Source: a virus (taxonomy: Duplodnaviria; Caudoviricetes). From it: a stretch of DNA of 33,442 bases. Under the pieces are notes generated by a model. That model saw only the letters and a list, made by a program, of their open reading frames with translations, was not told the origin of the DNA and ran no database searches. The position numbers and the translations under genes are program-made. Position 1 is the stretch's first letter; every line of letters starts with the position of its first letter. Location: the IMG/VR virus record IMGVR_UViG_3300035135_000065, positions 1 to 33,442 of that record; one strand, written 5' to 3'. Shown in pieces: positions 1 through 33,442 of the stretch.

Positions 1-46
1 CTTCAGGTCTACGTTTACTACCTTTACCACCATGCCACTTAGACAT
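1..46 (-). CDS. 5' fragment of small basic phage protein (MSKWHGGKGSKRRPE...), runs off window start
   Basis: ATG at 46 overlaps the stop of 39..545; 15 open codons to the window edge; probably continues at 33367-33441. Confidence 0.6.
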   Translation of the reverse strand, partial: MSKWHGGKGSKRRPE

Positions 47-545
47 AATTTACCTTTTGGAAATTAACTGACTTATCTAATTTAGATAGCAATACTTTTG
101 CTTGCATAAAATCTTTAGGTAAACATCTTAGTAATTCTTCTACGCTAAATATCACCATATCTTTTTCATCCTTATGTATTTTTTCTAATACAGGTTTATC
201 AGCATCAGTATCACAAATTAAAGCTGTCTTATTATCAAAGTTAAAACATCTAGCATTTGGTTGTATTTGTATATATCCACTTTCTTCACATTTGATATTT
301 AATTGCTCAAAAGCTCTTATCATCATTTCAACCATTTTTAGTTTCTTTTGAGTAGAATCGTTTTGCAAAGATTCTTTTAACATTTGTTCTGCTCTACAAA
401 ACTTAATCTCAAAATTAACACCTACCATTTTAAAGATACGTTTTCGATTACCCCACTTAACATAAGTATCAAGTTCATAAGTTCTTAATTCTTTTAACTT
501 TTGCTCTAAAGTTTCATCTAAATATGTTTTTATTGGTTTGGTCAT
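39..545 (-). CDS. hypothetical phage protein downstream of primase-helicase
   Basis: 168-aa ORF on the coding strand; no motif recognised. Confidence 0.7.
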   Translation of the reverse strand: MTKPIKTYLDETLEQKLKELRTYELDTYVKWGNRKRIFKMVGVNFEIKFCRAEQMLKESLQNDSTQKKLKMVEMMIRAFEQLNIKCEESGYIQIQPNARCFNFDNKTALICDTDADKPVLEKIHKDEKDMVIFSVEELLRCLPKDFMQAKVLLSKLDKSVNFQKVNYV

Positions 546-563
546 AATACTTGAATTACATAG

Positions 564-671
564 TGGTTTGGGTTGGTTGTATTAGAAATACAAACCAAAC
601 CAACCAACTTTTTGATAATTTGGCTAAAAAACCAAACCAAAACCAAACCAAAACCAAACCAAAACCAAACC
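564..671. repeat. four perfect tandem copies of AAAACCAAACC (628-671) plus an imperfect inverted repeat (about 564-608); candidate replication origin
   Basis: 11-mers at 628-638, 639-649, 650-660 and 661-671; TTGTATT-AGA-AATACAA stem flanked by GGTTTG/GGTTGG and CAAACC/CCAACC arms; intergenic, right after primase-helicase. Confidence 0.85.
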
Positions 672-674
672 ATA

Positions 675-2579
675 TTAATATTCTCCTTTAGCTTCAAAAA
701 TCTGATTATCCCAAGTTTTTGCTTGATAACCCTTTCTTTCATCATAATTAATCATATTTAGTTCAAGCATATCTTTTAATCTACCTGATAATGTAGGTCT
801 TTTTATATCCATAATTGCTGCTAAAACACCAACCTTTACCCAAACATCTATAGGATTATTTGGATTCTTTTCTTTTTGATACTCTTCAATTGCTTCAATT
901 GTTTTTACTCTAGCAGGAGTATAAATACTTGTTTTAGGTTTTTCATCAGTCAATGCCAATACGCCTGATGTAACACCTTCATATCCATACAATGTAAGTT
1001 CTTTGAATTGGAAATATAAATCATCTATAGGCGTACCATCTTTAACTAATGTTTGCTTCAAAGTAACAAGCATAGCCTTGTCATCACTATTCTTATCTCT
1101 ATCGACTCTAAATTCATAATCAAGAGCTGCTGGTAATACTGAGCTACCTCTTGCTCTACCATTAGAACCATGACCTGTATGATGCACTATGACCATAGAT
1201 GCTTGGAATTCTTCTTTAAGCTCGTCAATACGCTGTATAAACTTATTCATGTCCTCAGTGCTGTTCTCATTAAGACCATAGTTTCTAGCTAAGGTATCAA
1301 CAATAATCATGCCTACATTTCCATGCTCTCTTTCTATATCTCTACAAACTTCTTGCAACATAGCAAATTCAGCATCATCACCTATTCTTGAACCTCTATT
1401 AGATATCAATAATGGTGCTTCAGATAAACTTCTGCTATAGAACTGCTCATAACTTTTAATACGTCTAGCAACAGCAGTATGACCCTCACCAGCTAAATAC
1501 AGCACTGTAGAAGGTTTAGTATCAAATCCATAGAAATCTTTACCTGATGCAATAGAACAAGCCATAGCAATAGCTATAAATGACTTACCACTCTTAGGTG
1601 CTCCATAAATACTTGTAACTGTAGCTCTTTCTATACATCTATCTACTAACCAGTCAGGCTCAGTCATTTTTTCCATTATCTCATTGACTGTTTGGAAATA
1701 TAGAGAACCTCTTGGACGTTCTACTTCGTTTCTATCTATATAATCTTCTAACTCCTTTGAACTTTTAAAATAACCTGATTCGTATGCATCGTATAAATCA
1801 TCCTTATCATTAAAGTCTGCTGGTGGTTGTATAACCTTAACCTTGCATTTGTTCTCTTTTAAGAATCGAGATAATTCATTTGCACACTTAATTCCTGCTT
1901 CATCATTGTCAGGAAATATAACTACGTCTCTCCCATATATAGGACTCCAATCTGCTTTTTTCCAAGCATTGACCCCACCATGCCAAGTTGCACTGTCATA
2001 ATCCCAAATGCTCTCACATCCTCTCAGAGCCTTCTCACCTTCATTTATAATAATAGCCTTATCAGGGTACTTATTTGTGTAATAAATAGGTAGAGAGCCT
2101 TCAGGTCGCTTCATAGACCAAGTGCTATCAGGATTAAGGGTAAATGGTGCGTATTTTTGTTTTATATGATGCCCTTCAGGAAATCTTAAAACCATAAAGT
2201 TATCAGCATACTTGACCTTCACAATAGCTTGTTTGTAAAGGTCAATCATCTGCTCTCGAGAGAATGACCTAGCATTACTTGTGGTTTCGCTTTTAGGGGG
2301 GTTAAAACCACTTAATAAGGAGTCATTAGATTGTAATGCTAAGTCATAACCAAACTGTTTTAAAATAGAATTGACATCTTGATTCATGTGCTTAATTAAA
2401 TCAATTAATCCACCACCTAAATCGTTTTCAAAATCCCACCAAGTTCCAGCATCTACGTTAACTACTAGTGAACCATGATTACCATATCGCCATTCATGTG
2501 ACCTTTTGGTTCTAGGCTCACCTAGTAGTTGTAGTGCAACTTCAGGTGCTATTCTTTGCCAGTCTATCTGTTGCATCAA
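675..2579 (-). CDS. primase-helicase (TOPRIM + RepA/AAA_25 SF4 helicase, C-terminal wHTH-like region)
   Basis: TOPRIM motifs IINEGEKA and FPDNDEAG; Walker A GAPKSGKS; Walker B IIVDT; IVHHTG and RGSS motifs of RepA-type helicases. Confidence 0.92.
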   Translation of the reverse strand: MMQQIDWQRIAPEVALQLLGEPRTKRSHEWRYGNHGSLVVNVDAGTWWDFENDLGGGLIDLIKHMNQDVNSILKQFGYDLALQSNDSLLSGFNPPKSETTSNARSFSREQMIDLYKQAIVKVKYADNFMVLRFPEGHHIKQKYAPFTLNPDSTWSMKRPEGSLPIYYTNKYPDKAIIINEGEKALRGCESIWDYDSATWHGGVNAWKKADWSPIYGRDVVIFPDNDEAGIKCANELSRFLKENKCKVKVIQPPADFNDKDDLYDAYESGYFKSSKELEDYIDRNEVERPRGSLYFQTVNEIMEKMTEPDWLVDRCIERATVTSIYGAPKSGKSFIAIAMACSIASGKDFYGFDTKPSTVLYLAGEGHTAVARRIKSYEQFYSRSLSEAPLLISNRGSRIGDDAEFAMLQEVCRDIEREHGNVGMIIVDTLARNYGLNENSTEDMNKFIQRIDELKEEFQASMVIVHHTGHGSNGRARGSSVLPAALDYEFRVDRDKNSDDKAMLVTLKQTLVKDGTPIDDLYFQFKELTLYGYEGVTSGVLALTDEKPKTSIYTPARVKTIEAIEEYQKEKNPNNPIDVWVKVGVLAAIMDIKRPTLSGRLKDMLELNMINYDERKGYQAKTWDNQIFEAKGEY

Positions 2580-3202
2580 AATGGAATATCATCATCTGTT
2601 AATAAATCAGTATTCTTGCTAATCTGCTCATTAACTAAGTCAGATAAACCATCGTTAGGACTTTTAAATCCATCGTCTGCATTTGTATCACCATCGTTGT
2701 CATAAAATGCTGGTATTTCAAAGTTAGCAAATCTAGGTGCAAATTTACTAAATTTAAAATCTATTTCAGATGACCTACCCATGCCAACTTGTATTTCTTT
2801 TGAACCAACAAATTCAACAACAGGTAATGAATCACTGTTTACATCCATTTGATTCCAAAAGCCAGTTAATATCGTATTAAAAGCTCTTGATTCAGCAACA
2901 GTGAATCTACTCCAAATTAGTGCATGGTCATGTCCGTAAGGCATAACTACACAACTGAAGGCTCTTTTCCAATCGTCTGCTGGTTTAGGTTCTGCAACTC
3001 CAAACTTAGCATCCCATTGATATTGATATTCTCCTGCATATCGTCCCCATCCACTTTTAAAAGTTGCAGGGTCTAATTGCAGATATTTAATATCAATTGG
3101 CGTTTTACCATTAACAAAGAACTTTTGGTCTGCTGTTTTAAAAGCAAGATAATAGTCTTTGCTATCTCCATTGGAACTACTCATTCCACCTAATATATCC
3201 AT
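2576..3202 (-). CDS. putative single-stranded DNA-binding protein
   Basis: Acidic C-terminal tail ending DDDIPF; aromatic-rich core; next to primase-helicase; RBS GGAGAG. Confidence 0.7.
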   Translation of the reverse strand: MDILGGMSSSNGDSKDYYLAFKTADQKFFVNGKTPIDIKYLQLDPATFKSGWGRYAGEYQYQWDAKFGVAEPKPADDWKRAFSCVVMPYGHDHALIWSRFTVAESRAFNTILTGFWNQMDVNSDSLPVVEFVGSKEIQVGMGRSSEIDFKFSKFAPRFANFEIPAFYDNDGDTNADDGFKSPNDGLSDLVNEQISKNTDLLTDDDIPF

Positions 3203-3216
3203 ATACTCTCCTATGG

Positions 3217-3405
3217 TTAATGTATTGTTTTCTCAATACTGTTTAAATAATCAGTTTCAAGTTGGGTATGACACCTTTCCTTAAAACTTTCATAATCCTC
3301 GTCATTTATAATTCCGAGAAATTCGCAAGCATTTTGAATCTTCTCATAGGCAAACCTACAATAATCTTCAAAGTCCTGCTCAAGCAGGTAGCTGTTTAAA
3401 TCCAT
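3217..3405 (-). CDS. small acidic hypothetical protein
   Basis: ORF 3217..3426; start at MDLNSY (3405) reduces overlap with the resolvase. Confidence 0.6.
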   Translation of the reverse strand: MDLNSYLLEQDFEDYCRFAYEKIQNACEFLGIINDEDYESFKERCHTQLETDYLNSIEKTIH

Positions 3406-3814
3406 CTGCTCTTTGTATGATTTCATCTAATCTGTCACATATATCTGATAATGGACACATATATGCACACTGCCAGTTTGGTTTCTCAAATTGATTAAAT
3501 AGCCATAGTGGTATTACAGCCATAATACTTCTTCTGTCAAACTTGTATATCAATATAGGAATCAAGTTATCACCAGCACTATCTATTGCTTGTTGCCACC
3601 ATTCGTTCTTGTAAATGTTTTGCTTGCCATTGTTCTTATATCTTTTACATTCAATAGCAAAGTTCCTGAAATAAATGTCAGCCATACCTTTTGTTTGATA
3701 CTGGTCTAGGTTTCTTTTTACTCTCTCCTCTAAACCTTTTTCTTCTAACACTGCATTGAGCTTGTTGACTATTAATCTCTCAAAAGCTGCACCTTTATTT
3801 CTACCATTTACCAT
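3380..3814 (-). CDS. Holliday junction resolvase-like PD-(D/E)XK nuclease
   Basis: RNKGAAFER...GMADI...AIECKRYK...WWQQA pattern of phage Hjc-like resolvases; start 3814 has a GAGGT RBS. Confidence 0.82.
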   Translation of the reverse strand: MVNGRNKGAAFERLIVNKLNAVLEEKGLEERVKRNLDQYQTKGMADIYFRNFAIECKRYKNNGKQNIYKNEWWQQAIDSAGDNLIPILIYKFDRRSIMAVIPLWLFNQFEKPNWQCAYMCPLSDICDRLDEIIQRADGFKQLPA

Positions 3815-3815
3815 A

Positions 3816-4376
3816 TTAAACCTCGTTACCCCAACAGTCCCAACCATCTACTTTTTCTCTTGCAAATAATTCTATTCTAGGCAATTTACCACAAAGATTT
3901 TCAATTCTTTGTCTTGTATCTAATGGTTTCTTGCTATGTTTATCCCTTGGCTCTTGTATAATTTGTTTAACATTTTTTGCCTGTCGCCAATATTTACCCT
4001 TTAATGCTAATAAACAAAACTCTGCATTTTGATTAGTGTAATGCCCCATGCCTGAATATGGTTTGCTATAATCCTTTGTCATTTTTACCCAAACAAATCC
4101 CATTGTCTTATATGTAAAACCCCAATGTTTTATAACCTCAAAACCATAATCTAATAAACTAGAAGTACACCAAAGAAATAGCATACAGTTTTCATCTGCT
4201 ATATTTTTTATTGGTATTGCACAAATATCTTCTAATGACATTGTTGGATAGTGCTTTTCTGCACCACCTGCACCATTTGGATTTTTAAATCCTGCACCTT
4301 TTCTAGTGTCGTTATACTTCCAAGGTGGGTCAGCATAAATTATGTTATATTTTTTATTAGGTAATGATATCTGCAT
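3816..4376 (-). CDS. MT-A70 family N6-adenine methyltransferase
   Basis: IIYADPPW catalytic motif, HYPTMSLEDI, LFLW, FVWVK, HSKKP, RIELFAR. Confidence 0.93.
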   Translation of the reverse strand: MQISLPNKKYNIIYADPPWKYNDTRKGAGFKNPNGAGGAEKHYPTMSLEDICAIPIKNIADENCMLFLWCTSSLLDYGFEVIKHWGFTYKTMGFVWVKMTKDYSKPYSGMGHYTNQNAEFCLLALKGKYWRQAKNVKQIIQEPRDKHSKKPLDTRQRIENLCGKLPRIELFAREKVDGWDCWGNEV

Positions 4377-4483
4377 TAATCTAACTCTCTAATTACATAT
4401 ATAAATGCTAATACACTTATTAATGCACCTATAAATATTAATCCAAATACTCCTGCAATAAAATATAATATCCACTCAAGCAT
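4376..4483 (-). CDS. 35-aa single-pass membrane peptide (MLEWILYFIAGVFGLIFIGALISVLAFIYVIRELD)
   Basis: Own translation; hydrophobic; start and stop overlap both neighbours. Confidence 0.7.
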   Translation of the reverse strand: MLEWILYFIAGVFGLIFIGALISVLAFIYVIRELD

Positions 4484-4640
4484 CGTAATCAGTCCTTACT
4501 ACTTTGCCACTCATATATGTTACTTCCCTGTAATGCTTACCAGCACCTTTTTGAAAATAATATGTTTTGATTTGCTTATCTAGTTTTTCTAGTTCTAGTT
4601 CTTTTCTACGCTTTTCAACTGCTGCACTATTTTGACCCAT
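4476..4640 (-). CDS. 54-aa hypothetical protein (MGQNSAAVEKRRKELE...)
   Basis: Own translation; AAGGAG RBS; overlaps neighbours. Confidence 0.72.
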   Translation of the reverse strand: MGQNSAAVEKRRKELELEKLDKQIKTYYFQKGAGKHYREVTYMSGKVVRTDYDA

Positions 4641-4788
4641 GATTATTCTCCTTGTAAGAAACCATGCCTAGCTTTAGCAATAGCTGAGTAGCAGATTCGA
4701 TATTCATATTATTTGTGATTGCAAACACCTTGATATCCTTATGTAATTCTTCAGGAATCCAAAGTGCCTTTTTTGTTTTTTCGTCCAT
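4627..4788 (-). CDS. 53-aa putative ribbon-helix-helix DNA-binding protein (MDEKTKKALWIPEELHKDIKVFAITNNMNIESATQLLLKLG...)
   Basis: Own translation; GGAGAG RBS; short strand + IPEELHKDIK helix + second helix as in Arc/CopG/ParG-type proteins. Confidence 0.68.
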   Translation of the reverse strand: MDEKTKKALWIPEELHKDIKVFAITNNMNIESATQLLLKLGMVSYKENNHGSK

Positions 4789-4806
4789 AATGACTCTCCG
4801 TTTTTA

Positions 4807-4835
4807 ATATTAATATTATTTTGATAATAAAGCAA
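4807..4835 (-). promoter_or_regulatory. putative sigma70 promoter for the RHH/replication operon
   Basis: TTGCTT (4835-4830), 17 nt, TAATAT (4812-4807); -10 lies inside palindrome TAATATTAATATTA (4805-4818). Confidence 0.55.
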
Positions 4836-4846
4836 AAACTTTATTA
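4825..4846. promoter_or_regulatory. palindromic operator TAATAAAG-N6-CTTTATTA
   Basis: Perfect 8-bp inverted repeat overlapping the -35 boxes of both divergent promoter candidates. Confidence 0.55.
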
Positions 4847-4872
4847 CCTACCCTTCCAAAAACCCTTATACT
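4844..4872 (+). promoter_or_regulatory. putative sigma70 promoter for plus-strand sRNA
   Basis: TTACCT (4844-4849), 17 nt, TATACT (4867-4872); predicted +1 near 4879 is the first base of the hairpin. Confidence 0.45.
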
Positions 4873-4878
4873 TAGTTC

Positions 4879-4940
4879 AAGGGCGTAAGATAAACTCTCC
4901 ATAAATCTAAATACTCTCATATATCTATTCGCCCTTTTTT
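4879..4940 (+). ncRNA. candidate small RNA: closed stem, 29-nt loop with two anti-Shine-Dalgarno-like motifs, 3' U-tract
   Basis: AAGGGCG (4879-4885) pairs with CGCCCTT (4930-4936); AGATA pairs with TATCT; T6 at 4935-4940; loop has AACTCTCCATA and ATACTCTCATA. Confidence 0.5.
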
Positions 4941-5068
4941 AAAATCTGAGTTACGTTATTAATTACAAGCACTTTTTCATTTTTACCTTGTTTATTTAAA
5001 CGATTTTGTTTTGTGTACTCATAACAATAAATGTACTTACCTCTCTTGTTTATATATAGCTTGTTCAT
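4925..5068 (-). CDS. 47-aa basic hypothetical protein (MNKLYINKRGKYIYCYEY...)
   Basis: Own translation; TAATG coupling with the exonuclease stop. Confidence 0.5.
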   Translation of the reverse strand: MNKLYINKRGKYIYCYEYTKQNRLNKQGKNEKVLVINNVTQILKKGE

Positions 5069-5898
5069 TACAACACCAAATCCACAACATTAGGACTATT
5101 GTAAATACTTAGAGGTTTACCCTTTTGATACTCTTTATAATCATTCAGGTATTGCTCCATCATAGTCCAGCCATAATCCATTTGTTCTTTTGTGATTCTA
5201 AATACCTTAGATGCAAAAGGCTGTACTTTCTCTTGGGCTATAAATAAGAAATCAGTTACTTCATATCCTGCCATCTCAACACCTCTTCTATAATAAGCAG
5301 CTTGCATATCATAGCCATACTTCTTAACTGAATAATTAAAAGCATGAGGTTCGCAAGATATAGTAGTTTTATAATCTATAACAACTATCTTATTATCTGA
5401 GTTAGGTTTATCTAAAGGCGGACACATAACATCAGGTCTGCATTTACATAGCACATCATCTTCATACCAATAGATACTTGCTTCAGGTATCTTGCCAGTT
5501 GCATTTAAGTAAGCATTACCCTCATATATCATATTCTCCTTCATGCCATTGATAATCTCAGCTTCATCTTCTTTTAGAACTATGAATCCTTGTTCTTCGT
5601 ATTCAGCCTTTTCTTCTTTGTATGCTTTGGTATATGGAGAACCTGTAAGCACCCTGACTTCTTTATCAAATGCTTCTTGTCCTTCTACTAATAAAGAATG
5701 TGCTGCTGTTCCAAACTTAAGTGCTGGAGTAGATTCAGAAGTATAGTTGACTGCATGAAGTTGGGATTGACCAAACCTTCTAACATAACTACTACTGATG
5801 CCTACGCTTGCATGATAGTCTTCATTAGGTAAGTCTTTATAAATAAGAGCCTGACCCTTTTGTTTTGATTCAAAGTTTTTAAGTGATTCTATTTTCAT
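5068..5898 (-). CDS. exonuclease VIII/RecE-like PD-(D/E)XK nuclease (DUF3799-like)
   Basis: NEDYHA..ISSS, FGTAAHSLLVE, CKCRPD, IDYKTT, YGYDMQAAYY, FLFIAQEK. Confidence 0.88.
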   Translation of the reverse strand: MKIESLKNFESKQKGQALIYKDLPNEDYHASVGISSSYVRRFGQSQLHAVNYTSESTPALKFGTAAHSLLVEGQEAFDKEVRVLTGSPYTKAYKEEKAEYEEQGFIVLKEDEAEIINGMKENMIYEGNAYLNATGKIPEASIYWYEDDVLCKCRPDVMCPPLDKPNSDNKIVVIDYKTTISCEPHAFNYSVKKYGYDMQAAYYRRGVEMAGYEVTDFLFIAQEKVQPFASKVFRITKEQMDYGWTMMEQYLNDYKEYQKGKPLSIYNSPNVVDLVL

Positions 5899-6071
5899 CT
5901 TGCTAATCCTAAAATGTATCTAACTTCATCTAGTGAATCTCTGACTTTGTATTCATCACCATTGACTTCAACTATGACATCACTAGTGAATTCATCTTTG
6001 TAGAAACCACTGATTGCTCTAGCAGGAATATTTAATTCACCACCACCCATTAAATTAAATGTTACATTCAT
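5895..6071 (-). CDS. 58-aa hypothetical protein, FlbD-like pattern
   Basis: Own translation MNVTFNLMGGGELNIPARAI...VNGDEYKVRDSLDEVRYIL; ATGA overlaps at both ends. Confidence 0.7.
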   Translation of the reverse strand: MNVTFNLMGGGELNIPARAISGFYKDEFTSDVIVEVNGDEYKVRDSLDEVRYILGLAR

Positions 6072-6145
6072 TTTCTGTTATTCCTGTCGTGCATTATTAA
6101 GCACATAACAGCTAACATTATTAAAGTTTGTGGACTCTCAATCAT
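6068..6145 (-). CDS. 25-aa hydrophobic peptide (MIESPQTLIMLAVMCLIMHDRNNRK)
   Basis: AAGGAGAG RBS; stop overlaps the next ATG. Confidence 0.55.
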   Translation of the reverse strand: MIESPQTLIMLAVMCLIMHDRNNRK

Positions 6146-6401
6146 TTTTACTCTCCTTTAAATTTAATTTATGAATCTTATAAATGCCTTTCTGATACTC
6201 AAAATCAGATTGCATATCTTCCCAAATCTCGTCTTTGATTTCTTGCTTGATAGAAGCATCAACTTTAGTAACTAATTCAAACTCAGACTTCTTAGGAATC
6301 CACCATTGATGATTCAATGATTTGTATTCAGGAGATGGTTGACCTGAGTCTTTCCATCTCCATTGAATAACACCATGTTTGGTATTGCACATTAGGTTCA
6401 T
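6138..6401 (-). CDS. hypothetical early protein
   Basis: 87-aa ORF with AGGAGAG RBS. Confidence 0.75.
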   Translation of the reverse strand: MNLMCNTKHGVIQWRWKDSGQPSPEYKSLNHQWWIPKKSEFELVTKVDASIKQEIKDEIWEDMQSDFEYQKGIYKIHKLNLKESKND

Positions 6402-6598
6402 TATTTACTCTCCTGTAATTTTTCAATTATATTTTCAATCACCTTTATTTCATTAGATATTTCTCTTGGAGTTTCTAATGCATAAGTTTCTTTGTTGTTC
6501 TTTACCCATGCTAAGTTATCTTGCTTGTCACATAACATATACTCAGCACATTCATGCATCAGTTCTATTTGTCTTTTGGTAAACTCTAATTTAACCAT
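6401..6598 (-). CDS. hypothetical early protein
   Basis: 65-aa ORF; AAGGAG RBS; TAATG coupling. Confidence 0.72.
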   Translation of the reverse strand: MVKLEFTKRQIELMHECAEYMLCDKQDNLAWVKNNKETYALETPREISNEIKVIENIIEKLQESK

Positions 6599-6744
6599 TA
6601 CTTCTTCTCCTTAGTTAATTTAACCTTATGCCCTTGAGCAATTAATCTAGCTCTCTTCTTAGCCATGTAAAATATATCGCTAGTCTTGATAGCAACCACC
6701 CAGCCTAAGCTAGGTAGTTGAACTTGTAGTGTGTATCTAGTCAT
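6598..6744 (-). CDS. 48-aa basic hypothetical protein (MTRYTLQVQLPSLGWVVAIK...)
   Basis: Own translation; GAGGAG RBS; fills the gap between coupled ORFs. Confidence 0.7.
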   Translation of the reverse strand: MTRYTLQVQLPSLGWVVAIKTSDIFYMAKKRARLIAQGHKVKLTKEKK

Positions 6745-6919
6745 TAGCCTTCTCCTCTAAACGAAAGATAATTCTTGACATATAACACTGACAGATATTG
6801 TGTAACTCAGTTGGCATATCTATACCTCTAACACTACACTCATGACCAACATTGCTTAAAAGCTCCCAAGCTCTATGAGCATCATTAATCATTTTTTGTG
6901 TTACTTTTTTCTTTTTCAT
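6737..6919 (-). CDS. hypothetical early protein, first gene of early operon
   Basis: AAGGAG RBS before ATG 6919; in-frame upstream ATG at 6949. Confidence 0.7.
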   Translation of the reverse strand: MKKKKVTQKMINDAHRAWELLSNVGHECSVRGIDMPTELHNICQCYMSRIIFRLEEKAND

Positions 6920-6954
6920 GTTATTTAACTCCTTATTTTTAATTAACATAACGT

Positions 6955-6984
6955 ATTATATACATAAATATACAAATATGTAAA
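6955..6984 (-). promoter_or_regulatory. early sigma70 promoter
   Basis: TTTACA (6984-6979), 18 nt, TATAAT (6960-6955) in an AT-rich gap at the lysis/early boundary. Confidence 0.7.
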
Positions 6985-6998
6985 TAAATATATAGAAA

Positions 6999-7445
6999 TT
7001 AAATTAAAGGATTCAGAACTGGAACTGAACTCAGATTGTCTAGTGTTTCTTTTAGAGAATCTAATTCCATAGATTCAGTGATAATTTTATTATCAAAAGT
7101 AAAATAGTTTTGTGATGATGTGTTTGCTTTGAACATGATTCGCTTTTCATCTTCATCAAAGAAAACAAAAGCTAGAATATCGCAAGTGTAATGTTTGTAA
7201 GTTTCAGACATTGACCTTGAATTTTCAGCAGCAAAGATAAACTTCTTTTCTTTGGTTGCTCTTCTGCTTTTTACTTGCACTGTATATTTAGCTGAACCAA
7301 ATTCAACCATTAAATCAGCAGGATGTTTTTCTTGGGTTGGATAACAAAAGTCAGCGTATTCAAGCAAGAAGGTTTGAACTAATGATTCTCCTAATGCACC
7401 AAGTCTAGAATTAGCTTGATGTTGGTCTGATGTTTTTCTTGGCAC
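6999..7445 (-). CDS. PD-(D/E)XK endonuclease (free-standing)
   Basis: LGALGESLV...ADLMV...VQVKS...CDILAFV pattern. Confidence 0.75.
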   Translation of the reverse strand: MPRKTSDQHQANSRLGALGESLVQTFLLEYADFCYPTQEKHPADLMVEFGSAKYTVQVKSRRATKEKKFIFAAENSRSMSETYKHYTCDILAFVFFDEDEKRIMFKANTSSQNYFTFDNKIITESMELDSLKETLDNLSSVPVLNPLI

Positions 7446-7854
7446 TTTTACACAAAGCTAGTTTTCTTGAATTCCTAGCTGCCCTATTTGGTGTTTGAAC
7501 TGCATACTTACTTCTTAATACTTCCTCTGATGCTTCTAACCAACAACCCATCTCCATCAGAGCTCGTGTTTGTCTAAAATTCATAAATCCTGTTATACCC
7601 ATTTGAAAAGCACAATCTATACATACTTCTTGAGCAAGTGGTGGAAAAGTTCGCCATACTTCCCATACCTTATCTAAATTATCTACTACTCTTTGTATAT
7701 CATTCTCAAGCATAAACATAGCTTCTTCTTCTGATATACCATTAGCTTCAAGATTACGACCTACACCAATTGATAATTTGTTAGCACTACAATGATAAGG
7801 AGTACATACTAACCCTTCATTCTTGATTAGCATTTCTTTAATGTTGTCGTACAT
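7411..7854 (-). CDS. endolysin, T4-type/GH24 lysozyme
   Basis: NEGL..TPY....LSIGVGRNL, FQMG, SKYAVQTPNRA. Confidence 0.9.
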   Translation of the reverse strand: MYDNIKEMLIKNEGLVCTPYHCSANKLSIGVGRNLEANGISEEEAMFMLENDIQRVVDNLDKVWEVWRTFPPLAQEVCIDCAFQMGITGFMNFRQTRALMEMGCWLEASEEVLRSKYAVQTPNRAARNSRKLALCKSAKKNIRPTSS

Positions 7855-8225
7855 TATTTTGTTAATCCTTTAGTTTTTTCATAACTTCTCATACCACCCA
7901 ATCCTAACATACCCATTAATACAGGTAGCATAGTAGAAGTATCTGCTTGTGGTACATCAATGCCAAATGGTGCTAATAAAGGACTAATGAGAAAGTTTAC
8001 TGCAAAACCTGCAACACATACCCAAGCTGTTGCTGGTCTCCAAGATGATTGAAACCAGTTACCTTTAGCTTCTTCTTTGTTTACTTCTATTTGTGCTTTT
8101 GCAATCTCATGGATATGCTTTTGCGACATAGTAGCAAGTTCATAAGCTATCTGCTGTTTTGTATCAGCATCAGGAATAAATTTATCTAGGATTTTGCTGA
8201 TAGGTTGAATAAGTTTGTCTATCAT
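7854..8225 (-). CDS. holin (3TM/GTA-type)
   Basis: SSWRPATAWVC and LMGMLGLGGMRSYEK; transmembrane segments; adjacent to lysozyme. Confidence 0.85.
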   Translation of the reverse strand: MIDKLIQPISKILDKFIPDADTKQQIAYELATMSQKHIHEIAKAQIEVNKEEAKGNWFQSSWRPATAWVCVAGFAVNFLISPLLAPFGIDVPQADTSTMLPVLMGMLGLGGMRSYEKTKGLTK

Positions 8226-8238
8226 AAATTGATGTTTG

Positions 8239-8439
8239 TTAGATTAAACCTCTAACGATAATAGTAATTAAGGATGCAACTATTGTTGTAAGACCGCCTA
8301 ATAGCCAAAGTTTCATACTATTTATTGATGCTTGTAAATCATCAGTTTTTCTATAAATAGTTTTCCACCTTTCTTCGCACATTTTTTCATGGACTCTTAA
8401 ATCTGAATGTACGTCATTAGCGGTCTTTCTAGCTGGCAT
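8239..8439 (-). CDS. small membrane-anchored lysis-module protein (XhlA-like)
   Basis: HEKMCEERW coiled coil plus C-terminal transmembrane helix. Confidence 0.65.
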   Translation of the reverse strand: MPARKTANDVHSDLRVHEKMCEERWKTIYRKTDDLQASINSMKLWLLGGLTTIVASLITIIVRGLI

Positions 8440-8694
8440 TTATTTTTCCTCTTCTACCTCAGCTTCAACATTAATAGCTCTATCAAATGATTCAATCACT
8501 AAGTTTTTGTATTCATTAGTAATAACATAATCATCATAGAACTCTTGAAGTCTAGCTAGTTTTTTACCAGCTACATTTAATTTAGCAGCTAAAGCCATTT
8601 GCTCTTCGTTTAAATCAGAAGCTCTGTATTCAGTGCCATTATATGTAATTATTACTGGTTCTTGGTTTTCCATCTTATTATCTTCTTTACTCAT
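8440..8694 (-). CDS. hypothetical protein (tail-fibre-associated, coiled coil)
   Basis: AGGAGAG RBS; ITYNGTEY..SDL.EEQ motif. Confidence 0.7.
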   Translation of the reverse strand: MSKEDNKMENQEPVIITYNGTEYRASDLNEEQMALAAKLNVAGKKLARLQEFYDDYVITNEYKNLVIESFDRAINVEAEVEEEK

Positions 8695-8732
8695 TTAACT
8701 CTCCTATAAGTTTATTTTAATTAAATTATATA

Positions 8733-9044
8733 CTAAGAAGCTAGCGTTTTTGTAATAGAAGTTGGATTTTTTTGCTCTTCTATTTGTGCATCTAAACTTG
8801 CTTCTAAATTAGCAACTTCTTCTTCACCCATAGCATCAATAACCCAACCTTTTACTATATCTGCTGTTACATCAGCAAATGCAGTAAAGTCTGATAAATC
8901 AGATGTATCTATTGTTTGTGTACCATAAGCGTGTCCTGAGCATTCTCCATCTACTTTTGATACTGACCAATGCACGTTATAAATAACGTCATCGTGTCCT
9001 TCTTCGTGTGGATGTACGTCCACTGTGTTTACATTCCATTCCAT
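8733..9044 (-). CDS. tail-fibre-associated protein
   Basis: DVIYNVHW...FADVT...VKGWV pattern; AAGGAG RBS; directly after the fibre gene. Confidence 0.7.
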   Translation of the reverse strand: MEWNVNTVDVHPHEEGHDDVIYNVHWSVSKVDGECSGHAYGTQTIDTSDLSDFTAFADVTADIVKGWVIDAMGEEEVANLEASLDAQIEEQKNPTSITKTLAS

Positions 9045-9061
9045 TTTATTCTCCTTTTAAG

Positions 9062-12000
9062 TTAAATTGATGCAATAATAAATGCTAAGAGTTCAGAATA
9101 TCTAACTCCTAACCTAGTTTTTTCTTCTCCTGTTTCTTCGTCAGTCCAAGTGCTGCTAATAAACATAGCATAGTCACCTGCATCTAATCCTTCAGCAGTA
9201 AAAGCATCTTGTAAATCTTGAGCTATGATTCCAAAGTGGATTCTAGCTTCGTCAGCTTTTTCTTCAACAGCAGACTGCCATCTGAACTTTCTGAGTAATC
9301 CTTTAGCTGCAACAGCTACTCTAGTTTCTGCATCTGTTAATTCTGCTATGTCTTGTTTTTCATTCCTGTCAGAAGTCTGAATAGTTCCATTGGTAGCATA
9401 GATATCTTTAAATCTAGCTAAAGAACCACCCAAATCTCTAGTGCCATCTGAACTATTACCTGAACTATCTGCTGGGACAACATTTGTGCTTAAAAGTCGT
9501 AATCCCATGCCGCCTTGACCAGCTATATAAATATGTCCACCATTAGCACCAATAGCTCCAACTTCTGAACCTTCTTTTCTAAATACTGCTATATCACCAT
9601 CATTAGCTTGTCTATTTAACTGTAGTGGTGCGGCTCTACGAGAAACAAAAGCAGTACCATTTGCAGCACCACCTATTGATGCACCCATAAATCTTGTGGT
9701 TGCACCACCATCTGCATCGTCATATCCACCATCGGTTATTGTAGTTCCAACAAGCAGATTTCCTGAGCTGTCTATTCTTGCTCTTTCTGTATTTGATGTG
9801 CTGAATCTTAAATTTCCAGCTTCGTAGTTTACTATTAAACTATCTGAGCCACTTTGCTCTAATAGGAAACCATCTGTTATTCCTGTACCTGTTGTTGAAT
9901 TTTGCAACCTAATAGCTGTATCTGAAGCTGAATATATGTGTAAAGGTTTTGAAGGACTAACTCCAATTCCTAAATTTCCTGAGCTATCCAGTCGCATTTT
10001 TTCACCAGCATTACTGTTGTTGGAGTTTGTTGTATAAAATCTTATTTCAGAACCACCATCAGCACCCCTCATACTTATTGATGCATGAGATTTGCCTGTA
10101 TTTACAAAAGAACCAGTATTAGGATTTCTTTGTGTATTTAACTGTAAAGATGTACCATCAAAATCTACAAAACCAGCACTAGATGTTCCACCAATTTGAA
10201 TCTCACCAGTGCTAGCAATACGCATTCTTTCTATGCCGCCAGTTTGCAAAGCAAGACTATTATTAGTTGCGTTAATTCTTGCAACTCCTGTTCCTGTATT
10301 TGTTAGGTTAATTCTTGCACCAATGTTAGTTCCAACAGCAGTTAATCTTAATATATCGTCATAACCACTTTGTCCTGTGATATCTAACTGATAACCTGTT
10401 CCAGCAGTAGTTCCAATTCCAAGACCACCTGCTGAATTAATTCTCATTCTTTCTGTTTGTGATGAAATATCAGCGTTTCCAGTTGTAAACGTAATGCCAT
10501 CGTAGCCACCAAGATTTAAGTAGTTTCCTGTTCCTGCATACGCTCCAGCCGCTCCACGCCAAATACCTACATTAGCTCCTGTAGAAGCAATATCGCCTAA
10601 AGAAAGTAAGCCACGACCATTGTCATCACCTAGCTTTGCATTACCATCAACCTGTAATGTAGTAGAAGATTTAAGAGTTACTGGACTAGTCGTACCAATT
10701 CCTAAATTTCCTGAACTATCAAGTCTCATTTTTTCAGAACTGCCTATTGTAGATGAATTATTAAATGTTAAATGACCGCCTGTTATGTTTGCTACATTCC
10801 AGTAACCTGAACCATCATCAGGAGTAAGTATTAATCCATAATCAGTTCCGCCACCAAAACCACCAACCATGATGTTACCACCACGAACATCTAATTTATT
10901 GCCTGAGAAAACTGAGGTTGTGCCTATGGCTAAATTTCCTGAGCTGTCCAGTCTCATTCGTTCTGCACCATTGTTTGCAAACTGAAGTGAATCGCCTGAA
11001 AGATTTATATAGTTTGTTGTATCGTGGAAATATATAGTTCCAGCACTTGAGCCATTGTCGACTAAAATACTTCCACCATAAACATGAAGTTTTTGACTTG
11101 GCGAAGTTGTTCCTATGCCTAAATTTCCACTTGATGTAATACCAGCTTTAACTGAACCATTGTACATAAAATACAGGTCATCGTTGGTATTTGAAAATGT
11201 AGCTTGTAAATCCCAGTAATTAGTATCTGCTTGCAATCTATATACTGGATTATTGCCTGCACCACTTGTTTTATTTGTTATTACTGGATTGCCTGAACCA
11301 TCAAGTAAAATATTACCACTTGATGTTAACCCATCAGCAACAACTGTACCTGTTACGTCTACACCTGTAGAATTTACTGTTAATCTTGTTGAACTAGCAT
11401 CAGATGTTTGAACTCTAAAATCATTAGCTCGCATCATTAATGCACCAGTAGCATTGTAGATTATGCTATCTGATGCGTTATGGAAAATCTGTAAATCTTG
11501 AGAATTACCAAATCTAATAGCATTGTTATCAGGAATATTTACATCAGCAAATTGCGAAATACCTGATGCAACTATTGCATCATTAAAAGTAGCCTTACCT
11601 GCTTCTGACATATCAAGTCTAAGAGCTTGAACTGTAGAACCACCATCATTACCTTGAAATACTATATCTTTATCTTCACTGTTAGCTGTTATATACCAAT
11701 CACCGCCAACATTTGAGTAAGTTGCAATAGTTGTACCTGCATCCTTAAATCTAAAGTCACCACCATCTGCATCTAAAGCTATGTCACCTGCTGCATCTAT
11801 AGTTAAATCTGTATTACTATCTATTTCTGTTCCATCAATAGTTATATTGTCTACTGTAAGTCCATCAGAAGTTATCGTACCTGTTACGTCTACACCTGTT
11901 GAAGTTGTAGCTAATTTTTCTGAGCCTGCATAATGTATAGTTACTGCTCCATCTTGAACAGCATTTAACATATAACCGCCACCATACTTTTCTAAAAGTA

Positions 12001-14272
12001 TTTGACTACCTCTAATTACTAATCCACCAGTTCCAGTATCATCAATTCTGCTATGACCACCACTAGCATCATGGTATATCTGTAAATCTGAACCAGCTCC
12101 AAAGATAGCTTTGTCACTATCAGCAAATAATATGTTATTGCCATTAGATGCTAAATCACCACCAAGCTGAGGAGTTGTATCTTCTACAACATTGTTAATA
12201 GAAACAGCTTGTACTCTTGCATCAGTGTAATAAAGGTTAGAGCCTTCAGCTAAATCGCCAGTATCGTGATTAGATAAGCTAGAAACTGTACCTGTAACTG
12301 TTCCAGTAACATTACCTTCTAAATTAGCAACTAAAGTACCAAGTGAATTAAGTGTAATATTTCCTGTAGAAGTACCATCTGCTGTTGTTAATCCTAATGT
12401 GAATTTATCAACAGATTCATCCCACATAAAGATACCATTATCAGCAGTACCTCTATTAATAAGCATACCTGAATCATTTACAGGACTACCTGTTAATCCT
12501 GCATTAAGCTGGAATAAGTTATCTTCTATATCTAGGTTAGTAGTATCAAGAGATGTTAGTGTTCCATTAACTGTTAAATTACCTGCTACTGTTAAGCTAT
12601 CTGCAATTTGCACGTCATCAGGTAGTGTTAGTGTTACATCTGCAGACTCACTTCCACTACCTGTAACAGTGATTTTATTAGCAGTTCCAGTAATTGTTTG
12701 AATATAGTTACCAACTGTATCAGTTCCAAGTGTTACTGAATTAGCATCTACACTTGATGCTTGTATTCCTAATGCATCAACAAATGCTTTAGTTACCCTT
12801 GCATCTATAGCTGCATTAGCTCTTGTGGTTGTGTAATATAAATTTGTACCTTCTGTTAAATCAGAAGTTGTTTTGTTACCAAATGCAGAATCAAATCTTG
12901 CAGTTGTGTAATATAAATTTGTTAATCCTTCACTTAAATCATCAGTATCTTTTGCGGTGAAAGCTGAATCAAATCTAGCTGATGTGTAATATAAATTAGT
13001 GCCTTCTGCTAAATCACTTGTAGACTTAGTTGCAAGTCTAGTATCAAAATCTGAATTTGCTCTAGCACTTGTGTAATATAAATTAGTACCTTCTGTTAAA
13101 TCACCTGTATCTTTGGTAGCTAATCTTGTATCAAAATCTGTATTTGCTCTTGTGGTTGTATAGTAAAGATTAGTATTTTCAACAACTATAGAAGTATCAA
13201 GTGTTGATGTAACTGCTTGATTAGAGCCATTACCTATAAATATCTTACCATCATCTAGGTTAGGCGTAGCATTACTTCTACCAGCACCACCTACTTTAAT
13301 TGAACCAGCACTTGCATGACTTCTTTGAACCTTACCTATGTTTTGTATTTGTGATGATTCGCCTGTTGGAGCTGTAGTTGTATAAGAACCTGCTGTTGTA
13401 GATACATATAATACTTGTCCTACTGATACACCTGAAGTATCTAATCCTGATATTGTTCCAAAAGTGACTACTTGTAATGCAGCATTATCATTAGCATCAC
13501 TTAATGCAAAACCAAAAGCAGGCATTTTAGAAGTATCATCTGCTTTAGCTTGAGCTACTGTAGGCGTATTACCACTAACACCTGAAATATAAACTACATC
13601 ACCTTTTGATAAAGCACCATCAGCTTTTGCACTAAATCTAACACCACCTTCGATATCTCCTATAAATTCATCAGTTGCAGTAATAGTATTAAAAGTAACA
13701 TCATCAGTCGTAGCTACAGCTTGTCCTATAGCAATACTAGGAGTAGAACCTTCACCAGTTCCACCTGTTACTGTTACCCCAGTTCCACCTGACATAGATT
13801 CAACATAATCACCAGTTGTATCAGTACCTAAAGCAATAGAATCAATTTGTGCTGTAGTTGTAATAGTAATATCACCACTACCATCAAAAGAAGCTGAACC
13901 TGCAACATCTCCTGATAAAGATATGGTTCTTGCAGTTGCAAGTGTAGTAGCTGTATCTGCATTACCTGTTAAGTCTCCAGTGACATTACCTGTAACATTA
14001 CCTGTTAGATTACCAGTAACATTACCTGTTAAGTCACCTGTAAGTATGTTCGATGTAGTAATACTTATACCTGTAGTAATCCAAGCACTATCAGTACCAT
14101 TTCTTATTTTTAATACATTACTTGATGTATCTACCCATAATTGATGGGCATAAGTGGTTGATGGTTCAGTTGCACCACTATTTGTAGTTGCAATAGCTCC
14201 TAAAGCATTGTTTAAATCTGCTCTAAAGTCTGCACCTGACTGGTTTGCTATGTTGTAATCGTGTTGTGCCAT
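9062..14272 (-). CDS. long tail fibre with C-terminal peptidase S74 intramolecular chaperone
   Basis: Gly/Thr/Ser-rich repeats (GNVTG; DLxEGTNLYYT; RMRxDSSGNLGIGT); cleavage site TIQTSDRNEK; HFGIIAQD; GVRYSEL. Confidence 0.92.
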   Translation of the reverse strand: MAQHDYNIANQSGADFRADLNNALGAIATTNSGATEPSTTYAHQLWVDTSSNVLKIRNGTDSAWITTGISITTSNILTGDLTGNVTGNLTGNVTGNVTGDLTGNADTATTLATARTISLSGDVAGSASFDGSGDITITTTAQIDSIALGTDTTGDYVESMSGGTGVTVTGGTGEGSTPSIAIGQAVATTDDVTFNTITATDEFIGDIEGGVRFSAKADGALSKGDVVYISGVSGNTPTVAQAKADDTSKMPAFGFALSDANDNAALQVVTFGTISGLDTSGVSVGQVLYVSTTAGSYTTTAPTGESSQIQNIGKVQRSHASAGSIKVGGAGRSNATPNLDDGKIFIGNGSNQAVTSTLDTSIVVENTNLYYTTTRANTDFDTRLATKDTGDLTEGTNLYYTSARANSDFDTRLATKSTSDLAEGTNLYYTSARFDSAFTAKDTDDLSEGLTNLYYTTARFDSAFGNKTTSDLTEGTNLYYTTTRANAAIDARVTKAFVDALGIQASSVDANSVTLGTDTVGNYIQTITGTANKITVTGSGSESADVTLTLPDDVQIADSLTVAGNLTVNGTLTSLDTTNLDIEDNLFQLNAGLTGSPVNDSGMLINRGTADNGIFMWDESVDKFTLGLTTADGTSTGNITLNSLGTLVANLEGNVTGTVTGTVSSLSNHDTGDLAEGSNLYYTDARVQAVSINNVVEDTTPQLGGDLASNGNNILFADSDKAIFGAGSDLQIYHDASGGHSRIDDTGTGGLVIRGSQILLEKYGGGYMLNAVQDGAVTIHYAGSEKLATTSTGVDVTGTITSDGLTVDNITIDGTEIDSNTDLTIDAAGDIALDADGGDFRFKDAGTTIATYSNVGGDWYITANSEDKDIVFQGNDGGSTVQALRLDMSEAGKATFNDAIVASGISQFADVNIPDNNAIRFGNSQDLQIFHNASDSIIYNATGALMMRANDFRVQTSDASSTRLTVNSTGVDVTGTVVADGLTSSGNILLDGSGNPVITNKTSGAGNNPVYRLQADTNYWDLQATFSNTNDDLYFMYNGSVKAGITSSGNLGIGTTSPSQKLHVYGGSILVDNGSSAGTIYFHDTTNYINLSGDSLQFANNGAERMRLDSSGNLAIGTTSVFSGNKLDVRGGNIMVGGFGGGTDYGLILTPDDGSGYWNVANITGGHLTFNNSSTIGSSEKMRLDSSGNLGIGTTSPVTLKSSTTLQVDGNAKLGDDNGRGLLSLGDIASTGANVGIWRGAAGAYAGTGNYLNLGGYDGITFTTGNADISSQTERMRINSAGGLGIGTTAGTGYQLDITGQSGYDDILRLTAVGTNIGARINLTNTGTGVARINATNNSLALQTGGIERMRIASTGEIQIGGTSSAGFVDFDGTSLQLNTQRNPNTGSFVNTGKSHASISMRGADGGSEIRFYTTNSNNSNAGEKMRLDSSGNLGIGVSPSKPLHIYSASDTAIRLQNSTTGTGITDGFLLEQSGSDSLIVNYEAGNLRFSTSNTERARIDSSGNLLVGTTITDGGYDDADGGATTRFMGASIGGAANGTAFVSRRAAPLQLNRQANDGDIAVFRKEGSEVGAIGANGGHIYIAGQGGMGLRLLSTNVVPADSSGNSSDGTRDLGGSLARFKDIYATNGTIQTSDRNEKQDIAELTDAETRVAVAAKGLLRKFRWQSAVEEKADEARIHFGIIAQDLQDAFTAEGLDAGDYAMFISSTWTDEETGEEKTRLGVRYSELLAFIIASI

Positions 14273-14291
14273 AATATCTACCTATTATATG

Positions 14292-17200
14292 TTAATTCTC
14301 TAAATCTTGTATTCTTTGCTCTAATTCTTGTATTGCTTTAATTAATATGCTAATTAATTCAGTATATCGTAAACCATACTTATATTCTCCTGTTCCTTGA
14401 TTGTTTGTATCAAGAATTTCACCTTTAATATAAGGAGCAAAATCAGATGTATTTATGTTGTTATTATCTAGTACAGTCTTAACTTCTTGAGCTATAAGAC
14501 CATAATGTGTTCTGTTAGAATCACCATCAGTTAATGTATATTTTCTTGGAGTTAGTTGTGATACAAAACTTAATCCTAAATCTGAATCAGCTATATTAGA
14601 TTTATCATTAGCATCAGAAGTTTGTATTGTTCCATTTGTGGCATATACATCATCCCATCTATTATTTAATCTACCTAAATCATTTGAATTATCTGCTAAT
14701 GGTGAAAATGAATCATTAGTACCACCCATATAAATAGAACCAGTACCAGTAAACCATAGACCATGATTAGCTGATGTGGGTATGCCACTTGAAAATGTCA
14801 TACTATATGGGTCATTACCCATTAAAATAAAGAAATCTTTATCAGAATCATCTGATGGGCATAATATTCTTAATGGGTCACTACCACCTGTAACACTATC
14901 TGATAACTCAGAAAATAAACCTGCTTGACCTGTAGCAGTAATATTTTGAGATAAATATTTACCTCTTGTTGTAACTGAGTTAGCAACAACATTACCTGAA
15001 GTATCAACAGTAAAGTTTCCTGAACCTATATTTATACTACCACCAGTAATACTACCTAAGTCTGCTGATATAGATGATAGGTTACTAACATTCATTTCTG
15101 TTGCAGTTATTGTATTAGCAGCTATATTATCTGCAACTATAGTATTAGTTGCTATGTTAGCTGATGTAATTGTACTTGCTGCTATCTCTGATGCAGTAAT
15201 GGTATTTGCTACAATTTCTGTAGCTGTTACTGAATTGGCTGCAATACTATCTTGATTTACAGCATCAGTAGCTATCAAAGCATTTGTTACAGCATCATCA
15301 ATAATCTTAGCTGTAGTTACTGCATCATCTGCTAATTTATCTGTTGTTATTGCACCATCTGCAATATCTGCTGCAACTGTTGGCTCATCTGCAACAGTAA
15401 ATGTTCCTGTTGCTGGAAATCTTGCTGCTGATGATTCACTTCCCAATACATTTAATGAAGTAATATTAGCGACATAAGAACCTTTAGGTATAAAGTTTAA
15501 ATCTACAGAAGTTACATCTACTATTCTATTTAAAACCTGATTATCTGAATCATCTACAATATTAACTCTATATTGATAATCAGGAAAATCTGTTGGCTCA
15601 TCCCAAGATAAAAAAGGTCTATTAATTGCACTTGCATCTGTATCAGTAAAAGTTATATTAGTTGGAGCTTTAACTGCATAAGCAGAAGGTAAATCAGCTA
15701 AATCTTCTAGAGGTTCTTGCGGTGGAGTCTCCCAAGTATATACATCAAAATATTCTATTAGACTAACTGCAACTAAACCATCTGACTGTAGTTCTAATGC
15801 TTCAACTCTGCACGTTTGTGATGTATCAAAAGTACCAGCATAATTTAATGTAACTATGTCTCCTACATTAAGTTTATACATTTCAGGAGTACCTAAGAAC
15901 TGTATAGTCTTTTGTTTTCTACTTCTTACAAGAATAGCTTTACCCATGTTGTAAGCTATATATGGGTCTGATACATAAGGAAATTCAGCTTTAATTTCTA
16001 ATATTTCATCATTATCATCTGAGTAATATTCAGGACTTGCATCATGTAAAACTGTAACTGTATCTAATTCGTATTTTTTATTAGCGTTAAAGAATTCAAC
16101 AATAACCTTATTTGCTTTTTTATCTTTATTACCATAATCAACTGATATTCCTGCATCAGCAATAATATGGTCATCAGTAATAGTAAAAGTAGAAGAACCT
16201 GAATCTTCTATTTGTAATTCATATTTACCATCAATATATAGAAAAATACCTCTCATATTAGCAAGAAGTTCTTTAGCATTTTCCATAACAGTTTTATTAG
16301 TATCAACTAAACCATGACAATGAAATCTTCTTACTTTTGCTAAAGCTGTACCTGTTTGTTCGGCATAAGTTGCTGACAAAGTACCTGCAAAATAAATTTG
16401 CAATTTAACACCTTGACCATAAAAATGTGTTCTTTCAACTGCTGTTATTGCTTTTGAGTTTATTGCAATATTTCCACTTGAATCTTCTAAGGTAAATAAT
16501 TCACCTACTTTGTTTTGCCACCAGTGTAAACCACCTGACCCTGAAGCAGGTACAAGAATAAAGTTAGAGCCTGAAGTACCACTCCAAGTAAATGATTTCT
16601 CTACGCCATTATAATAAGGGTTATGTTGTAAAGCATCTGCTGTAGTTGCTGCGGTACCAAATGTTGTTAAGTTAAGTTGTGATGCAGTTAATCCCTTACC
16701 ATATTCATTATTACTAATAAAATCTAAAAAACATAAAGATGGATTATCTGACCATTCATAAGTAGATGTATCACCAAATGTTTGACCTGAATCTCTTGGG
16801 TCATAAACTTTTCTACCTCTAACTTGTACTGTTAATTGTGGCACTCCTGACCACATACCATGTCTTTCCCATTGATAATGTGCTGCTATATAAGCTATAC
16901 CATCTAATCTATGATTTGATGTCCAATTAGTCATAGAAGCTACTAACATTGGGTCTGCTGTTTGACTTGCTGCTCCATGATGACAATTTAAAACGTATCT
17001 ATATTGCCCAGCAGGATTTGTACCAAAACCACCAGCACCAGCATTTATGACTGTTGCACCATTTTGTGAAGCTGTATTTAATGAGCCTGCACCTGAAGAT
17101 ATTTTATCTGAACCAACATAACCACCCTCTTTAAATCTTGCGTTATCAGTTATTAAATTGCCGTCTAATTCTATTGTTCTTTCTATGATTTCTTCACACT

Positions 17201-17501
17201 CACCAAGAGCTAAAGCATAGACAACATATAAATCTCTTGAATCATTATTATGTGTATCCATGTAGATAACTTGAGCACCAACTCTTCGTGTTCCATAAAT
17301 AATAGGTATTTTGCCACCAGCAGCAGTTTTATTAGCCAAGATATCTTGACCTTGAGCCATCATCTGTCTAGCTTGTAAATAGCCTTTTACACCAACTGCA
17401 AGAGTAGCTATATTAAAGACTGTATATATTGTTTGTAGAGCTTTACTGCCCTCATAAACACCTTTTGCCCATTTAAAAAATGCAAATATTTTATCAAGCA
17501 T
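14292..17501 (-). CDS. tail tip/central fibre (gpJ-like host specificity protein) with C-terminal S74 chaperone
   Basis: IPIIYGTRRVG, VRGRKVYDPR, WSDNPSLC, FN3-like region, 10-aa IAANTITA repeats, TIQTSD...HYGLIAQEV...LRYTELI. Confidence 0.88.
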   Translation of the reverse strand: MLDKIFAFFKWAKGVYEGSKALQTIYTVFNIATLAVGVKGYLQARQMMAQGQDILANKTAAGGKIPIIYGTRRVGAQVIYMDTHNNDSRDLYVVYALALGECEEIIERTIELDGNLITDNARFKEGGYVGSDKISSGAGSLNTASQNGATVINAGAGGFGTNPAGQYRYVLNCHHGAASQTADPMLVASMTNWTSNHRLDGIAYIAAHYQWERHGMWSGVPQLTVQVRGRKVYDPRDSGQTFGDTSTYEWSDNPSLCFLDFISNNEYGKGLTASQLNLTTFGTAATTADALQHNPYYNGVEKSFTWSGTSGSNFILVPASGSGGLHWWQNKVGELFTLEDSSGNIAINSKAITAVERTHFYGQGVKLQIYFAGTLSATYAEQTGTALAKVRRFHCHGLVDTNKTVMENAKELLANMRGIFLYIDGKYELQIEDSGSSTFTITDDHIIADAGISVDYGNKDKKANKVIVEFFNANKKYELDTVTVLHDASPEYYSDDNDEILEIKAEFPYVSDPYIAYNMGKAILVRSRKQKTIQFLGTPEMYKLNVGDIVTLNYAGTFDTSQTCRVEALELQSDGLVAVSLIEYFDVYTWETPPQEPLEDLADLPSAYAVKAPTNITFTDTDASAINRPFLSWDEPTDFPDYQYRVNIVDDSDNQVLNRIVDVTSVDLNFIPKGSYVANITSLNVLGSESSAARFPATGTFTVADEPTVAADIADGAITTDKLADDAVTTAKIIDDAVTNALIATDAVNQDSIAANSVTATEIVANTITASEIAASTITSANIATNTIVADNIAANTITATEMNVSNLSSISADLGSITGGSINIGSGNFTVDTSGNVVANSVTTRGKYLSQNITATGQAGLFSELSDSVTGGSDPLRILCPSDDSDKDFFILMGNDPYSMTFSSGIPTSANHGLWFTGTGSIYMGGTNDSFSPLADNSNDLGRLNNRWDDVYATNGTIQTSDANDKSNIADSDLGLSFVSQLTPRKYTLTDGDSNRTHYGLIAQEVKTVLDNNNINTSDFAPYIKGEILDTNNQGTGEYKYGLRYTELISILIKAIQELEQRIQDLEN

Positions 17502-18048
17502 CTACACCCCACCTCACATCTTTTCTAACCTGAGTAGCAAATTCCATACCTCTATCACCTGAACTAAATGCTTGTTGTGATTCATCTGTATAATGTCTGC
17601 CTTTTGTTAAATTCCAATTTGCCCAATGACTTGCAACTGTCATTGATATTGCAGTATCGCTAATACTCTCTGCAATAGATACGTTTCTTATTTGTCCTGT
17701 AAAATAATTTATAGCACCAACAATAGTTTCATTTGTATCAAAGTAAGCTATATATATTTCTACTGTTTTATCAGTAAAAGAACCATCTTGTACTAAACTT
17801 CTTACTTGGTCAGTAACATTAGAGAAACCCAAATTTATTTCATTAACCTGTAGTTGACCTGTTTCAGTTGTTGAATCAACAGTTAAAAAAGAACCACCAG
17901 CTTCATAACTATTAGAATCATAAGTGACATTAGAATACCAATCAGTTAATCTGATAGTAGATGATAAATTTAACTCAACTAGAAAAGCTGTCTTAGTTGC
18001 TGTTGATGATACTTGAGTTTGTAAAGCAGATGATAAACTTCTAGGCAT
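17494..18048 (-). CDS. minor tail/hub protein
   Basis: Between distal tail and tip genes; C-terminal DRGMEF....VRWG motif. Confidence 0.75.
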   Translation of the reverse strand: MPRSLSSALQTQVSSTATKTAFLVELNLSSTIRLTDWYSNVTYDSNSYEAGGSFLTVDSTTETGQLQVNEINLGFSNVTDQVRSLVQDGSFTDKTVEIYIAYFDTNETIVGAINYFTGQIRNVSIAESISDTAISMTVASHWANWNLTKGRHYTDESQQAFSSGDRGMEFATQVRKDVRWGVDA

Positions 18049-18653
18049 TAGGTTATAACCTCTCTAACATCAAATGAAATACTATAAAAACCACTAGCAT
18101 CTGTTGAATACATAATTTCATCAGATTCAAGATAAACAGTGAAACTAGGTTTATTTACAGTAACAGCTTCATTATCTGCTAGAGATGCTACTAGATTTGG
18201 TGATATTAGAACAGTTAATGCTCCACTACCATCAGAATCAATATCTGATTGAACCATATAGACTTTACTATGATTGGCAAACTTAATTAAATCGCCTGCT
18301 TTTAAAGCACCTAATTGACTTGCTGAAAAACCATCTAATTCAATTTGTGAATCACCTACTGCTTGTGAACCAACTACTTGAATATCTGTTTCTGCTTTAC
18401 CAGCACCTAAATTATCTAATGGTGCAACTATAGTAAAGTCTCCGAAAGAACCTTTTTGTTTTTGTAAAAATGCAAATACTTCTTGAGCCTTTTCTTGTTG
18501 TAAAGGTGGCATTTGCACTGTAAAAGAAAAATATTGACTACCTATTTGTCTGACTTGTTTTTTACCTGATAAAGTCTGATTTAATAAAGTAGGTCTATTA
18601 TCTTTAAAATTTAAACTTCTAAAATTAGGAGATGTTGGAAATTGTCCTGACAT
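18048..18653 (-). CDS. distal tail protein
   Basis: Directly after tape measure; LKAGDLIKFANHSKVYMV motif. Confidence 0.75.
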   Translation of the reverse strand: MSGQFPTSPNFRSLNFKDNRPTLLNQTLSGKKQVRQIGSQYFSFTVQMPPLQQEKAQEVFAFLQKQKGSFGDFTIVAPLDNLGAGKAETDIQVVGSQAVGDSQIELDGFSASQLGALKAGDLIKFANHSKVYMVQSDIDSDGSGALTVLISPNLVASLADNEAVTVNKPSFTVYLESDEIMYSTDASGFYSISFDVREVIT

Positions 18654-20389
18654 TATACGACTCCCATTTTGCCTTGATTATTCATGGCGTTGTTTATGAT
18701 TGATGTTATCAATCCTTTTCTTGATGCTAATAACTGGTCAAATCCAGCAGCATCTACTGTTGATATATTAAAGTTTACTGTAGCACCCATACCCTGACCT
18801 TTAGTATGGTCAATAACAGTTTCATTAGGATGTACCATAGCTAATTGACCACCACGACCATCTAACCCACCTGCTCTAACACCCATACCTGTATAACCAC
18901 CACCTTCAAAATTTTGAAAGCCATCAACAGCACTTCCAATATTATTAAATTCTTTACCAATATTGCCACCACCAATAAATGCTCTAAATGGGTCAATTAT
19001 TTTAGATATAATTAGTTGTTGTATTGCTACTCTAGCTAATTGGTCAACAACATAAGTTGCAAAATCTTCAAATTTTAATTTACCAGTTTTTAATCCATCA
19101 ACTATTGCATCTTCAAATTTTTTCATTGAACTTACCGCTACTGTATCTAATGATTTACTAATATCTGTTAAAGAATTTTTATATGAAGTTAATGGATTCA
19201 TAGCATCAAACATAGCATCTGCAGATTCTTTAGTGCTATTGGTTAATGTATTTGTAGAATCTATTAAATCATCTTCTGTAATTTTTAAATCAAGCAATCC
19301 ATTAGCTAATGCATAAGCCTTATCTCTAAATTCTGTATTACCTTTAATTAATTCATTAGTTTGAACAGCAAGTTTTGCTTCTGCTTGCACTAAACCAATT
19401 TCTAATGCAGTTCCTACAGCTTTTGTGGCTGGTAAAAGTTCTAATATACTCTGAGCAAAATTAGCAAACTTCAAAGTCATATTAGGTAAAATAGTATCTA
19501 AATTAACTGATAAAGTAGCTAATGCTAATTGAAATTCACCAAGTGCTTTTATTGCAGCAGCAACACCATCTATTACAGCATTAGCAATATTCATTCCTAA
19601 TTTATCAAAACCACCAGCAGATTTTTGTATTTCTGAAAATTTTTCAGCAATTGATTTTTGTAATTTCTCTAAAGCTGGTAAAAATGCAGTTGTAATATTA
19701 TCTCTAACAGCTTTTACTTGCATACCAAGAACACCAACAGCATCATTAAATGCTTCTGTTCTTCTAATAACCTTTGTTGATAATATAATTCCTAAATCTT
19801 CTGCTCTTTTAATAAAGCCATCTAAACCCCTTTCAGATAAATCTTCTATAGCACTAGTAAGTAATATACCCTGTCTACCAAATAAATTTGCTAAAGCTGT
19901 AGCCTTTTCAGTTTGTGAACCTAGCTTTGAAATACCATCTGCTGTTTCAGCTAATATTTGGTCTGTAGTTTTATAATTACCAGCAGCATCTACTAATTCA
20001 ACATTAATAGCTCTAAATATATCTTGTTGTGTTTTTAATCCTCTTTGAGCATCACCAACACTTCTTGCAAATTTTTCTAATGCTTTATTAGCACCCTCTA
20101 TATTTGTTCCTGATTCTCTAGCAGCTAAATGAAATGCTTGTATTGTAGAAGTTGCAATACCAGTTCTTGTTGCTGTCTTACCAATAGCATCAATAAAATC
20201 AAAAGATTTTTTAACAAGTATAGTTAAAGCACCTGCTGTAGCTGTTGCAGCTAAACCAACACCTGCTACACCTTTAGATGCTGTAGCAGCAGCTCCACCA
20301 ACAGTTTTTAATCCTTTAGTAACTTTATCAAAAGCTGCCTTAGTCTTATCTACTGCTGTTAATTCAAACTTTACCTTTTTATTTGCCAT
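18653..20389 (-). CDS. tail tape measure protein
   Basis: LTAVDKTKAAF start, Ala-rich helical body, FEGGGYTG...AMVHPNETV C-terminus; follows the chaperone genes. Confidence 0.9.
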   Translation of the reverse strand: MANKKVKFELTAVDKTKAAFDKVTKGLKTVGGAAATASKGVAGVGLAATATAGALTILVKKSFDFIDAIGKTATRTGIATSTIQAFHLAARESGTNIEGANKALEKFARSVGDAQRGLKTQQDIFRAINVELVDAAGNYKTTDQILAETADGISKLGSQTEKATALANLFGRQGILLTSAIEDLSERGLDGFIKRAEDLGIILSTKVIRRTEAFNDAVGVLGMQVKAVRDNITTAFLPALEKLQKSIAEKFSEIQKSAGGFDKLGMNIANAVIDGVAAAIKALGEFQLALATLSVNLDTILPNMTLKFANFAQSILELLPATKAVGTALEIGLVQAEAKLAVQTNELIKGNTEFRDKAYALANGLLDLKITEDDLIDSTNTLTNSTKESADAMFDAMNPLTSYKNSLTDISKSLDTVAVSSMKKFEDAIVDGLKTGKLKFEDFATYVVDQLARVAIQQLIISKIIDPFRAFIGGGNIGKEFNNIGSAVDGFQNFEGGGYTGMGVRAGGLDGRGGQLAMVHPNETVIDHTKGQGMGATVNFNISTVDAAGFDQLLASRKGLITSIINNAMNNQGKMGVV

Positions 20390-20539
20390 TGTTTCGTTTC
20401 TCTTCAGCTAACTCTAAGTAAGCTATCCATCCTTGATATTCTTGGACACTAATTTCTTGAATCTCTTGTAAGGTTTTACCTAGTTTTTCAGCAAGTGCAT
20501 ATTGCACATATAAATTAGTATCCTCTATTAGTTTTTTTT
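20379..20539 (-). CDS. gpT-like frame of tail assembly chaperone, reached by -1 frameshift
   Basis: -1 frame reads KKLIEDTNLYVQYALAEKLGKTLQEIQEISVQEYQGWIAYLELAEEKRNNGK*; slippery A AAA AAC at 20537-20531. Confidence 0.85.
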
Positions 20540-20863
20540 CGTGTCCTCAATAGACTCTTGACCCATAATCTGTGTCGCTATGCTAACTAATATCTCTCTA
20601 TCAACTTGATTTAATAAAGCATTTTTATCTGCTAAATCAAAAAGTTTATCTCCATTTTCATCTAATGCTTTATAAATAAGAACATAAGCCATCATCGTTA
20701 AATCATCTTCTTTACTCATTTTATAAAGTTTAGAAGTTTCAGCTAACGTTAATGGCTTACTGTATATTTTAAGAGGTTTATTCTCATCACCCCATTCAGG
20801 CACTTCGATTACTTTTACATCTTGCTCTGCAAAATGTTTCTTTGCGTTATCTATTGCTGACAT
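20528..20863 (-). CDS. tail assembly chaperone (gpG-like)
   Basis: IEVPEWG, DENGDKLF; ends KKN* on a slippery site; between tube and tape measure. Confidence 0.87.
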   Translation of the reverse strand: MSAIDNAKKHFAEQDVKVIEVPEWGDENKPLKIYSKPLTLAETSKLYKMSKEDDLTMMAYVLIYKALDENGDKLFDLADKNALLNQVDREILVSIATQIMGQESIEDTKKN

Positions 20864-20867
20864 GTTC

Positions 20868-21257
20868 TTATACTGTTGTTGATGTTAATGCACCAGTTCC
20901 TTGAACTGAAATACTAGCTTCAACTAATCCATCAAATGATGCACTTCTTGAAACACCAGTAACAATAGCTGAACCACTGTAATAAGTATCACCTGCTGTA
21001 TCTCCTTCAGGATATACATTAAGAGTTACTTCTGAGCCAATAGTTAATGCACCTTGACCACTAGTATCAGTCTCATCCCAAAATACATCTAAACTTCCTG
21101 AGAAAGAAGTCAATGATGATTTGTACGTTCTAGCAGAATCACCCATTGAAGTATCTTCTAAAGTATCAGCAGATTCTTCTATTGAGTAAGACCTTATTTC
21201 AGCTACAGCATTTGAACCAACTTTTACAGTTCCTTCTGAACCCTTATGAGTCGCCAT
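20868..21257 (-). CDS. major tail tube protein
   Basis: EDTSMGD, FSGSLDVFWD, SISVQGTGAL; position. Confidence 0.87.
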   Translation of the reverse strand: MATHKGSEGTVKVGSNAVAEIRSYSIEESADTLEDTSMGDSARTYKSSLTSFSGSLDVFWDETDTSGQGALTIGSEVTLNVYPEGDTAGDTYYSGSAIVTGVSRSASFDGLVEASISVQGTGALTSTTV

Positions 21258-21411
21258 ATTTCACCTCGTCTTTCGACTTTTTCTTAGAAGAAGATTTAAC
21301 TTTATCTTGCGAATGGACTGCTTCCTCTTTCCAACCCATATTCAATAAACTCTCAACCTTAGAAGGATGAGCTTTTATAGAAACTTTGCCATCAGGACTA
21401 ATCATTTTCAT
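21244..21411 (-). CDS. 55-aa hypothetical protein (MKMISPDGKVSIKAHPSKVESLLNMGWKEE...)
   Basis: Own translation; AGGAG RBS; fills the terminator-tube gap. Confidence 0.7.
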   Translation of the reverse strand: MKMISPDGKVSIKAHPSKVESLLNMGWKEEAVHSQDKVKSSSKKKSKDEVKYGDS

Positions 21412-21421
21412 AATTGTCTCC

Positions 21422-21862
21422 TTATACTGCTACGTCAGGATTAGTTTCCTTAACGTAGTAATTAGTTAAGAAGGTTAAACTCACATATCCTAGTGGTTTC
21501 TCACCTTCACCATTAAACTCTATTTCTGTTGATTCTAAATAGCAATCCTTAGCTAATCCATCTAAAGTTCTATCTGCTGCTATTGCTTCTTCAACTTCTT
21601 TTGATATTGTATCAATAGTATCGTCAAAGTCACTAGTAGCTTTTGCATATCCTTCTACTACTACTGACAATTCTCTACTCATAACTCTATCAGTACCTAT
21701 AACTATTGGTTCAGATGTTTCTGACTTAGTATAGATAACTAGTGCTGGTACTGTCTCTAATGGATAAACCCTTGACTCATAAACTCTTGAACCAGTTGTA
21801 GTTAAACCAGTCAAAGTAGTTCCAAACTTTTCTCTTATTTGTTGTCTTATATGATTTGCCAT
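21422..21862 (-). CDS. tail terminator (gpU-like)
   Basis: HIRQQIRE, RVYESRVYP, PALVIYT; position before the tube gene. Confidence 0.8.
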   Translation of the reverse strand: MANHIRQQIREKFGTTLTGLTTTGSRVYESRVYPLETVPALVIYTKSETSEPIVIGTDRVMSRELSVVVEGYAKATSDFDDTIDTISKEVEEAIAADRTLDGLAKDCYLESTEIEFNGEGEKPLGYVSLTFLTNYYVKETNPDVAV

Positions 21863-22212
21863 TATATTTCCTCTAACATTAATGCACTAAAACCTGTTCT
21901 ATCTGCTTGTATATTAACAACAGTATAGCTTTGTGCTGCTTTGAGTATATTACCATTTGTATCTTTAATTGCAGATACATCTAATCTATTTCCAAATGCA
22001 ATATTTGGTACATCTATAGTTCTGCAATAGGCTATTGGTTTTAATGCTTCTACACCAATACCTTCTTCTTGTTCTACATATTCATTATTTAAAATAATAT
22101 TAATTGTTGTAGAAGTACCATTGTTTGTATAAACAGCAGATACTCCATGACCATAATTTATATCTAAATATCCAGCCATATCTAATTCAGTTTCTAATCT
22201 AAATTGAGACAT
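21862..22212 (-). CDS. head closure protein (gpFII-like), paralogue 2
   Basis: beta-rich; ends DRTGFSALMLEE; aligns with 22212..22616. Confidence 0.72.
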   Translation of the reverse strand: MSQFRLETELDMAGYLDINYGHGVSAVYTNNGTSTTINIILNNEYVEQEEGIGVEALKPIAYCRTIDVPNIAFGNRLDVSAIKDTNGNILKAAQSYTVVNIQADRTGFSALMLEEI

Positions 22213-22616
22213 TACTGCTCCTCTAAAACTAATGAAACTAATCCTGTATTATCAGGTTCTACTGTTTTTACTAGGAATGTAGTTTCAGGTTTAAGAACAC
22301 TACCTTTATCAGTTGTAATTGCATCAACAACTAATTTATCTTCTTGAGATATATAAGGCACATCAGATGATTTAATTATTGCTCTAGGTTGATAACCAGC
22401 AACAGGAACAGTACCACCCTCTATATTGAAATATTCTTGGTCTATTATGATATTAACACTATAGGCATCTCCTGAATCAATATCAAACCAAGTATCAATT
22501 AATCCTTGTCTTGCATCCCATAGTGAAGATTGGACTTCAAAGAATGTAGCAGTAACACCATGACCTGTTGTTGTATCAACATAGGCGTTAAAATCTAATG
22601 CACTCTCTAAAGGCAT
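22212..22616 (-). CDS. head closure protein (gpFII-like), paralogue 1
   Basis: Ends EPDNTGLVSLVLEE, typical of FII-like proteins. Confidence 0.72.
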   Translation of the reverse strand: MPLESALDFNAYVDTTTGHGVTATFFEVQSSLWDARQGLIDTWFDIDSGDAYSVNIIIDQEYFNIEGGTVPVAGYQPRAIIKSSDVPYISQEDKLVVDAITTDKGSVLKPETTFLVKTVEPDNTGLVSLVLEEQ

Positions 22617-22619
22617 GAT

Positions 22620-22835
22620 TTATTTTTTAGCTCTTGTTTTTGGAGCTTTTGTTTTTGAAGTTTTTAAACCTACGCTTCTATCTTGTTTTTCAGCTTTAGG
22701 CTTACCTACATGAACTTCAGCTTTACCATATCCACATAAAGCATGACCTTCATGTTCAGGTAATTCAACTATATCGCCAGCATGAACTTTAGAACCACCA
22801 GCCATTGTATCTGTTAATATTTTATATTTTTTCAT
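22620..22835 (-). CDS. small post-capsid protein (gpFI/decoration position)
   Basis: AGDIVEL...L...GKAE motif with basic tail; start 22835 is just after the hairpin. Confidence 0.65.
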   Translation of the reverse strand: MKKYKILTDTMAGGSKVHAGDIVELPEHEGHALCGYGKAEVHVGKPKAEKQDRSVGLKTSKTKAPKTRAKK

Positions 22836-22843
22836 TTCTAAGT

Positions 22844-22863
22844 TGGCGGTATTGCTACCGCCA
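22844..22863 (-). terminator. GNRA-capped hairpin after the capsid gene (attenuator or mRNA stabiliser)
   Basis: TGGCGGTA-GCAA-TACCGCCA, 8-bp stem; no good U-tract. Confidence 0.6.
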
Positions 22864-22884
22864 TTCCATTTAAGCATCAGTTAA

Positions 22885-25452
22885 TTAGTCGCTTGATTTA
22901 CAGAAAGATACTGCATGTCTTACAGCAACATCAACAGTTTGTAGAGCAACAATTCTTACTCCACCTGAAGTTGATAATGCAAAAGGGTCTACAGAAATAT
23001 CTAACCCACCGTACATACCAATTAATAAGTCTGCAAAGTTACCAAAGTAGAAATCACCACTTGTTACTTGATTACTTCTAACAACATTATAACCATTCAT
23101 AGTGTTATCAGGAGAAACAACAAACTGAGCAGTATTAGTTGCTTTTTCAGTTGTTTTCAAAGTACCAAAGTCAGCAGGTCTACAGATATAAGCTAAAGAA
23201 CCAGTTAAGGCATTATCATTAGCAACTGCACTTTCCATAGCTACAATTTCAGCCCATGTTGGATTAGCAGCAGCAAATGTAGTTGTGTTAATACCTGAAG
23301 TATTAGCAATACCTGTTGGTTGTCCGCTTGAACCTGAACCAGCTAGAGCACCTAAATCAATAGAAGTTGCTATAGATTTTGTTAGGTCATCTCTAATTAA
23401 GTTCTCAACATCTAATGATGATTGTTGTAATAAGAGTCTTGTTGCATCAGTAAAAGCACCAATTACTTTTGGTGACATTGTTACTGAACCTGAAGTGAAC
23501 TCACTTTCAGAAGCAGCATTACCTTCAGTTGCAATCCAACCAGCAGATGAAGCAGCAGTTTTCTTAGGAATTACAACATTACCTTGTAATCCTCTTAGCA
23601 TTGTTGCTCCAGCTTGCATTACTGAAGATTCGTTTCTTAATACATCAATAAAATCTCCACCTCTATAATCTTCACTAATTAGTGTTGAATCATCAGATGA
23701 ATTGATGTCTCTTTTACCCCAAGTTCTTAGCACATCAGCAGGTAACATGATACCTTGAGCATCTTTACCATACTGTCTTGCAGCTTCAGCAGAACATTCA
23801 AATTCGAATGCAGCTTCTTCTTGGGCTTTTCTGTCAGAAGGATTAGCCATAGCTCTGATTGCTCTTACTAAGCTAAAATCTCTTACTTCTTCTTTAGTCA
23901 TGCCAATTTCTGAAGGAGTTTCTAAAGGAGTATTGTTAGAAATGTTTTCTAATAAAATTCCTCTAAATTCTGCAACAGAGATACCATCACTAATTGCTTT
24001 ATCAGCTAAATCTCTTTTGTTGTGCTTAACAGCTAAATCAATGATTTCTTTTGAATTTCTTTTGAATTCAGCTTTAGCGTCTTCAACAGTTTGAGCTCTA
24101 ACTTCGTCAAGATTAATATCTTGTTTCTTTTCGTTTTCCATTAGTTTTACCTCAATGTTATTATTTTGTTTATCTTTACTACGACCAACTCCAACAAGTC
24201 TTGACTGGTCAGCAGGGACAGATACAGAAGATACTTCCATAGGAGTCCACTGAGCTTTATAGTAAGTCTCATCTTTGTGTTCATAGCGTTCTAATTTATC
24301 GATTCGATATCCAACAGATATATTCATACGAATACCATCTTTTACGTCTTCAAATACTTCACGAGCTAAAGCAGATTTTCCAAATCTAACTACAGCAGTT
24401 GTCCTCTTTGCTGTCTCATCTAATTTGAATTCTTCAATCACACCAATTTGCTTAGTCATATCATGGTCAAGCAATAATGGTGCTCTTCCTGAATTTATAA
24501 ACTCCATGTTTATATCTTCAGCAGAATGTCCTAGCACTTCCATGCCAAAACTTCTTTCAACAGGTTCTTCAGAAGAAACACCTACACGAACTATTCTTTT
24601 TTCTTCATCAAGATAAGAATGTTTAGATAAATCAATAGTTCTATATTTCATAGGCATATCAATTACTTTTCTTTCCTCATCTTCATGTTCCATAGATACT
24701 TCGTCTAGCATTTCTACTTCTTCACCTTCTTGTTCATCCTCGTGGTGTTTTGAGAACTCAATGATTACAGAATCATCAGTCTCATTCACGTTGAGGATAT
24801 GTCTATCTTCTTTATTCATAGATTTCTCCTCTTTATTTTTAGTTGATAAAGGATGTCCTTCAGGTAGTAGGTCTGTATCATGTTTGCCACTTCTGAACTT
24901 ACCATTTCTTAAAGCAAATAAGAAACTGTTAATTCTAGCTGCTGCCCATTGTTCAGGACTACTAACTGATGGTCTGACTGAAGCCGGATTAGTTTTATAT
25001 GCACCAATCCCTCTTTCATAAACTTTTGATAAAGTAGATACGTTAGTTCTTTTTGACTTAACATCACCAACTTCTTCGTTATGTTCTTCTACTTTGTTTT
25101 TAATCATTTCAAGAGCTTTACCTGATACTGCTCTTTCTTCTTTGTTTTTCATTTGATTTACTTTTGTTTCTGACCATTTATAACCAGCATCTCCACCCCA
25201 TAATGCCCAAGCTATTCTGCCATTAGAAGGATAACCTTCTTCACCAGCATTAAAACCTTCTGCTTGTTTATCTACTTCATGTCTTGAGAAGAAGCTATAC
25301 ATTCTTTTGATAGTATCATCAGATAGGTTTTCACCAGCTACTATTTGTCTTGCTCTTACAGCACCAACTCTAGTACCACCACGACCAAACTCCTCTCTCC
25401 AGTCTAAACCTTTTTGAGCTTCAACTTTCATTCCTTCAGTTGGTCTAGCCAT
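22885..25452 (-). CDS. capsid polyprotein: two N-terminal accessory domains + HK97-type prohead protease + scaffold/major capsid protein
   Basis: Protease motifs PLLLDHD, ISVGY, EVSSVSVPAD; HK97-fold capsid motifs (GWIATEG, VTMSPK, FGNFADL, DVAVRH); start MARPTEG overlaps the portal stop. Confidence 0.9.
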   Translation of the reverse strand: MARPTEGMKVEAQKGLDWREEFGRGGTRVGAVRARQIVAGENLSDDTIKRMYSFFSRHEVDKQAEGFNAGEEGYPSNGRIAWALWGGDAGYKWSETKVNQMKNKEERAVSGKALEMIKNKVEEHNEEVGDVKSKRTNVSTLSKVYERGIGAYKTNPASVRPSVSSPEQWAAARINSFLFALRNGKFRSGKHDTDLLPEGHPLSTKNKEEKSMNKEDRHILNVNETDDSVIIEFSKHHEDEQEGEEVEMLDEVSMEHEDEERKVIDMPMKYRTIDLSKHSYLDEEKRIVRVGVSSEEPVERSFGMEVLGHSAEDINMEFINSGRAPLLLDHDMTKQIGVIEEFKLDETAKRTTAVVRFGKSALAREVFEDVKDGIRMNISVGYRIDKLERYEHKDETYYKAQWTPMEVSSVSVPADQSRLVGVGRSKDKQNNNIEVKLMENEKKQDINLDEVRAQTVEDAKAEFKRNSKEIIDLAVKHNKRDLADKAISDGISVAEFRGILLENISNNTPLETPSEIGMTKEEVRDFSLVRAIRAMANPSDRKAQEEAAFEFECSAEAARQYGKDAQGIMLPADVLRTWGKRDINSSDDSTLISEDYRGGDFIDVLRNESSVMQAGATMLRGLQGNVVIPKKTAASSAGWIATEGNAASESEFTSGSVTMSPKVIGAFTDATRLLLQQSSLDVENLIRDDLTKSIATSIDLGALAGSGSSGQPTGIANTSGINTTTFAAANPTWAEIVAMESAVANDNALTGSLAYICRPADFGTLKTTEKATNTAQFVVSPDNTMNGYNVVRSNQVTSGDFYFGNFADLLIGMYGGLDISVDPFALSTSGGVRIVALQTVDVAVRHAVSFCKSSD

Positions 25453-26941
25453 CGTCTTCCTCTTCTCCACCTTGTATTTTAGCTTCTACGGGTAATTTTT
25501 GACCAAATGGTTGATAAGCTAATTCAATATCGTATTGTTTAGCTAGCTCTATTTCTTTTTGATGTTGTTCAAAAAGTTCTTCTGTGTCTCTGCCATAGCT
25601 AGCACTAATGTCAGAATAAGTAAGTGTTCCATTTTGTAAACCTATTACATTAGCTTGCATTTCTTTTAGCGGGTCAATCCAAGCAAAACTTCTTGGAATA
25701 TAATTTACTGACCTAGCAAACTTATCAAACTTACCCATTGGTAAATTAATATATCCAGTTGATATAGCCATCTCTAACCAAGATTGAAATACTGGATTTA
25801 CAAAATGCTCAATTACAAATTGTTGATATATCTGATACATACTTCTATCTTCTAAAGCACCTTGTCTTATTGAAGAATAATTAACTGAAGTTAAATCATT
25901 AGATAATGAATGATAAGAAATATTTAAACCTGATGCGATACTTCTTAAAACACTGGTTGTAAAAGAATCAAAAGCAGATGTTGGATGCGTAGGGTCAAAT
26001 GCTTTGAAGTCCATACCACTAGGTAATTGTTCAAATACACCAGCTTGAGCATTCATTGTTGGATTAAAGGTATCTTCATATTCACCATCACCAACATAAC
26101 CATCACCATCAGGAGATGTAAAGAAACCCATCTTAGATGCACCAACTCTAGCTGCAACTATCTCAGCTTCTAAATAACCATTTAACATTTTCACATTAGC
26201 CATAGCTGTAGCAACCAAAGAAACACCTCTAGTTTGTTCTGCTCTAGTAGGTAGGTAAGCATGGATAATCTCATCAGCAGGTACTCTTATGTGTTGTGCT
26301 TGACTTAAATAAACTCTATCGTAGGGATGGTCTTTATATAAATGATAAGCAACTGGTCTGTCATACTTATCTACTTCAACACCCATTTTAACTTTGTTGC
26401 CAGTAGCTTTATAAACATCATTTTTATTTTCATCTAAATGGTCTGCTTCTAAAAACTGTAACTGGAAACCAAAAGGTGAATTGCTGTCTTTTATTTTCCT
26501 GATTAATACTTCACCATCTCTACATAGTGATTCAACAAATATTTTTTGACAATCTAAGAATGATAGTCTGCCATTAGTAGTACAACTTCCGACTTGACCC
26601 CATTCTCTCCAAGCACGTTCAATGAGCAGGTTAGCTCCAATGTCTAAAGAACCATTATCGTTCCTAGCCTTAGAGCTAACTCTTATGCCATGCTTACCGA
26701 TAACATTAGATACCATCAGGTTTAAGTATCTTGCAATATAGCTATCGTTTCTTGCTAACTCTCTTGCTCTATCTCTTAAAATTCTTATGTTATCTTTTAT
26801 TTCAGCATCAGCACTTGTAGATGTGGTAACAAAATCTGCAAACAATCTGCCAGTGTTAGCTCCTGTATAGCTTCTTCTATATGCTTGTCTTTTCTTTTTC
26901 TTAGGTTCGTTAATACCTAATATTCTGTTATACCATGCCAT
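25445..26941 (-). CDS. portal protein, lambda gpB family
   Basis: LRDRARELARND, GVEVDKYDRPVAYH, EQTRGVS, VNYSSIRQG, WIDPLKE. Confidence 0.95.
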   Translation of the reverse strand: MAWYNRILGINEPKKKKRQAYRRSYTGANTGRLFADFVTTSTSADAEIKDNIRILRDRARELARNDSYIARYLNLMVSNVIGKHGIRVSSKARNDNGSLDIGANLLIERAWREWGQVGSCTTNGRLSFLDCQKIFVESLCRDGEVLIRKIKDSNSPFGFQLQFLEADHLDENKNDVYKATGNKVKMGVEVDKYDRPVAYHLYKDHPYDRVYLSQAQHIRVPADEIIHAYLPTRAEQTRGVSLVATAMANVKMLNGYLEAEIVAARVGASKMGFFTSPDGDGYVGDGEYEDTFNPTMNAQAGVFEQLPSGMDFKAFDPTHPTSAFDSFTTSVLRSIASGLNISYHSLSNDLTSVNYSSIRQGALEDRSMYQIYQQFVIEHFVNPVFQSWLEMAISTGYINLPMGKFDKFARSVNYIPRSFAWIDPLKEMQANVIGLQNGTLTYSDISASYGRDTEELFEQHQKEIELAKQYDIELAYQPFGQKLPVEAKIQGGEEEDDG

Positions 26942-27558
26942 TATGTGTAACTCTTAGGAGTTGAACCAGCAACTTTACCAAAATTAACTTTGATAGTGTT
27001 TCCTGACCCACGTTTATTTTTAATTCTTTGTATTTTAACTTCTTTAAGATATTCAGCCTTGTATCTATCTCTAAAAGTTAATAGTTCGTCTATAGACATT
27101 CTTGATAAAGACCTACCAGCTATAGACATAGATGATTGGTCAATATTTGCTCTGTTCTCAATAACTGCTTCGATACTATCTAAAACAATCTTTGCATGAC
27201 TTCTAACTGAAGCAGTTGTAGTTGCATAATTATCTTGGACTTCTACAAAACCTTCTTCTAGTTTGACTCTTGCAGAATCAGAACTTCTAGTTATGTAAGA
27301 TACCCAATTGTAATTACCTTTATTGTAAGAAGATGTATTACTAGCTTCGATTAAGTAAGTGTCACCTGACTCAGTTGCAGTTAATGTAAAGTTAGAAGCA
27401 GTGCTTCCATCTACAAGATTAAATTCATAAGATAATGAATAATCTGCTACTGGATAATCGTTAGCTAAATCTTCTCTTTTCCATGCCCAATAATCTCCCA
27501 ACTGAAGTTCAGTAGGAACTTGGGATGGATAATTTGTTGAATCAAATTTGTTGCTCAA
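26941..27558 (-). CDS. head completion protein (gpW-like C-terminus with N-terminal extension)
   Basis: SMSIAGRSLSRMSIDELL..RDRY motif; TTG start with GAGG RBS; precedes portal. Confidence 0.78.
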   Translation of the reverse strand: MSNKFDSTNYPSQVPTELQLGDYWAWKREDLANDYPVADYSLSYEFNLVDGSTASNFTLTATESGDTYLIEASNTSSYNKGNYNWVSYITRSSDSARVKLEEGFVEVQDNYATTTASVRSHAKIVLDSIEAVIENRANIDQSSMSIAGRSLSRMSIDELLTFRDRYKAEYLKEVKIQRIKNKRGSGNTIKVNFGKVAGSTPKSYT

Positions 27559-27579
27559 GCAAAAACCTCATAAATGTTT

Positions 27580-27625
27580 TAGATATATCTACATCTAACA
27601 CTAATGTGCATTAGGCTCTTGTCAA
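27580..27625 (-). promoter_or_regulatory. putative promoter of head-tail operon with palindromic sites
   Basis: TTGACA (27625-27620), 16 nt, TAGTGT; CTAATG-TG-CATTAG (27601-27614); TAGATATATCTA (27580-27591). Confidence 0.5.
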
Positions 27626-27644
27626 TATTAAAAAGGGAAAAAAT

Positions 27645-27670
27645 AAAAAAGGCTCAATTAAGAGCCTTTT
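27645..27670 (-). terminator. rho-independent (bidirectional) terminator after the inserted gene
   Basis: AAAAAAGGCTC-AATTAA-GAGCCTTTT. Confidence 0.8.
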
Positions 27671-27685
27671 GTGATTTTAGTGGGA

Positions 27686-28153
27686 TTATGCTGCTTTTTT
27701 TACATTACAAAGAACTCTGTTATGTAAACACTGGATGTTATATCCACCTGCGAATATAACTTTGATAGTAACTTTATGTCCATCAATAATCCATGAACCT
27801 ACAAAGTCATTACCATATTCAACTTCAAAGTTAATTGCATCAATATTAGTTATACCAGCTTTTTCTAATTTACCTGCAATTTTTGCATTTCTATTTTCAT
27901 GCTTTCTCTTTGTTTCCTTGATATCTAATTTAATATGGTCTTTTAAATTATAATAATATGCTTTCTTTTGAAAAACAGCACCATAAGGACAAGTTAAATA
28001 TTTCCACTCAGACCTGTCATGAGTTTCATAATATTTTTTCTTAATATCACTCCATGTATTTACCATTTCCTCAACTTGTGATGGTATTTGTTCTAAATAA
28101 TAAGCATCACATTTTTCAAATGCTTTTTCTAATTGTGTTATTAAATGTTTCAT
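27686..28153 (-). CDS. moron-like inserted gene of unknown function
   Basis: AAGGAG RBS at ATG 28153; own promoter and terminator; C-terminal IFAGGYNIQCLHNRVL. Confidence 0.8.
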   Translation of the reverse strand: MKHLITQLEKAFEKCDAYYLEQIPSQVEEMVNTWSDIKKKYYETHDRSEWKYLTCPYGAVFQKKAYYYNLKDHIKLDIKETKRKHENRNAKIAGKLEKAGITNIDAINFEVEYGNDFVGSWIIDGHKVTIKVIFAGGYNIQCLHNRVLCNVKKAA

Positions 28154-28184
28154 GTTTGACTCCTTTTTGTTTAACATACTACCT

Positions 28185-28212
28185 ATTATATATATTTATA
28201 TATTTATATCAA
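28185..28212 (-). promoter_or_regulatory. sigma70 promoter of the inserted gene
   Basis: TTGATA (28212-28207), 16 nt, TATAAT (28190-28185). Confidence 0.72.
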
Positions 28213-28245
28213 CAATTATTTGCTAAATAAGTAAAAAAAGTGCAA

Positions 28246-30066
28246 TTATTTCCAAGAAGTAGCGAAATTTCCTCTATTTATACCTCTTTGAGGTCTATTT
28301 TTAGGTTTTTCTTTAGGTTTTGACTCTCTTGTAAGTATCTTGTTTTCAATAGAATCATAGTTAGGATTTAAGATATAAATAGCAGCAAAGTTATAGACTA
28401 ATGTATCTAATGCTTCGTTTCTTGGTCTAACTTGTTTCCAAACTAGAGATTTCCTACCTCTAACAAACTTTGTGATTCTTTTTTCTGCTGTAAGTTGCTT
28501 AAAGTATTCTTCATCTAAGTCTGAGCAGAAATGTAAAGTAGTATTTTCAGGTTCAGCAGATAATCTAGCAAAGATAGCTTCTTTAGCACTATCAGAACCA
28601 ACACCATAAAGAACAGCTTTATTCTTTCCAACAAATGTAGGTCTATTAGCTATTGGTTTACCAGCTTGAGATAAACCTTTGATTGCAAATATTCTTCTAG
28701 CTTGTCGTGGTTTAGTAAATTGATAAACCATATTGGTATGATGACCACCTGAGTCAATTGTGCAACATGATATAGGTATCAATCTTTCTGATTCAGTTTT
28801 AAATCTTTTCTTTAGGTAAGCATCTAAATCTGACCAAACATTTTGAGCATTTGGGTCACCCCAAAATATCTTGTAATCACAGACCCATGCTTCATAGTTT
28901 TTACCCCAACCAACAAGTTGTAATTCTAATCTGTCTTTTTGTGTATCAACACCAGCAGTTAAAACTAATACATCTTCAGGTATAGTTGTATAATCATAAT
29001 TTAATCTACGTTCTAGCAGTGTTTCATATTCAACACCTTCAGACTGCTCCTCCCAACTTTGACCTAAACTGGTATTTATCCAAGTCTTTAACATCTCAGG
29101 ATTCTTTTTAGCTTCTAAAAATGCTTTTGCCATATCAGCCCAAGTAGACCAAACTGAATATAGTTCTGATATATGAAATCCCGCTGTATTTGATTTAGGT
29201 GCTGATGCAATCCATTCACCATGTTTTAACATCCATTGTTTTTTAGATTCATCTATAACTGAACCACAATGTTCGCAAGCATAAGAAGCTGTTTCAGGTT
29301 TATTTTCATCCCAAACTACATTCTTCCATTTTAAAACTTGGCTCTCATTACATTCAGGACAAGGAACATGGTAATAGCGTTTATCTGATTCTTCAAAAGC
29401 AGTTTCTATTCTTGATAGTCCTTTGATTGTAGGAGTAGAACACATATAAATCTTTTTATTCCAAAAAGTAGTTGTTCTTTTGGTTGCAAGAGATATTGGG
29501 TCACCTTCTGCTCCTGCTGATTGCTCATATCTGTCAACCTCGTCAGCTAAGACAATTCTTATTGGTCGTGAGGCGAGCCCTGATGCAGAATTAGAACCAA
29601 CAATGTTTAAATTACCACCTGCAAATTTCTTAGATAAAACTGTATTTCCTGAATCACGACTTCTTGGGTCTTTAACACAATCTCTTATCTTTTCAGAATC
29701 TCTAATCATAGTAGCAAGCCTATCTTTACTAAATGCTTGAGCCATTTGTAAAGTTGGTTGCATGATTAACATTGGAGCAGGGTCTTGGTCTATGTAGTAA
29801 CCAATGACATTTAAAAGAATCTCAGTAGCTCCAACCTGGGCAGACTTCATAAATACTATTCTTTGAATATCAGGGTCATTGAAAGAATCCATTATTTCTC
29901 TTTGATAAGGTGCTCTATCAGTTCGCCATGCTCCTGCTTCTGCTGAAGATTCAGGAGATAATCGTCTGTAGTTATCTGACCAGTCGCTAATCTTCAGATT
30001 GGGTGGTGGAGTCCATGTCTGATTCGTCTCCTGTATCACCTTTTCTATATTTTTGAGGTATTCCAT
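28246..30066 (-). CDS. terL: terminase large subunit, lambda GpA family
   Basis: PYQREIMD, KSAQVGATE, ADEVDRY, STPT, VPCPEC, GVDTQKDRLE, IDSGGH, RNEALD. Confidence 0.96.
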   Translation of the reverse strand: MEYLKNIEKVIQETNQTWTPPPNLKISDWSDNYRRLSPESSAEAGAWRTDRAPYQREIMDSFNDPDIQRIVFMKSAQVGATEILLNVIGYYIDQDPAPMLIMQPTLQMAQAFSKDRLATMIRDSEKIRDCVKDPRSRDSGNTVLSKKFAGGNLNIVGSNSASGLASRPIRIVLADEVDRYEQSAGAEGDPISLATKRTTTFWNKKIYMCSTPTIKGLSRIETAFEESDKRYYHVPCPECNESQVLKWKNVVWDENKPETASYACEHCGSVIDESKKQWMLKHGEWIASAPKSNTAGFHISELYSVWSTWADMAKAFLEAKKNPEMLKTWINTSLGQSWEEQSEGVEYETLLERRLNYDYTTIPEDVLVLTAGVDTQKDRLELQLVGWGKNYEAWVCDYKIFWGDPNAQNVWSDLDAYLKKRFKTESERLIPISCCTIDSGGHHTNMVYQFTKPRQARRIFAIKGLSQAGKPIANRPTFVGKNKAVLYGVGSDSAKEAIFARLSAEPENTTLHFCSDLDEEYFKQLTAEKRITKFVRGRKSLVWKQVRPRNEALDTLVYNFAAIYILNPNYDSIENKILTRESKPKEKPKNRPQRGINRGNFATSWK

Positions 30067-30511
30067 TTTGAGCTAACTCGTTTAGTGCTTCATGCACTTG
30101 TTCTTTTATAATTAATTCTGCTTCAGCATACTTATCTACAGTAATAACCTGATGTGCAACTCTTGAAGGTAGTCCTAATAGCTTTGCTCTTGCATTAGCT
30201 ACATAATCAACCCAAGTATCTTCAACTAATTGTGCTGGTATTAGGTTGCCTTCTAATTCTTCTACTTCTAACTCTGCTTTTCTAGCTTGAGCTGCAGTTA
30301 GTTTGGTTTTTTCTTCTGCAATATCACCAGTACCACTTCTTTTATGATAACCACCCAGTTTTCTAAGGTAAGAAATGTATGCAACTCTGCAAACATCCAT
30401 ATTTAGAGGACTTCTACCCTGTTTTGAGGGAAAGATACCATCTCTAATGAGTTCTGAGACTCTTTTGACTGATAAATCCAAATGGTCTGCAACTTCTCTT
30501 TGTGTAGCCAT
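29987..30511 (-). CDS. terS: terminase small subunit, Nu1-like
   Basis: N-terminal HTH (TQREVADHLDLSVKRVSEL), coiled coil, LLGLPSRVA; overlaps terL. Confidence 0.9.
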   Translation of the reverse strand: MATQREVADHLDLSVKRVSELIRDGIFPSKQGRSPLNMDVCRVAYISYLRKLGGYHKRSGTGDIAEEKTKLTAAQARKAELEVEELEGNLIPAQLVEDTWVDYVANARAKLLGLPSRVAHQVITVDKYAEAELIIKEQVHEALNELAQNGIPQKYRKGDTGDESDMDSTTQSED

Positions 30512-30544
30512 ACAGTGCGTTTATTACCCTATTAGATTTGGACT

Positions 30545-30602
30545 GTCGCTAGAAAAAAACTGTGGTCGCGAATAACCCACGTCGAATGCTGTAGAAGAAC
30601 CT
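30545..30602 (-). other. putative cos packaging site
   Basis: AGGTTCT...GGGTTATTCGCGACC...T7 just upstream of terS, echoing lambda cosQ (GGGTCCT) and cosN (..GCGACC..); CG-rich island in a CG-poor genome. Confidence 0.6.
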
Positions 30603-30603
30603 A

Positions 30604-31221
30604 TCATTTGGCATTCCTTAGTGCTTTAGTAAATTCTTCAGCAAAGTTCTTATCAAACCTAGCCTTGCTATATTTCTCAGCTATCTTGTAAAAAGGAAAC
30701 ATAGCGTTATAAGTTACACTGTTTTTAAATGCCACCATTAGCTTAACTGACCTATCTTTTTGTCTTTCCCAAACACCATCAATACTTTTTATATTGCCAA
30801 TGAATTGTGATTGTTTTTTAATCAGACCACTCTTTCTTCCAGCGATATTACCAAATTTATTTAACTTAGCATTAGGAACATAAGGCACACCAACCTTAGA
30901 TGATTCGCCTGACCTAACACCACCATGTACTAGATACTGCATAAACTTGTTTGCCCATTCAGTAAAACCTAATGTACCAGTAAGACTGGTTTTTCTTGCA
31001 GCTATCCTATAAAAAGCCTTAGTAGTTCTAGCCATAGGTCTATCTAGTTTTTGTATCATTTGTTTCTGCATCTCTCTATCCAATCCTCTCATACGATTAC
31101 CTTTACCAATACCCAATGTCTTATTGATAGCCATAGCAGTTGCAAATGGAACTTGTTTCTTTTGTACGTTAGTTGTCCACTTGGTCACATCTTTAATATT
31201 ATCTTTCACAGAAACTTTCAT
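30604..31221 (-). CDS. tail completion protein (lambda gpZ-like)
   Basis: Basic; KQVPFATAMAINKT, LDRP, FPFYKI; located upstream of cos. Confidence 0.65.
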   Translation of the reverse strand: MKVSVKDNIKDVTKWTTNVQKKQVPFATAMAINKTLGIGKGNRMRGLDREMQKQMIQKLDRPMARTTKAFYRIAARKTSLTGTLGFTEWANKFMQYLVHGGVRSGESSKVGVPYVPNAKLNKFGNIAGRKSGLIKKQSQFIGNIKSIDGVWERQKDRSVKLMVAFKNSVTYNAMFPFYKIAEKYSKARFDKNFAEEFTKALRNAK

Positions 31222-31376
31222 CCCTTTCTCCAGTGTGATTGTGTTTGAAATTTGAGCCCTAGTTCTTTAGCTTTCCTTCTGATAGTAGATGGATGCACAT
31301 CATAAGTCATAGCAATATCATGTGATGATTTGCCTTCCTTAATCTTCTGTTCTAATTTTTGTTTATCTATCTTCAT
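31218..31376 (-). CDS. 52-aa helix-turn-helix protein
   Basis: Own translation MKIDKQKLEQKIKEGKSSHDIAMTYDVHPSTIRRKAKELGL...; overlaps both neighbours. Confidence 0.75.
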   Translation of the reverse strand: MKIDKQKLEQKIKEGKSSHDIAMTYDVHPSTIRRKAKELGLKFQTQSHWRKG

Positions 31377-31591
31377 AAGTTCTCGTAATGTTCTATTAAC
31401 TTATTAATATACCAAACAGACTTCTGTAAGTCTTGTATATTGGCATCTTTGTATTTATGGCGGTGCAAGTATTTAATTGCATTACCCTCAAGATAAGCAG
31501 GAAATTCTCTGCCTAATTGTTGTTTGATGTAGTCAATACATTCTAATCCACCCTTATTGTAATGTGGTGGATGGTTTACTTGGTCACTCAT
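31373..31591 (-). CDS. DUF3310 (SaV-like) protein
   Basis: DQVNHPPHY..GGLECIDYI...GNAIKYL.R...QDLQKS.WY. Confidence 0.9.
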   Translation of the reverse strand: MSDQVNHPPHYNKGGLECIDYIKQQLGREFPAYLEGNAIKYLHRHKYKDANIQDLQKSVWYINKLIEHYENL

Positions 31592-31601
31592 TTACTTCTC
31601 C

Positions 31602-32090
31602 TTATACATATCCATGTTCTTTAGTTATTAAATTATTACTTCTTGCAATATTCATTGGTATGGTTTTAAACCAAGTACCAGCGTTTTTATTTTGTATCTC
31701 TGTTAAAAGTGGTTGATTCTTTAGGAGACTATGTGTAGCCACTGCATCGAGTATTGCATATTTTAACACCACCCTACCCAATGGATTTACTACACAATAA
31801 ATTATTCTATCTGTATTTTTTAATTTATCTATTTCTGTAGAACTTCCATACTTGCTTCTTGACCTAATTGTTATGTCATTGTAATTAAGATATTTAATAT
31901 CTCTTATTCTTAAACCACATTTAAATTTTTGTAATCCATAAGTAATAATCAAATCAGTTGCATTTTCAACATCATCATCAAAACTTGCTAATTGTATTTG
32001 ACAATTTAATTCTTTCTCAAAATAAGGAAGAACATAAGTTTGTTGTTGTTCTTCCCAGCTTTTATTCTGTTTAAAATTATCCATCATCAA
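31602..32090 (-). CDS. putative restriction-endonuclease-fold protein
   Basis: D....TDLII...GLRIR...DITIRS.....TE...DRIIY resembles a degenerate PD-(D/E)XK core; overlaps the MTase gene. Confidence 0.5.
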   Translation of the reverse strand: MMMDNFKQNKSWEEQQQTYVLPYFEKELNCQIQLASFDDDVENATDLIITYGLQKFKCGLRIRDIKYLNYNDITIRSRSKYGSSTEIDKLKNTDRIIYCVVNPLGRVVLKYAILDAVATHSLLKNQPLLTEIQNKNAGTWFKTIPMNIARSNNLITKEHGYV

Positions 32091-33222
32091 ACATACCAGC
32101 TTCTAATCCCCAAACATCATAACCATCCCTATCTTCTCTAGAAAATATATCTATTCTTGGTTCAGGACAAACTCTTTTAACAACGTCATAGAACTCATCA
32201 GGCTTTCTACTATGTTCCCTTCTTGGTGCATTAAAACAAGTAAAGAATTGTTTGGTTTCTATAAATGGTTGACCACCCTTTCTAGCTAATAAAACAAATT
32301 CACAATTAAATTGTGGTAATCCTACTGGTTGAAATCCACCATTCTTATGCCATACAAAAGTTGCAAGATATGTAAAATCCCAAGCATCAAGCAAATCAAA
32401 GCTAGGTCTTAAATATTTTTGTGTAGTCCATAACCATAAATGACATTCTTCATGTGCAGGTAATTTGAAATCTTTTATTTCATCTAATGACATTGTTGGA
32501 TAATCAAAAGATTCTTTATCAAAAGTTCTATTTTCCATTTGTATTCTTTCCATATCCCAAGGTGGGTCAATTACAATTGTTCTGTATTTCCCTTCAGGTG
32601 GTTTAATAGCCAATGCCTCCATTCGCATTTTCGCCTTTTGCTCTCTTGATTCAGCACTTCTTTCTTTTCTAATCTTAGTAGCCATTTTCAATATTTCATC
32701 TTCACCTTTAGCAACAACAACCTCTTGTTCTGCTTTATCTAAAGTTGCAATATCAGAAGCAGCACTAACAGATACCTTTCCAGCTTCGACAGATTTTTGT
32801 AAATCTTCTATGCCTTCTTTTTGTACTTTTTTTGCTTTCTTAACACTATCAATACCAACATTTAATTTTTCAGATGCATCCTTATTGCTAAAGTGGCTGA
32901 ATTCATCCACTTTTCTTCTGCCTTTCATATTAGCTAATCTAGCACCAATCATAGCCCTTTGACTTTCATTTAAGTGCCTGCGATTTAGGTTTAAAGAAAT
33001 AACATAAGATAAAGCATCTTCACCTTCATATTCTACAAAGTTAGGTTCTACACCTGCATCATTACAAGCATTGTATCTATTCCTGCCATCAAGAATCTTG
33101 CCTTCATGCAATACAATAGATTCCACTAATCCATTTTCTTTTATATCAGCAACTAAATCGCTATATTGACTTTCATCCATTAATGGAAATAAGTTTGCTA
33201 ATTCGTGATATTCATAATTCAT
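32077..33222 (-). CDS. ParB/Srx-domain + HTH + MT-A70 adenine methyltransferase fusion
   Basis: DIKENGL...ILDGRNRYNAC...NLNRRHL (ParB); IVIDPPW, YPTMSL, LWLW, HSRKP, RIDIFSR (MT-A70). Confidence 0.92.
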   Translation of the reverse strand: MNYEYHELANLFPLMDESQYSDLVADIKENGLVESIVLHEGKILDGRNRYNACNDAGVEPNFVEYEGEDALSYVISLNLNRRHLNESQRAMIGARLANMKGRRKVDEFSHFSNKDASEKLNVGIDSVKKAKKVQKEGIEDLQKSVEAGKVSVSAASDIATLDKAEQEVVVAKGEDEILKMATKIRKERSAESREQKAKMRMEALAIKPPEGKYRTIVIDPPWDMERIQMENRTFDKESFDYPTMSLDEIKDFKLPAHEECHLWLWTTQKYLRPSFDLLDAWDFTYLATFVWHKNGGFQPVGLPQFNCEFVLLARKGGQPFIETKQFFTCFNAPRREHSRKPDEFYDVVKRVCPEPRIDIFSREDRDGYDVWGLEAGMFDDG

Positions 33223-33401
33223 TTTTCTCTCCTTATTAATTCATTTCTGCATTTCTGCACAATTTTAGGTTTAGCATATGAAGATTCTATATATTCTTGA
33301 ATCTCCTTGGTTGACATACATTTAAGATAGAAATGTTCAGTTTCCATCTTCCCTGTTTGTTTGTTTTTAATCTTTACACTTGGTTTTAGTTTTATTGGCA
33401 T
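33219..33401 (-). CDS. 60-aa hypothetical protein (MPIKLKPSVKI...)
   Basis: AAGGAG RBS before ATG 33401; ATGA overlap with the MTase gene. Confidence 0.7.
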   Translation of the reverse strand: MPIKLKPSVKIKNKQTGKMETEHFYLKCMSTKEIQEYIESSYAKPKIVQKCRNELIRREK

Positions 33402-33441
33402 CCTTCTTCTCCTTCTTAAATATCTTTTCCCAATTAGCATC
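33367..33441 (-). CDS. 3' fragment of small basic protein (...DANWEKIFKKEKKDANKTKTKCKD*)
   Basis: Open from the window end; probable continuation of 1..46. Confidence 0.55.
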   Translation of the reverse strand, partial: DANWEKIFKKEKKDANKTKTKCKD

Positions 33442-33442
33442 A

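Follow-up and report, generated by a model that had tools for sequence, protein, structure and literature searches.

A conserved hairpin of predicted SAR86 phages as a candidate small RNA complementary to GGAGAGU sites at the phages' own gene starts

The C4 RNA of phage P1 pairs in trans, through short seeds, with the phage's own replication or lytic-control region, while the RNAII of plasmid pMV158 is cis-encoded and acts through its 5' tail on one target of this rolling-circle plasmid; its partner CopG is an RHH protein. CopG, a small repressor, and the antisense RNAII are described as jointly limiting the translation of the replication gene (PMC4485353). C4 has an Rfam entry (PMC2864571), the CI RNA of phage P4 is processed from the transcript that it controls, with premature termination at the flanking seqA and seqC (PMC4825925), and the antisense RNA sar of P22 serves lysogeny and has a single target, the antirepressor gene ant (PMC12197685). 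In bacteria, NfeR1 and alpha-r14 (cuckoo) RNAs act as anti-Shine-Dalgarno (anti-SD) sRNAs of Alphaproteobacteria (PMC10746234). The start-associated sequence (SAS) of cluster K mycobacteriophages is 13 bp long and present in 11-19 copies; its description identified no RNA, and the authors left undecided whether RNA or protein is the binder (PMC3203893).

Here, we describe a locus that resembles parts of each of these systems. The window, i.e. the whole stretch of 33,442 nucleotides that was analysed, is a tailed-phage record (33.4 kb, 97% complete, 33.8% G+C) whose minus strand holds every ORF with a family match; unannotated plus-strand ORFs are present as well. The first-pass annotation had read a hairpin in it as an anti-Shine-Dalgarno RNA against the phage's own RBSs, and sequence comparison across relatives supports this reading: the hairpin at 4879-4936 is, in our judgement, probably a phage-encoded, trans-acting base-pairing repressor RNA of about 58 nt. 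The element and its surroundings comprise the following features.

4879..4940, plus strand: predicted small RNA, a two-helix stem closing a 29-nt loop
4879-4885/4930-4936: outer stem
4888-4892/4922-4926: inner stem
4893-4921: loop, 29 nt
4894..4902, plus strand: loop motif 1, ACUCUCCAU, complementary to GGAGAGU
4913..4920, plus strand: loop motif 2, ACUCUCAU, complementary to GAGAGU
4935-4940: T6 of the window genome
4867-4872, plus strand: TATACT, predicted -10 box of the RNA promoter
4844..4849, plus strand: weak -35-like TTACCT, 17 nt before the -10 box, loosely conserved
4627..4788, minus strand: 53-aa RHH-like protein encoded by the first gene of the replication-side operon
4807..4835, minus strand: divergent promoter of the RHH-like operon, TTGCTT-17-TAATAT, predicted from consensus and recurrence
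4825-4846: perfect 8-bp inverted repeat, TAATAAAG-N6-CTTTATTA, which extends into the -35 regions of the two divergent promoters

Sequence, coordinates, fold, the 29-nt loop with its duplicated motif and the distance of 6 nt from the end of TATACT to the RNA start at 4879 are as first described. The folding energy of -11.6 kcal/mol (z -3.96) was equalled by one of 200 shuffled sequences. Both loop motifs are near-invariant, with motif 2 reading ACUCUCU in distant clades, and the UCCAU part of motif 1 is also complementary to the AUGGA at the RHH-like and SSB starts. The motifs are separated by 8 to 15 nt of spacer, and no G was counted in 384 nt of it, compared with about 6% G in the flanks.

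The element was present at 160 of 161 loci retrieved via the neighbouring RHH-like gene, the exception having no upstream DNA; many of these loci are repeats of the same contigs, and they comprise 78 distinct element variants. Five weak RHH matches (L424-L428, E 4e-4 to 6e-4) are without the element and do not count among the 161. Of 24 loci with the start of the RHH gene in a second, independent metagenome set, 20 carried the element; among the four misses, two had less than 80 nt of upstream sequence and two had 849 and 1270 nt. Insertions of up to 1.8 kb occur between the element and the RHH-like gene, and conservation ends at GCCCTT, past which the DNA differs freely. P0065, used to look for carriers at greater distance, returned no locus, and thus no clade in which both motifs are changed was found.

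Several neighbouring structures were observed along the way. The 47-aa ORF at 4925-5068, which adjoins the element and whose last codons cross the 3' stem arm, is a variable insert; at its position, relatives have the exonuclease gene joined directly, or other genes. In L453, L455 and L457 (G013, G015 and G017), a gene and a duplicated promoter-like stretch are inserted between the element and the RHH-like gene, which consequently lies 0.7-1.8 kb away and retains its GGAGAGU; two of the inserted genes are DNA methyltransferase-like by N-terminal sequence. Other phages (L340, L376, L387 and L395) carry an unrelated conserved hairpin behind TATAAT, with an AGGGC/GCCCT closure and a different loop, which is possibly another small RNA family.

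Is the hairpin conserved as a structure? The first-pass annotation had named stem covariation across relatives as a check, and this was found. In a MAFFT alignment of 53 distinct cores that was not fitted to the structure, 92.0% of the stem cells were paired and 25 two-sided changes were counted, compared with 7.0±2.2 in shuffles, while controls slid along the same alignment gave 35-55% pairing. On this unfitted alignment RNAalifold recovered the outer stem only. A model-fitted alignment gave 94.1% pairing and 27 two-sided changes; its six outer pairs never vary, partly because the extraction pattern required them. In L468, which was found via the protein, the outer stem is changed on both sides from GGGC/GCCC to GGGU/ACCC. 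Such a conserved structure with compensatory changes, as judged from these alignments, is a feature expected of a trans-acting antisense sRNA. Rfam 15 gave no match in the whole window at the gathering threshold and, ranked by E-value within 4780-5000, a best E of 3 and no family; the first-pass annotation had not recognised the hairpin as P4 CI, P1 C4 or a CU-rich-loop bacterial sRNA. Literature searches returned no description of the hairpin RNA, which on this evidence would be a new RNA family.

The predicted partner of the loop is a heptad. ACTCTCC occurs six times in the window, always on the plus strand: in the loop and at the five RBSs listed in the first-pass annotation, all of which are in Shine-Dalgarno position before a start codon. 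The expected number is 2.58, and 2 of 100 shuffles reached six. As GGAGAGU of the minus strand, the five non-loop sites are as follows.

4793..4799, minus strand: start of the RHH-like gene, main conserved predicted target
3205..3211, minus strand: start of SSB, predicted target with covariation
8698..8704, minus strand: start of ORF 8440-8694, present in 11/14 genomes, likely a secondary target
6407..6413, minus strand: start of ORF 6138-6401, a variable gene, present in 1/5 genomes
6150..6156, minus strand: start of the 25-aa ORF 6068-6145

At the RHH-like start, GGAGAGT was found in 23/23 genomes or fragments, 3-10 nt from the ATG and with protein identities down to 37%. Among 83 distinct pairs of loop and RHH-like start, 82 have GGAGAGU and the exception, GGAGGGU, still pairs via G-U; in the window genome this pairing covers just 7 bp. 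SSB starts carry GGAGAGT in 9/18 genomes. None of the mapped head, tail or lysis genes of the 23 genomes or fragments has it, in a mapping whose automated start calls may err for some genes, e.g. the capsid-protease fusion. (In this mapping and in the 30-gene test below, the 25-aa ORF was entered as 6064-6141; its correct frame is 6068-6145.) GGAG is followed by AGT at 42/202 RBS-like sites, as opposed to 2/143 in 70 control loci and 0/21 in 24 low-GC control loci, counts that include non-independent orthologues and whose controls come from unrelated phages. The first-pass annotation had proposed repression of early and replication genes. This reading fits the RHH-like gene and SSB; ORF 8440-8694, however, is a conserved predicted target upstream of 8239-8439, holin and lysozyme, so that the target set is not confined to early genes. 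Two MT-A70 methyltransferase genes (3816-4376 and 32077-33222) are also present in the window, the first of which has AGAGAGU at its start, a site for which one of the best duplexes with the loop is predicted.

The SSB start shows the closest correspondence with the loop. Two genes matter here.

2576..3202, minus strand: putative SSB, named from an earlier label, its acidic DDDIPF tail and a gene order shared with CRP phages; no family match was obtained
675..2579, minus strand: primase-helicase, whose ATG is overlapped by the SSB stop

The loop of L170 can pair with the SSB region from Shine-Dalgarno to start over 15 contiguous bases. L196 again shows a 15-bp match, which differs from that of L170 by two neighbouring pairs: C-G has become U-A, and U-A has become A-U. 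In L422, L423 and L535, motif 1 is AUCUCC and the SSB site GGAGAU, and in L468 and L480 CCUU loops meet AAGGAGA sites over 9-10 bases. Where the SSB site lacks AGT and the loop contains CCAU, AT precedes GGAG in 20/34 distinct sites, compared with 1/68 in other genes. We compared cognate with non-cognate duplex energies for 30 genes by permutation: SSB had the best cognate advantage of all (p=0.0004; next 0.022), whereas RHH (p=0.069) and ORF 8440-8694 (p=0.088) did not reach significance. When each loop cluster contributed a single pair, the SSB median p was 0.0025 (13 clusters) or 0.006 (7 clusters), the test being powerless with 2 clusters; all these p-values are optimistic, owing to non-independence among relatives. 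For several SSB starts, the pairing is limited to 5-6 nt. In a comparison of runs allowing G-U with runs allowing A-C, the latter were longer in 32/61 SSB and 50/83 RHH pairs, an outcome not in favour of the pairing model; control starts show the same bias, and this run-length test is confounded by base composition. An exposed seed complementary to conserved target sites is thus found, with covariation that is significant for SSB only, and the way in which loop and SSB initiation region covary suggests base-pairing with mRNA of the phage itself. In the ACUCUCU clade (L545-L571), many SSB leaders have a second GAGA-like repeat between Shine-Dalgarno sequence and start codon, as if to offer two pairing sites.

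On which strand would such an RNA be made? The -10 box lies upstream on the plus strand in 78/78 distinct variants (TATACT in 44, TATAAT in 34). The sequence further upstream is of several unrelated types, and in 58/67 of a set that was partly selected for the box, the distance from box to stem is 6 nt. This own promoter signal, a further feature of trans-acting antisense sRNAs, argues for rightward transcription, although a consensus promoter scan did not call it, its -35 being weak. A terminator scan of 2800-9000 called none. The U6 end described for the RNA is present in the window genome and is a trait of this genome, not of the family: a U-run of at least 5 occurs in 13/78 variants and only U2 in 53. 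The 3' end is hence given as uncertain, between the stem end at 4936 and the end of the U-run at 4940 in the window genome, and may arise from weak termination or from trimming back to the stem.

The same data bear on an alternative in which the hairpin is read on the minus strand, in read-through mRNA, as a GGAGAGU decoy or binding site for a phage RNA-binding translational repressor. Unconstrained folding was more stable for the minus strand in 45/53 cores, and contigs from RNA libraries bridge the exonuclease gene and the element; a decoy would, moreover, be expected to share sequence with the targets too. The folding preference is weighed less because the G-rich minus-strand loop gains extra pairs, and the contigs, from 7 distinct runs, are unstranded, cover the region in pieces and may reflect DNA carry-over. 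The stem, on the other hand, contains 30 G-U pairs when read on the plus strand and 6 on the minus strand, the loop is G-free on the plus strand, and the fixed -10 box is a plus-strand signal. The clade-specific 12-15-nt matches over the SSB start codon would require repeated changes of protein specificity, and no candidate RNA-binding protein was found among the family matches of the window ORFs. We therefore hold the minus-strand decoy to be improbable.

A second alternative shifts the function to the DNA: the ACTCTCC heptads could be operators of the RHH-like protein, with the hairpin being secondary. Omega-type RHH repressors bind heptad repeats, and the 53-aa protein resembles them: Pfam Omega_Repress was matched by 14/32 homologues (best E 3e-4) and 56B_RHH by 3, and the comparison with PDB 2KEL gave E 0.059, so that the assignment as RHH-like is a weak one drawn from sequence. 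The KKALW strand of the protein hardly varies. In most genomes, the distance from the predicted -10 box to the RHH heptad behind it is 6-7 nt, the predicted transcript start being near 4800, and a search for a motif shared by all promoters found no other conserved one. However, operator spacing would have to tolerate a loop-motif spacer of 8 to 15 nt. A start codon follows 1-11 nt behind 64/76 non-loop GGAGAGT but behind only 321/1211 other GGAGNNN, the stem covaries as a structure, and the compensatory pairs at SSB are left unexplained. We thus give the operator reading little credence. A possible operator of the RHH-like protein is the inverted repeat at 4825-4846, of which a similar form occurs in 8/23 genomes and which is not family-wide. 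In one clade (L452, L454, L460 and L461), the element lies just 50-53 nt from the RHH-like ATG, a gap at which the two predicted promoters overlap (TTGATT -35 versus TATAAT -10).

Which bacteria would contain this RNA? The nearest cultured relatives of the window are CRP-822-type roseophages, with a major capsid protein 62% identical to that of CRP-811. All six element-bearing relatives that were looked up are in the published CRP-822-type set (Table S3), and 5 element-bearing contigs, all group V, are among 28 SAR86 rows of Table S5 (PMC12629253). Through these close relatives, the carriers, a group of marine phages without cultured members, are placed in CRP-822-type group V, and SAR86 is their predicted host. 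Three cultured CRP roseophages were examined and have no element; the cultured CRP phages show a divergent layout with rightward genes at the equivalent place, which speaks for the plus strand as the coding strand of the hairpin RNA. A pattern scan of GTDB gave six matches, five of them unrelated chance matches. The sixth is L305 (PAHA01000004.1), a 32,108-bp contig in a Flavobacteriaceae MAG with homologues of the phage's genes, likely a mis-binned phage contig. The term 'hfq' has no match in PMC3358033.

The CUCC/UCUCC core of the loop would pair with many Shine-Dalgarno sequences. The RNA could therefore be real and yet mainly silence host mRNAs whose RBSs are of the GGAG(AG) type, with a secondary role for the matches in the phage, and the large regulons predicted for NfeR1-type RNAs (PMC10746234) lend this some appeal. 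On the phage side, though, the full heptad is kept at specific genes and is found at no mapped structural gene, and the loop tracks the phage's own SSB. A mainly host-directed role consequently seems improbable to us. Still less plausible is that conservation reflects the minus-strand ORF 4816-4920, or that GGAGAGU is simply the host's optimal Shine-Dalgarno sequence: the ORF has an ATG in 59/65 distinct regions, followed by 34-36 codons in 32, and GGAGA-type RBSs are common in these phages, but its ATG lies within motif 2, its lengths range from 4 to 48 codons with 6/65 regions lacking the ATG, it has neither a Shine-Dalgarno sequence nor a family match, the mapped structural genes do without the heptad, and an ACUCUCC tail is not among the frequent 16S tails tabulated in PMC6107228. 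The ORF is not the conserved unit; its codon-type conservation, which the first-pass annotation had named as a refutation, is not seen, and this half of the explanation is largely refuted.

Taken together, we favour a base-pairing RNA and speculate on its mode of action as follows. An RNA of about 58 nt would be made rightward, back-to-back with the RHH-like replication operon. Its open loop would pair with the GGAGAGU sites of the RHH-like and SSB genes and block their translation through two redundant seeds, one of which could also cover AUGGA. The primase-helicase start has its own GGAG in 0/21 genomes, and the gene is likely translationally coupled to SSB; since the SSB stop overlaps its ATG and no Shine-Dalgarno sequence is present there, masking SSB would lower primase-helicase as well. 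If the RHH-like protein regulates the divergent promoters, repressing its gene in this way would complete a feedback loop. While accumulating during infection, the RNA would act as a brake that damps replication-protein synthesis, and this we consider its most likely role, in preference to a bolder control of carrier state or cross-immunity.

In that bolder version, which we regard as rather unlikely, the RHH repressor and the antisense RNA would form a plasmid-style double control on SSB/primase-helicase and on the gene that precedes the lysis cassette, hold the phage at low copy in starved SAR86 (a carrier state) and silence incoming relatives that share GGAGAGU; the co-changes of loop and SSB would then mark immunity groups. 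Classical prophage immunity, also raised in the first-pass annotation, is without support: a PF00589 integrase was searched for in 5 near-complete genomes and found in none, and an integrase is missing from almost all members of the phage group, according to its description (PMC12629253). If the RNA limits replication in such integrase-free phages, it bears on their persistence in slow-growing ocean bacteria. The hairpin would be a specific candidate RNA regulator in a marine phage group that is widespread and has SAR86 as its predicted host; the term 'small RNA' does not occur in the main text of the paper describing this group. The natural compensatory changes between loop and SSB provide ready-made reporter pairs.

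How does the hairpin RNA compare with the systems described so far? It has the defining features of neither NfeR1/cuckoo nor pMV158. Like NfeR1, it has redundant anti-SD motifs in unpaired sequence and variable stems, and it is predicted to occlude the RBS of a transcription regulator in a feedback loop, as NfeR1 does (PMC10746234). NfeR1, however, is chromosomal and 123 nt long, with three hairpins that each carry CCUCCUCCC (PMC10746234); here a phage would encode the RNA, whose single large loop contains two ACUCUC-type motifs, ACUCUCC and ACUCUC, that are not a 16S anti-SD sequence. The predicted logic of repressor plus antisense RNA is that of pMV158, but in place of the RNAII tail, loop seeds would pair with several distant sites of a tailed phage. 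As with P22 sar, a small phage RNA is predicted to block translation initiation of a phage regulator gene; unlike sar, it has several predicted targets and overlaps none of them (4879-4940, the nearest target being 4793-4799), in phages that show no PF00589 integrase. It is akin to P4 CI and P1 C4 in its short seeds for pairing in trans with the replication or lytic-control region of the phage itself. Those RNAs are processed from the same-strand transcript of their targets, whereas this one has its own promoter signal on the predicted opposite strand, RBS targets and no Rfam match. Finally, like the SAS, GGAGAGU is an extended motif, not complementary to 16S, at the RBSs of selected non-structural genes; unlike the SAS, it has a candidate partner RNA with a promoter signal, a covarying stem and target covariation. 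We anticipate that this locus offers a worked case for the question raised by the SAS, namely which partner recognises an extended RBS motif when it stands at selected genes.
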